From Tubulanus polymorphus (lineage: Eukaryota; Animalia; Nemertea), in assembly GCF_964204645.1 (NCBI RefSeq), contig NC_134028.1, positions 2,232,001 through 2,296,000 of the forward strand: a stretch of 64,000 nucleotides of DNA. Reading direction: 5' to 3'. How positions within the stretch are numbered: position 1 is the stretch's first letter; each line of letters begins with the position of its first letter. The position numbers were made by a program, and so were the translations under genes. The notes beneath the pieces are model-generated. The model had not been told where the DNA came from. It was given only the letters and a program-made list of their open reading frames with translations, and did no database searches. Of the stretch, positions 1-64,000 are shown in pieces.

Positions 1-210
1 GTACTGCACGATAGACGAAGACGATCCATTTATACCTCGCGCGTCGAACAGTCCTTCATATCACAGGTACGGATCGGTGAATGATGTCATGTCACCTCAC
101 TATCCACACACTACTACTACTGCTACCACTACAATCTCTCCATCGGACAATCATTCCACGTCGTGAGTAGTTACTACCCACACTACTGTCCACAATTTAT
201 CGCTCTAACT

Positions 211-550
211 CATCCTCCCCCGGCAGGGATTCGAACCTGATGGCATCGAGATTGCCACGGTACGAAACCCTGCCATAATCGACCGTGTGCGCAGATACAT
301 GCGCAGTTCAGATGATGTGATTTTTAGCCAATCAGAAATCCCGTTTTATTTTAACCCGGGTTTTCCCATTTATAGTTCTTCCTTGAAATTTACCTCAACG
401 ATTAAACAACGAGCAATCTGATTGGTGCCGCCAGTTTTCGTTCGGAAAGCTGCGCATGTACCTGCGCACCCGGTCTACTGTGGCAGGGGTTCGTGCCGTG
501 GCTGAGTGTAGCGATGCCATCAAGTTTCGAGTCCCTGCAGAGGGAGGATG
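211..550. mobile_element. 340-bp non-autonomous DNA transposon (MITE) with long imperfect TIRs and a 9-bp TSD (Mutator-like)
   Basis: Ends are CATCCTCCCCCGGCAGGGATTCGAAC... and ...TTCGAGTCCCTGCAGAGGGAGGATG. Direct repeat GCTCTAACT flanks it at 202-210 and 551-559. A near-identical inverted copy lies at 54637-54974. Confidence 0.9.
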
Positions 551-2705
551 GCTCTAACTCAACATAACTCATCCATCCAGACACCACACGTCATTAGTTT
601 GTGCTCTGTGGATAGAGGTGGCCTTAAATCCTCGCTCTTACTGTAGCTGTGGTTGGAGATTGAGTGGTTTCTACTCTGTTCTTCAGATGACAGAGGGGTG
701 TAAGAAATAAACCCACTTTCTTCAGACCAGAACTGGGAATCGATACGGTTTTTAACCACTTATTGGTTTGAAGCGGCGGTGTTGGCTAAGACCTTCATTC
801 ACTCGAGCCTCAAACCTCCAACTACCTGACCTACGAATTCATTACTTGATATCAGGATGAGTTTTGTTGAAGAATGTTCTAAACTCGTCGCTCTTGTCTA
901 TTTGAATCCTATTTTGAGTTGAGTGTAGAACATTCATGGAGTAATACCACCATGTCATCGGTGTGAGATAATCTTAAAACCAAACTGTAAAAGAATTATA
1001 GAAAATTGGCACAAATCTCGCAGCAATGAACTGGTGAACATAACCCATAATTCATTCTGATAATCTTTTTGCTGTGTTTTTATCGATTAATATATAAAAC
1101 CAAGGTTCTCATTCGATCTGATTTTTGTGCTTACTACGTTCAAAAGATTATCACGACTGAATTGTGGCCATCTTTTATTATGAATTTTTCATACAATCAA
1201 TTTCTACTTATAGATTTTTTGAGTATATCAATTAAATCTCTATCTGTTATTGGCATTCAAACTTTTTTTCTAAGTTGATATTGTAATATATAATTATTTC
1301 GTAGAATATTTTCTTTTTTCATTTTGTTACTTAGTTTTTTTTTTTTATTCTTTATATTTCTATGGAAGCAATTTTCTGGCAATAACATTTCATAAAAACT
1401 GATTGTAGACAAATGATAATAATTCGATGATATTAAGTTAGACAAAATTGTGGATACGAAAATGAAATTTGTCCTTCAGGAGAGAAATGTAAGTAAAGTT
1501 CATGCATTTCTAAACGCCCGCGAAATGTGGGAACTAGATTTGTAGAATTAACTGTTTGTGGTGGTAGTTGGCACTTGCATATTGAAGACGCTGCACTGTA
1601 AACGCACTGTTCAAGTTCATTCAACTAATCGATTGTCTACAAATCGCATGTTGAAATTACGATACACATTTTCTGTTCTGTCTTTAATTTTCTCAATTGT
1701 TTATAATAGTTTCTCGGTTAACCATTTATTTTATTCAGTTTCAGTTATTAGTTGATATATTATTGATTTGAACGCAATTATTATTAATCATAGTGATTAT
1801 TATTTATAATTCATATATGATGTATTTGAAGTAGGCGTGTGATGTATTTGTTCATGTGATGTCTGTCTCTCTCTGTTTGTTACCTGTTCCCTGTTTGTCT
1901 ACTCTTATCGTTCTCTTCTGTCTCATGATAGCATACATCACTAACCTTTAATCTGTATTGGGAAATATTGTCCTGAATTTCCCATAAAGTCATTAGAGGT
2001 TTATCACCGACTTAAAACCCGGCGATCATTTGAGACCATACTGCAATGTTATTAGTCGATGACTATTTGTCGGGTTAGAAGTCTTCACATGTGTGACTTG
2101 GTGTTTTATATCTGAAGTTTGTGCAGCTTTGCTTGAATTTAGAGTGAGAAGACTTGAGATATGTTCATTGCTGCAGTGTTTTTAAGCACCAGATATCTTA
2201 AATTAGAACTTTCACTCTGCGGATTTATGTGAGATGCTTCATTTGTTGTCCTGGCTACCAGGTAGTCATGCTGTGTTAGGCATTAGCTAGTAGAATAATG
2301 GATAAGCTGTAAAATGTAACTGTTCATTATGAAAATCATGCAGTGTTAAATTCCTCATTGACTGTTTAAAAGATTTGTATGTATTTCATGTACCCTGTCT
2401 AACACCCCTTTTTAATTTGTTCTGTCATACCCTCCCAAAACTGATTTGATTTGTTCCATCATACCCTCGCAATACTAACAAAAATGAATGTTGATTTTAT
2501 TCCTACGCTCATCAGGAATTATTCTGTGAAATACTGCGGTCCATCCTATTTATAATGAGTCTCAGTCCTGTGTCAGTTTCCTCACCGAAACCATGTCCGT
2601 ATTCGCCTATGTAGATTACGTATTTTTATTACTAACTAATATAGAAGATTCAGTAGGCGACTTGTTTCGAACATGTTTGTTGAGTTTTTGTTTATTTCTC
2701 TCTAG

Positions 2706-5700
2706 CAGCCCGCCCCGTTCACCTAGAAATAAGGGACCGTATCTAAGGTAACAGCATGCATAGTGTCGCACGTCTATATGGACTGCATGACCGTTCATTT
2801 ATATGGAAATCCTCGTTCATCCATCGCACAGCACCGGCGCGCTCTATGTTACCATAGCAACGAGGTCTACCGCTACCGACTGGATGGTCATAGACGTCTG
2901 CCTAATTCGTTTTATCCTCGAGGAGACGATTGGAGTAAAATTTATGATTCACCCGAAAAAAAAGATTTTTAATTGCAGTTGACTGCACTGTTTTCGAAAT
3001 ACACTTGGATAATGTCACTGTTGTTCGTTCAAGTGTTTCGTAAACTCTCTGACCTCGACCTTACGAAGCACGCTTCAGTTTTGTCCAATTTAGTGTAGCG
3101 CACTAACTAAGCACCGTGAAAAAAATCAAACTTTCCAAGTTCCCCGTATCGAATAAATGTCGAGACAATTTTTACGTTATTCCTCGAATACAAGAATCTT
3201 CTGGGTTCTCTGAAAGGATCACCGGATACGATGAGTGTCTTGTAATGTTGTTAAGTTGTTGTTGAAGTGAATATGATGTAAAGAATCAGTTCAGCACAAA
3301 TTCATTGTGAAATCTCTCGATTATAAGAATCGATGCGTTCAATGTTGTGTCTATGATTCTATAAACATGTTGTACTCAGTAGGTGCCTTTTAAGGATGCC
3401 TTCTCAATAAACGATAACTTTAAGCACTGTTGACACAAATATAAGAAAACGAATTTTCTGTACGATTTTCCATTGTTTTTCCTGGATACAACCCTTGATG
3501 ATTTTACCTCTATATTAGTAGTTTTTTGATGTGGTTAATACTGATGTTATTTTCAGTTGGTTATATAGCGGCAGTCAAAATAACACGATGAACAGGTTCG
3601 TCATCTCTCTATCTCTATCTATCTCATTCCTGTTACAGATTTGTGTTCAGATTTCAAATGATGCTTCTCGCTTTCTAATCGTTGCACACGTAGTAGACAC
3701 ATGTTCAACTGCCGAGAAACTAGCCACCACAAGAATGAGATTATTTTCGAATTACATAATACTTACTATCCCCGGGTGGCCACTTAAACTGGAAATCAGG
3801 GAAAAGTGTGGGGAATTTTTTAGAAAAAGCGCAAAAAATTTGGTGAAAATCAGCATAATTTGTTGAAATTACTACATGGTTCCCACAGAACAGGGAAATT
3901 GGGAAAAACTAAGAAATTTTGAAATAATAATTCCCAGTTTGGAAATATTTGGGAATTTGAAAAACTTTCCTCAAATCAGGGAAATGTTTGGGAAATTCAT
4001 TACATTTCACATATTGCATTTGCCAAGGGCAACTTTCTTCAGCAATTTCCCTTGAAAATCATATTCATCAACCGGTCACCGCTAAAATGTTGACTGTAGC
4101 ACGACAATATGTGTTGATTTGCATTTGGGAAAATTGAAAAATCACCCATGAAATACTTGGGAAAAACTTTGGAATTTTGAATTCATATAACTGTGGGAAC
4201 CATGTTACTTAATCGCGGGTAAAATCAAACAGCTTCGATCTAGGTGTTATGTATTTGACGTGCATATCAGGGAACAGTGAGGAAACAGTCAGGGGAAAAG
4301 TAAGTCGAATAAAAGTGGTCGCCCTGTATTGACTTATTATACACATTTCTCCCTGGTACATCATCCTCAGATTTGAATATAGTGCTAATCGAGTTAAAAT
4401 GACGCTGAAACTCGATGCGCTATCATTCAAATTAATTTTGTCCTTAAGATCTTGTCACGTGGATTGGCTAGCTGTCGTAAAGGCAGTACGCACAAATTTG
4501 TTTAATTAACGCTAATTTTGTTCATTTCTAAATGACTAGTCGATATGGTTCACCTGATCATAGAGTTGGACCTCAATGGGATCTTCTAATCCCATATGTT
4601 TTTGGTCATTGCAAGCAGTTTTCTAATCACGATTGATACCTCAAACAAAATGGCTGCAAGCATCATTTTTAGTATCGATGATTTTAGTTTTAAATTTCAC
4701 AATGAAATTCTCTTCATTTTTTGGAATGATATAGTCGCCATAATTTCAAGTATGATTTATTTTTCGTATAAATCTGGTAATATCCGGAAATATCTCAACT
4801 GAAACGGCTTCTGGTAATATTCGGAAATATCTCAACTGAAACGGCTTCTGGTAATATCCGGAAATATCTCAACTGAAACGGCTTTACTGTAAAAAAATGA
4901 TGTGTGTTGAATTGTAGATATTTCTAGGATACAGGTTTAAATGCATCCAAATGAATGTAAAGTATAACTATTCATTTTCAGGGATCACTTTCATTTTCAT
5001 ATGATAGTCGCGGAAGACAAATTACAAGAGTATATTTTATGAGTTTATTCAATATTTTTTTTGGTTACTTACTAACAACTTATCACTAATCGTTTAATAA
5101 AACTTACCCGGTAATCAATAGGACTGACACTAATCTGTGATTCTCTCCGTTGTTTTAATTCGGTACATGTCACTAGTCATCCAACCAGATGGTGGGATTA
5201 GTTAGACTTGTATTGATGTCCAACTTTCCAATAGAGCCATCTGATGGTTCCTCACCGACTGCCACAGTACCCTTCGAGTGTCTCGAATCTATTTTTTCCT
5301 ACATTGAGAGGAGTTGCATTTTCGATGTTCTAAGTTCGTGTTGATCTGTCATCTCGGATCATTCTCAATTCATAGCTTTCGGTTTCTTCGACTAATAATA
5401 AATGTTGAATATTTGTTATGCTTGTTGAAAGTTTTGTTGAAATTCTTGTATGTAACTGATGGATATGTATATCTATATGTCTACTCATATATTCTTGTTC
5501 ACTGTGCATTTGCAGAAATAGCCCTTCAATTTACGAGATGTTTTTTGTTTAATTTTTGCAGTGGAACGGGCACGAGCGGTCGTTTTTCACCGGGAATGCG
5601 TTTACCGGGCTCAACCCGCCATACAGGACCTGAACACCTACCCCTACACGGGCGACAAACGCCGCCACCTGCTGTAAGTATGAAACACTAGAGAAATCGC

Positions 5701-8064
5701 ATCATTTATCAGATGACTGAGGGGTCCTTGATGGAACAGGCCACGTAGTGTCCACCCAGCACTCAATAAAATCTCGCTTCTTACAAAAAACAGTGCTGCC
5801 CCTAGTGGGCATGTGCAAAATTATCTTATATCTATTGTGCACCTTTTTGCTAAATTATCCATAGAATCATTTCACCTTATCCTTAATTTCATTTACAAAA
5901 TTATCCAGCTAATCGCAGTTATGTATGAAAAGTGTTCACATTTAACCCGGTGTTTTAGGCAGCTAGCTAACTCTCTAAATCGCCAAGCTGATGACTAGGC
6001 AGCAGTCATAGTAACCACTTACTGCTTGCATGCTTCATGCATTTATTACACAAAGGCCTTCCACACGTCGAAAGAAATGGCATTCAAATAAAATGTATTT
6101 AAATTGGTGTTTAGTGTCAGTGGTTTTATATACGTATTGTTTATATTTGGAATGTTATTTGCGCTTGGTCTCGATGGGATGTTTAGTGAAGTAGTAATAT
6201 AACTGTATTTTGTTTCACTGTTTATGTTCGAAAGTGTCTATAATCACAGCAGTTTATCAGTGAAGTCTGTATGGGTTGGAGGATGGAAAGGCCTGAATGA
6301 GTTCTGAAAAAGGAGCTCGAATCAATAGAATGAAATCATTCCGAATTGTATCTTAAGAAGAAAAGACTTAGATATCAATATTCTCAAAATGGGTCATTTT
6401 GAATTCTTTATTAAGATTTGACAGTTCTTCATGTGATTTAGTGTGCTGGGTGTTCCTCATGGTTCTGTTATAAGTCCCCTATCGATAAAGATATCTCAGT
6501 TTGCTTTTCTCAATCACAGTACACGCACCAATTCAATTAATACAATCTACTCTACCATAAGTTTATACCAGTATCCATCCAATGTTATCATATGATTTTA
6601 AGTTTAAGTATGAAACTTGTTTACGAATGAAGCGATTAAACTCGAAATAATAATTTGCCTAATTGTTTATTTTGATCTAGATATTTTAAGAATGGAGATG
6701 ATTAAGTCGTCTTGATAAAAACTTTTTGAAAAAGTAACCTAACAGATTTTGTAATATATTGATGTTCGCATGTTTGATTATATTTGGTGCCATTTCTTTC
6801 TGTTGTTTCTCACTATATTATAGGAGGATGAAGTGTGAAGGTTTGCCAATCTGTGTTGTATAATTCGAAGAAAAAAATAATTTTTTGGTTTTGTTTTGAG
6901 CATGAAAACTTTGGTCTAATAATGTATGTTTTTATGCAAATTAACGCCAGTTATTGTCAATGTGTCGATAGAAATAATGCCTGCAGTTTCAAATTTTCAA
7001 AATTTCAGTTAAAGGCATTTGTTGAATTACCAGAGATTTCATGCTCTATTCGTGTCGTGTTCAATCATCTTTTATTAATCTTTGCAAAGACCAGTGAAAA
7101 CTGTCTTTAGTGTTTGCACTCTTTTAATAAACACTCACGTGAAAATGATTTGACAAATTATCTATTTTATTAACAGCATCTTTTAACCTTAGGAATATCA
7201 TTCCCGTGAAATTAAAAACCCACATTCTTCTGTTTGATTACCCATACTATAATATGGTTTTGAGTTGTTTTTGGACGTAGCCTAGTAATTAGTGCCCAAT
7301 TGTCCTTTCATTTTAGATTTAGATTTCAGTGAAATTATGCCTACTCGTATCATTTTTGAAGATTGAAGATATGCATGTAATTTGTTTCAAGTTTTCTTAA
7401 AGATTTAATTGAGGCATGTTTAGAAATGATTTTAACAAGTTATTTCAATAGTATCATATATGTTGCTGCATGATTAGAGCAAATAAAATTCTCTATTCGT
7501 TTAATCATGTTTTCAGAATCGTATTCCAAATTCAGTTACTGATTAAAACACATTTCTTCAGAAGATCAATATGTATTATTCTATCGCATTGATACTCACA
7601 TCATCATTAAACGTTTTACTCTATGAGAGATTTATTTGCTGTCTTAACCCCTTCGCTACGTCAATGTTTGTACTCTGGTCTGCTGGGGTCCCCAGGTAAA
7701 AAGATAAAGCAATTTGAATAGAAAAAATAAAACATTTATCATTGACACAGTGAAAGGGTTAACCTTCAGTGTTTAAAGACGCAATAATTTAGTATATAAT
7801 CTTTGCTGTTAAAATCCGAAACATAGAATTAGGCCTACGTGTCTGCATTTGAATTACAAATGATTTATTTCATATTTATACAAAAGAAGCAAAATTACTT
7901 CAGCAGCTAAATCATGAATTTATATTGATTTGTTTGGTAAATCTCATTAGTATTTGTATTATATGTATTTTTGTTGATTTTTTCAGTACGGTGATTTCGG
8001 TTATGAAGATCATTACAACAGCATTTCACGAATGCGCGGAAATAACGCGCCTGTCGATGTTTAA
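2706..8064 (+). CDS. TTYH: 3' exons of a probable Tweety-family (TTYH) membrane protein; partial, gene starts upstream of the window. Exons 2706-2747, 5562-5673, 7987-8064
   Basis: Three AG/GT-bounded exons with compatible phases (2-2, 2-0, 0-stop) translate as SPPRSPRNKGPYLSGTGTSGRFSPGMRLPGSTRHTGPEHLPLHGRQTPPPAYGDFGYEDHYNSISRMRGNNAPVDV*. EHLPLHGRQTPPPAY resembles the TTYH2/3 tail as I recall it (ENxPLIGRxSPPPxY). Only the tail is visible. Confidence 0.55.
3772..4326. mobile_element. Nested MITEs: outer element with CAGGGTGGCCACT-type ends, inner element 3875-4204
   Basis: Inner TIR is CATGGTTCCCACAG / CTGTGGGAACCATG. Outer ends CCGGGTGGCCACTT...AAGTGGTCGCCCTG resemble copies at 13751-13908 and ~54444-54632. 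Confidence 0.6.
4774..4884. repeat. 37-bp minisatellite, 3 copies
   Basis: CTGGTAATATCCGGAAATATCTCAACTGAAACGGCTT occurs three times with one substitution. Confidence 0.95.
7648..7758. mobile_element. piggyBac-like mini element with TTAA target site
   Basis: TTAA|CCCCTTCGCTACGTCAATG ... CATTGACACAGTGAAAGGG|TTAA: imperfect 19-bp TIRs with CCC/GGG ends and TTAA on both sides. Confidence 0.65.
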
Positions 8065-11000
8065 ACTATTCCAACGCCATCTAGTGTCGATAACGATAAC
8101 CGTAAAACTCTAATCTAACGTCGTGATCATTCACCTGCTGATGAGACTTTCTATGATCGCCGATCGAACTCGTGAAAAAAAGCACATATTCATCAGGATT
8201 GATTTAAACCGAATGAAAATGAAAACCGTTTAACCGAGAAACGTTGTCGTCGTTATTGTCGTGTGAATCTTTTTTACAAACTCTCAGACTTTGTGGATTC
8301 TAGATTCAGAATCAATGATCGATTGAAGTCATATTGTATCGAATATATGACGTCGATTTCTCGTGCAGGAGTTGATTTAATTCACTGATATTCGCACATT
8401 TTTCATTGCTTCCGAAGAACAAAATTATGTAAATTAATGAACACTTCATCCGATCTGGTGACAGAAAAAAAATACGTGCCATCAAGTTTATCGACGAGTG
8501 CCTGAACATGAATGAGTTATTTTATTTCATCGTATTTAACATTGCTTTGTACCGCAGGTTTTATTGGTTAAAGCAGTACTGTTGTAGTGTTTGAGAATAG
8601 TTGCTCTCAATATTTGAAATATTTAAGTTCTCTTATGAGGTTAAGGCCTATTAATGCTATGATAGCAGTCGTGTTTTATTTTTGATCGAAATGTTTCGGA
8701 TATTTCGACTTTTCTCGACTAATTCAGTATTGAAGGTGCTATGCTTAATTAACTAAGTTAATTAACTAAGTTTTTTGCTAATATTATGTTTTATTCCTCT
8801 GTGAATAGTAAAAACATAATTTTGCTATTAATGTTTTTATTTCGTGAGTCTGCGGATATCGGCTGAAAGTATGAGATTGAAAAATTTTATCATGACAAAA
8901 GTTAATTAAATTTTTTACTGTATGCCTCTGAAAATAGACATGGCAATGATGAGATTTTCAAAACGTTAAGATTCCGGTACTTCTTTTACATTTACTAATT
9001 GAATGGTCTTAAATAAAGCTGGTTTTGAATGCACCAAAATGATCTTAGAAGACCAGTTGTCAGTTAAAGTCATGACTGTGCAGTTCGCCATCCAAATGCA
9101 AAAATTATTTGATTTCAAAATACAGGTATCCATTCCTGTAGAAGTGTGTGTGTACTGTATTTCCTACAGTGGACAGAATTTTGGTAAAATAGGTAAATGT
9201 ACGTGAAGGCTTTGTAAATTTTTGTAGGTGCAATTTGTTTAAAGATCTTCTTGTAGAAGATAGAACCTGGTTTTTCAGTCAGTTCGCTGAAAGAATGTTC
9301 CTACAATAGGCATGAAATAAAAGTGTTTCCTGTGACTTTATGATCTCGCAACAAGGTCGGTGGACCCTATGAATTTGATAATGTTGCTACATAAATTGCC
9401 GGTGTTGAAACTGTGCGAAATCTGTGAAAAATGTTGAAAATGAATGACGTGTATCAGTAATCAATGGCAATGCGGAATATCTCGTAATTTTCTGTTGAGT
9501 GCAGATCTGCTGAGTTTCAACGCATTCAAAAACTCGTTCGTATCGGGGTTGAATTATATGCAACACTTTCTTATTTTTTTTTTTCTAGTTTATTTTGTCT
9601 CCCAGAAAAAATAATTCCAACCGTACCCCACAACGACGCGCGCATCTCAAACAAGAATTATTATCTTGCCTTACATTGATTATCGTTATTAACACGTGTG
9701 TGTCGGCACAATTTTGATGACGAAAAAGAAAAGTGTAAATATTTTTGTATAAATTTTTAACATCCGCAAATGTATTTGTGATTTTACTCTTCATATATAT
9801 ATATATATATGTATATTATATATATATATATATATATTGTATTGGATGTATTATATATCATACGGTATATACTAAAAATGCTCTTTTTATCTATAAAAAA
9901 CTAAAACGTCGAAGATTTTCTTTTCAAACAAAAATGATTCTAGTCTTGACGGAGTATGGAAAGAAACTGTTTTGTAAATAATGATGAAATGGTCAGTCTG
10001 TAAAGTGGAACCTCATTACTCCTCGTTATTATGACAAAACCCACGGAACGATTTTTGGCCTCAAATGAGAAAATCTGACTTATTTTAGTAATTCATCTTA
10101 TTGTATATTATATGAGGAACTATCTAGATTTATGTTATGAGTGGGAGTTCTTTTTAAGAGTAATAAATTTCATTACGTACTTGGGTTTTACTAGGTTCAA
10201 GTGCATCCATGCTTGGGAGTACCCCAAAGTTCCAAGTAAGGCAAGGTTTACTGTACTTCATTATTAGAATACTGCTTACCTGTGTGGCAGTCAGGATTGC
10301 ACATTCCGTTGTGAAATTCTAGATGCTGTCTATGACAATAAAATTAGAGATTTTGATTAATTTTTTTCAAAAATATATCCTATATATGATATATAGTAAT
10401 GATAATATATAATGAATATAATATCCACATTATCATAGGTTTCATTGGTTCTACCTCATCGTTTGGTAATTTTAAGACCTATTTTGATGAATGTATACTA
10501 TCGCTGTATTCATTCTGTATGAAGAAAAATATAAGGAATTTACACAAAGACTTATGGTATAATCATCTAGATTAATGATTAAGGTTTTAAATCTAGATTT
10601 GAAATCTCTTAAAAGAATGCTTAGATATTCATATATTACGATATCGCAAAGTTAGTTTAGTTTATACAAAAAAATTGTATGTTTTTCATTTGATTTCTGC
10701 AGTGTTTTAATTTTCGGATGCCGTTTTTCTGACTGAAAAAAAAATTATATACATTTGTGAAGCTGGTACTGATTTCATAAAGATTTGATGCGCAAATATT
10801 TGTTGTAAGATTTTCGCATATGTAAAAATTAAATCTCATGAGCTCCTAATGTGTACATATAGTGTATGTATGTGTTGTCGTTTTGTGCGAGATCCCATCT
10901 TGAAAGCATTTCAGATTGTATTTTGCATAACTATTATGAATGTAGAAATAAATGAAATAAAAAAGTAACTCCTATACTAAAAAGTATGTGTTACTGTTTT

Positions 11001-11923
11001 ATGGATCGACTCAAAAGATTTAAAGCCGGAATGCAAGAATTTAAGCGGCCTCAACTAGCCATGCGGATCAGATAAGACAAGAAGTTATCCATAGTGTTGG
11101 GCTAATATGAATTATATCAAATTTTTGATTATATCTAATAGATTCTAATCATCCAATGCTACAGTGCAATTCAGACCTTGCAAATCTACAGTCAGTGGTC
11201 ACCACCGCGGTAAACCCATGACACCGTCCTCACACTAACTCCAACAGGGTCTGTCTTCATTATCTGCATCCAATTTTGAACCCTTGTGAGCCAGATTGAT
11301 CAGAGTTCAATGCTGAATGTAAACTCTTCCACCGTTTAACTGCCGTGTGAAGAGGATGGGCGTTCTTTAACTCACTCTACCCGACGCACAGAGGTATGAA
11401 AACCAGAACAAATTAATTAAAATTTATTCAATAAATTATTTTATTTTCAATTTTTAAATACATGTACAATCTATTGATATACAACAACAATGTACATAAT
11501 CAGGTATAATATTTACATTTTAACATAAATCAATAGTTTAAATTCAGACTAGAATATTTTCATACAACAATAAATATTTCTTTCTGTATCAACTGACCAA
11601 GATTTCACTGAGCGAAATTGGCAAATTAGAGGCAAAATTCTCATTTAGTGTCACACTTTTAAGGAATCGACAAAGTCATGACAAAAACAGATCTCGAAAA
11701 ATGCAAAATACGAGCTAATGCCAGCGTTACCCTAGTACGTTCACATCATAAAGAAAACCCAAGTTCTTCACAAGTCTTTCTCTCAAGAGTTATTCATAAA
11801 CCATTGGAGCAAAAATAACTCCAGCTGTAAGATCGTAATAGGAAATGCCTTTAAAACGTCTCAGTAAGGTTTTCAGGAACAATGTTGGTTATTTTTTGGA
11901 ATGATAATACAAATTGGAATATC

Positions 11924-14900
11924 TTAATCGGTGCTGATGAGATCCCCGCTGATTTGAGGAACCTCTCCAGCGACCTCGCCGACCTCTTCTAACTCGTCGT
12001 CGTCGTCCTCGTCGTTAAACTCGTTTGATTTATCGTAGGTGAACGTGCTGCGGGACAAATCGACCTCGATCGGAAACACATCTGCTTCTTTCAATACCGA
12101 ATGACAATCCGTATGATATTTAGACATCGCCGAAACGAACCGCTGCAACTGGAATACTATATCTTGTACTGAAAAACAAAAACAAACAACAGAATTCATA
12201 GATGTTCACTTGAATGGTAAATTTCTCGATATCCCTGTAAGTCATAGTTTGTAAGTCATATTTTAACGGCTAAGTTGCACTAGGATTTGATGTCCCAATT
12301 ACGGTAAATCTAATGGCTTAAAGTCACATGTCAATCTTCCTGTTCTCAGCTGATATCTAAACTGTATCATACGCGTACCATGTTTTTGATCTAACAGCTC
12401 GAGTTTAACGAGAACGTCACTTCTCATCTTGGCAAATCGTGCTCGAGCTTCTTGTCGGCAACGTAGAATCAATCTAAAATAGAACACAATCACAGGTTTA
12501 AGTCGAGGCAGCTGAGCTCATAATGATGAAATACCAATCACTTCTTAAATACATGTATTGATGAATTTGATGGTACCAGTAGGATTCCACGTACCTGTAT
12601 TCATAGTTTCCAGTCTCAACCCGATACAGAGGTTCCTGTAAGGCCGCGTAGCTGTATTCTTCATCATCCATTTCTTTCACTTTCAAACAATACGACTGTT
12701 ATAAAAAAATAAAGAAAATGTAGTATAATCGAGCTACCCAGAAACTTATGCCTACCTTAACCTTCAAACCAGCCACTACTTACCAAGTACTCAAACTTTG
12801 CGTCTAGATATTTCTTGATAGTTAGTCTTGTATCAGGTACAGCTTTGTTCAAATAAGTGTTCAGATCGCTGATCATCTAGAAAATAATCTCACAACCTTC
12901 AAAATCACATGAAATTAGCCACACTAGCAAAGAAATTAGTTAATCTAATTCGCTAATTCGTTTAACTAACAAGCAATCTAATAGCAATTAAAACTACTAT
13001 ATACAATTTGCATTTCACATTGATAAAATATGTGCAGAACAGAACACAAAAATATAACGAAATCAAACTAGATGATTTTAATAAGGCTGAAACATCGAAA
13101 ATCAAAATGAGACCACATTGCGAGTCAATGTTCAACTTCCGCTCAAAAGAAAAGGCTTGATTTTTTAATCTTCTCTCCATAACAACTCCACTCATTTATC
13201 TTATTGATTAATCTTTGATTTCTACTAAACTCATATAGAATTTCAGCAGGTAATAACACGACATAGGGTTTCACAGAGACATAGTACTTCAAATAGCCAA
13301 TTATTGATGCTACAATTCTTCTACAATGATCCATATTTCAAAATGAATCATTTCATTCCTAGAATAAACTTCATCTATTTGAAATACTAGCACTAGTTTT
13401 ACCAGGATCATCTCACCACACACAGAGATAAGCCATTTACGGGTGAGTTTATATCGGAATCGGGAAGAGTAGGAGATACGAGAAATTCCCGCCGGTTGAG
13501 AGTGAAGAGCGAGAGAGAGAGAGAGAGAGGGGGGAGAAACGATTCTTACAGGTTTACATTTCTTTAAACAGCTAACAGCGAATCGTTCGATATCTCTGTG
13601 AGCGTCACCGAAATGTGTGAACGCTTTACTGGCGGCGGGTTGTGGTTCGCGTACCCCAATAGCAGCGAATACATCACCAAACGCTGTAAACACAGTAAAA
13701 AACAAAATAATAAAACAATCGCACTAAAAATATCAACTACACACATATAACAGGGTGGCCACTGTTCCCTCACTGTTCCCTGAATCCAATCAATTAACAC
13801 AGTCAAATATGTTAAGACATAGACGGAAACTGTTTGATTTTAAGCGCCACCTGCAATCGCAACAACTTTCCATGACTTTTCCCTGATTTCTATTTAGTGG
13901 CAACCCTGTATAAGAATGTACATGGAGCCACTCATAGTCCAGTTCATATCATATCATTTTAACATAAGGCCTGATTCCAGAGTCAAGTCAAAAATGGGAA
14001 TATATGTATTGATTGATTTCCAATCATCATGCCTTATCTCTGATACTGAATAACTTCACCTATGGGTGGCTCGATGTTTAGATCTAACAAAGAATAACTG
14101 ACAATCCGACAGTAGTGTGCATGTGAATTAATTTCAACAGGCACCCAGTCGTATTGTCAATACTGATGATAATGTACAGGGTTTTCACGAAAAATGTTTA
14201 AAACGATTCCTTGTTAAACTATTTTGTGAATACGGTAGATACATCCTCTTTGGGTTAAAACGAAGAGCAGCAAATAAAAATACATCAAAGCTTTCAATAA
14301 TTCTATACAGGAGAATTTGGTATTAATTAAGCGATTTTCAATTCAACCTTTAAATTACTCTGAATGCACCTATTTTCCAAAGATGTGTGCCTGATGAAAC
14401 ATCTGTATCTGCTGCTCTCTGGTCTCATAAACCCTAAATTGTCGAAGCCGGCTTCATTGGTAGGGGGAATATTCTCGCATTCGGATGAAGAAATTATGAA
14501 TAGCACACTCAGAAACACAAATCAGTCTTAATCAGCTCTTGCAGGGAAAACGATTCTAAGAAAATCAACTAAACGTGTGCATTACATGAAGTTAAAATAT
14601 GGTGACAATTCATAAGTGCAACACTTTTCGCAATAGTCTTTCACACGAAAACAGGGTTCATATTTCCCATGTTCTGAATACACGGAAATCAATTAGGAAT
14701 TTATGAAGTTTGTTTCAAATACAGCGATGAATATTCAATTTGTGTCACGAACCAAGACAACATGCCAATCAAGGACCGTGACGATGATTAAAGGATTTTA
14801 GAGCAAATGGTATTCAAGGTCTACAATTGACCCATTCCCAAGGACTTTGAAGGACCGCTATGAACCGTACAACAACATTCCCATCGCCTGGTCGAAGTCG

Positions 14901-17900
14901 CGATGAAAATCTACAGTGCGCAACTACTGCAGAAAGTGTAGCACGAGTATTCAATGCAGGATCTCTTACAGGTTTAGCCGTTTTCAGCAATCGAATAGCA
15001 AATTTCTCGATATCCCTGTGAGCATTACCAAAAACAGTAAATGCTTCACTCGCCACAGGCTGCGGCTCTCGGACACCGATAGCCGCGAATACGTCTCCAA
15101 ACGCTGAAAATCATTACATTCAAACAAATAGAATTAGTAACAGACAACCTGACTCCATGAAGTCAGTAGACATCCCAGATTTTCCTAAAATTGATAAGAT
15201 TTCGATTTCCATTATTTTGGACCATATTTTTGCGTAGTCAAACTAGCGCTATTACCTTTATGCGTTAACGACAGTTCGAAAAATGCCTTCAGTAATTTTT
15301 TTGTATGTTCCATCAGACCTTGATAGGTTCCCGCTACTTTTTCGAGTTCTTCTAACTTTTTCACCAATCCATCTAAACAAAACACAAAAAGTATGTCGAT
15401 GCCCAATCACTTTCGTCCTTAATTTACTGATTTTTTCTGATAAGACATATTCATTGAAGTACACTAAATAGGCTATTATGATAGAAAAAAATACAAACCA
15501 TTGCACAGAATAGCACGACTGAGACCAAGAGCGTCAGCAGTACCGGAATTCATTGTCTCCACAACTCTATGTTTGACCTTTTTTAGAACTGGAAAAAAAA
15601 TAGTTGAGAAATATTTTTGTGCTCGCTTTATATTAGAACATATAAGTAGATAGATATAATCTTGGAGTAATCATTTGTCACTCCAAGGTGTAGGCCTAAT
15701 TGAGATATGATGTTTAATCTGAGATGAGAGGTGATGCTCCTTCATCTGGCTGAACTTACTGATGTCTAATGTTTTTCCTTGTTTAGGATCAGCATGTAGT
15801 TTGTTGTATTGAATAGTGACATCTCCCTAAATTCAAATACATCAAACAATTGTAACTAATAATAACTACCAATTCACTTTACTCCAGCTAAGCAACTGGT
15901 AATAAAAACGTACTTTAACCGATTGGATCATCCTCGCGACCTCGACTTTTGTTCGACCTTTCACGGATTGACCTTTGACGCCAACGATTTCGTCTCCGGA
16001 AGCAAGCGTAGCATCCTTCGCCGCTGGAGTATTATCGAACACTTGAACGACGTATAAACACGGGCACAAGGGGGCGCCACCGCCAATACTGATACCGATC
16101 AGATTTTGAGAATCTTTGACGAGAGTGACCGAACCTGAGGTAACGGTCATACCCCTGAAAATATATGAAACACATCCTGAATCATCAATCTATACGAACA
16201 TGAAAAAAAACTGTTTATAAATACCGAGGACATTGTTCCACGCGTTTAGCTATTTCCGTGGAGCGGATTTCTAAGTATTTTGGCATTAAATCCATCACGC
16301 TTGTTATATCACTATATACCGGGTCATAATGGTGCCTGTAAACTGTTATTATGCGCTAATAAAGCATTACTAATGAAAACCAATACAATGGAAGTAATAC
16401 GTTTTCACAATATGTAGCCCAACCTATATTTCTGGTCAGACTAACAAATGTCTGGTTCAAATGTTCCAGTGTTTAACCCTTAACCAGTTTGTTGTTTGTG
16501 ACATGGTAGACCTAATTATTTTTCATAGGCCTATTTGGTTTGGTGTCATAAATTGGTGACATTTCACTTTCCGATTTTCGCAGTAACATTTTAGTGGTTC
16601 TTCAGCTATTTTGGCTCTAAACCAGCAGATACGAGAACTGGTATAAAAACCTCTGCCTGGTTTGCCACGTTAGCAAGCTGTAAAATGTTCTGAAATAATG
16701 TCAATTGTTTGGGAAAAATCACATGAATATTTCAAGTTTTGCAACTGTCCTATGGCTGAGAGAACATTGGAAATTTGCTATAAGGCCCAAACTTCAAAAA
16801 ATTCAACTATAGTTTAAATTTTAAGACTTTTAATGATGAAATGATAGAGAAGCCGATGATTTTACATACAATGTGCGAATCAACTAGTGATTAATCAATT
16901 TTCATATATGCAAACTTCTGCATGAAAGTTACACCATTCAACAGCTTGTTACAAACAGCTTCCCCATAGCTTGTAGACCGGTTTCTATCTCTTCATGATT
17001 TTCTCAAAATAATTATTCTAATAATATGTTGTCAAAACCATTTGAGGAATTCTTAGGCAAAACTGGCTAGGGGTTTATTTACTACCATAATTGAACCTCG
17101 GCACCAGCTCTGAGCAAGTGGGCTTAAAAACTTGAATTCTATCCCGATCAATGTCGTCAATTCCTACCAACTTCTTAAAATTGGATTGTTTTTCACAAAG
17201 AATTTTACAAAATCTTAAAAGAATCCTATTGTATCAGCAGACATAAACCCTGTGCTACATCGGGATCGTTGCATTCAAATGAGACTTGGTCCTAAATGAA
17301 CGAAAAAACTTCAGATACATACATATCATCTTCCCAGGGAAGTTGTTCATATTTTGAGGTCGGTGATAATCGATCCATATCATAGGTAGGTACTGGAAAG
17401 TATCCATCATAATGATAGTCGTTGTAATCCATTCTCGGTTCAGTTTTTATTATAGTAACACTGGCAATATGCTACTACGTGTCACAATAAACTCATCTAG
17501 GGTAGAGTACATCCATCCGCTACACGAGCGAAAACCAGATTTGATTTTCAATGGTTAGCTATGAATATGCACCGTGCAACAATAAATCAAAATGTTTGAA
17601 TAGCTACCACAGGTAGACCACGACACATCCACTAACACAAGTCAGTTCAAAGGACAAAAACAACTGCTAATGAACAGTTAGTAACACTTTTTTATCCAAT
17701 GAATGGTAGGTAAAATGCTTTGTGTAACTATCCAGTGACAATCCAGTAACTGACTAACAGTCGAACACTGTGTACGATGTTGTGTATCAACCGATGTCAA
17801 CTTTCAGGTCAATTATCATAACAGAATAAACTAACAGTCACTGTCAGTAGAGGAGATATATTCAACCAATACAATATGTAGCAGTTGTTAGATTAAATAC

Positions 17901-19890
17901 TATGGCACAGCTGAACGAACGAACAGCTATAATGTGGGTTGAGAGGGGCGTAGACATTATTTACCGCTGGATATGAGAACAGCTGCGAAATCAAACAATC
18001 ACTGGTGACAGTTGGACGACCCCCCAAATAGACTAAAAGTGAATTGCTTCATGGACCGATAAACAAGAACAACCCATGAAAAAATGCCTATAGGCCTATA
18101 TATATTCATGTACTATGCTTGACCTTATAATTCACTTACCAAATTAAAGGAAACTTAATAAGTGGAATTAGTTTCAGTGTTACTTAAGCCAATCAAAAAC
18201 TTTAAATCAGTCCTCGAGTAATTAGCTGCACTAATTAGCTAGAATTAGTTTATTTTGTCTAATTAATTAGAGGTAAATATCTGTGTTACCTTAAGATTAA
18301 AAGGATTTAATTTGGGGGGGGCCAATTGTCTGGGGGGGGCAATTGTCCAGGGGATACCGTCCGGTATTTCTTATCTGAAGCCAAGTGCACACAGACCGTA
18401 AAAAACACGAAATAATGAATAAATTGACAATTTCTTCTTGTAGTCAATAGTCATCTTGTGTTCTCCTTCGTCCATTTATTTTCGATTTTTCAATTTTTCA
18501 AATTCCCTCATTAAGATGATTTTCTTTTTTTAATTTCTTAAATGAATATCTTAATAGTCTTTGAATCAAGAATGGTTAGAGATCGGCTAGTTTTAAGCCT
18601 AACTACAGGTGTTCTTGAGACCGCAGACAATTAGATCGGATCTTGACTTTAGTGACCTTAGTTAGGCTTTAAATTGAGTGATTTTTATGACTGAGCTAGA
18701 CCTAACTGATCCAGGGTCCAATCTAAGGGATGAAAGTCACTTGCCCAGGGGGCAAGCATATCTGAAATTTGGCTTGCCCCCCTCCAAAATTTACTTGCCC
18801 TACACAGGCAGTCCGATTGGTGGCACTATCATTCGTTGTATCGAGTGGGAAAAAAGCTTTGTGACATAAAATTGCACTAGCCCGGGGGACAAGTGATAAT
18901 GATAACCTACTTGCCCTAATGAGAATATACTTGTCCCGGGCAATCGGACAAGTGCTTAGATCGGACCCTGCTGATCCCATTTAAATTGCTTACTGAGTTC
19001 CCATTCGAACAGCATACTAAACTGAATAAGTCGATTCAATCTCCCAAACAAACACGGCAATTCATGTGACGCTGAGCTGTATCTACGTGAGTTCACCCAG
19101 TCCGAGTGGCGCCAGTTCACGACACTCCCTATACTGCATGTACTGAGAGATTGCATGATATACCATCACTAGCACTAAGGTTCTTAGTAAAAACAGTGAC
19201 TAGAGAGATGCCGATTTCGTCCATGTTATACTACAGTGGACAAGTGCAGTGGTTTAGAGCTAAAGACATATCATCGCCATCATCATTGTCAGCATTAGAC
19301 GAGAAGATTCACAATATCCGTGTATGATGATAACGAGAGAAATCCCACAATAACGAAGCCAAGAAAAATTCTATATCAGAATGATTATGTTTGAGGAATA
19401 CCTGATGATGGCTTACAGTTGTTAGCCATCATCAGGAGTACTGAAGGCGTACTGTATTCTATCAGTACGCCTGATGATAGCTAACAGGTGATAGCTGAAA
19501 CGTCGCTCCTCAAATATAATCATTCTGATATGGAATTTTTCAATCTTGGCTTCGTTATTGTGGGATTTCTCTCGTTGTCATTGTCAGCATTTCACAACTC
19601 ACTCATAATTCTAAGTTCTACAGTTCCTAATTAGAATCTTCAACATGATGAATGAAGGGAACTTAATCGTAGGAATAAGGGCAAGAAAGTGACAATTAAT
19701 AAAGAAAATTTGAATTTGAACAAACCCGGAAGTGAAACACGGAAGTAAATTGACGCTATTTTTTACACAAACGGCTTCTAAGTTAAATAAACATAATTTC
19801 AATGAATTAGGACCATATTTCGTTACTTCAATGTTTATTCTATTCATCTATCGCTTACATTTTATCCTCTTCTAATTCATAGTCCATCAT
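11924..19890 (-). CDS. PICK1: PICK1 (PDZ + BAR/arfaptin-homology protein). Exons 19859-19890, 15914-16154, 15760-15826, 15499-15588, 15256-15372, [14970-15103 or 13550-13683], 12784-12876, 12595-12695, 12379-12473, 11924-12168
   Basis: MMDYELEEDKM-GMTVTSGSVTL..NLIGISIGGGAPLCPCLYVVQVFDNTPAA (PDZ); ADALGLSRAILCND; LNKAVPDTRLTIKKYLDAKFEYLSYCLKVKEMDDEE; YRVETGNYEYRLILRCRQEAR; acidic C-tail. All introns are GT-AG and the phases join. Confidence 0.97.
13550..13683 (-). CDS. PICK1: PICK1 alternative exon 6B (134 nt), paralogue of 6A
   Basis: (A)FGDVFAAIGVREPQPAASKAFTHFGDAHRDIERFAVSCLKKCKP; acceptor ttacag, donor gtaag; same length and phases as 6A. Confidence 0.92.
13751..13908. mobile_element. Small MITE in the PICK1 intron just upstream of exon 6B
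   Basis: CAGGGTGGCCACT...AGTGGCAACCCTG, with TATAA on both sides. Confidence 0.7.
14970..15103 (-). CDS. PICK1: PICK1 alternative exon 6A (134 nt)
   Basis: (A)FGDVFAAIGVREPQPVASEAFTVFGNAHRDIEKFAIRLLKTAKP; acceptor tttcag, donor gtaag; phase 1 to 0. Confidence 0.92.
18712..18970. mobile_element. MITE with CAGGG termini; partial second copy at ~63625-63716
   Basis: TIR CAGGGTCCAATCTAAG / CTTAGATCGGACCCTG, with CTGATC on both sides. The 3' ~90 bp (GATAATGATAACCTACTTGCCCTAATG...) recur near the end of the window. Confidence 0.8.
19297..19577. mobile_element. Fold-back insertion, probably derived from a Penelope-like retroelement end, with 14-bp TSD
   Basis: TCATTGTCAGCATT at 19283-19296 and 19578-19591; ~70-bp inverted arms at ~19325-19397 and ~19507-19580; internal CTGATGA...GAAACGTC motif. 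Related fragments at ~45433-45551 and ~51866-51918. Confidence 0.7.
19463..19510 (+). ncRNA. Minimal hammerhead-ribozyme-like core
   Basis: CTGATGA (19471-19477), T, stem AGCTA/TAGCT, GAAA (19497-19500), CGTC. Stem I is only about 2 bp in this copy. Confidence 0.5.
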
Positions 19891-20608
19891 TTTGAAGGTT
19901 GATTTGTCTTGGCACCCGAAATGTAGACCCTTCTGCAGACTGTGCAGATATAGTTATCGGAGGCTTTAGAGCCTAGTAAGACTGGTGAGGATTCTTACAC
20001 GACAAAAGTCCGACGTGATAAAATAGTAACGTTAGTTAGCGGTAAACCTACTGTAAACGATGAAAATATCCGATCGTGAAACTAAACGGTAGAAAAACTT
20101 CTGACTTCAGAATTAAAAATTAAGTTGTTGAATTATTTTAGTTGATGTGCATTCTTACCAACAGCATATCATAGAATAGCAACGTAAAACTCTCGTCAGT
20201 TCCGTTATGAGTTTGCATTTATATTGAGGCACGAGATGGCTGTGGACTTAAGACCTCTCGTGATACACTCTTAATCTCTGCAGAATTTTACTGTAACAGC
20301 GATTGTCCCAATATCAAATTTCCATTCCTAGTCATAATATTCTACTTATCGATAATGTCTTACTGATAACTAAATAGAATTCATATTTACACATTATTTT
20401 ATCATTTTATAGGTCTAAATTCAGATTTTGGGAAATGATCTTGTCACGTCAATTATCGGAATGACAGCTTCATCTGATTTTGAACTGCCGAGTTATTCTA
20501 TCTTTAAAATAGTGATTTTTGGTTGAAGCTGGTGGTGTCAACTTATAAAACGGTGTAGAACTATTGTTTGTGATTTTGACATAAGGAACTATTTAATTTT
20601 TTGCTGAA

Positions 20609-23600
20609 ATGGAAACGTTAAACGCAGTAAATGAGCCAGCTAAAATAATGAAAATTTTCATTCCTCACAATTGCTGTATAGCTCCATCAGGAATACTTCT
20701 AGGAACTGTTGATGTCAGTTCAGCTTCAGTTTGTATATCCGGTATCTATTATCCACCTCTTGATTCAAACTACACCCCTGACAAGTGGATTCAAGCTTAT
20801 GAATCTAACAACACCGATAATGATAGTAGTATCAGAATCGTCGGAATCTGGCAAAACGAATCGGCCAAGAATATTTCAGACCTTGTCAATATTTCAAGCC
20901 ATCTAGAGAGATTATCGCTGAACTGGATATTCATAAAATCGTTAGATTCAGGAGATATCAGTTGTTCGGCCCGTGGTAACTGGAAGAATCTCAATTGTGC
21001 ATCAACAGTTTTCATTTTTGTGTATGATTGCGATCGCCTAATTCGTTCTGGAGATCTGATGATCGAAAAACAATTAAAACCCCATCTATCAACTCTAATT
21101 GGTTGTATTTGGGCAAATGTGCATCTCGACATGTTAAACAGAATTTCCTGTGGGGAACTAAAATGGTTTTTCCAACCTATTACTGAACAACAAAACTTAT
21201 TAGAATGCGCTCTTGTTTGGATGCCTAGAAAAGTGTTGAGTTTCACAGAAATGGTCTGGACAATTTTATCCAGAACATTTTCAAGGTGAATTTAATTGTT
21301 TAGTAAATTTCTCTTGATGAAAACGATTACGGTAGTTTAATTTCTACAGTCAATTTCAGATGTCCTGGAAATGAATTTGTATCATCTGTGATACAACTTC
21401 CTGCATCTGTATCTCAAGTCAAAGAGAAATATCACCAGTTGAAATATGCAGTTGGTGACAATAGAAGAAATGCAGTCTATCAGCACAGGTGAGGGTCTCC
21501 TGCAATTTAGTACAGTGTTATAACAGGACCCTGTTTGACTGTTTAGTTCGACTAGAATTAGTTATACTTTGTGTCAAAATAACTACGCCGAGAAGAGCTG
21601 AAATCCAAATTTTATGAATATTTCAGTCGATGGAATGCTCGGTTTGGAATAGTTTTGGATGTTCTCATTGGAATTTTCATCATGGTTTGGTTGATGCGAA
21701 ACGACAGGCATAATCAAATAGCTCATACAGTCATCACTTCAGCTCTAGTAAAATCATCTATTTGATAGAATACTTTTTGATATGAAGTCTCTTACCTTTT
21801 ATTCCCGCGAATATTCACTGTAGATTTGCTCTTAAATTCTAGAATTTGATAACAGAATTGCACCGTTTGTTGTCGTGGATTATGGGATTTCCGGCAGGTT
21901 TGAAATTGAACAATCATTTGGTTCAATTTCTTGGCAAGTTCTTTACTTACCACAATTATTTATGGACAGGTAGATCGTCAGATTTCATTTTGAATTTGTA
22001 AGAGTAAAAAAGTGAAGCCCCTATTCTTAAGTCTTTCTTCTACATTCAATGAAATAAATGTTCTATTTGCAGGTTATATGCATTTATTGCAGCCATTATT
22101 AGGCAGAGTTTTGTGGTATGGGTCATTATTTGGATGCCTCGGTTTATCAATGCAGCTCAGCTTCACATATGACCTTCTCAGCATGATGACTTTACATATT
22201 TACTGTTTCTATGTCTACGCTGCGAGGTGCATATTCAATCTATCTGCGTTTTAAAAGAAAAATTTGAAACTTCACACTCCTTCATACATGTCACTAAGTT
22301 TCCAATCTGCAGGAAATTCTATGCAAATGTTATTGTAGCCACCATTTTGTTTCAGATTGTATAGTTTAGAAGTGAGCATGTTGTCGTCCTTGTTTCGCCT
22401 GTTTCGTGGAAAGAAATGGAATGTTTTACGTAAACGAGTTGATTCTGCATCTTATGATATTGACCAGTTGTTTATTGGGACGTTATTGTTCACTGTATTG
22501 CTGTTCATACTGCCGACTCTTATCGTGTATTATGTAGCCTTTACTGCTGTAAGTAAAATGATATATTTTCTGTATTTGCAGACGAAATATTTCATTTGTG
22601 ATAAATATGATTAGAATTAAATATATAATGAAAGAATTCAGCTACATTAAAATTAAATCAGTAGTAATTCGGAAGAGGTACATTATTTCAAAGCACTTGT
22701 ACAATGTAGTAGCCTATGATACTTCATTGTTTTCAGTTGCGGCTCCTGGTTGTCATTATTCATGGAATATTGTGTCAAATAATTCACCTGTTAAACACAG
22801 TTCCAGTAGCTAGTCTGCTATTAAGGATTATCTGCCATTCGTCCCTTACTATTGGTGAGTCTATTTACTTGTTTTGTACCTCCTGGATATTCTATCAAAG
22901 AACAACCAGAAATACTAGTAATGTTTTTACAATAGATATCAACAAGTATTCGATGCATATTGAAGCCTAGATTCAATTGCGGGTGTGGTAGAAAAATTTA
23001 GATATACCTGCATTCATTTATTTTGTACATTTTCGTGAGTTTCTTCATGTAAATTGTTCTGTAGTAGGCATCACTGTATTCGCATTGGTTTCAAAATATT
23101 CAATTCATATAAATATGCAATCTATAAGAAATTCAGTCATAATGTAAATTATCTTGATAACAAGTTGGTTTGATATCGTCTTTAAAGTTTTCACAATAAC
23201 TAAAACGTTTTAGAACTTCTACCCGATATTTTGTGCCACCTGTCAGAGCAATGATTAGAGTATGTTGTGTATTCTATCCGATAGATGTCAGTAGTTGTCT
23301 GAGGCGCACAACGCTACAACGGCCTTTCCTTGTACTGGCTTATGCCTCGCTTCCATGGCTTGCTATAGATTTCCCAAAAGATTTTGTCTTTCGAGATATG
23401 AATATTATTGGAAGGCTATACAAATGTTCTGTATTGTGCATTGCTTTAAAGTAAATTGTTACCAACACGATTTGGGGTTACCCGTTTCGTCTGGTAATCA
23501 GACTGCATGTACCACAAAACACACTTCGTGTTGCATCGTAATCGATGAACTAGACAACTTGTTCGGCCAGGTACAGGTGTATCTGATCATACAGTCTGCA

Positions 23601-24982
23601 ATTCCTGCAGCGAACTCCAACTTAAAGATATTCGCAGTCATTGACTTCATTCTTACGCTAAATACGGTATATAATATCACTTCAAATCAATGGAGTCCCT
23701 CGGATGGTGGATAAATCGTCATCGTGGGTAGACGCAGTGCTCTCCCATGACATTGTCACTTTGACGTTCCTAGATTGCCATTAAGTTAGTAAATATTCCA
23801 GCAGGGGCGGATTTAGGGGGTGGTCTCAGGGGTCCGGAACTATGCCTTACCATGCATATTGCCGGGCATATTGAGGTTGCCCTTTTCCTAAAAAATGCTC
23901 ATCCTCCCAAAGTTTGCATCTTTTAGGATGTATTTCTTAAATAAAAATAATTTAACACCGAGAGTGGGATCCCGCTAGTGGCCGTTCAGGCGCAGATCCA
24001 GAGGGTGGGTCCGGAACCTCCGCCCCCTTTGGAAAACCACACGTGAAAAATTCCACCGACATTGAGCGATGACAGAAGTCATGCACTAAATAAAAATGTA
24101 ATAAATTTTATCAATCTGCCGCTCTGTCGCTTCATCCAGGAAAAAAATGACCTTCAGAAACGTCTGAACGCAGATTTCCAGGCATATGAATCTGTCTGGG
24201 GAGGACACCCAGACGCCCCCGCGAGCGCTTATGGCATTTTTCGACACGATTCATATCGTTATGATGTTCCGCTATTACGGGGAGCCACCTCCCTTCCCAG
24301 AAATACCCGACGCTACGCCCTGTGTTACGTAGACACTACATGTATACTTATAAATGTTCGATCCTCCTTATTTCAGGTGACATCAATTTCCAAGTGTACC
24401 GCACTACGCAACAGGATGACCAACACCAAATTATCATGGCAATGCAGGTTAAAAGATTATTGTAGGGCTAGTACGATAGCGTGGGTTTACAAAGAATTCA
24501 AATTGTTTGCACCTGTTGATACTGGGACTTTGATAATGGAATTTATTTGTTCTGAAATAGGCCTATATCATTTTGATTTTCTGCACCATGGCCCCCATAT
24601 AACTCGCCATTCCAATATGGATTTATTTCCCCTATGACCTTCCCATGAGTAACGATATCAGTTTTTGAACGGAGTCGGGTAGTGTGTCATGACGTTTTTT
24701 TTTCTATGAAATAGAACTTAGGGCGACTGTTGTTTTAATTCATTTGGATAGAGTGCTAAAAGTGTTTGCTTGGATTCATGGTTTAAATGTCACTTTCTTC
24801 AGGTTGTTCAACTGTCAGTGAGTGAAATATACCGTAAATACAAACAGAAGACTTTAGTAAAGAAGCAGACGTACTCATGGTCCGAATTGATCAGACGACT
24901 GAGCTTAGGGCACATCATTTATCCATGGATCCCACGTGCCGAGGACGACGCCGATATCATGACGCCTAGAGCTTCTGGTTGA
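20609..24982 (+). CDS. PIGQ: Phosphatidylinositol N-acetylglucosaminyltransferase subunit Q (Gpi1). Exons 20609-21285, 21360-21488, 21627-21747, 21843-21969, 22073-22226, 22356-22548, 22737-22854, 24377-24447, 24803-24982
   Basis: [26 protein letters not shown]; [19 protein letters not shown]; [43 protein letters not shown]; C-terminal GHIIYPW. Phases join. Confidence 0.95.
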
Positions 24983-25719
24983 TCCAATGTACCTTTTTAA
25001 CAATAATAAATGACGTTTTTCATTTTACGTAACCACCTTTGCTTTCTTTCTGTCAGCAAATCAAGATCCCCCAAAACCCGACACCATGGGAGGTCCTCGA
25101 CTTGTTGGAATAGAAGAAGTTGAGTTATCCCGTTGGTCTGAAGATAGCCAAGCGCGCAGCGTGTTTACGTTATTGTTTATGTATGGTGGCGCTATTTCCT
25201 AATAACGCTCGTAATACAGCGGCTCATAGCGCGTCCATTGCAAATCAGATTGGAGAAAACCTGAAACATGCACAGCTCAGTAGCTTTGCTTGCTAAAGGG
25301 AGGCATGCTTAGAATCGTGATCGGCCCAAGTGGATGAAGGCGGCGTTTACAGAAATGTGGCGGAGGCCATTCTTCCACACTGACGGAGTCGGAGTCTGCA
25401 GATCGGTATTCCCGATAGGCCCGCCCAGCCTAGCCGTCTGGGGTAGTGCAACTTCACGAAAGCGCTGTGGCCTAAATAAAACATCCGCAGGGAGTCCAAG
25501 TGGCGAAGTGTTTTTGGGCCTCTCAGAAAACATCGCTAGGACCGAGGCGAAGTGCCCACTTTTTAACCCATTTAAAATTTTCCTGGGCTCCTTAATGGAC
25601 CTGGTCTCCTAATAATATACATTGGCAGATAATTCATCATCCTAAGAAAATGCTGATAGACCGGATGTTTAATGCCGAGGTTGTCTGCAGATTAAATTCG
25701 AAATTGAATCTATCATCCC

Positions 25720-26162
25720 AATGAACACGCGTAGGCCTACGGACACGGTTACACGTGCAATGACCAAGGGGTAGACCCCAGAAACTACAGATCTGCAGTA
25801 GCACGTGGTTTGTTAGAAACATGGACAGATACAATTTGCACATGTTTCTGGTCAACCAGCCATGGGAATCACGTGACCTAATTTAAATAATAAAACGCTT
25901 GGCGCATGCGTACAGACATAGTATTGCGAACGGACGCCATATTAAATTGTCGAAATTTATGGACCCCAGAAAATGTGACAGGATTATTCGTAGAATAAGC
26001 GCCGAATCGTGTATGTATATGCATCGATATAACGCCGTTAGACGACATACATCCATTGTGTGGCGCACGTAAAGTTTCCAGGTCGCGGCGACCTCGCACG
26101 CCGGCTAAATCCTCCGTTTGTTGACGTAAAGGTTCCGCCACAAGAGGACTCTACCATCGCTC
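25720..26162 (+). promoter_or_regulatory. Probable ATF7IP promoter / 5' UTR
   Basis: CpG-richer stretch just before the first coding exon, with three CACGTG E-boxes (~25752, ~25802, ~25870), an NRF1-like GCGCATGCG (~25902) and a CRE-like TGACGTAA (~26123). Confidence 0.45.
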
Positions 26163-29100
26163 ATGTCGCGTAAGTTGTTTTCCATAATTCTCTGTTATTT
26201 TAGAGTAATAAAATAATGACTGTATTTAATGCTAACCATATTGTGTTATCCAACATGATTACACGTTTGTGACTGTTTTAGTGTTATGAGACGGCCCCTT
26301 TCATAGGGACTCTGGCGGATTCTCGAAAACGGGAAATGGTGCATGCTGGGATTGATTAAAAACAACTTAAATCAACTTTATTTATTAATTATGCACAACA
26401 GCCAATAATAAACCTGAAATTTTTTTTCATTCATTCTGGTTTATAGGCCTAAATGATTGTTATAAAATTGAAAATATAGTCTATTAGCAGAGTACTGGTA
26501 GGCCTATTGTAGGCCTACAGCTATCTATTGATTACAACTCTCAGAAATCTCACAACTCGCATTACTCGCGGTACTGCTTCATTGTACTGACTGTACGTGT
26601 TTCATTCATTCCCTTGGTTTCAGATTTTTTAATGGCAAATCATTAAATGACCGCAATGTTATCAACAATGTAATACATTATTTTGTCAACCCCCTACTGC
26701 TGCCATCTATTGACATAAAATGTTTGTCTAATGTAATAAAGCCTACTCCTTTTAAAAATTACTAACTCATTTTCAAATAGGGATCAATAATTTATTGTGT
26801 AGCTATCATAAGCTTACCAGAAACTCACCGATCTAGCATGCACGATGAAACCAGATCAACTTATCATGTGCTCTAAAGCTGATGGACAGGCTCAATGCTT
26901 TTTGAAATAGATTTGTGTACTGTGCACAAAAAAATAGAAATTTTATTTTAGGATTATATATCACTTGTGTTTTGTTCTTCGTTCAGTTGGATCACACGCA
27001 CGTTGTTTGCAGTATTTGATGAAATCTTATCATTTAAAGCCTCATGCCTAACATGATTTATGCAATTTGTTTATTATCCAAGTTTTATGCTGATTATATT
27101 TTATCAATGAATCACAGTTAATATTTCAACAAATTAGAAAGGCTTATAGTGAGCTGGTCTACGTTCTATAAACTGGATTCCCATTTCCCATCAGGTTCTC
27201 ACGTCAATGCTCTACACCACTACAGTGTGCGCATGAACACCACCACAGTGTACGAAGTATAGGTACTTCATTGTAATCAACACGCCATTAGCAATATCAA
27301 TTTACCGGTACGAGAAATTGGACATTTTTGAATTAGCTTGGATCGAAATTAAACACGTCTTACCATTATTGGGGAGGCTCTCTCAGTTTCCTACCCGATG
27401 TCCAATCCACTCAACTAACCACTTTCAATTTGGATCAGTTCTTCGATTGAATCATAAATTTCATGCTACAGTACAATAATGTAGCACCGAAGTGAAACGC
27501 CTGTATTTTTAGCTAATTTTGTTTGATTGTCAACTTCTTCATCTACTGATCAGAAAATCATTTTTTCAACCTTGGTTTACCTATAAATGAATATAGGTCA
27601 TATGTGACAACACTCTGACACTGCTTAAATATGATCTTAATTCCTAATACTAGATTCAAGGAGTAAATCAAAAAGTGAATGATGCTTTGCAAAAGATGGA
27701 CAGCCATTTATTTTCAACAGTATTTGATTGGAATTTAGGCATCACCACCATTACCACCACCACCACTATCTCCCATAATGTTGAAATGTTCAATTAATTC
27801 CTCATCTTAAACATGCTGATTGTAGGGTGAGTGAGCGCCATAGTAAATGTAGGGGTTTTCGATGAACATCGCTTAACATTTATTTTTCAAAAATATTTGA
27901 AGGCTTAGCCTCCAAGCTATAGCCGTCATAAGCATAGATAGTAGATTTTGAGGTGGTCCCTCGAGTTGTATGTACGCAGAGCACTGACTGTCAGACAGTT
28001 CATGGATTGGTTCTGTTGGTCATGTGACATTGTGTTGCCTGGGATACGAGATTACAGGAGTGTTGCACTATTGGCAGCTTGCCCATGATTATTTAGTGGG
28101 GTGGGTTTATCATGCACTGACTGATAGGGGGAGCTGTGCGCATAATTCCCAAAGCACCAGATGTTTTGGTTAAAAAAATAACCGATTCAGCCCCCCACTT
28201 GGCCCCGGTGGTTGATGGGCACCGATGTAATGGGCTTGCAATTAAGGATCTCATTTGAGTGTCCAATGATATAAAAAAGATGAAACCATATCTTCCAACC
28301 AGGAACTGAAATTGCTAGGTGAAAAACTATAAATGTCTAAGCTTCTACTTTGTTCAGTAAAATTTACAAATACAATGTATTCAACTCTATATTGCCATGT
28401 TTAAAAATCGCTTCAATATTGGGTACAAAATGTTCAAGAATTAAATTACTCGTTTTGGCAGAATAATTTTGATAATTTTTTGGATTGATCAATGATTATG
28501 CTTTGCCGCAAATCACAATGGCTTCCTTTCTTCGGATTAACCCTTTTGCTATACACGAGAATATTGCTCTCGTTATCTAGGTTAGTTGTATTATAATAAC
28601 CTGAACGTCATAAGCTGCATTATACAGCTATTGACTTGAGAATGATTTGCATATATATCCAGTGGTGGTCGGCGTGGTAGCAACACTGCCATCTATTGGA
28701 TTTATAAAACAACCGTTGCTGTTGATGATTACTGCCATCTATTTGCATGTATCTAACTACTGATAGCTTTGAGAGGAACTTTTCATATTTTGTTCCTAAA
28801 GACAGGTTACTGCACAACCCTGTATGGACAGTGAAATATGTAATCATTGAGAATGTACTTCATTGCATTACCAGTAAAACCATTTCCTACCTCGACAATA
28901 TTAGATAAGATAGTCAGATATAAACATGGAGGATACTTTTTCAATCGAATAAAATGTTTTTCATGGTAAACTTGGTCTAGTAGAAGTTTATGATAAAAAC
29001 AGTGTGTCCAAATCAATCCAAGCAATTAATTCATTAGCACTACCACTTCTGCAATGTTGATAATGGAAATTACATAATGCAAGCAAAATTTGAATGAAAT

Positions 29101-32100
29101 TTAGGGATTTATTATTGGAGAATTGGTATCCACCGTATGCTTTGTATGTTGTAGGTAGTGATACCGAGATGCCTATTACTACTGACGTTGGTGGAGTTCA
29201 CATTCAGTTTGCAAAAGGTAGAGATAAATCAGCAGCAGCTTGCAGCACGCCATGCATTCATTGAGTGAATAGTGTCATATTCCTCTGGGTTAAACGTGCT
29301 AGCTTCTTCATAATGAACGTAATAGGATTTTATATTTACTGACCAGGGAAGATAGCCTTTCATGATGGCTATCTTCATACTTAAACCTAGTTGAGATTAT
29401 TTTAGAAACTAAAAAGAGAGAACATATAGCCCACTAGTCATGCTATTCATTCCATTCTCTAGCTATTTTGGTATATTGTTAGTATCACAAGTCTCCACCA
29501 GCCGGCAGCACATTCTAATTGTGTACAGGTTTGCACGAGAACTTCCCAATAGAATATCTAAAGCCTGGAAAAGGTTCCTAGAGGAAGACTAGAATTTCTA
29601 TCTATATTCTTTTATTATTGAAATTTTGATAACCATTCAATATCTTGCATGTGTCTTTATGAAAAGAATTGTTTAAATGCTCGGATATGAATAGTAACAC
29701 TTGGTAAAATATCTTATTTCAAAATTAATTTGAAGCGATCATTTTGCTGCTGAAAGTGATATTTCAATGAATTAGTAGAAAGTAATTTCCATAATATTTC
29801 AGATGAGAAAATTTCATCAGAAGAAACAGAGCAGACATTGAATAAGATGGGACCTAATGATCCGAGTTCAGCTATTATCAATGGGGATATTATTGAGTCA
29901 AATGGCACCGGTGATGCCACTGACAACGTTATCAAGGGAAAGGACTTACAAATTATGACAAAGTTAACAAATGGATGTTCAGAAGGATCGTTTGAATCAG
30001 TTGGTGCAGTGAATTGTCTAAGTGAAAATACGGAACATAAAGTGAATGGTTTAGATGATGGCGGTAAAACCAGTGAAGATGTTTTGGCTACAGGTGAATC
30101 AGTGGCTGTTAAGGCAAGTTCGATAGAAACCGTTCCTCACAGTCCTAATACGCAAGATGAAGAAATTGATGAATTGTTGTTGTTGTGTGAAAATAGCATC
30201 ACGGAAACTGGAATAACCGTCAGCCCATCGGAGGATAAAGTCTTAGACAGCGGCGATGAAGAAATGGCTGCAGATTCCCCGAAAATGTCTAAATCGAAAA
30301 GTGATCATGAAAATGATCAGAAAATTGATGTGGATCTAGAAAATGAAGAGAACCTGGCTGATAAGGATGGCGATGTTACTCAGAATGATGAGGTAATGGG
30401 CGCCGATGATGAGGTTATGAATGGAAACGATACCGATCGAATCATCGAAAAAACGTCTGAATCGAAACTGTTGCAAATAGAATCAAAATTCGAAGCATCC
30501 GGAAAATTGACGGAAAGCTGCGCGAACAATGGATTATCGGAGTCAAATAAAATGACTCATTGCACTGATGATTCAATGAATGATGGCGATGAAAATGTAA
30601 ATACAGATCTTCCTGGTTCAGTTAACGACAAAGGCGTTGATAATATTCAATTGTCGGACTCAATCGAGAATAACCGCGATGTTGTTGAAGCAGGTAATTC
30701 CGATACGAAAATAGATGCTGATGATGCGAGTGTCGTTGGCGTCGACGATTCACAGAAATCGCCCGACGAAATTTACGAACGAACGATCGGCGACGAAATC
30801 AACGCGATCGTGAACGGATCGAAAGATGAAAATGCATCGCTGAATAATCCCGGTGAGCAGGATGTGTTAGAGGTCGAGATCGACGCCGAAAGCGAGTATA
30901 ACATCATCGAATTCGATGATACGAAATTGGACTGCGACTCGGTGGATGAAAACGTATTGAAAAGCCCGCCGCAATCGTCGGACGATACCGAATCGTCCTT
31001 TCCGAAGTCGACGAAAGTTACGGAAGATGAAAACCTGATTCTGGACGAAGGAGATGACGAAAACAGTGCCATGTTTTCTTCGAAGGACTCTTCGTTGTCG
31101 TCTAGTTGTAAAAGTAAATCATCGTCGGGCGCTCTGCAAATCGGTAAAAGTTTTCGCGACTCGTTCAAATGCGTCGTGGAAAACGCGCTCAACCATCTGT
31201 CGCAATCATCCGGCGACGATTCGCAAGTTGAAAAACTCGCGCCGGATAAAGCGTCGAATGAACCGGTCGTATCGGATGTACGGGTTGCATCAACGACGAC
31301 GACGGCAACTTCTAGAAATTCAGGAAATTTGTTCGAAAATATGTCGTCCGCTCTGGTGACGTCTGCCGAGCATTCGGTAGTGAAGGAGGATGTAGTTGAA
31401 GATACGGTGGATGCTGCTGATAATAAAAACGAAGATGAGTCAATCATAGAATTGAATCAGTCGGAAACATTGAGCACTAGTAAAACGGATAACAGCATTC
31501 TGATATTAGAAAATAGTGATGAAGAGGAAGTTAAAGGTAAGAATCTCGCTTTTTTTGTCAGTTGATTCGGTTTTTGAAAACTTCATGACGTTTTTTCTTC
31601 ATTCATTACTTCAGACGATACTGGCAATAAAGAAGTAGGTGATGATGAAAACATTGGAACCAACAAAGATTGTAACCAGATAACCGATGCTAGTCAAAGC
31701 GATGCTGTACGCAAACGAGTTGCATCACCCGAGGCGAATGAACCCGAGGCTAAACGTATGAAAGTCCCTCCGCCTGACGTGAACGATGCAAATTCTCAAC
31801 CAATGTCGGATTTCAGTTCAAGTACGGAATCCGTACCTGTTTCCGATGGCTACGAAGCTATGGACACGTCAACGGGAACTTCCGTATCTAATGATGCTCG
31901 GACAAATAATGGAACGGACAGCGGAGATAAACCACAAAATAAAAAGGTAGTTTTAGATATCGGCTTCTACATGCGTTCAATGGATAATAAATCATGTCTG
32001 CATTAGGTCAAGATCTGGATTAAACAAATTCAAATGTTTCTTATTCTTGCATATTTGTAGGACTTCGAAGCATTCATGCAAGCTAAATTCAGTTTGTACC

Positions 32101-35100
32101 TTACGAAACAAATGGAGAAAATAATTGCACCTTTGCGAAAACGTGTGCAAGAGTTGAAAGTGAGCAACGAAGCTTGGAAAGCTACAGCGATTGAACTGCG
32201 CAAGAAAGTAGAAGAGGCCGAGGTGTTGATAAATCAAAACGAACTACAATCAAAGACCAATCGTAGGGTTAGTGTCGTTAGTATTCTGTGTTTATGATGA
32301 ATGGTCGTGTTAGAAGTAAATCAGTATTTGCTATATTTGTTTATGTCATCATTGTAGGTTTCTACTCGTAGTATAGGCCTCCAGGTCGACAATTCAAAGG
32401 TAGATAACGAGAAAAATTATCTGTTACAATCAATGAAGATTACTGATTCTTCATATTTGCTGATTCGATAATTATTTCAGGTGGCTAAAATGCAACAAGC
32501 CGCGTTCGCCGCGTCGACCGTCATCGGTCACAATCGACCAGTTACTCCGCGTAAATCTCCACCAACGACCACGATACCGATCAGACCTAATCTTATGCCA
32601 GCGAATACGACTCTGACCACATCATCCAATACGATGTCTCAGTTAGTTCGTCAAATGCAGGTAAAAAAAACTGAACAGAAAAGAATTATTTGAATGTACC
32701 CGATATGAACAATTCTGTACATTCGATAGCATTTAGTTTTATCCTTCCTTACCAGTATTTATTGCATAAAGTATGTGTAAATCCATTACTGACTTTCTCG
32801 ATGAATTTGACTGCATAAGACTCTGTAAAACGTAAGACAACAGGGCAAATTTAGGGACATTGAGTTTGCCCTTTTCATCAAGACAAAGATCGTTAAAACC
32901 TGCCCTTGTTTATCTGAACAATTCCTTATTCATTTCTTCTAGACCTTGGCCTTCCAATTTTCCTAAAATCGACCCTGAGGTCTGTTAGAAATAGGTATTC
33001 ATTTGCTTGTATGGGGCTTGAATTCAAGCTTCTCTAATAGAAATATCTGATGCGATGATTACTACATGCTTTCTATCAATTTCTTTTTATAGTTCGTTCC
33101 ATCGCCTGCGACTCCGCCTTCCGTCACTAACTTCGCTAAACAGAATCAGCACCAGATTATAAAACCTGCTGGTAAGGCGATGATGCCAGCGACTCTTCCA
33201 GCAGTAATAACCTCAACTGGTCAACGCGTAGTCAATGCCAACGTAGTCAATTCAACAATTGCGCAACAAATCAATGTAGCGACGAGCGGTACTATAATGA
33301 CGACGAATCCGCGCGACGTGCAACTGTTTCCGAATTCAATCACCGTACCGGTTTCTGCGGTCAGACAAAACGGGCCGAGATTTACGTCGGGTGTCATCGG
33401 TCAACCTCGACTAGCCGTACCGGCTCCGACGACGCTGACAACCACAACGCGACCGCCTTCATTACAGGTAATCGATTTAACCGGCGACGATTCGCTGAAA
33501 AAGAAACCGACCGGCAGCGTGAATATCGTACGAGGTCCCGCTCCGCCGCAGCTAGTCACCGGAAACATTCAGGGCGTGATGCAACAAGTTCGGCCGCTTC
33601 AGCAGTTACCGGCGGGTACGGGAATACTGGTGAATAATCAAGGACAAGCCGTGTATCTGAGACAGAACTCAGCGGTGCCGAACACGACGCCGACGATCAT
33701 CTATCAAGCCCCAGCTGTTAGCACGTCGTCGCGTCCTCCGATTGTAACTCTACTCCAGCAGCCTCCGGCCGGTAGTAACGTACGATCAACGATAGTTCAG
33801 GTTCCAGCGTCTTCACCACTACTACAACAAGCTAGCTTCCCTCAAACTGCTAATGTGGTATGTTGCATATTATCAATGTTAAAGATGAGATTTTTGAAAT
33901 TGATAACCAGTGCTGTCCAATTGAGTGCTGTCGGTAAGAGGAAAATCTTGCCGACAATCACTCCTTGTCAGTCGAAATAGCTTCTGGGTCCTGTGGGTGA
34001 TCATTATAATCATTTGTTACCTGTTCAAACTTTTGCTTTACCTATGTAATCATATTATTTGCGCAGAGTTTCTTGAGTTAGATTATTTAGAACAGGCTGT
34101 ATGCCATAATGTTACTTCCAATACATCTTTTTGTTGAATGTCACTTGTTAGTCAGGATGTTTAGTACACAGAATTCATGTAATGTACGGGTTCATATATT
34201 ATTTTCAGATGAAGTCTCCGGCTGTGATGCCTCGGCAACAAATTACACCGGCATTACCAGCGGCACCTAAACAAACAGCAGTTCAACTTCCTTCATCATC
34301 ATCAATCACTGTCGTACGTATCACACCTTCATATCCATCCGAGTCTAGATGCTATGTTCAAATAAATGCCTCTTTCTATAACCATCGATGAAACAATGCC
34401 TTGTTCGATGTCCATTGAGTTACTTACCGTTCCTATTCACAACGAGCATTACAATGTTGCGTGTGGCTTTTCACTTTCTCGTTGAATTTCAGACACCACC
34501 ACCTCCTAAACCAGTCACAGTTCAGACTAATACGACAAAACCGACCCCGATAGCGGTTGAACATCCAGCTCCTTTACCGCTGCAACCGCAATCTACATTA
34601 AAAAATGGAAAATCTGTGCCTCCAAAACCTGGTCTGAAAATATCCAGAGTTACCCAAGGTAAAATCCAGATAATATTTTGTATGCTGCTAAATGATTCTA
34701 ATAGTGATTTTCATCCGATAAATGTGATTCATTTCAATGTATTACAGGAATAGTTTTATCATGGAACATGCAAGTGTCATTGAATCACGAAGAGATCTCT
34801 CGTTATCAGCTGTACGCCTATCAGGAGAGTTCAGCGCCGCCTAGTACTTCATTGTGGAAACGAGTAAGTGGAATATTGAGGAAACGGAGTCAGTTTTGAT
34901 TAAGTTCTATGAATATAAACTGATTTCAATCTAAAACTGTGGAACTAGATGTTTAGGTTCACTCGACCCTTTCAGTGCATCTTGTAAAATTGGTGGACTT
35001 CACTAGTGCATCTTTAAGAATTGATTTTGAGTTTGTTTTACCCTAAGTGTCCATCAAATACTGCATCAAATGAAGTCAAATATGTCATGGAATATATTTC

Positions 35101-35291
35101 ATCGAATAGTGAATGTATTTCAGGTTGGAGATGTGAAGGCGTTACCGCTTCCGATGGCGTGTACTTTAACGCAGTTCCAAGAAGGAAATCGTTATCATTT
35201 CGCCGTACGGGCGATTGACTCTAAAAATCGTGTTGGACCATTCAGCGATCCATCCAGTATTCATCTACAGCCATCAACGTCATCTTCATAA
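26163..35291 (+). CDS. ATF7IP: ATF7IP / MCAF1 / Windei (SETDB1 cofactor). Exons 26163-26169, 29803-31536, 31615-31946, 32061-32267, 32358-32399, 32481-32660, 33093-33857, 34209-34313, 34493-34658, 34748-34863, 35124-35291
   Basis: Acidic disordered N-terminus, coiled coil, SUMO-interaction motif [14 protein letters not shown], and C-terminal FNIII domain [69 protein letters not shown]. The first exon ATG TCG C|gtaag fits the phase of the large exon. Confidence 0.93.
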
Positions 35292-35422
35292 CGAACAATC
35301 TACTCAAGCTTACTAATTTCATGACAACAAATGCGGCCAACAACGAAAAAAACAATCCGAGACGAAATGAAAAACCTGTTCGTGTAAACCTTAATTTATG
35401 AATTACCGTGCTGTATATATAA

Positions 35423-35427
<5 letters not shown>

Positions 35428-35486
<59 letters not shown>
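35428..35486. repeat. (AT)n microsatellite in the ATF7IP 3' UTR region
   Basis: Uninterrupted AT run of about 60 bp. Confidence 0.95.
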
Positions 35487-35489
<3 letters not shown>

Positions 35490-36683
35490 AAATGATTCCG
35501 AAGCATTTAACGATATTTTCAATTCAATATATTTCCTTAGAAAGCCAGTAAATAAACATTCCAGAATGTACGGTTAAATCTTTATCAATCGGGCTTTGGT
35601 AATTACCGGGTAAAGGATAGTTTAGTCTGCATACCGGGTAAGGGTTATCCTATGACCTATGAACAGTAAAGTGAAAGAAAAGTGAATTTTGTAATTTATT
35701 CGCCAAGATGTTAAATAGATATAGATATATACATATGTAAATACATTGTATTTCAGTAAATTGAATTAGTAACTATTTGCAAATTTCTGACTATGGAATG
35801 GTTTGTGTAAATAATACCTTTTTGCGAAGCGAAACTTTTGTTATTCCAGATTATTTGGGACCGGTTTTCAGTTTAAAAGTCCAGATTAAATGTCCTGATT
35901 TTATGTAGAGAGAGACCACAAATCTTTTTGCAAAAGAGAATACTCTCATCGTATTGCTATCTGAAAATGCTATAATACCAGTTACTACATCTTGAGAAAA
36001 AATTATATGATTTATTTTCGTTTTAACAGAGAAAAAGTTAGTTTGCATCTTTCTACTTAAAAATGATGACTGGAAATGTTTCGGACGCTGTGTATACAAT
36101 TTATCCAGAAAACTACAGTAAAATATATATATATATATATAAATGTGTTTATAGAAATTTATTAATAAAACGAATTCAGATTTTTATATGTGTAAAGATA
36201 CATGGATATTCGTTCTGATTTTCTCTGGAAGCTTATAATCTTTTCGGTCCGTGGGAGATTTTCTCTTTGAAAGCACGATTTCAATTTCATATTTTATCTG
36301 CTGTAGGGCCCTATTAGTGACACTGGTCGCTTAATGAAGCCGGGAGCGTTTGGTCTCGTATTTCTGGGATGGCGGGGCCGGTTGCTTAGTGATGGCTTAG
36401 ACTTAAGACCAGTCTAATACCAACTTAGTTCTATAGCCAATCTAACAACTTAAGATTTAAGACCACCTTTGGACTTAAAAGTCATGACTGTGCAACAGCT
36501 CGAGTGAAGTATAGATGAGTTATATCAGCGAACAACGAAATGTTGCGGCTATTTCCAAACTATAGAATATAAACCATGGACGTATAAATCCTAGTTTATG
36601 GTAAAACATATCGCGGCAGTTTACTGCGTACTGGTTTCAGTGGCAGTTTTTTCAGCTAACCGCAGTCACAACCTGACTGTCAA

Positions 36684-36813
36684 GTGCTGCCCCTATATTT
36701 ATCGATAGCGGTGAACTTGTAAACTAACTTGATTGGGCATTAATTGGACTGTGGCAAGCGAGCAATAAGTTAGTTCACATATTCACCGCCAACGTTGTGT
36801 ATAGGGGCAGCAC
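36684..36813. mobile_element. 130-bp palindromic (hairpin) MITE-like element
   Basis: Nested inverted blocks GTGCTGCCCCTATA/TATAGGGGCAGCAC, GCGGTGAA/TTCACCGC and AACTAACTT/AAGTTAGTT. The terminal motif also occurs at ~5793. Confidence 0.7.
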
Positions 36814-36965
36814 ATGACTGTGATAAAATTCACATGTTGCGCGGCGTTTGTGAGTCGTAAATAGGCCAACGAAAAAATTAACACTGGTATTTCAAAAAAT
36901 ATAGTGAAGGAAATTACGGCAGTTTTTATTCAGTAGTGTTTCAAGAATTGCTGAATTTCTTTAAA

Positions 36966-37214
36966 GGTGAATCCCGGCACTCAGCGGCCCGAGAGAGCGG
37001 TCCGATCTTGAAAGACCGGCTGCCGCGGGTCCGCCGCCAAGTGCAGCGGAGGAAGTCGATCCGAACCCCGGTTGACAAATGCACCCACCGGCCCGGCTCG
37101 TGTGGGCTCTCGTAAGGGTCCATAGGGAGCAAGTCCCCTCTAAATATGCCCAGCCACCCGTCACTCGTCAAGAAGCGTCGGTCGCACTGACTCGACGGAA
37201 GCCGAGGCATTTTA
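36966..37214. other. GC-rich multi-hairpin island, candidate structured ncRNA (family not identified)
   Basis: Abrupt GC-rich 250 bp with several stem-loops, end-to-end complementarity and a TTTT at the right end. Confidence 0.35.
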
Positions 37215-37651
37215 TACAGTACTAACGGCGTGAGCCGTGAATGCGCGCAGTACTGGTGTAATAGTACGGGCGGTCGTTATAGCACTTGATATTGTTTTGA
37301 GTGTAGATTCCTCGTCTATTGATTTCCCTTATCAGTATTGGCCCGGCATGTACATTCTAGGACAGCTTTATGCGCGTTCACGTTATTAATATGCCTTTGC
37401 ATATAATACCAGTCTGATATACAGCGGAGAGAGGGGTGTGTTTATCGCAAATCTAGTGAATTTAATGCGGGGTATAACTAACACCCATGTGGAATAAAAA
37501 GGATCATATTTTTTCACATTATCAATAAAACTTATGACTCAACAATTAAGTTCGACTTGATATCGGAGAATCTGGAGTTATATAAAAATATATCATTGAG
37601 TAATTTTCAACGCGAGTGTGCTCAATTCAGTCGAAATATTCTTGGATAAGA

Positions 37652-40646
37652 ATGGCTCAGGCTACGTCGACTCCTCAGGACCAGAGTTACAATACTCCGA
37701 GTCACAATGCAACGATATCAACCATCGCTTACTCTCACGGCGGCTCGCAGTATGTCGACCCTAAAAAACACGAAATGGCAGTTGCTTACCGAAACGAAAA
37801 ATCAAGAGCGCAAATGAACAGTTTTACCTACGGAGATGGAAGAATTCCGTTTTTCATTGCTATCGGTTGTTTTGGGGTGGGATTTTTAATGTTCGTTATC
37901 GGCGCCACGATTACCGGTTTATACCACACCGGTCGCGTTGTATTAGGTCGAGATGGTTCGTTTATAGGACCTATGATCTTAGTTCTTGGTCTCTTGTTTT
38001 GCGCTCTGGGGGCCTATTTTATCTACAGGGCGCACATCAAGAGCTCGCAAAGCAGAGCTAAAACCAAGGTGGGTATCTAATGATTAACACATCGATTCCT
38101 AAAGGCAAACTACGTAAGTGTGCGCCTGCTCTACTTTTACTTTGCCAAAATAATATATTTCAATGGTATTTTGCTGAAAAAGAATTATTATTTATAAGGC
38201 TACGTTCTCGATCAGGTATGTTATTCTGAACTGATCACGTAAATTTTAGACACGTATTTCAAGTTTTTTTTTATATGCACATATATTGCGCTTGAACATG
38301 ACCCATAAATCTCTCGATTTCAAAAGATCCATTCCAAACACCCTACGAACTATGTGGCCTTGACTGTTATTTACCCAAGTGAAGATAAAAAGTTTCGTTA
38401 GAAATTATTTTTTCTGCGAGGAGCTTAGTCAGTCCTACGTAGCAAATGAACAAAACCATGAATTGGTTTCTAATGCCGAAATGAATCCATTGGATAGAAA
38501 TCAGAAATATTTCATTAAACGAATTTTTTTGTAAAATGCACGCTGAAAAACATATGTGCTAAAATGGATCCTCTATTTTTTTAAGTGTCGTCCTATTTTT
38601 ATAACAATCAAAGAGTTTAAAAACTCTTATGTCACATCAATGAGTAAGGTAAATATATGTTTGGGTCGCGGTTTTGTGTTTCGCAAATCATAGTCAGGGT
38701 CTCAATAACTGTACTGTTTGTACTAAAGAATCTCGTGTCCTTAGTTACGACAATAGCAAAAACAATGTTTTGGCCATCATGCTGGTACGTGGCACAAAAA
38801 ACCATGCTAAAATGTTCTTAACATTTCCTTTCCTTGGCGATTCCCAAGTGTTTTATGTCTATCCGTGTTATCGACAAATCCCCAGCCACTAGCTTTCATC
38901 TGCAAGCTTTAGCGGAGTTAATGCAGTGTCGTTTTAGAGAAAATTGTTCTGCAAATAATGTTTCGGACAGGACGAATTAAGTAATGATGATTAATTCACT
39001 TTATCACAGGGAAACTACTTCAAGATCATATTTGGAATCGTCGTCCGAGCAAATATTGATAACCTGAAATCCTAAGCGAAGGCCGCTCGTAGCATTACAC
39101 GTAGATATTGGGCATGACCTCATGCTGATTAAATATAAACCTGATTTTACATTAAATTAGTATAACACGACACACATTTCGTTCGACGATTAATCAACTT
39201 ATCACTAGGAACTTATCAGTTCAGTATTTAACATGAATGATATCGAATGCGCGATACTCATGGGTGTATATGTATATGGGTGGGTGCTGGTACGGCCATG
39301 CAAGTGTAAATACATACATAACATTTATATATAGAAACTAAGTAATTTTCCGGTTATATATATATATATATACCGGTATCAGAAAACAGGTTTTTATATT
39401 GCGTACGATTTACGAACATTTTGCATATTTATTCGAAGTGGATGCGCGATGTACGTACAGTCAGTCCCCGGCATTTGCTTGGAGTAAATTAGATAACGTT
39501 ATGTCAGGGCAAGCGGTTTAATTTCTTAAGGTTATGTAGATACTTATATAGTATCGATATGCCTGAAATGGTATGCCAAAATTCCAAAACAATGACCGTG
39601 AACTGTTTTGTCTGAGTAAATCCGCTGAGAGAATTCTTGATAACCCGCTGTTATTCAAACCTATTTCGAACATATTTTAGTACATTCCTTTCCACGAAGT
39701 GTTATTTTCTATTAGATATACAGTTCCTATACGTAACTTGTGTGGCTTTTACTGAAAATCATCAACGAAACCGTGTTAAAAAAAGTTTCACATTTTGTTT
39801 TTATTTTAGTTCAAATCAGAAGGTTTCACGACAGTAACCTCATCAAACAGAGCTTTTTCACACGATGAAAGGTAAACCAAATATTCATTCTTCACAATGA
39901 CAATCTATGGATCTAAGGCGGTGCACGGAATGCGTTCACCAGCCCTGGCAGTGGTTGTATCCACAGTGACCTCCGTCGCTCTACGATCCTAGTGGTACAA
40001 CAGACAACAGACCATGTGCCCTAAAAATTCCTTTTTTAGGTCTTCTTTTCCTTCTGTTGAAATTGAGTAGTAAAATGTTCCAGAATGCACTAAATGGCAT
40101 TAAAAATTCCACGATTTTCTAGGGGAGAGCGCCTAGACACCAAATGCCTATTTTCATTAAAAAAATATCACCAGAATGCGACGTGGAGGGCGTTCGATCA
40201 TTAATCATGTGACGTATTTTAATCTTTTTTCCAGCTATAAAACTAAATCTGGTACATATTCCGATAAGGCCGTTTCGACGGTCAATTCAACGTCTTACGC
40301 GAGAGATGCAACGTTTTCGTCGTTAGACTCCAGTCAAGGCTCGATGAACCGTACTCCAGGGGTCGTTAGTCCTGTTAGTTATAACCCGCAAGGGCCTAGA
40401 GGTTACTACTACGACAACTACGCTATGCACGGCTACGCGACGGATCCGAGCGGTGGGCCTCTCAGACGGCCGAAGAGTCACGAGAGTTTAGACAGCCATG
40501 GTCGCGTCATACGAGCCAGTTTGGATGATTTGTACAAACCGGACGAACTAAATTCGGACACTGGCAAACAAGCGGAAACAAATAGTCGCCATTCTTCAAA
40601 TCGAAGTGAAGAATTTAGCGAAATACCTTTAGAAAATACGCAATAA
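37652..40646 (+). CDS. Small two-pass membrane protein (PIRT/TMEM200-like topology). Exons 37652-38068, 39810-39871, 40235-40646
   Basis: Two hydrophobic helices (FFIAIGCFGVGFLMFVIGATITGLY; FIGPMILVLGLLFCALGAYFIY) with a short loop and a Ser-rich tail. Exon phases 0/2 join. The family is only a resemblance. Confidence 0.75.
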
Positions 40647-42053
40647 TCTTACATTGATATTCTACGTATTTTTCGTATTTCATATATTAATATTCATACA
40701 TACAATTATGTTAAAATGAAGTGAAGGGGAAATTTTTGAATAATTACGAAAATTCCGTGAGCAAAACTATGTCAATTTAAAGATATTGCAGGGTTAATTT
40801 TGAAACAATTGTAACTTGTTCTAGAAGTGCCGCTGTTTGCTGCACAGCAATCAATCTGTACCATATCAGCCATGAATCTGTCAATCCATTGTCCGTCTGA
40901 ATATCTCAGATTAGGGCCGTCATACCCGTATCTGCGCTTATACCTCACATATCTTAAAAACGTATCGCAAATATTCGTCCAGAAAGCGCCACCTACACAT
41001 ATACACTTCTTGTGGTATTTTTCAAAGTTTTTATATATAGCTTTTTATACACGCATTATCTTTGATTGGTTGTTAGTTTTTTGATTAATGTACGGAATGT
41101 TTGATGTTTTTTTACTCGTTTCGTCCATGTCAAATATGTGAACACGATTTGTTTCCGTCAAGTTTCATTGTCAGGAAGCTATGATTTTGTAAATAGTAAA
41201 TCGATAATTATATTTGAATATTCATGATGCAAAACATAGTATATATATTTTATGAATTAATTTAAGATATTTTGCTAATTGAAATTATATACTACTTAAA
41301 TTATTTGAGCCTTTATAATCGGATATTATTCTAATATATATTAATCTGCGGTGATGAATAGTGAGTATACCGGTATATTATGTATTTGTTTTAATTGTTA
41401 TCAGAATATTTAGATATATTATATTGTATATTAAATGATTATAGAAAAATGTATTCATTGGTTCATTCATGAATCTATACTCAAACAATGATAAATGCGA
41501 TATCATTATCATTATCAAATAGTTTGCTTTTTTCAATAAAATATGATACGCCATAAATCAGTAAGTTTGTGTTTTTTGTGGACCCAACTTTATCTTTATC
41601 TCTTTTTTATCTTAAGTTAGTTTTAATAGCCAGCTTTTTGTCGTGTCAGTTTAGAAATTGAAGCGCGACTCTGCCTTACCAGTATACTGAGTTGAAGATC
41701 AAGGAAATTGAGATATGGTGAATAAACAATGTATTGATTCTACGGTTTCGTTCCAGCTAATCGTTCCAGATGGCTTGACATCTACTTATTGCCTCCTGTT
41801 ATGTTACAACTAACGGAAATAACACCAGTATCAACGTCGTTTCATCAGTGTTCAGTGTGCATCATATAAACAGAATAGTTCCCTCCCATCGCATAGATAT
41901 ACATAAAATGACACTTAAAATCAGTTTCACATATTTATTAACGTCAAACACCATATGGAACACCAATGCAAGCTTAGCTTCGGGCAAAAAAAAACTAATG
42001 GTGATTTTTCTAAAAATGCACTACATCTACTGACGCGGTAATAAACAAGAAAA

Positions 42054-45000
42054 CTAACATCCTTCGAGTCTATTATTATCTGTCTTCTTTCCCCAGACCT
42101 GTTTTTCGAACTTTAGCAAACTTTTACAGTACGTATTGCCGAGGTGCAAACAGTTTCTTTTCGATTTCACGAGATCTATCGCATCTTTGAGACTCAATTC
42201 CTGCATGTACATGATCGCAGCTACAACTACTGCCCCGCTATGAGCATTTCCATCCTGGTGACAATGCACCAAACAACAACCACCACGTTTCGCACTTAAA
42301 GCGTCCGATACAAAAAGTACAGTCGAATTAAAGTGATTGAAAGGGAGTTCTGATTCGTCAACTTTTAGATATTCTACACGTCCCGGAAACGCGTTTCCTA
42401 TTTCAGTAGAAATATTAACGGTGTGAGTAATTGACAAATGTTTCAGAACGTCCTCGCTACTAGCGTGTTCATCACTACCGAGATAAAGCTTTCCATCTAA
42501 AATCTCCGATGGATAAGTTATGATCGAACCACCGTCGTCTTGCGACGAGCGACACATAAAGCTAAATTTCGCGCTAAATCGATCAAAGCCTTGATCCAGA
42601 ATAGATGGTTTTAGTGCCCGGGCTCGTAGGGCGTCGACAACCAGAGACAAACGACTATCTGTTAAATCATACGTACGTCCGTTTGCATCGTAAACTATGA
42701 TCAACGAATCATTGAATACAGAAAATTCGATGCCTTCGGAAAAGTCTTCGCTACTTATCGCGGTTTGGACGTGTTTTTTGACGAACGCATCTTCGTCTCG
42801 ACTATCTATAATGATTAACTTTTCATCTTTCGTTGCTTCGACGTCGTTCAATAAGTTGTACAGGTTAGAACAGGATATATAGATCGGTTCGTCTGACAGA
42901 CCATCGCTTACATCATCATCCGGATTATTCCACGGATGAATACGATCTTTAATATCGCCAATCGAAGTCCTGTTTGAAATGCAACTCGCTGAAATTAAGA
43001 AATATCGATGAGTAGTTATCATCAAAAAGACTTTAAAAAGATTGGAACAACATCATCGAGAAATGGAAATGAGACCTTTTCTATCTTTGACGTCGACGTC
43101 ACTTTCGCTACCGTCATCGCCCTGCAATAGAAAAATATTACTGCATCGTTTGTATACCTGATACCATTGCACTATGTAAACAGATTTTTTCCACGCAGTT
43201 TCATACCGAATGATTAGTCTTTGCGTTGTGATGCCTTATCACTTTTACATCTCCAATCCCATTTCTGTTAGAGTGTTCACTATCCCCAGATTCGAGATCT
43301 TCCCAATCGCGTTCTGTTTTCTTCTTGCTTCGTCCAAAAAGTCCTAACTTTCTCTTGTGTTTACTGGACGATTCTCGTTCGTCGTCGCTTTCGTCCAGAT
43401 CATTGCCCTTTTTCTTCGTCTTCTTTTGCTTTCTCTTATCAGAAGCTCCGTCCTTATCTGAACCACAATCAGACTCTGAGTCACTATTTCTACGATTTTC
43501 TTTCTTTTTAGATTTTTGCTTCCCGTCTTTCTTGTCTTTCCTCTTTTTATCTTCATCGCTTTTATCTGCGTCCTTCTTTTTTGACCACTTCGACCTTTTA
43601 CTTACTTTCCTCTTTCGCTCTTCATCTGAACCTGAATCATCGGAACTCCCATCTTTCTCTTCCCTAGACGACCTTACTTTAGACTTTTGGTTTTCCTTAC
43701 CAATATTTTCGTATCCCTTTTTCGACTTCTTTTTTTTATCTTCGTTGCCGTGCGGTTTACGCTCTTTTTTCTCATTAGTTTCCTTCCGTCGTTCTTTTTT
43801 CATTTCGTTAACAGATTCGTCTTCGCTTACACTTTCTGACTTTTTCTTTTTTCCTTTCTTTTGATGATGTTTTTTTTTTGCCTTACCTCTATTGACCTCA
43901 TCGCCGTCGTCGTCATTAGAATAATCATTTGTGTACCTATTCAGATGGATCACTTGTATCTCATCTTCGAAAATGCTACTACTTCTCCCACTCTTTCCCG
44001 ATTTAGACTTGTCCTTCTTTTTCTTGTCTTTCATTTCCTTCTTTGCTTCCTTTTTCTTTGCTTTTCTCTCAGCTTTCTTACTGTCATCTGCCTTATCTTC
44101 GAATTCACTTTCAGATCCTGCTTCAGAATCAGTGGCCTGTTTCTCGTTTTTCTTCGATCTGTATTTCAATCTTCCAAACAACGAATAACCTTTAACACTT
44201 TCTAAATGAGCATCCCTTTTGTCTTTAACAGCGCATTTTTTGGTCTTCGCGTCCAATCTTGTTTCGTCGTCGCTTTTATGAGAAATTGGCTCACTATCAT
44301 CGTCATCAGTGGCGTCATCGTCACCATTATCATCTTCATAATCCTTTACACAGAACAGTAGTCTCGGTTTTCCCATGTCAGCTGTAAAGTTAGCAGTGCT
44401 TTCATCGTTACTCAAATCTTTAACTTCACCTGTATCCGTATCTTCTGCTTCATCCAGAGACGCATTTACAACACCCAACCCCTGCATCATTTCAACGCTA
44501 GGCCGAACGTAACGCTGCGAAAAAAGTGGTCGATCTTTCACGGCTGCTGTTTTGTTCTTCTTCTGCATCAGATAGTTTCTAAACTCTTCATTTGGATTAG
44601 TAAGGTGGCTGAATTCTTCCGGCTCTGACTCGGACCCGTTGCCGTTTTCACCAGCCTGTACCTGTTCTTTCTTTTTACGTCGTTTCCAAAACGGAACCTT
44701 TTTCTTTGCATTAGTTTTAGAAGCATCCTTTGATTCTTTTTCTTTGCTTTTTCTTATTTTACTGTCATCGTCACTTTTCCCACTATTATGGCGACTTATT
44801 CCATTTTTCTTCGAGGAGCATTCGTTGTCACTTTCTTCATCATCTCCATCTTCGTCTTCTTTATTTTTCTTTTTCTTTTTAATTGACCATCTTGATTTTT
44901 TATCCTCGGGTTTATGTTTTGACGATGGTTTCTCATCTTTATCTTTATCATTCTTTCTACTTTTTGACGATCTTTTACTGGATGTCTTATCCTCATTTTC

Positions 45001-46078
45001 ATCATCAGATCCGACGTAACTTTCTTTTCTTCGCAGCAAAGACCATCTTCTTTTCGGGTGCTTTTTATTTTCGTCAGTATCCTCCTGATCGCTGCTATTG
45101 TGTTTCAAGTGTTTAGTGTGTGAATCGCTTTTTGGTCTTTGTTTTCTTGTCTTCTTCTCATTTTTCCGCGGTGAGTCTTCGCCGCTCTCAGTTTTGGCTC
45201 TCGGCTTGACGCCATTTTCGTATGTTTTATTACTCAGTGCTGGACTCAGTTTTTGCGAGCTGATGAATACAGGAGTCGATTCTTGGTCTCCTTGATATGA
45301 CTTTTCACTCTCAATCGTGTCGCTCTCATCATCTGAAGGAATTATTTGTATTTCTTGAATTTCACCGCGCTTATTCCGCCGTCGTAATCCCCGGGATTTC
45401 TTCTGAAAGAGGAACAATTTTCAGAGTAAGTCGATAAGATACACAATATCCGTAAGGTGGCTGTACGAGAGAAATCCTACAATAATTCAGCCAAAGAAGA
45501 AACATATATGAACTTTTTTGGCTGTATTTATTGAGTGGGATTTCTCGCGTGAAAATGAATCATTCAGCTAATTTCTTTACAATCTACACCTTATTCAAGA
45601 TAACCTGCAGCGAACAGTCAAATTCAAATCTATGCGTGTGAACAAGGCATCAATTCTTAAAATCTATATTCAATAACTCAGTTCGTTATTCACCGTGGAA
45701 CCGGTATTTGGTATCGAAGTTGTTAAAAATTGGGGCAACATTCGGTCGTACATTGACACATATGAACAGAATTCTAATTCAAAGTCTATAACAACACGAG
45801 GCGTGGTGTATGTACCGTCATAGAATTCAAATCAAATTGATTTGAGTTCTATGGTACCATATAGGTAATTGAATAATTTAACGGTTACATTATATTTACA
45901 TATCAAAAGCAAAACCGTATAGGAATATTTAGATTAAACTGCAATTTGACATTAGTATACTAACTTCTGTTCCTCGATATGAGATGCGAGGGCTTCCATC
46001 CGAGTGCCCAGCTGCCGTTTCGAAAATTCCTGATTTGGGGAACACTTTCGGAATCGCATTTATATCTGCATCGGCCAT
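42054..46078 (-). CDS. Rhodanese + dual-specificity-phosphatase-fold protein (STYXL1/MK-STYX-like, probably inactive) with a long K/D/E/S-rich N-terminal region. Exons 45965-46078, 43207-45402, 43076-43121, 42054-42988
   Basis: LIIIDSR..F.KKHVQTA and ILDQGFDRFSAKFSFMC (rhodanese/CH2); YPSEILDGKLYLG, LSITHTVN, CLVHCHQDGNAHSGAVVVAAIM (DSP). The four exons join in frame (phases 0,0,1), about 1095 aa. Confidence 0.75.
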
Positions 46079-47632
46079 TTCAGCCCCTCAATTATCACAC
46101 GGCCTATAGTTAAAGTAATAATAGACGAATAAATTTCAGCGATTTAATGTTATTCACACATGAAGTTATACAGTATAACAGGCTACAACGCTAAACGTAC
46201 ATATATGAAAATCAAAATCTCCTTCGCAAAATAAATTGTTTATCTTTTAATCATGACGGTTAGCCAGTTTAGTATGAAGAAAAATCTTTATTTGATAGAC
46301 AAAATCATATTCCATCCCGCAGAAGTAAGTAAATAAGTTGAAATTTGTTTTCCCTTAAGCTAGGTTTCCTAAACTATGCTTCACCTTAAATACAAGAATA
46401 TAAATTCCAGAAATCTCATTTTACACAAGTCCTTAGGTTCTGGCGAATCGTGTGATTTTGACTGCAATACATACCACCGCCTTTTTCGTCTTCAACGACT
46501 TTCTTGGTTGTTTCAACTAACACGTTCGAAGTGTAAGGTATATCATGATTCCAGTTGAAGTTGAATTATGACATATCTTCTTAAGTGCTCATGCGAACAA
46601 CACTTTACAGTGATCTGTTCTTAGATATATACACAAGTTACTGCAGTAAAACATGACTCTCAAATCATACTCGATAAGAACTATTAGAGCTTGATATTAC
46701 ATTTAAAAGAACAGACTACGAAATGTCACCCCAAACCAAACCGGTTCCTGCAAATCACTGTCAAAACGTTGTCCTGCCATTATTGGGCGTTTTGCAGTCA
46801 TATTCTAAAGTCTCATTCTAAAGATAATTGTCTAGTTCTCCTTAAAAACTCGTTATCACTTCGTCGGAATTCATTTGCTGTCGTCGAGGTCTCTGCACAG
46901 CACAGTCGAACTGGGCGAACTGGGTGCTGATTTTGTGCCTAATCCATATGGAAAGAATCCGATGTATGCACGAGCACGGCTCTCTTACAGATTGACCATC
47001 TAAACCTTTATTCTACGTAGTAAATTTTTAGTTTACAATGATAGTAAATCTGTCATAATTCCACTTAATACGAAGTACATTCTGTTCGTATTAGATTATC
47101 CGGCTATATTGTTTCACGTGGTGGGTTGTCGGGCATAAAGGTCAAGAAGCCGTTTAGCGCCAATGAGCTCAGTGTTCTTCGTGCAAATGAACTAGTTGCC
47201 GGAACCACAACAATCAGTCTCGTCTGAATTTTCTCGCACGATTGTATTTCGTTATAAAATATACGTGATTTGTGAATATACAAGTATTAGGTTAACGTAG
47301 AAGAATAATTAGCGATACTTCAGCTCCATTTGTCCAGTCAGATCGCGGTCAACAACACAAATAAACGACTACAACAGAATAGATCGATTGAACCTTTGCC
47401 CGCAAAGGTAAATGATTTTATTATATCCGTATAAAATATACATTAATGAATCTACCGACTTAAAACACTATAAAAACTATAGACACATTATCTTGTTATT
47501 AGCATAATCTAAAAATCAGAGGGTCAAATATCTATACAACTGCAATTCCTTTATCTAACATCTATTTCATGTAAATGCATTTACAGTTGTATTAGTAATT
47601 ACTACTTATAAATAAAGAGTTTAGGAATAAAT

Positions 47633-50600
47633 CTAGATTTTCGTTAAAAGTTGAACTCGTTCATCCATCATTTCCATCATACAATCAACTAGAGGCAGTG
47701 AAAAATCATTCTGAAATTCAAGAAAGTAAATCCACTTAAAAGGAGGTGAACAGATTTCAGCGTGAACGAGAACAAAGTTATACGAAAGGTTTACTTACTT
47801 TGGTTAGAATTCTCTCCCATCGTTTCACCCAGTGTTTATCACGTTTTCGATCTGCTTCTATATCTCCATCAAACTACAACAAAAATGTGACAAATAGACT
47901 TTTTGCCTTACATGTTTATTAGTTACGTGATGATTACTCGGTAAGCTAAATACATGACTGCTAGATAGTTCTTCTATTACTAGTTAATTCAATTATCTCA
48001 TCCAAATAACGTGATTCAAACGAAACGAAATCAACAAACCAATCAATCTTACCACAACTTTTTCATCTTCAACTTCGCTGTCATCATCATCATCATCATC
48101 GTCGTTATTAAGACGAGTTTTCATGAAATCGTCCAGCTCCGACTGACTGATGTTTAATATAGATTTAGCGACTCGTTGAGCCGTTAACATCGATGATTCG
48201 TTCACCGTAGAAACCGGCACCGGTTGTTGTGAAGTGCGACGTTGTAGTCGGAGTTGTTCTCGTTGCGTTTTACGTTGTTCGATCCGTCGTTGTCTAGCCA
48301 ACGTTCTGGCGTGTTGAGTCGCGCTCAATAGCACTTGCGCTAATGACTGTAACGATAATGAGATACGATACGATAACTAAAATGAAAGTAAAACAAAGGA
48401 AGCCTTCGCTCCATTTCTCTTTTACAATACTGCTTAACCCGGATCAACGGTAGAACCTCGTCATAATGAAAGCGTTTCAAACCTAGATTTTCATTCCGAA
48501 TAGGTAAAATCTAATAATGTCCTGACAAAAACACATGAAGAGGTATTTTTGGTCGTACTGGATTCTGTTCCCCTGAAGTCCCACGTATATTACACAGTAA
48601 ACTGGTACCAAGTCCCAGTCTATAGTACCCGGTACACGCACTTACACTTATAAAATGATGATAGTTTTCGTTTTTATCGAGGGCGTTGGCAAGTTTTTCT
48701 TGAGCAGTATCCAATGCGACCTCGCTTTTCTTCGCCAGCGCTCGCAGTTGTTGCTGCGCTGTTTGTTCGATTTCAGACATCATCACTTCCACATCAGCAG
48801 TTCGTGTTTCCGAGTCCTGCAGCAATTTTGCCTAAAATGGTTTCACAGAATCATTCTCATCAGTATCATATCTACATCATAATCTTTAATCATTTCCAAC
48901 ATTTCACAAAATGCTAGAATATACCTTCTTATCACATTCGATCTTAGATTTACGATATAATCCTTCGTATTCACTCCTTTCTTTACTAATCACTGCCAAT
49001 CTCATCTTTAGGGATTCAATCTGTAAAAGATTTCAAAACAATGTTTTCTAGTTTTTCTAACGATAACAAAACACAGTTGTTACAGTAATATTTACAGTGG
49101 TTCGTTGTCGATCGTGAGTTTCCTGAAGCGATTTCAAACGTTTCTCCATATCTTCCTACAACATGTCAAAAATTTAACATATGTAAAAACAGCATTAACA
49201 AACGACTTAAAATCTGTCTCACTGACCACAGGTAGATAACTTCTATACATCTTCAGGGATTTATCATAAACGTCATGTACAGGAAACAGATAGTTTTTCG
49301 TTAACATTGTGGGTTTTTTTATATATACTTCATAATGCAACTAGTCTTAACCGATTCCATCAAAAATAAATAAATTTATAATATTCTTGATCGAAGACTT
49401 AGCCTCACTCAATAGTGACGGGACGATGAATATTTCACCGAGTTGATAACAACTTGACACGAGGAAAACACATTTAAATTACCATTGTTGTGTTATCGGC
49501 ATTCGCATTGTTTTGGGCTATTTTGAACTTCAGTTTTGCGTCTTCGAGCAGAATACGTTTCTGCGAAACATCGCGTTCCAGTCGATTGATCCTGAAAAAA
49601 TAAAATGATTCCACTTCAACAATCTAGAGAGAATATAAACTTTCAAAACTGTCAATATTGCACTAATTCTTACTTTTCTTGAAGAGACCGAATGAGGATT
49701 TCCTTCCCATCCAATTCTTGTTTCAATGATTTATTCTGATTATTGAGTTTGTTAACTTCACTCGCAGATACCTTACAAAGAAAAAGTATGTTAAATCTCA
49801 GTTGTTATTAAGCATCTGTAGTAACAACTGCGCAGAGCTTTTGACTTAAAGACGTAATTTAGCTTGAGCTGAACCGAGTTATCTAGTAGGACTACTAACA
49901 GTCTGTTGGATATGATATATTATATTCTTACACGGAGTCTATTTTCGAGATGTTTCCAGTCTAAATCAGATCGTCTTGTATCTAGCGTGGTCGGTGTAGT
50001 TGAACGACTGTTTGTTTCTAGTATTTGTTGTTCTAGTTGATTATTCTGTTGCTGTAACCGTTCCACGTCTGCTGACAATTTCTATATAGATATAAAACAA
50101 TATTTTCATTATAAATTGTATGTATTTAGTTGTACGAAATAGCTCTCGTCGAGTGACATTTTTACTCACTTGCACTTGTTGTCTGGCAGTCTTTAGGCGT
50201 TGATTGCATGAATCGAGTTCCACCGACAATTTCTCCTGAGAAATTTTCATTTGATTGTTTTCTTTGTTCAGGTTAGACTTCGCTTGACGTAGAACTTGTA
50301 CCTAATTCAGAAAAAGACCTCAATCGATACTGTTTCTTAATTTATTGAAAATACGTATGATTTAAGAGCTGTTTTACCTGTTGATGCAATGAACCGATTC
50401 GCTGTTTAAGAGCCTGCATTTGTTTATTTTTAGAACGTATAGGAGCAGTAGATGATCTGTATTTGATAGTTTCATGCACAGTTATCGGTGATGTAGCCAT
50501 ATCTCGATATCTAATAACTGATTCAATTTACGCACAAATTAATAAAGCTAGTCTTTTAGATAAATCAGTATCGTATTTCATCATGAAACTGTTACTTTTT

Positions 50601-53600
50601 CCTACCTTTTGGTATTTTTTTCTGTTTTTGCTCCGAGTCATCGACATCCTTGACAGGCGTTTCATTCTTAAATGTCATTCTTTTCAAGTGTTCTTCAATG
50701 GACTCAATCTTCAGGAATCATATGAGAACATTAACAATAAGAGAATACTGTGAGAACCGCAGCAATTTTACGCGTGATATCAGCTGTATTTTACCTGTCT
50801 ACGACTGGCGAGTGTTTTCAGTTGACGAGGACTCGTCGGTTTATTATTTGTTCCAGTAAACGCAGCCTGCGCAGCACGCACGATATCGATACCCAAACTA
50901 CCACTAGTCGTTATAGTTTCACCGCTCGTATATTCGCTTTCAGTTTCACTACAATCAAATCGTAAAACAGAGTTTAAACAGGGTTGGAAGCTTTACTGCA
51001 TCGTAACAGCACAGTCATTACCTATCAGTGGTCACCTCCTCCCAGTCATTTTCATCGTTCAAACGATTTGATTCCTTGTCTAGAACCTCCTTATACTGAA
51101 AATGCAAAACAATCAATACAAACACTGCTTACGCAAAGGATCGAAAATGTATCGAAACACAAACAATTCTAGAATTCAAACCTGGCGATGCAGAGGGCTT
51201 TTCTTTTTCAATCTTTTCTTTGAGTTTCGTTTTCTCTTCAACGTAAGAATCTCTCGTTTCAATCGAGCCATATCTCGTTTCAGGTCAGCGATTTCTATTC
51301 TTTTCTCCGCTACCTCTCTCTTGCAGCTGTTTATTTCAGTCTTTAGAGCCCTGCGGTAATATAATGAAAACTTTGCTCAATAATGAAAAGGATGCGTAAC
51401 AAATTCCATCGTAATAGTCAGAAATCATTACCTTCTTTCACTGTTCAATTTGTCATTATCTTTTTGTAACTTGTGATTCTGATCTTGCAAATCTTCCAGA
51501 GTGGTTTCTTTGGTTTTCAACTTTAAATAGATGAAGCAGACATTCTCAAAAATCAATGAGTTTAAGAAACAACCCGGCTAACCGGTATGTGTTATATGGC
51601 ATTTACCTGAGCCTGTGTATTTTCCAGTTTTTCGAGGGCTGTTTCGCGAGGTTGCAGTAAACGTAGATTCTCCTGTCGCAGATAAAGGCATTCTTCTTTC
51701 TCCTGCTGCAAACTGACCTGCAGTTCGTGAATAGTCGCTGCATCTTGACTCGCCATCACTCGAAGGTTATCCAATTCTTCTTGCATCATCAACCTAAAAA
51801 ATATCCAATACAATCTACAGAACATCAAGTCTAAAGAACTTAAAATTACATGAACAACTACCATTGATAAGACACTATATCCGAGTTATGACGATAATCT
51901 GTAAAAAATCCCACAACAAAAAACACATCCTCGAGTATAGTTCATCCTAATAGTCCAGAAGATGACCAATAGCATATAGATCCTCTACCCATGTTACATG
52001 AACAGTTTCTAATGGAATTAGACTGACCTTTCAGTTTTCAAGTTTCCATTTTCATTTCTAAAGAATGCCAGCTCATTCCACACGGCATCAGAGTTCTCTC
52101 GCTGTAAATTTTTCGGTTCAGTTCTCTTCAACGGTTTCATCTTTTTGGTTTTACTGAAACGATGTAAAAAAGCGAGTGTTAACAGTGAGTTTTCTACTTC
52201 CATGTCATTAAAGGAAATACTACTGCAGGTAGATTGCGATAGAACTAATTCCGGTCTAGAAATAGTAATTCAGGATAACAAACTCTCTTCCTACATTCTA
52301 ACAGGTTAACAGATCATGCTATTCCGGAATCGGTAGAAACCAATTGAAACCTGCCTTAGATTTGTACTAAGTTCTACAGTTTGGAGTTGAATTTAAAACT
52401 AGAATCATAATCAATCAGTTCCAATCAAAGTGTCAAATCTTAACCCAAAATTCTTGATCTTGTATGTTATATTCTGGTCAACATTCCACCTCAAACACAT
52501 GCATCTTACCCGCGGTATTCGTCTTCTAGTGACCTGTACTGCTCTTTCAACAGTTTATGATCGTTCTGTAACGATTTCAAACGTTCTAAACGCTTGTCAT
52601 GAGCAGTTCGTATTTCTTCTAGTTCTTTATTCTGTAATCACAAAAAAAAAACAAAGCAAACTTCCAATGAATTCAATCACAGTCATTTATCCCGATAAAA
52701 ATTATCTTAAGGAATTATCAAGTTTTACCTTTAAACGCAGTAACTGTTGCAATCCTATTAATTTCCTCGAGAGATTCTCAAGTTTTTCCGGACTGGCGAC
52801 CCCGCCACGTCTCGGAGAACGAGAACGTGGGGACTGTTTCGTAGGAGTTGAACTCTTCTCTATCAGGTGAGCAGATGAGAATTCCATGTCTAAAACTTCA
52901 CCACCATTCTCCAACGATTTCAGCTGCCTGAAATTATAGCGCGTCCAAAAGGTAATCGAAAATACAAAGTATCTGCTTTGATATTTTTTCCGACCTTAAA
53001 GGTACATGTACCGACCTATTCTGTTCCCTGATTATTTCCTTAGCCTGCTCTAGATCTTTCGAAAGCTCGTGCATTCGTTTCCGTTTTCCATCGACCAGGT
53101 CATCATCGGTACCATTACTCAGTCTCGATTCTAAATCGGTGATCTTATCTCCTTTTTCTAATAAATCCTAGAATTGAACAAGCATTATTCAGAAAAATAT
53201 TTTATCAAATAACTTCAATGGTTTATCTTACCTAGTTCATTCTGATTGGAGCTGGATCAACTGCAAATACATTAAGGACACTCAATATCTGATGTTTTTT
53301 TTACCTGTTTCATTTGAATATTTTGACTGCGTATTTCAGCTTCGACTGTCAACAATGATCTGTATTTCTTCTCCATTTCCTCGAACATCTAAAACGATTG
53401 AACGAACAATGAAGCAAACGCATCGTTTTGACAACAGAACCAAACAATAGAATGAAATATTCACCGTTCTGAAAGTCTGTGATTCTAAATCATGAGTTCG
53501 ATCTTGTGTTTTCATCACTACAACAGAAATAGACAAATTAGAACAATTAGAAATTCAACCGTATCGAGAATCGGAGCTTTATATATTTACTTCTTTGTGT

Positions 53601-55721
53601 ATCTTGTTGTAGATTCTGTAACTGTTGAATGACTACAGCCTGTTCCAATGCGTGAGGCTTACACAGTTTATGCGTCTCCCATAGCTCCTCCAATTCGTGT
53701 TTCAATCTCGTTATTTCACTCTCACTTTCCTTCTCATTCTCAAAACCGGAAACTTTTGCTTTCATATCTTCGAGCTGTAAAAGAATTTTTTGTGACAAAT
53801 TAACTTTTACGGCGTGCCAGATTCTGTGGATATAAGACATTTTGTTTCTGAAAATGTCAACTGTACCTCACAATTGATAGCGTTGAACTTTTCTCTCCAG
53901 TCGGACATGTCGCGTTCTAACATCTAAAATCAATCACAAGTGATTTCCAGTTAAAGTGGCCACACCCTAATTTACCGAGTTTGCGGGTTCTAGTGATCTA
54001 TTTGTATTTCTTACTTACCGTGACTTTACTTTCATGTACAATTTTGATAGCGCCGAGGTCAGCGTTTTCTGTTTTCAACACGCTGTTCTCGGCCCTCAGT
54101 TGACTAAGCTGATGAACTAATTCCGCTTTATCCTTTTCGAAGCCTTCGACGAGTTGTTTATGTAGTTCGTTTACAGTCTGTTCTTTGTTGGTGGCGCAAC
54201 GCAGCTATAAATACAAAGTACGGAGCGCGTAATGAATCTGTATTGAACCGGGAATGTCGGGACTCCTAAAGACGATGAGTCACCTCTGAGGATGAAAGAA
54301 ACTTTATTCCAACTAATCAGTTTTTACCTTATCTTGTAAGTCTTCACATTTTTTCTTCCCTTCAGCCAAATCAACTTCCATTCGAATAACAGTATCTTCC
54401 ATTTCCATCTTTCTGTAAATTGAGGGATGCTGATAATAAATACACGGCGGCCACTTTTATTTGACTCGCTTCCCCCCCCGACTATTCCCTGACACGCACG
54501 TTGTTTTCCCAGACGTGATCTGCTAAGAATCCGACCAATTTACACAGTCAATTACATGAGAGATAGATGGGAACAGTCTGATACAGTCTAATATAACATG
54601 CAAGCCTAATTTTGAGGTAAGTGGCCACCCTGATATCATCCTCCCTCTGCAGGGACTCGAACCTGATGGCATCGCTACACTCAGCCACGGCACGAACCCT
54701 GCATCAGTAGACCGGGTGCGCAGGTACATGCGCAGCTTTCCGAACGAAAACTGGCGGCACCAATCAGATTGCTCGTTGTATAATCGTTGAGGCAGATTTC
54801 AAGGAAGAACTATAAATGGGAAAACCCGGGCTAAAATAAAACAGGATTTCTGATTGGCTAAAAATCACATCATCTGAACTGCGCATGTATCTGCGCACAC
54901 GGTCGATTATGGCAGGGTTTCGTGCCGTGGCAATCTCGATGCCATCAGGTTCGAATCCCTGCCGGGGGAGGATGCCCTGATATATGATGATTTCTTCAAA
55001 TCATTTGCTATGAATTATATTATTACCGTTTTTGCCACGATTGGTTGTCAGCAGTTTCTCTCATGAGCTTTCGTTCCAATTCAGCAATCTTATCATCTTT
55101 ACTTTGTAAAATCTGTAGAACCTTTCGATCTTTCGTTTCTGTCTTTTCCTTCTCCCTGAAATATTGCGAGATTCTTCCTTATCGAGCAGAATTTTACGAA
55201 AAGATTTTGAAAAGTATTTTCAATATATATGAAAGACACAGACCTGGCAACTACGAGATTTATGGCTTGCGTAATATCCGGATTGGCAACTTGAAGTCGT
55301 TTCCATAGTGACCAAACAAATTCTTTATCGGACTTTGGAAGAAAAATAAAAGATTTCAGTATTTACCCCCCTATCAAACAAGAATAGTGTAAAGCTTTCA
55401 TTGTTTACCTGCACTTGAGCCAGCTCCTCGGACAAACATGTGTTTTCAACTCTTAGCCGGGCAATTTCTTCTTCTGAAATATTATTACAATTGCAAAAAA
55501 TATGACCACACAGTTCTGTTTCACAAAAAAAAAGTTTTACCCAAATTGTTTTAAAATTACTATTTTGGTTACTTCATGCTTTCAATGAGGACAACAATTC
55601 AAACTCAACCGTTTTAAACACAAAACTCTTTCATGAAAATGGACCCTGAAGAGAGTCCCAGATATTCAAAGATGAAGGAAGATGGTTGAACTTTTAGCGA
55701 CTCACCAATGCTACTCGCCAT
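47633..55721 (-). CDS. CNTLN: Centlein (centrosomal coiled-coil protein); many short exons, internal boundaries not all resolved
   Basis: MASSIEEEIARLRVENTCLSEELAQVQ-SDKEFVWSLWKRLQVANPDITQAINLVVA-REKEKTETKDRKVLQILQSKD; QRENSDAVWNELAFFRNEN; C-terminal AKSILNISQSELDDFM. Stop at 47633-47635. Confidence 0.9.
54637..54974. mobile_element. Second copy (inverted) of the 340-bp MITE, in a centlein intron
   Basis: Reverse complement of 211-550 with few differences; its own 9-bp TSD CCCTGATAT at 54628-54636 and 54975-54983. Confidence 0.92.
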
Positions 55722-57869
55722 TCTCCTGGTTTAATCAAAATCAGTCAAGGTCAATAAAGACAGTCAAGGATCATGCCTCAAAACTTCTAAAACCTATATC
55801 AATAATCAAAATGGAATAATTTAACCCGATAAAAAGACGAACAATATATATTTTCCGGGCCTTGAATTTGAATTAACATATTTCTAAAATTTTGAAATTA
55901 AAAACCATTTAAATTCCGTTTTTAAACATCTATAGGAATGAAAACGTAAAATATCGACACTTCGTAAGAATGACACACACAAGTAAATACCAGTTGGTAG
56001 AACTAAGGTTCAGTGAAATCAAATTTAGACAAACAAAGATTAAGAAAAAACTGCAATTCAAAATTTACCGGTGATAATTTCATTTCCGGGTTCAGAAAGG
56101 CAAGGGTTAAGCCTATTCCCCGGTGAATGGACTTTACACCGGATCCGTGGTTTATAGCCTTTTACAAACTTTTTCGACAGTCTCATTGCACCTCATGTTA
56201 TATTATTTCACCAAGAAACAAAGATTAGGAACTTAAGGGATAAATTTCACCAGAGAAATGTGACCACATTACAACAGCGAGCGCTTGAATTTGGACGAGG
56301 CAAATTGAAAATTACCACTTTTATTGCATTGTGATTAATAAACTCAATATTATTATCATTTACTGAATGGTTTTTCTTTTGAGTTTATTTTTCTTCTATC
56401 AGAGAGGACCGGCATCAATGATGACATAATTTTTGTAGACTTAAGCAAAATTTAACGCTTAATGCGGAAAAAAGTGGCAGGTGGCAGTTTTTCACTTAGT
56501 GAATTGCTTTAATGCCTAACCATGACTAGTCTGACTTACCACAACTAGTATCCTCATGGACAGACTGACCCTGTACGCATGATTTGATACCGCCATACTC
56601 TGACCAAAAAATCAAATATTGGGATAAGAGTAAATTGGAACATCAAGAAACGAAATTCTAATATGGACTTTCCTAAATTTACATGATGATGTACCGTTTA
56701 ATCTCCAGTTGAGTATCAAAATTAAAGAAAACAATTTGGTTCTTTTTTAAATTATGAGTGGTAAGCATGAAGTTTTTGGCAGAATTTCAGCGGATCGGTG
56801 CTCCAAGTAATTAAAAATGCCTCATATATCTCCCCTCAATTGAATCGAGGAGTTTTTTTTAATGAAAATCTGTCTATTGACGGGATTCTGTGATAACAGT
56901 ATGAATGATGAATAATCGTGAAACATGGTATTAGTGGGTTTTCCCCCAATGACTCAAATAGACCGCTTTCCTCGTGCATGTGAGGAAGTTATCTCGGGGT
57001 GCATGAACAGTCCGTGACTAATAAACTAATTTCATTAGTAAATGTTTACGCGGTTTCTATGATAGGAAGACCTGTGTTGGTGTGAATCTGAACTGGAAGT
57101 GCTATCGGTCGGTATAATTTATAAATTATTCTAGAATTCAAGAAAAAAAAAACAGGCGGATGCTTATAAATTCGGAAGTAGCTGTTGGGAATCAAGTAAT
57201 TTATTTCATGGCCTTAAAGTTCGTCCACTATATTGTTCAGCTGACTACTGGCGCGTATTCAACCCGGCGGTGGAACCTCATATTAATGTAAATCCATTCA
57301 ACAATAGAGACACAATTGCGGGTTTTCAGAGTTGTTGATATCATTCTGACACGCGCTATTGAATACGTCACCGGCTGACCACGGTGTACACAAGCATAGA
57401 CCATTCACCTCAGCTTACTCACACTGTGAACATGCTACCGTGGATTCTCTTGGCGATTTTCGCTGCGCTCCCGCTCCTGCTCCTGTTCCTGCTTCCTGAG
57501 GAACGACGTCTTTATGTTTTATGCGTTACTGTTTGTCTCTGTGCTGTCCTGTACTGTTCCGTGTTAATTAATCCGTTCTGTTTTTCAGCAATTAACCCGT
57601 TTTGTTTTTCAGGGCCGATTTCTCTGTCGAATTTCAACGTTTGCTGGAACAAAACTAATGTCCGAAAGCGTCAGCTCTCCTTCGCCTGTCATGTGTCGAG
57701 GATGTCAAAGAGTCGGTCAGGAAATTCTGCCCTCTACACGCCCTCATACGGAACACGAAACCAGGATGACGAGGCCTCACTGCCCCCACCTATCTACAAA
57801 GTGTGCTGAGTGATGTCAATGACGGGCATATCTGCGGGATTGCGCGGGATACAAATGGAGCGGTTATAC

Positions 57870-58153
57870 TGGATTGTCACGCTACTAGCATTCATTGTGT
57901 CCTTGTGACCGCCCGGATGAGGGATGATTCTACTGTCACGCTCTTTGTTTCTGGTATTCTGAGTCGGCTGAGGGATGATTCTACTGTCACGCTCTTTGAT
58001 TTCTAGTTTGAGTGCTAGTTTTCATTGTGTCCTTGTGATAACCTCGGTCAGTGGATGAAGTCTCTCGTCGGCTTGTGAGTGCTAGTTTCATTGTGTCCTT
58101 GTGATAACCTCGGTCAGTGGATGAAGTCTCTTGTCACGCTTTTGGGTGCTAGT
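57870..58153. repeat. Degenerate tandem array (about 50-67 bp units)
   Basis: TTCATTGTGTCCTTGTGA x3, GAGGGATGATTCTACTGTCACGCTCTTTG x2, ATAACCTCGGTCAGTGGATGAAGTCTCT x2. Confidence 0.85.
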
Positions 58154-61100
58154 TGAGATCCTGAATCTCAACCCGGTCAAGCTGGTTGTACTGCACTATT
58201 TGTGTTTCGTGCAATTTTACAGGTTTGTCAGTTACTGACGTCGCCCAGTACATCCTGTAGTTAGATGGGGAATGTGAGGCGTTGTCATTCTGGTTTTCGC
58301 GTTCTGTGTGAGGGCGTGTAGAGGGCAGTATATTCCTGGCTGGTTCATTGTCTGGTGTTCTCGGCATGTGACCGACGACGGAGAGCTGAAAAGCTTTCAG
58401 ACATTAGTTTTGTTCCGTACCAGGTTTTCATCGCTCTTCTCTTTTTTTTCATTTCAGGACTCCCAAGATGAAGAAGAAGATGCTGAAGGTGACTACAACG
58501 AAGACGATGCCAAAAAAGAACACTGAACTCAGCAATATTGAAAGTTAAGTTGATACACATGTAAATTAGTATGCGTGATACGGAAAGTATTGTGTAACTA
58601 CAGAATATCGTTCTTTTACTCATTTCAGGTTAATCCGGAAAGGCCCATCTAAAATCTGCCCACCAGAAGTGCCCACAAAAGACTCCACCTTGAAGTACCA
58701 CCAAACACCGAAAGACCTGTCGCAACCGAACCTGGCATCTTGCATGGCTCATCCTGCATGGCAACAGGAATACATACATACATAAAGCTAAGTTGATTTT
58801 TCATATCTGGGGTAGAATGCATAGGCGCTGGTCAAGCTCACCATCTCCACACTACTTTATTGAGGCTCTGTGGCCGGTAGTAAATTGAAGTATAGCTAGG
58901 CAATGATTGCTTGAATATTTACAATATTAGACGAAATGATTGAGTGAGGTCCCTTAAATATTCTTTGGTCTGATAATTAAAATGTAGATTGGTCTGTTAT
59001 TGATTAAAAGATTTTGTAAGTACGTACAATTAAGGTAAATTCAATATCTTATGTGACATTTGAAATTATTCGAATGTACCGTAGATATTTCAGGCCTCAT
59101 ATGACTATTGTTTAACTGACAGTCAAGATCTAGATAGGACAATTTTTACTTAAAGATATATCAATTAAACTTTATCGTTGGTTGATAGATTTTTCTTTAC
59201 AAATAATTTATTGATAAATTTACTAAGATTGAGGCCATACTTTACAATATATACTGTGTGCTGCCTCACACATAACAGTTATGAATTTCATAAGATAGTG
59301 TCTAGGGCTCTATCGAGGTCTGGTGTTATATGGGGAAAACTATGGACTACAAGTCTTTATGAAACAGTGATTTGGTCTCAACACTTAGATAAATCCAGAA
59401 TAAACCAAAGCTTTAATCGATTTAATTCATTCCTGAAACACTGCGTCTCGTTTGGGGCGACGCATGATAATTGTTGTTTGACTGACAATTAGCATACAGC
59501 CAGGAAGAATGGCTTAGATATTCACAATTAAGATGAATTCAATATTTGATGTTACATCAAAAACTTTTTATATCATAAATATTTATTGAAATATAGCTGA
59601 AATATATAATATATTTGAGCACATCTATAAGTGAATCAGTCTCATTGACTGATCAGTTCTGTATCGCCAACTGCCGCGCTTACGACGACTAGCCATGCTT
59701 TTCATTATTGGCAAAATTTACTCAAACCTAACTGATTCAATTAATATCTAAAAGCCATACTGTGTGTCAAGTGACGCATATAAGATATAGTTTAACTGAA
59801 AATTAGAATCTAAGATGAATTACTCATTAACGTATTACTTAGATTGATTAAGGTTAATTCAATTGTTATGTGAAATTATTTCTAATTCCATGGACATTTA
59901 AAATGTAGCTGATACATGTGTATCTGAGCACATTTATTTATCTGTATCTAAGTGAACCTATGGTGTCTTCACACAGCTGTATTAGTTTTGATACATATTG
60001 CCAAAATCATTTAACGCAGATTTACTTCCGATCGAATCTGTGCACAAATACATTCCTTGATTTGGAAGGGGGAATATTTCAATTTCACTGTGTATGTCAG
60101 ATTGAAAGCCTTATTCTGACAGGATATCCTAAACTTAGGTCTTATTCCTCTTGCCAATAGCTCTCTTTTACTAACCCCTCTCCTTCAAACTACTTTCTAG
60201 CATCATGACTCGCACCGCACCAGGGAGGTCCGGTCATAACAAGGTCTTTTGGTCCTTATACACAGTGTACTATATAAGGTAAATAAAGATTATATAGCCA
60301 TTCGGCTAAGGGAATTTCTAATTTACCACTAAAAATATGCTTTTTTATCTTTAATTTCTGATGAATTCAAATAGTGACGAATTCACCACATCTGAAATTC
60401 TACTCATGTAGATTTTCAGGCTCCATATAAATATTGTTCAACTGACAATTAAAATATAGCTAGTATGATTCCTAATTAATGGTTCGCTTAGATACCTAGA
60501 ACTTAATTAAAATTAATTCAATGTAATGAATATAATTGAAACTTATTCAAAATTGCACAGTGGATTAGACGACTGTATCGCCCAATGTCATCTGCGTCTA
60601 ACTGGGCCACATGTGTGTGTGGGATCTGTTGAATCAGTTAGGTTTTGGGGGTTTCTGGGTTAGTTAAGCTAGGTATCAAAAGCTCTGATGCAAAATTAGC
60701 AGTTCAAAAAGTGATTAATTCAAATTCGTACCGGATCTGAAATTCTTCTCGGGTAGAAATTTCAAGCCCCATATAAAATATTGTCCGAGACAATTTCAAT
60801 TATAGCTAGGACATTATCAATTAACTTATTGATTAGGTATCTAATTCAGCATCTTCATATAAGGTAAAAGTGCTCAAATCTAAACCATAGGGGTTGATAA
60901 GTATAATTCAATATTGGTTGATATATAAAGAATACTGGGTATGTTTTAACTCTGTCTCTTGTGCGTGGGATTTATTGAATCTTTAAGGCTTTGCAGAATT
61001 CTGGATTTGTCGAGTTGTGGGAATGATTCGAGGTTTCTTAAATCTGTAGAACCATGTTACTTATATGATCAGTGTGCTCAATGCTGGCAGCGCACTCACT

Positions 61101-61729
61101 CTTCAGTTAGTTATATTATCGTAATTACAAAATCATTGTATATATTAGGAGCAATATTTAGAATTAATGAAATGGATTAGAATACCATTCACTGGGTACA
61201 GATGTCGCCATCTGTGGGTAGAAAACATCTCTTAAGTTTATTAACTCACGATGAAGTAAATTTAATAATACGAACATGGTTTAGCTGACAATGGAAATAT
61301 ATATAGGCCAATATTACTAGCACGTTTGCACTGTATGATGGGCCTGGGTTTCAATAAAAGACACATCAAGAATTTCAAGAAGATAGAAGAGAAAACAGTT
61401 CAAAAACGATTTGATAAGATTGATTATGCATTACTAAATTTGTTGTAACTCTGGTATTCCTAGAGATGACTATAGATGCTTTAGTTGAATTGTTGTTAAA
61501 CTATAATAATCAACCATTGCTTAGATATTTAGAATATAGATGAATTACTATATGAGTTGAATTTCATAAATATCATTTAAGACTATTATTAAAATCTACG
61601 TATCGATCCACGTTGCTGATCTTATATATGAATTGACATGATAATTATGATCAGTGATATTCCAAAGGATTTTCTGCTCAAAAGGTTCTGCTCTTTTCTT
61701 CAGCTTGCCGTTTCAGACTAATTGGAAGA

Positions 61730-62510
61730 TAGTTTGAATGAACCGGAATCGAATTTCCCAATTATGTACTTCGATTTCAGACATACTCGAGAAAAACTAC
61801 AATAAACTTTAAAAAATTAGACAAATTTAAACGGTGAAAATGACAAAAAAATTAAAGTTAGACAAAATTCTCCCACCTTGTAAACTTTCGGACTAGTTAC
61901 ATGAAAAAAAAAGACCAAATATTGTAAAATATAGTTATTTCCAAAGTCTCGATGTATTGAATTAGGCAGAAAAAAAATAGATAAAATTATTCAACCTTGT
62001 AAACTTTCGGACTAGTTACATGAAAAAAAGACCAAATATTGTAAAATATAGTTATTTCCTAAATCTCGATGTATTAAATTAGGCAGAAAAAAATAGATAA
62101 AATTATTCAACCTTGTAAACTTTCGGACTAGTTACATGAAAAAAAGACCAAATATTGTAAAATATAGTTATTTCCTAAATCTCGATGTATTGAATTAGGC
62201 AGAAAAAAATTTAACCCCAATCAGTCACTTAATATGTGCTTCGACTATTTAAACGGTGAAAACGACCAAAAAAATTGAAGTTAGACAAAATTATTAAACA
62301 TTGCAAACTTTCGGACTAGTTACATTAAAAAAAGACCAAATATTGTAAAATTATCTTCAACAATATAGTTATTTCCAAAATCAGAATTAGGCAGAATAAA
62401 AGATTGTTTGAATGAACCGGAACCGAATTACCAATTATGTTCTTGGACTTAAAAAAAAAGATCTGTAAAAACGACCGCCGATCACGCAACTATATCTGTA
62501 CTTCGATTTC
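61730..62510. repeat. ~117-bp tandem repeat (3 close copies plus a diverged fourth) inside a larger local duplication
   Basis: CCTTGTAAACTTTCGGACTAGTTACATG starts at 61876, 61995 and 62111, with a variant at ~62300. TTTGAATGAACCGGAA occurs at ~61734 and ~62407. Confidence 0.9.
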
Positions 62511-64000
62511 CGATTTTGAAAAAAACCGCCGTATCGCTCCCGCCAGGTGTGGTAGGTTTGTAAGGGACACCAACTCGAAAAGTCAAACGAGAGCTTGAGG
62601 TCAACAACTCATCAAAAATCTGCCAATTAGAGAAAACAGTGCACAGAAACCAACCGACTTAGGAGATCCTCGTCGATGATGAAACCAGCAATCATAAAAG
62701 GTAACTTGATATACATGGAGTTATTACGATGATTTCTAAATGTCGTGATTACAGGATATATTTATTTACTCATTGCAGCTAAGTTTCAACTATAAGAAAG
62801 AGACCAGCTTAAAATCAACTACTCATCTGTAATTTACGGATTTGAACAACCCACAGAAGAATCAAACTCATTAGATGGAAATTACCGGTATATAGAAATT
62901 TCAGGCCTCATATGAATATCATTTGATAAGTGATTATCATCGAAATCTATTTACCTGTCCACATGGCTGATCTTAGAACTTTTATCTTTACTAGTCTTGC
63001 ACCTTGGAGTAATAAATGTTTCAAATGATTACTCCAAGCTTAAACGTTAATGAACTAGTCCTACTACTGCAATTATTTATTGGGGTTTAAATCGGCAATT
63101 GACGTCAATGAACCTAATTCTGATTTCGGAAATAACTATATTAACTAAGTGAAAAACACGGTGGCTTGTAATTTGAAATGACATGTAAGTTATGATAAAT
63201 CTGTCTAAAATGTTTTGCTTTCTTCACTTTGTTTCAGTCAAACTACATCCCGGAAATAATGGCCTGAAGAAGTCACAAGTAGACAAATACCCATTGACCC
63301 ATTTGCTGATGAAAACTGCAGAAGCCCAGATGAGAAGTTTAGGAGCCAGCGACGGATTAATCACTCAACGATGGAATCTTCTACAATCGGTGGTTGATTT
63401 CTATAAAACATTTTATCAGGAGCAGCAGAGATGATAGTGTATCTTATAAACACTGATTCGCACAGCAAAGACAATGGATTATCTTATAAAATCTGATTCA
63501 GGATAAACACCGAAGCAGCAAAGACTTAGTGAAGAGAAAGAATTAGTTAGATAATTAGTCCGATTGTGACACAATCATCCCTTGCATCGAGTGGGATAAA
63601 AGCTTTGAGATATAGAATTACACAAGCCCGGTGGATGAGCGATAATGATAACCTACTTGCCCTAATGAAAATATACTTGTCCCGGGCAATTGAACTAGTG
63701 CTTAGATCAGACCCTGCTTTATTTCAAATGTAACATTTGTGAAATAAGCTAGTTGATAATGTTTGAAGAAATCTCTTAAAGACAAGGAAAATTTGGCAAT
63801 GTTTTTAGTTTTCTTGTAATAAGTAAGATTAATTAGTTAACCTTACGCTCTCCAGAGTGTGAGTGAATTTGTAGGTGTAATGTATTCATGTTTTTATTCT
63901 GAACTGTTTTTAAATAACTCATTAAAAAAAACGACATACATGTTCGTCATTCATGTTAAAACTTTTCAATTGTTCAGTTACGTGTATTGCAACTTTTTCA

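Follow-up and report, generated by a model that had tools for sequence, protein, structure and literature searches.

The PICK1 gene of Tubulanus

The DNA analysed here (the window, a 64,000-nt stretch of the Tubulanus polymorphus contig NC_134028.1) carries a gene for PICK1, an adaptor that bends membranes, on its minus strand (Table 1). The predicted protein combines Pfam domains PF00595 and PF06456, i.e., a PDZ domain at the N terminus and an arfaptin-type BAR domain after it. In a structure search, PICK1 PDZ chains were the sole matches at E 1e-10, and the BAR part matched arfaptin 1i49 by both fold and profile. There was no solved PICK1 BAR structure among the PDB matches. Domain order and motifs are the same as in mammalian PICK1, which has AP2, dynamin and ICA69 as partners. 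With motif positions taken from PMC5626541 and PMC7873044, the FxDxF motif for AP2, the basic equivalents of K251, K252, K257, K266 and K268 and the acidic tail are all present in both Tubulanus isoforms. The segment encoded by exon 6 corresponds to mammalian residues 186–230 when anchored on FGDVF. It belongs to the PF06456 domain, in line with the preliminary description, which had placed it in the PICK1 BAR domain.

Table 1. Features of the PICK1 gene, in positions of the window.
Feature	Positions	Strand	Remarks
e1a, alternative first coding exon	19859..19890	-	Short acidic N terminus; matched by loose end of spliced contig
e1b, alternative first coding exon	17323..17432	-	Longer N terminus; start of isoform X1
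Exon 2	15914..16154	-	PDZ domain
Exon 3	15760..15826	-	
Exon 4	15499..15588	-	
Exon 5, constitutive	15256..15372	-	Donor common to A and B
Exon 6A, upstream copy	14970..15103	-	Nearer family consensus; e1a+A equals RefSeq isoform X2; two allele differences, both synonymous
Exon 6B, downstream copy	13550..13683	-	The more derived copy, having Lys20 (in place of Glu), Cys39 and Lys42; e1b+B equals RefSeq isoform X1; in spliced contig
(CU)n tract	13511..13529	-	About 20 nt past exon B donor; candidate splicing element
Exon 7, constitutive	12784..12876	-	Acceptor common to A and B; equivalents of K251, K252, K257
Exon 8	12595..12695	-	
Exon 9	12379..12473	-	
Piece of exon A in intron 9	12212..12245	-	34 nt, same strand
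Exon 10, last coding exon	11922..12168	-	Acidic tail, stop

Our model with e1b and exon B is an exact match to RefSeq isoform X1 (XP_074647383.1), and the model with e1a and exon A to isoform X2 (XP_074647384.1), both named PRKCA-binding protein-like. Hence, the A/B pair was already present in automatic annotation. The preliminary description missed this annotation as well as similar swaps in PICK1 of other animals, and was silent on the two alternative first exons. We found no publication on the Tubulanus PICK1 exon pair. This kind of splicing is already known, and by itself the Tubulanus pair is an unremarkable splicing event that annotation already included. The fragment of exon A in intron 9 scored 46, whereas none of 30 shuffles exceeded 30, and it matched exon A better than exon B (46 versus 22).

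Divergence and splicing of exons 6A and 6B

Exons A and B are 134 nt each, are bounded by AG and GT, run from phase 1 to phase 0 and share the same open frame, which reproduces the coordinates, peptides and frame given earlier. They align without gaps over 147 nt at 72% identity, with the copies 1420 nt apart. Residues 1–16 of the segment are identical in A and B, while 10 of the following 27 residues differ, and exon B has gained cysteines at segment positions 39 and 43, as had been described. Across the first 15 full codons there are 11 silent differences and no replacements; along the whole exon, 26.5 of the 30.5 synonymous sites differ. The resulting values of pS (0.87) and pN (0.13) differ strongly (Fisher p 1.5e-13), although this comparison between copies reflects past constraint rather than current use. 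Because synonymous sites are saturated while these first codons are free of replacements, the duplication must be old and both copies must have been kept under selection, as the preliminary description had proposed. Judging from these sequences, exon 6 of PICK1 is an old tandem duplication with both copies intact.

Might the two copies instead be haplotypes of one exon that were assembled in tandem? Among the listed contig pieces of the DNA-like run X1, none covers both exons. Yet, exon A and exon 5 lie together on one contig, the flanking introns of A and B are unrelated, and alleles differ at few sites. Chance or haplotype duplication is excluded by the extent of synonymous divergence, together with a depth of 29–30 in the exon-bearing bins of that run, which is like that of the flanks and indicates single-copy sequence. 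An assembly artefact is therefore exceedingly improbable.

Inclusion of either A or B yields a full-length protein of 404 or 430 aa, depending on the first exon. In line with the earlier expectation that both or neither would break the frame, inclusion of both exons gives products of 266/292 aa and omission of both gives 196/222 aa, with early stops located 306 nt and 248 nt upstream of the last junction, respectively. Nonsense-mediated decay would be expected to remove both kinds of transcript.

Expression of exon B is apparent from a 1108-nt spliced contig with a depth of 198.5 in one public run, which joins 13683 to 15256 and thus connects exon 5 to B while skipping A. Its length fits exactly the sum of e1a, exons 2–5, B, exons 7–9 and 88 nt of exon 10. 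This combination of e1a with B is a third one, absent from both Tubulanus RefSeq records that we found. None of the listed runs is recorded as RNA, and this run was treated as RNA solely on account of that splice. Junctions of exon A were seen in none of the five listed public runs, of which X5 contributed no contig; since assembled contigs lose minor forms, this is no evidence against A, the inclusion of which rests on the RefSeq model of isoform X2. Of the junctions proposed earlier, all four coordinates were right and 15256>13683 was recovered from a public run, but 15256>15103 and 14970>12876 did not appear in these contigs. The proposed either-or use agrees with the two RefSeq isoforms and with a B transcript that lacks A. 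It is likely that A and B are spliced one at a time.

Exclusivity could be enforced in several ways. Steric hindrance by a branch point near the upstream donor is rejected, as the intron between A and B is 1286 nt long and the AG-free zone before B spans just 38 nt. Incompatibility of U2 and U12 sites is rejected too, as every donor is GT with a U2-like context. For pairing between docking-site and selector RNA, the best intronic duplexes were no better than shuffles (as good in 9/30, 2/12 and 5/30), and the intron flanks of A and B are without residual homology or long complementarity. Possibly, exclusivity reflects ordinary regulated competition between two U2 exons. The pyrimidine tract of B is the stronger one (16/20 versus 11/20 in A).

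An alternative explanation might be that B has taken over, and that A was silenced recently or is very minor and has not yet decayed. The sole spliced contig uses B, the pyrimidine tract of A is the weaker one, and Val17 and Asn27 of A occur in 0 of 101 homologue segments. However, RefSeq models an A isoform, the splice sites and frame of A are intact, both of its allele differences are silent (albeit at 2 sites only), and the absent A junction is uninformative for the reason given above. We consider a silenced A unlikely, and very probably A and B form a functional either-or pair.

Location of the differences in the BAR domain

According to the structure model, exon 6 would encode the end of one helix (171–220), a turn and the start of the next (224–303). 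Of the 10 A/B differences, a helical wheel places 7 on one flank of helix 2, 1 on the opposite flank and the remaining 2 in the core. The excess on this flank over the opposite one (7/10 versus 1/10 positions) gave p 0.02 with a grouping that was picked after inspection. The changed flank is likely the central convex side, an assignment that comes from simulation of a mammalian homology model and not from coordinates of the Tubulanus protein. In these coarse-grained simulations, as described in sections of PMC7873044, the C-terminal tail lies on the central convex face, where it touches residues 206, 209 and 210. Residue R197 of mammalian PICK1, which also lies inside the segment, has been modelled at the contact between PICK1 and ICA69 (passages of PMC8884907).

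The A/B swap leaves the AP2 motif and the known membrane lysines unaltered. FGDVF (187–191) binds AP2, according to part of PMC5626541, and the common first 16 residues would preserve this FxDxF motif as well as the turn between helices 1 and 2. The five known membrane lysines all lie in constitutive exons 7–8. A direct change in membrane binding, as suggested in the preliminary description, is therefore doubtful. The swap would rather alter helix 2 on one side, close to the dimer centre, where the acidic tail has been modelled, giving two BAR domains of equal length that differ at the central outer face and at two core residues of helix 2. Because the changed face adjoins the modelled tail site, the swap would adjust, according to cell type, autoinhibition or the choice of partner (self or ICA69), and not lipid binding as such. 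Granted a functional either-or pair, we regard such tuning as an evenly balanced proposition.

The new cysteines of B had been suggested to be palmitoylated or redox-sensitive, which would alter membrane anchoring. They lie one helical turn apart and adjoin lysines, and oxidised PICK1 PDZ dimers in the PDB offer a redox precedent, albeit in a different domain. Yet, on the helical wheel both cysteines fall within the hydrophobic stripe on the core side of helix 2 at both angles tried. These columns are hydrophobic in homologues (Met/Leu; Val/Ile/Ala), and Cys at 43 already occurs in 3/101 homologue segments. Cys is more simply read here as a small residue in a buried place. Palmitoylation is unlikely because both cysteines occupy predicted buried positions, and a modified anchor of either kind has very little probability in our view.

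A further possibility is that both exons are used but yield equivalent proteins, each copy having become the standard form for a particular tissue or stage, with amino-acid differences that are tolerated drift. This would be consistent with the nearly equal net charge of A and B (+1 versus +2) and with the variability of several differing columns across animals; 3 of the 7 flank positions (17, 24 and 38) vary freely among homologues. Lysines at both 20 and 42 are also found in an unrelated PICK1 exon (L054), and a single exon 6 suffices in 16/16 other intron-bearing loci. Conversely, B alters the near-fixed columns Glu20 (99/101 homologue segments), Thr42 (99/101) and Ile37 (97/101), and its Cys39 is found in 0/101. 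The lancelet alternative described below is identical in four taxa, which suggests that swaps matter there. Profile scores of −66.6 for B and −46.5 for A, against a median of −34.1, are biased towards in-sample homologues and serve as a rough guide. We find functional equivalence of A and B rather unlikely. An old duplication of exon 6, with either-or splicing and tuning of the outer face of the BAR domain, is on the whole the best explanation and reasonably probable.

Exon duplication in PICK1 of other animals

The Tubulanus pair has the same architecture of equal-length homologous exons as the tandem duplicated exon substitutions, or homologous mutually exclusive exons, exemplified by DNM2 and ACTN1 (portions of PMC8373072 and PMC9741552). 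Such exons are used one per transcript, their differences tend to lie at the protein surface and they have arisen repeatedly and independently in orthologues (excerpts of PMC9741552). Published convergent cases, as far as these excerpts extend, are mainly ion channels and transporters, whereas the Tubulanus case is a BAR adaptor. PICK1 is absent from the human catalogue supplement of PMC8373072, in which DNM2 and ACTN1 are present as positive controls, and vertebrate-like PICK1 has one exon copy in the two locus types seen (L037 and L042/L043). This agrees with the earlier remark that the pair was unfamiliar from vertebrates.

A similar swap is found in lancelets. Like Tubulanus, Branchiostoma has PICK1 isoforms of equal length (XP_035694991.1 and XP_035694992.1 in B. 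floridae), which come from one gene and are alike outside the swapped segment; this begins at the same intron, and FGDVF is kept in both versions. Isoform pairs occur in B. floridae, B. belcheri, B. lanceolatum and a hybrid, with an identical alternative in all four taxa. In contrast to Tubulanus, the comparison of these protein isoforms shows 13–14 differences in the first 29 residues and a common stretch of 16 at the end, i.e., the reverse pattern. The lancelet and Tubulanus swaps are probably of independent origin. A tree of 27 of the 103 distinct 45-residue segments resolves neither this independence nor the date of the duplication, because just 1 of its 24 inner branches is supported.

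Other PICK1 exons have been duplicated as well. Exon 9 is present in three copies in the locus of another animal, and cuttlefish PICK1 has an extra copy of exon 8. Two Lineus isoforms share a single version of the segment, and two protein searches with exon B returned no other B-like full-length protein among the candidates that passed (15/23 and 13/21), a result weakened by the word filter. Variants in Nucella and Babylonia lie on different contigs and are therefore paralogous genes rather than isoforms. Partial repeats of exon ends in four loci (L007, L009, L033 and L035) were rejected as exons; they are minisatellite-type in appearance (L007 and L033 inspected).

Such splicing seems to have arisen repeatedly in PICK1, and this recurrence is the chief interest of the Tubulanus pair. 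Tentatively, the BAR exons of PICK1, and exon 6 most of all, may form a hot spot where duplications have occurred independently among invertebrates. The swaps might give each gene two BAR dimers with different partners or different autoinhibition by the tail, and the variants might mark the surface that decides between PICK1 homodimers and heterodimers with ICA69 when secretory granules form. Either-or variants that occur naturally in several lineages would point to residues of about 186–230 as a tunable module, and offer ready pairs whose dimers and effects on liposomes can be compared. Should the recurrence be true, BAR adaptors would join ion channels as genes with repeated exon duplication.

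A probable either-or exon pair in ribbon worm PICK1

The gene is the ribbon worm PICK1. Models of ten coding exons from the window translate exactly to RefSeq isoform X2 when they use the alternative first exon e1a and exon A, and exactly to isoform X1 when they use the alternative first exon e1b and exon B. As a protein query, exon B matched the Tubulanus polymorphus entry PRKCA-binding protein-like isoform X1 at 100% and isoform X2 at 77%; the A/B pair is already present in the automatic RefSeq annotation. These models and an arfaptin-like predicted fold uphold the PICK1 BAR-domain identity given in the preliminary description, and its exon positions, lengths, splice sites and common open frame were all recovered. 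In the 8.5-kb region, A and B rank first among direct repeats (72% identity over 147 nt), and the introns on their flanks, 152, 1286 and 673 nt long, resemble each other no more than shuffles do. The exon pair is real and old, and most likely a functional either-or pair.

Positions of PICK1 features in Tubulanus and other animals
Feature	Position	Strand	Remarks
Exon A	14970-15103	minus	134 nt; AG before, GTAAGA after; open
Exon B	13550-13683	minus	134 nt; AG before, GTAAGA after; open in same frame as A
First coding exon e1a	19859-19890	minus	Alternative; start of RefSeq X2 model
First coding exon e1b	17323-17432	minus	Alternative; start of RefSeq X1 model
Exon A-like 34-nt fragment (20 nt exact)	12212-12245	minus	Intron 9, same strand as A, 2.8 kb downstream
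Exon 9 x3, animal metagenome contig L015	about 5800-5894, 6131-6225, 6307-6401		Intact AG..GT copies
Cuttlefish gene model P0015	after residue about 305		Tandem second block, exon 8-like and diverged
Lancelet (Branchiostoma) isoform pairs, P0083, P0214, P0215, P0216 vs P0218, P0217, P0072, P0070/P0076	first 29 residues of exon 6 segment		Swapped

Selection on both copies had been proposed, and the comparison of A with B agrees: differences fall on 26.5 of 30.5 synonymous sites (pS 0.87, a saturation that precludes a corrected dS) versus 13.5 of 101.5 non-synonymous sites (dN 0.15; Fisher p 1.5e-13 for the contrast). The first 15 full codons hold 11 silent and no replacement differences. Coding allele differences among those listed are likewise all silent (9/9), two of them in exon A. 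Judged from these substitutions, the exon was duplicated long ago and each copy was under constraint. At silent sites that separate A from B, the fragment in intron 9 follows A; it is therefore likely a copy of A made once the two exons had diverged.

The intron between A and B contains a high-copy repeat at about 13780-13880 (bin depth 5536 vs about 30 nearby in the DNA-like run X1). Elsewhere in the window, long stop-free frames lie at 29760-31565 (plus, 601 codons), 42054-43052 (minus, 332) and 43201-45420 (minus, 739).

Proposed exclusivity and transcripts

As had been claimed, using both exons or neither breaks the frame: inclusion of both gives a stop within B, 306 nt upstream of the last junction, and omission of both gives one in exon 7, 248 nt upstream. 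Because these distances exceed that of the 50-nt rule for decay of early-stop transcripts, assumed to be valid in nemerteans, both products would be decayed. Steric blocking does not apply to the A-B arrangement, nor a U2/U12 mismatch to these exons, and no intronic RNA duplex around A and B was better than shuffles. The acceptor of B is richer in pyrimidines than that of A (16/20 vs 11/20), and a CU tract directly follows the B donor. From these observations we infer that regulated competition between the two exons, followed by decay of both-in and both-out transcripts, would be the likeliest mechanism.

Five sequencing runs were listed, none on record as RNA. Run X2 yielded a spliced 1108-nt contig (depth 198.5) that joins exons across seven introns, and one of these joints (13683-15256) connects exon 5 to B and skips A. 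The joint from B to exon 7 is absent from the tabulated ones, yet the contig's lengths before and after B (597 and 377 nt) match it exactly. Since the loose 5' end of the contig is e1a, this transcript is e1a plus B, a third combination beside isoforms X1 and X2. Of the junctions proposed for both exons, 15256>13683 was thus seen at contig level; contigs of runs X2, X3, X4 and X5 over exon A and exon 5 held no A junction, which is no evidence against A because contigs drop minor forms.

Cuttlefish and Lineus isoforms likewise show both kinds of N terminus, and hence the choice of first exon predates, and is more widespread than, the exon 6 pair. The e1a N terminus is similar to the acidic, Ca2+-binding one of mammalian PICK1 (PMC9201945).

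Protein segment affected by the swap

In the AlphaFold model (mean pLDDT 69.8; 86-92 in blocks over the exon segment), the exon runs from the end of BAR helix 1 through the turn into helix 2, of which it takes up the first third. Anchored on the AP2-binding motif FGDVF 187-191 (PMC5626541), it corresponds to residues 186-230 of mammalian PICK1. The first 16 residues are invariant between A and B despite synonymous changes, as originally noted, and contain FGDVF as well as R197, which is modelled, with one other residue, at PICK1-ICA69 contacts; an R197 variant still bound ICA69 (PMC8884907). According to PMC9201945, the PICK1 Ca2+ sites fall outside this exon.

Set against 101 distinct segments from homologues, B deviates at the nearly fixed columns Glu20 (99/101), Ile37 (97/101) and Thr42 (99/101), and its Cys39 occurs in none; A departs at two columns (Val17 and Asn27, each 0/101). 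A helical wheel puts seven A/B differences on one flank and one on the opposite flank. It also places both cysteines of B in the core, where they would be buried, and the suggested palmitoylation or redox sensitivity of B is accordingly weak. In coarse-grained simulations, residues 206, 209 (segment position 24) and 210 touch the C-terminal tail, which lies on the central convex face (PMC7873044); in a SAXS model the tail leaves from the convex top (PMC4454178). The swap would tune the BAR domain's convex centre and dimer core instead of its lipid face. Constitutive exons outside the swapped one carry the membrane lysines K251-K268, and the altered membrane preference proposed earlier is likewise doubtful.

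Apparent recurrence in other animals

Outside subscription journals, no mutually exclusive exons in PICK1 appear in the titles or abstract beginnings of the papers listed, tandem exon duplication in PICK1 gave no match, and none of the listed papers on the Tubulanus polymorphus genome concerns PICK1 by its title; convergent tandem duplication of mutually exclusive exons in amphioxus likewise gave no match, and the sole match on PICK1 alternative splicing, BAR domains and invertebrates concerns endophilin. PICK1 is absent from the human catalogue supplement PMC8373072, which does list the controls DNM2 and ACTN1, consistent with the statement that the pair is not known in vertebrates. Nor does it appear in 10 supplement files of PMC5740500 (without positive control) or in the short supplement of PMC9741552 (15,271 characters, possibly minus its fly tables). 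Convergent exon duplication in orthologues is described as a well-known phenomenon (PMC9741552). The Tubulanus pair, annotated automatically and not found in print, belongs to a known type of splicing.

Among 224 proteins of at least 330 residues, the internal same-gene swaps found are those of Tubulanus and Branchiostoma, both in the exon 6 segment; the remaining rows are a Haliotis form that is truncated and two pairs of cartilaginous-fish proteins, each from different species. Three species and a hybrid share the lancelet alternative segment letter for letter; compared with the main form, it differs at 13-14 positions within the first 29 residues. It affects the same PICK1 segment as in Tubulanus, but to a different extent.

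Exons 5-7 with their introns are covered in 16 of the 57 metagenome loci; each of these carries a single full exon 6, in 10 distinct peptides overall. One of the 16 loci, L015, carries the exon 9 triplet, a candidate three-way either-or cluster by sequence, whose copies differ mainly in charged residues. Another locus (L054, 8001-8132) has a divergent exon 6 that resembles exon B in its two Lys (positions 20 and 42) and in the small residue at position 39. The exon 8-like block in cuttlefish is possibly an either-or exon merged by annotation.

A segment tree was uninformative on the origins of the swaps. Their patchy spread and differing extent suggest that PICK1 BAR exon swaps arose independently. 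What the Tubulanus pair adds is that PICK1 BAR exons appear to have been duplicated repeatedly.

What the first reader, a model, noticed from the sequence alone, without database searches (positions are those of the whole stretch)
13476..14480. Long-range intronic RNA duplex that brackets PICK1 exon 6B
Seen: on the pre-mRNA (minus) strand, AUGCGAGAAUAUUCCC (14480-14465, upstream of 6B) pairs with GGGAAUUUCUCGUAU (13490-13476, ~60 nt past the 6B donor). That is 15 bp with one bulge. Its single non-Watson-Crick position is a G-U wobble on the transcribed strand and would be a mismatch on the other. GCCGG (14452-14448) can add 5 bp with CCGGC (13495-13491). Known: competing intronic base-pairing controls mutually exclusive exons in Dscam, 14-3-3zeta and Mhc. 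Inference: the duplex loops out 6B when 6A is chosen. The (CU)n tract right after the 6B donor (13511-13529) could bind a PTB-type regulator.
Basis: partly seen in the sequence, partly recalled or inferred. Interest (0 to 1): 0.8.

Follow-up and report, generated by a model that had tools for sequence, protein, structure and literature searches.

The report
Chance-level stem beside PICK1 twin exons
In a ribbon worm's PICK1 gene, two short intron stretches on either side of one of two alternative exons are complementary, but no more so than shuffled or neighbouring DNA, so the stem is likely a chance match, while the either-or exon pair itself is real and of an ordinary kind.

Summary
The complementarity is there as described: 15 bp, one bulge, one G-U, -18.3 kcal/mol, and it is the best helix between the two introns. 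It is not beyond chance: 105 of 250 shuffled intron pairs and 35 of 60 same-geometry genomic pairs reach it, and the opposite strand does better (-20.0). The 20-bp extension is borderline (23 of 375 shuffles, 10 of 60 real). Conservation could not be tested, as no orthologous intron was obtainable. The exon pair is real: the gene matches Tubulanus polymorphus PICK1, whose two NCBI isoforms carry 6A or 6B. Including both or neither gives early stops. Spliced contigs of two studies skip 6A. One post hoc lead: the downstream arm also pairs with exon 6A itself and with a 20-nt copy of it in intron 9 (14 of 763 shuffles). I put a function for the stem at about one in three. This scan noted a PICK1 exon pair before, in another genome (e1-7908752).

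The parts
14970..15103 (-). PICK1 exon 6A, 134 nt, part of the arfaptin/BAR domain; the more ancestral-looking copy
   Evidence: AG/GT ends; in NCBI isoform X2 = P0001; PF06456 hit; residue types against 79 other segments
13550..13683 (-). PICK1 exon 6B, 134 nt, 34 of 44 aa identical to 6A; the form seen in spliced contigs
   Evidence: in NCBI isoform X1 = P0002; exon 5-6B joint in runs X2 and X5; exon 5-6B-7 on one contig of X2
14465..14480 (-). upstream arm S1 of the proposed duplex, 490 nt after the 6A donor; single-copy; one allele differs (C to U at 14467, keeps a wobble pair, duplex -15.4)
14448..14452 (-). GCCGG, possible 5-bp extension; lies in a local palindrome that folds on itself (14456-14452/14447-14443, p 0.75)
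13473..13495 (-). downstream arm D1 (13490-13476) with CCGGC (13495-13491); also complementary to exon 6A and to the intron 9 copy
15000..15016 (-). segment of exon 6A that competes for D1 (-16.6 with one defect, -18.5 with two); preferred partner in the fold of 15256-13380 (p 0.67-0.86)
13498..13540 (-). pyrimidine tract with (CU)n right after the 6B donor; the only (GA/CT)n dinucleotide array among 71 tandem-repeat rows of the window
13417..13436 (-). second site D2, complementary to intron 14042-14029 (-17.4) and to exon 6B 13604-13591 (-17.2); post hoc
14029..14042 (-). S2, intronic partner of D2; best inter-intron helix once accessibility is counted (net -10.5, at the control median)
12207..12241 (-). 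35-nt copy (86%, 20 nt exact) of exon 6A 15022-14988 inside intron 9; its exact core is the part complementary to D1 (-21.2)
13751..13908 (.). high-copy miniature transposon-like insert with terminal inverted repeats, inside the would-be loop
   Evidence: inverted repeat I22; contig depth near 10,000 against about 30 around it; ends
15235..15251 (-). stretch after the exon 5 donor complementary to 13404-13388; would bracket both exons (-18.5; 16 of 500 shuffles, uncorrected)

Best explanation
Exons 6A and 6B of this PICK1 gene are an old duplicated pair of 134-nt exons in which using both or neither gives an early stop that would likely trigger decay, and the 15-bp intron duplex is most likely a chance complementarity that does not set the choice. 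Shown: equal exon lengths, intact splice sites, early stops, spliced contigs with 6B, and chance-level pairing energy. Inferred: 6B is the default because its 3' splice site has a long U-rich tract, whereas that of 6A is purine-interrupted and predicted to sit in a local hairpin; the two donors are identical to +6. A splicing protein, probably one binding the pyrimidine tract after the 6B donor, shifts the choice towards 6A in some cells, and nonsense-mediated decay removes the mistakes.
For: Energy at chance: 105 of 250 and 34 of 250 shuffles, 35 of 60 real pairs, 23 of 375 and 10 of 60 for the extended form. Opposite strand as good or better for the short form. D1 is locally occluded (opening 6.8 kcal/mol); net -7.3, 5th of 12; pair probability 0.03-0.06 in the two larger folds. 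Pairing would still leave about 1.1 kb between the 6A donor and the exon 7 acceptor (coordinates). Two repeat insertions lie in the same intron. Both-included and both-skipped forms stop 303 and 245 nt before the last junction; frameshift plus decay is a recognised route to exclusivity (PMC5740500 passages; PMC6071210 introduction). dN 0.146 with pS 0.87 between the copies. Splice-site sequences and accessibility.
Against: The helix is the top-ranked one between the two introns, and 20 consecutive bases of D1 pair in the extended form. The layout (weak upstream exon, strong and predominant downstream exon, arms flanking the downstream exon) matches serpent, where such a stem is needed for the upstream exon (PMC4691838). 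In the 14600-13400 fold it forms with p 0.84. D1 and D2 each have a partner both in the intron and in a duplicated exon more often than shuffles do. A null on energy cannot exclude a short functional stem; the serpent stems were found by conservation. The protein part of this explanation is itself untested.
Confidence: 0.55

Rival explanations
1. One reading: S1 pairs with D1, loops out 6B and so lets the weaker exon 6A join exon 7, as serpent stem II does.
For: Best inter-intron helix; extension to 20 bp, -25.6, reached by 23 of 375 shuffles; arms single-copy; the one allele seen in an arm keeps a wobble pair; layout and splice-site asymmetry as in serpent.
Against: Chance-level energy; poor accessibility; D1 prefers exon 6A or local partners in larger folds; the allele costs 2.9 kcal/mol; no matching upstream stem stands out (intron 5 x intron 6A-6B: 108 of 300 and 26 of 300 shuffles).
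Confidence: 0.2
2. A competing network: D1 switches between the coding segment of exon 6A (masking it, 6B default) and the intronic arm S1 (freeing 6A, looping out 6B), with D2 doing the same for the homologous segment of 6B. It would descend from an exon-intron hairpin whose exonic arm was copied in the duplication.
For: D1 has both partners at -16.6 or better: 14 of 763 shuffles, 1 of 56 real windows. With only intron 6B-7 shuffled: 8 of 350 for 6A, 2 of 350 for 6B, 2 of 350 for both; 7 control segments from constitutive exons give only -10.2 to -13.1. The fold that includes 6A pairs D1 with 6A. An exact 20-nt copy of that same 6A segment lies in intron 9 (2 matches found, 0.02 expected). 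Arm duplication is a published route to competing stems (PMC6071210).
Against: The statistic was chosen after seeing the data, among roughly ten region pairs and several measures, so the corrected odds are weak. Each helix alone is ordinary (6A: 104 of 500; 6B: 50 of 500). 6A and 6B are homologous and D1 and D2 share a six-base core, so the tests are not independent. The published model copies an intronic arm, not an exonic one. The intron 9 copy has a simple neutral reading (templated insertion next to a 14-nt tandem duplication).
Confidence: 0.13
3. A different helix does the work: 15251-15235 pairs with 13404-13388 and brackets both exons, biasing the ratio as ATE1 R2-R5 does.
For: -18.5 kcal/mol, 16 of 500 shuffles (25 of 500 with two defects); p 0.97 in the fold of 15256-13380.
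Against: One of four region pairs tested in that call, so not significant after correction; it pairs the two ends of the folded fragment, which favours it; no conservation data.
Confidence: 0.07
4. 6A is a silent, decaying copy, so there is no choice to regulate.
For: The spliced contigs of two studies join exon 5 to 6B across 6A, and no joint to 6A was listed (13 joints were not shown).
Against: NCBI isoform X2 carries 6A. Open frame and canonical sites. dN far below synonymous divergence. 6A holds the common residue more often than 6B. Both variants listed in 6A (15045, 15102) fall on third codon positions and keep the amino acid (read from the sequence). Contigs drop rare forms.
Confidence: 0.05

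Closest known systems
Drosophila serpent exon 4.1/4.2 cluster, downstream stem II (Us-Dd) (PMC4691838; abstract, first quarter of Results, Discussion and passages read)
   Same: Two duplicated exons; one arm between the exons and one after the second; downstream exon has stronger splice sites and predominates; skipping shifts the frame.
   Different: Serpent's elements are conserved across Drosophila, were proven by compensatory mutants, and come with an upstream stem I; its docking site is described as upstream of exon 5. Here conservation is untested, no upstream stem stands out, and the downstream arm is 60 nt after the 6B donor and about 600 nt before the next acceptor.
Human ATE1 exons 7a/7b, R1-R5 (PMC7797038; search-listing abstract and passages)
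   Same: Two-exon cluster; a long-range stem that shifts the ratio without enforcing exclusivity; competing local pairings.
   Different: ATE1 elements are conserved and tested by mutants and antisense oligos; its competing stems hide 3' splice sites. None of this is shown here.
Downstream-docker systems of 14-3-3zeta, Mhc, MRP1 and Dscam exon 4/9 (as described in PMC6071210, parts 1 and 3 of 5 read; the primary papers were not seen)
   Same: A site in the intron after the cluster pairs with a site inside the cluster.
   Different: Those have several intronic selectors competing for one docker. Here there is one intronic partner, and the only competitor is a coding segment of exon 6A.
PICK1 isoform pairs of Branchiostoma (four taxa; NCBI proteins)
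   Same: Equal-length isoforms, identical outside a stretch that starts at the same exon junction in the BAR domain.
   Different: The swapped stretch covers about 30 rather than 45 residues, and 6A/6B are closer to each other (34 of 44) than to either lancelet version (20-30 of 44), which suggests independent duplications. Their introns were not available.

Membership tests
Tandem-duplicated mutually exclusive exons | Adjacent homologous exons of equal length and phase | tested here: met
   134 nt each, 94 of 134 nt and 34 of 44 aa identical
Tandem-duplicated mutually exclusive exons | Junctions from each exon that bridge the other | tested here: inconclusive
   exon 5-6B across 6A seen in runs X2 and X5; 6A-7 not seen in contigs; 6A form exists as NCBI model X2, whose read support I did not see
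Tandem-duplicated mutually exclusive exons | No productive double inclusion | tested here: met
   both-included form stops in 6B, 303 nt before the last junction; neither-included form stops in exon 7
RNA-pairing (docking/selector, serpent stem II type) control | Complementary intronic arms flanking the exon to be skipped | tested here: met
   14480-14465 / 13490-13476
RNA-pairing (docking/selector, serpent stem II type) control | Pairing stronger than shuffled controls | tested here: not met
   105 of 250, 34 of 250; 35 of 60; extended form 23 of 375 and 10 of 60
RNA-pairing (docking/selector, serpent stem II type) control | Arms conserved across species, with compensatory changes | not testable with these tools
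   no genome held; only runs of the same organism label; 13 distant loci show no arm match; one within-species C to U change keeps a wobble
RNA-pairing (docking/selector, serpent stem II type) control | Two or more selectors competing for one docking site, or a second (upstream) stem | tested here: inconclusive
   D1 also pairs with exon 6A and an intron 9 copy; joint test 14 of 763, post hoc; no outstanding upstream stem
RNA-pairing (docking/selector, serpent stem II type) control | Disruptive mutations change exon choice and compensatory ones restore it | not testable with these tools
   needs a minigene
PTB-regulated exon | CU-rich element near the exon | tested here: met
   41 of 46 nt pyrimidine after the 6B donor; PTBP1 prefers CU-rich motifs (bioRxiv 10.1101/2022.08.09.503273, abstract and passages)
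PTB-regulated exon | Binding of PTB and a change in splicing on its loss | not testable with these tools
   needs binding and knock-down data

The most novel reading that the evidence does not exclude
The site after exon 6B is a true docking site whose competing selectors are the coding sequence of exon 6A itself and an intronic decoy, with a twin site doing the same for exon 6B and a third copy of the selector kept in intron 9: an RNA switch in a ribbon worm built by duplicating an exon that was one arm of a hairpin.
Probability: 0.12. Interest if true: 0.6.

Novelty: new member of a known kind. Interest (0 to 1): 0.25.

Why it matters
If the stem works, it extends RNA-pairing control of mutually exclusive exons, proven mainly in arthropods and in human ATE1, to a nemertean gene. 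In the competing-network form it would show that an exon's own coding sequence can be a selector. As the evidence stands it is a caution: a clean 15-bp match between two introns of 1.3 and 0.7 kb is what chance gives about half the time. The firmer biology is that PICK1's BAR-domain exon has been duplicated into swappable forms in ribbon worms and lancelets, and that the ribbon-worm form seen in RNA (6B) is the derived one, with two lysines at positions where 76 of 79 other segments have E or T, plus two cysteines.

Tried and rejected
Unbounded helix search: chains of 50-200 bp grow in any sequence, and 300 of 300 shuffles passed -18.3, so it was replaced by searches limited to one or two defects. 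Own genome: none held. Sequencing runs: 5 listed, one organism label, none on record as RNA by library (no RNA holder listed); X2 and X5 show spliced joints. Lack of contig cover over 6A in X2 and X5 is not used as evidence of silence. The lay tool skipped 13498-13542, so length variation of the (CU)n run was not seen. Orthologous introns: 13 metagenome loci are distant animals; 0 of the 7 that span exons 5-7 as genomic DNA show a second exon 6; the other 6 are transcript-like (3), lack introns around this exon (2) or end just after it (1); no match to the downstream arm within 2 mismatches in 13 of 13. Isoforms of Lineus, Lingula and molluscs: 84 listed of 121 members of 10 clusters show one exon 6 version per species; isoforms could sit in other clusters. 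Rfam: 4 weak matches in 11400-20000, none near a gathering score or on the arms. Idea that intron 9 holds a whole decayed exon 6: flanks of the 35-nt core do not align convincingly (212 of 2000 shuffles upstream, 52 of 2000 downstream). G-U strand asymmetry as evidence: rejected, see above. PDB holds PICK1 PDZ structures but only arfaptin-2 for the BAR part; no fold was run. Earlier scan notes by place, relatives and sequence: nothing. Literature: PICK1 + mutually exclusive (73 papers, 30 listed), PICK1 + mutually exclusive exons (5, 3 listed), lophotrochozoa + exon duplication + RNA structure (1), PICK1/BAR/splicing (52, 15 listed) and Tubulanus polymorphus (19, 15 listed): by titles and abstract openings none describes this exon pair or stem; most subscription papers are not in the library. 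Stem energies for serpent are in supplements that I did not open, so I have no published benchmark for -18.3.

Full report
Setting. The region is a spliced animal gene on the minus strand. Its PDZ exon (15914-16144) is 100% identical to two NCBI proteins named PRKCA-binding protein-like (PICK1) of Tubulanus polymorphus, a ribbon worm. Isoform X2 (P0001) contains exon 6A and isoform X1 (P0002) exon 6B; joining the window's exons reproduces each. 6A (15103-14970) and 6B (13683-13550) are both 134 nt, 70% identical in DNA and 34 of 44 in protein, and both match the arfaptin/BAR profile. Between them dN is 0.146 and synonymous sites are saturated (pS 0.87), so the duplication is old and both copies have been kept under selection. 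Including both stops in 6B, 303 nt before the last junction; including neither stops in exon 7, 245 nt before it. By the 50-nt rule (recalled) both would be decayed. Spliced contigs of runs X2 and X5, from two studies, join exon 5 to 6B across 6A, and one X2 contig runs exon 5-6B-7. No joint to 6A was listed.

The observation. Every stated coordinate holds. The duplex has 14 Watson-Crick pairs, one G-U and one bulged base: -18.3 kcal/mol, against -15.3 on the other strand; with GCCGG/CCGGC across a 12-nt bulge it is -25.6. Both arms are single-copy: depth is about 30 in run X1, against near 10,000 for a transposon-like insert at about 13751-13908 and about 245 for a repeat near 14718-14806.

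Is it more than chance? I searched all helices between intron 6A-6B (1286 nt) and intron 6B-7 (672 nt) with nearest-neighbour energies. With two defects it is -21.1, reached by 34 of 250. The opposite strand gives -20.0 and -21.4, and 13 helices in the gene are stronger. Of 60 real segment pairs of the same geometry from both strands of the window, 35 reach -18.3. Allowing one large bulge, the 20-bp form is reached by 23 of 375 shuffles and 10 of 60 real pairs, and the opposite strand gives -24.1. Counting the cost of opening local structure, the helix drops to net -7.3, fifth of 12 candidates, while the best helix of the 60 control pairs has median -10.0. Its pair probability is 0.06 in a fold of 15256-13380, 0.03 in 14969-13380 and 0.84 in 14600-13400, so it is not robust. 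This does not exclude function: the serpent stems were found by conservation (PMC4691838).

Conservation. No genome is held, the runs found are all of one organism label, and the 13 metagenome loci are too distant. Within the species, an X2 contig over 13813-14649 differs at 4 of 837 bases, one of them in the upstream arm (C to U at 14467), which keeps a U-G wobble but costs 2.9 kcal/mol. A second haplotype covering 13328-13497 has no listed change in the downstream arm. Neither observation discriminates.

What else D1 pairs with. In the fold that includes 6A, the downstream arm pairs with exon 6A itself (15016-15001, p 0.67-0.86), at -16.6 to -18.5. The same 6A segment has a 35-nt copy, exact over 20 nt, in intron 9, which pairs with D1 at -21.2 against -21.5 for 6A, -18.8 for the homologous 6B segment and -27.8 for the extended S1 in the same calculation. 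A second site, D2 (13436-13417), likewise pairs with an intronic stretch (14042-14029) and with 6B (13604-13591). A joint test (one site with a partner in both the intron and the exon) is reached by 14 of 763 shuffles and 1 of 56 real windows for 6A (sum statistic: 29 of 763, 4 of 56). With only intron 6B-7 shuffled it is 8 of 350 for 6A, 2 of 350 for 6B and 12 of 350 for either; 7 constitutive-exon segments score far lower. I chose this test after seeing the data, each helix alone is ordinary (104 of 500, 50 of 500), and the two tests share a core. I treat it as a lead, not a result. A third helix, 15251-15235 / 13404-13388, brackets both exons (16 of 500 shuffles, uncorrected).

How choice most likely works. 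The donors of 6A and 6B are identical to +6. The 6B acceptor follows a long U-rich tract; the 6A acceptor's tract is interrupted by purines and is predicted to lie in a local hairpin (opening 4.8 against 3.3 kcal/mol). That fits 6B as the default. The tract after the 6B donor is unusual for this gene (41 of 46 pyrimidines against 17-28) and is the only (GA/CT)n dinucleotide array among 71 tandem-repeat rows, so it is a fair candidate for a CU-binding protein; PTBP1 prefers such motifs and can act either way depending on where it loops RNA (bioRxiv 10.1101/2022.08.09.503273, abstract and passages). This step is inference only. My odds: chance stem with protein-driven choice and decay of errors 0.55; simple loop-out 0.20; competing network 0.13; the bracket helix 0.07; silent 6A 0.05.

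Comparison. It would work like serpent stem II (PMC4691838) or ATE1 R2-R5 (PMC7797038, passages). It cannot be filed as a member: the strength test failed, and conservation and mutation were not testable. The exon pair is an ordinary member of the duplicated mutually exclusive class (criteria in PMC5740500, passages). It is not universal in PICK1: one version per species in 84 listed members of 10 spiralian clusters and no second copy in 7 genomic loci. Four Branchiostoma taxa have equal-length isoform pairs that differ from the same junction onward; among 213 of 299 proteins parsed, the only pairs with identical flanks and a swapped segment were the Tubulanus pair and the Branchiostoma set; the remaining pairs (one flank difference) were between separate shark and ray records. 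Five literature searches listed no paper on this pair or stem.

Verdict. Sequence observation confirmed; interpretation unproven and not favoured by energy; at best a new member of a known kind. Interest 0.25.

Noticed in passing
window 12207-12241 (intron 9, minus strand): 35-nt copy of exon 6A 15022-14988, exact over 20 nt, next to a 14-nt tandem duplication at 12236-12264; far beyond chance. Either a templated insertion or a third partner of D1; pairing with D1 would bracket exons 7-9 (289 nt).
   Followed up: partly
window 13550-13683: 6B, the form seen in spliced contigs, is the derived copy: E to K and T to K at positions where 76 of 79 other segments keep E or T, plus L to C and A to C, so it adds positive charge and two cysteines to the BAR domain.
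   Followed up: partly
P0091/P0205, P0201/P0204, P0203/P0094, P0202/P0092: Four Branchiostoma taxa have PICK1 isoform pairs that swap about 30 residues starting at the same exon junction.
   Followed up: partly
L001 1859-1948 and 2007-2096: Another animal's PICK1 has two tandem copies of the 90-nt exon 4, about 58 nt apart, both with AG/GT ends.
   Followed up: no
L009 5795-5893, 6129-6224, 6305-6400: Another animal's PICK1 has three tandem copies of exon 9; with L001 this suggests PICK1 exons are duplicated repeatedly.
   Followed up: no
window 13751-13908: High-copy miniature transposon-like element with terminal inverted repeats and an apparent 5-bp target duplication, ending about 70 nt before the 6B acceptor.
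   Followed up: partly
window about 19858-19890 and about 17320-17430: Two alternative first coding exons give the two N-termini of the NCBI isoforms; the X2 contig joins the 19858 exon to the PDZ exon and carries 6B, a combination in neither model.
   Followed up: no
window 19327-19581 and about 18575-19150: Nested long inverted repeats (38 and 35 bp arms plus an inner hairpin) and a very high-copy stretch in the first intron, probably transposon relics; the weak Rfam microRNA match there is far below its gathering score.
   Followed up: no
window 14419-14400 / 14282-14263 and 14939-14922 / 14638-14621: Two helices within intron 6A-6B (-22.3 and -19.2) are stronger than the reported duplex and form with p 0.9 or more; not tested against shuffles.
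   Followed up: no
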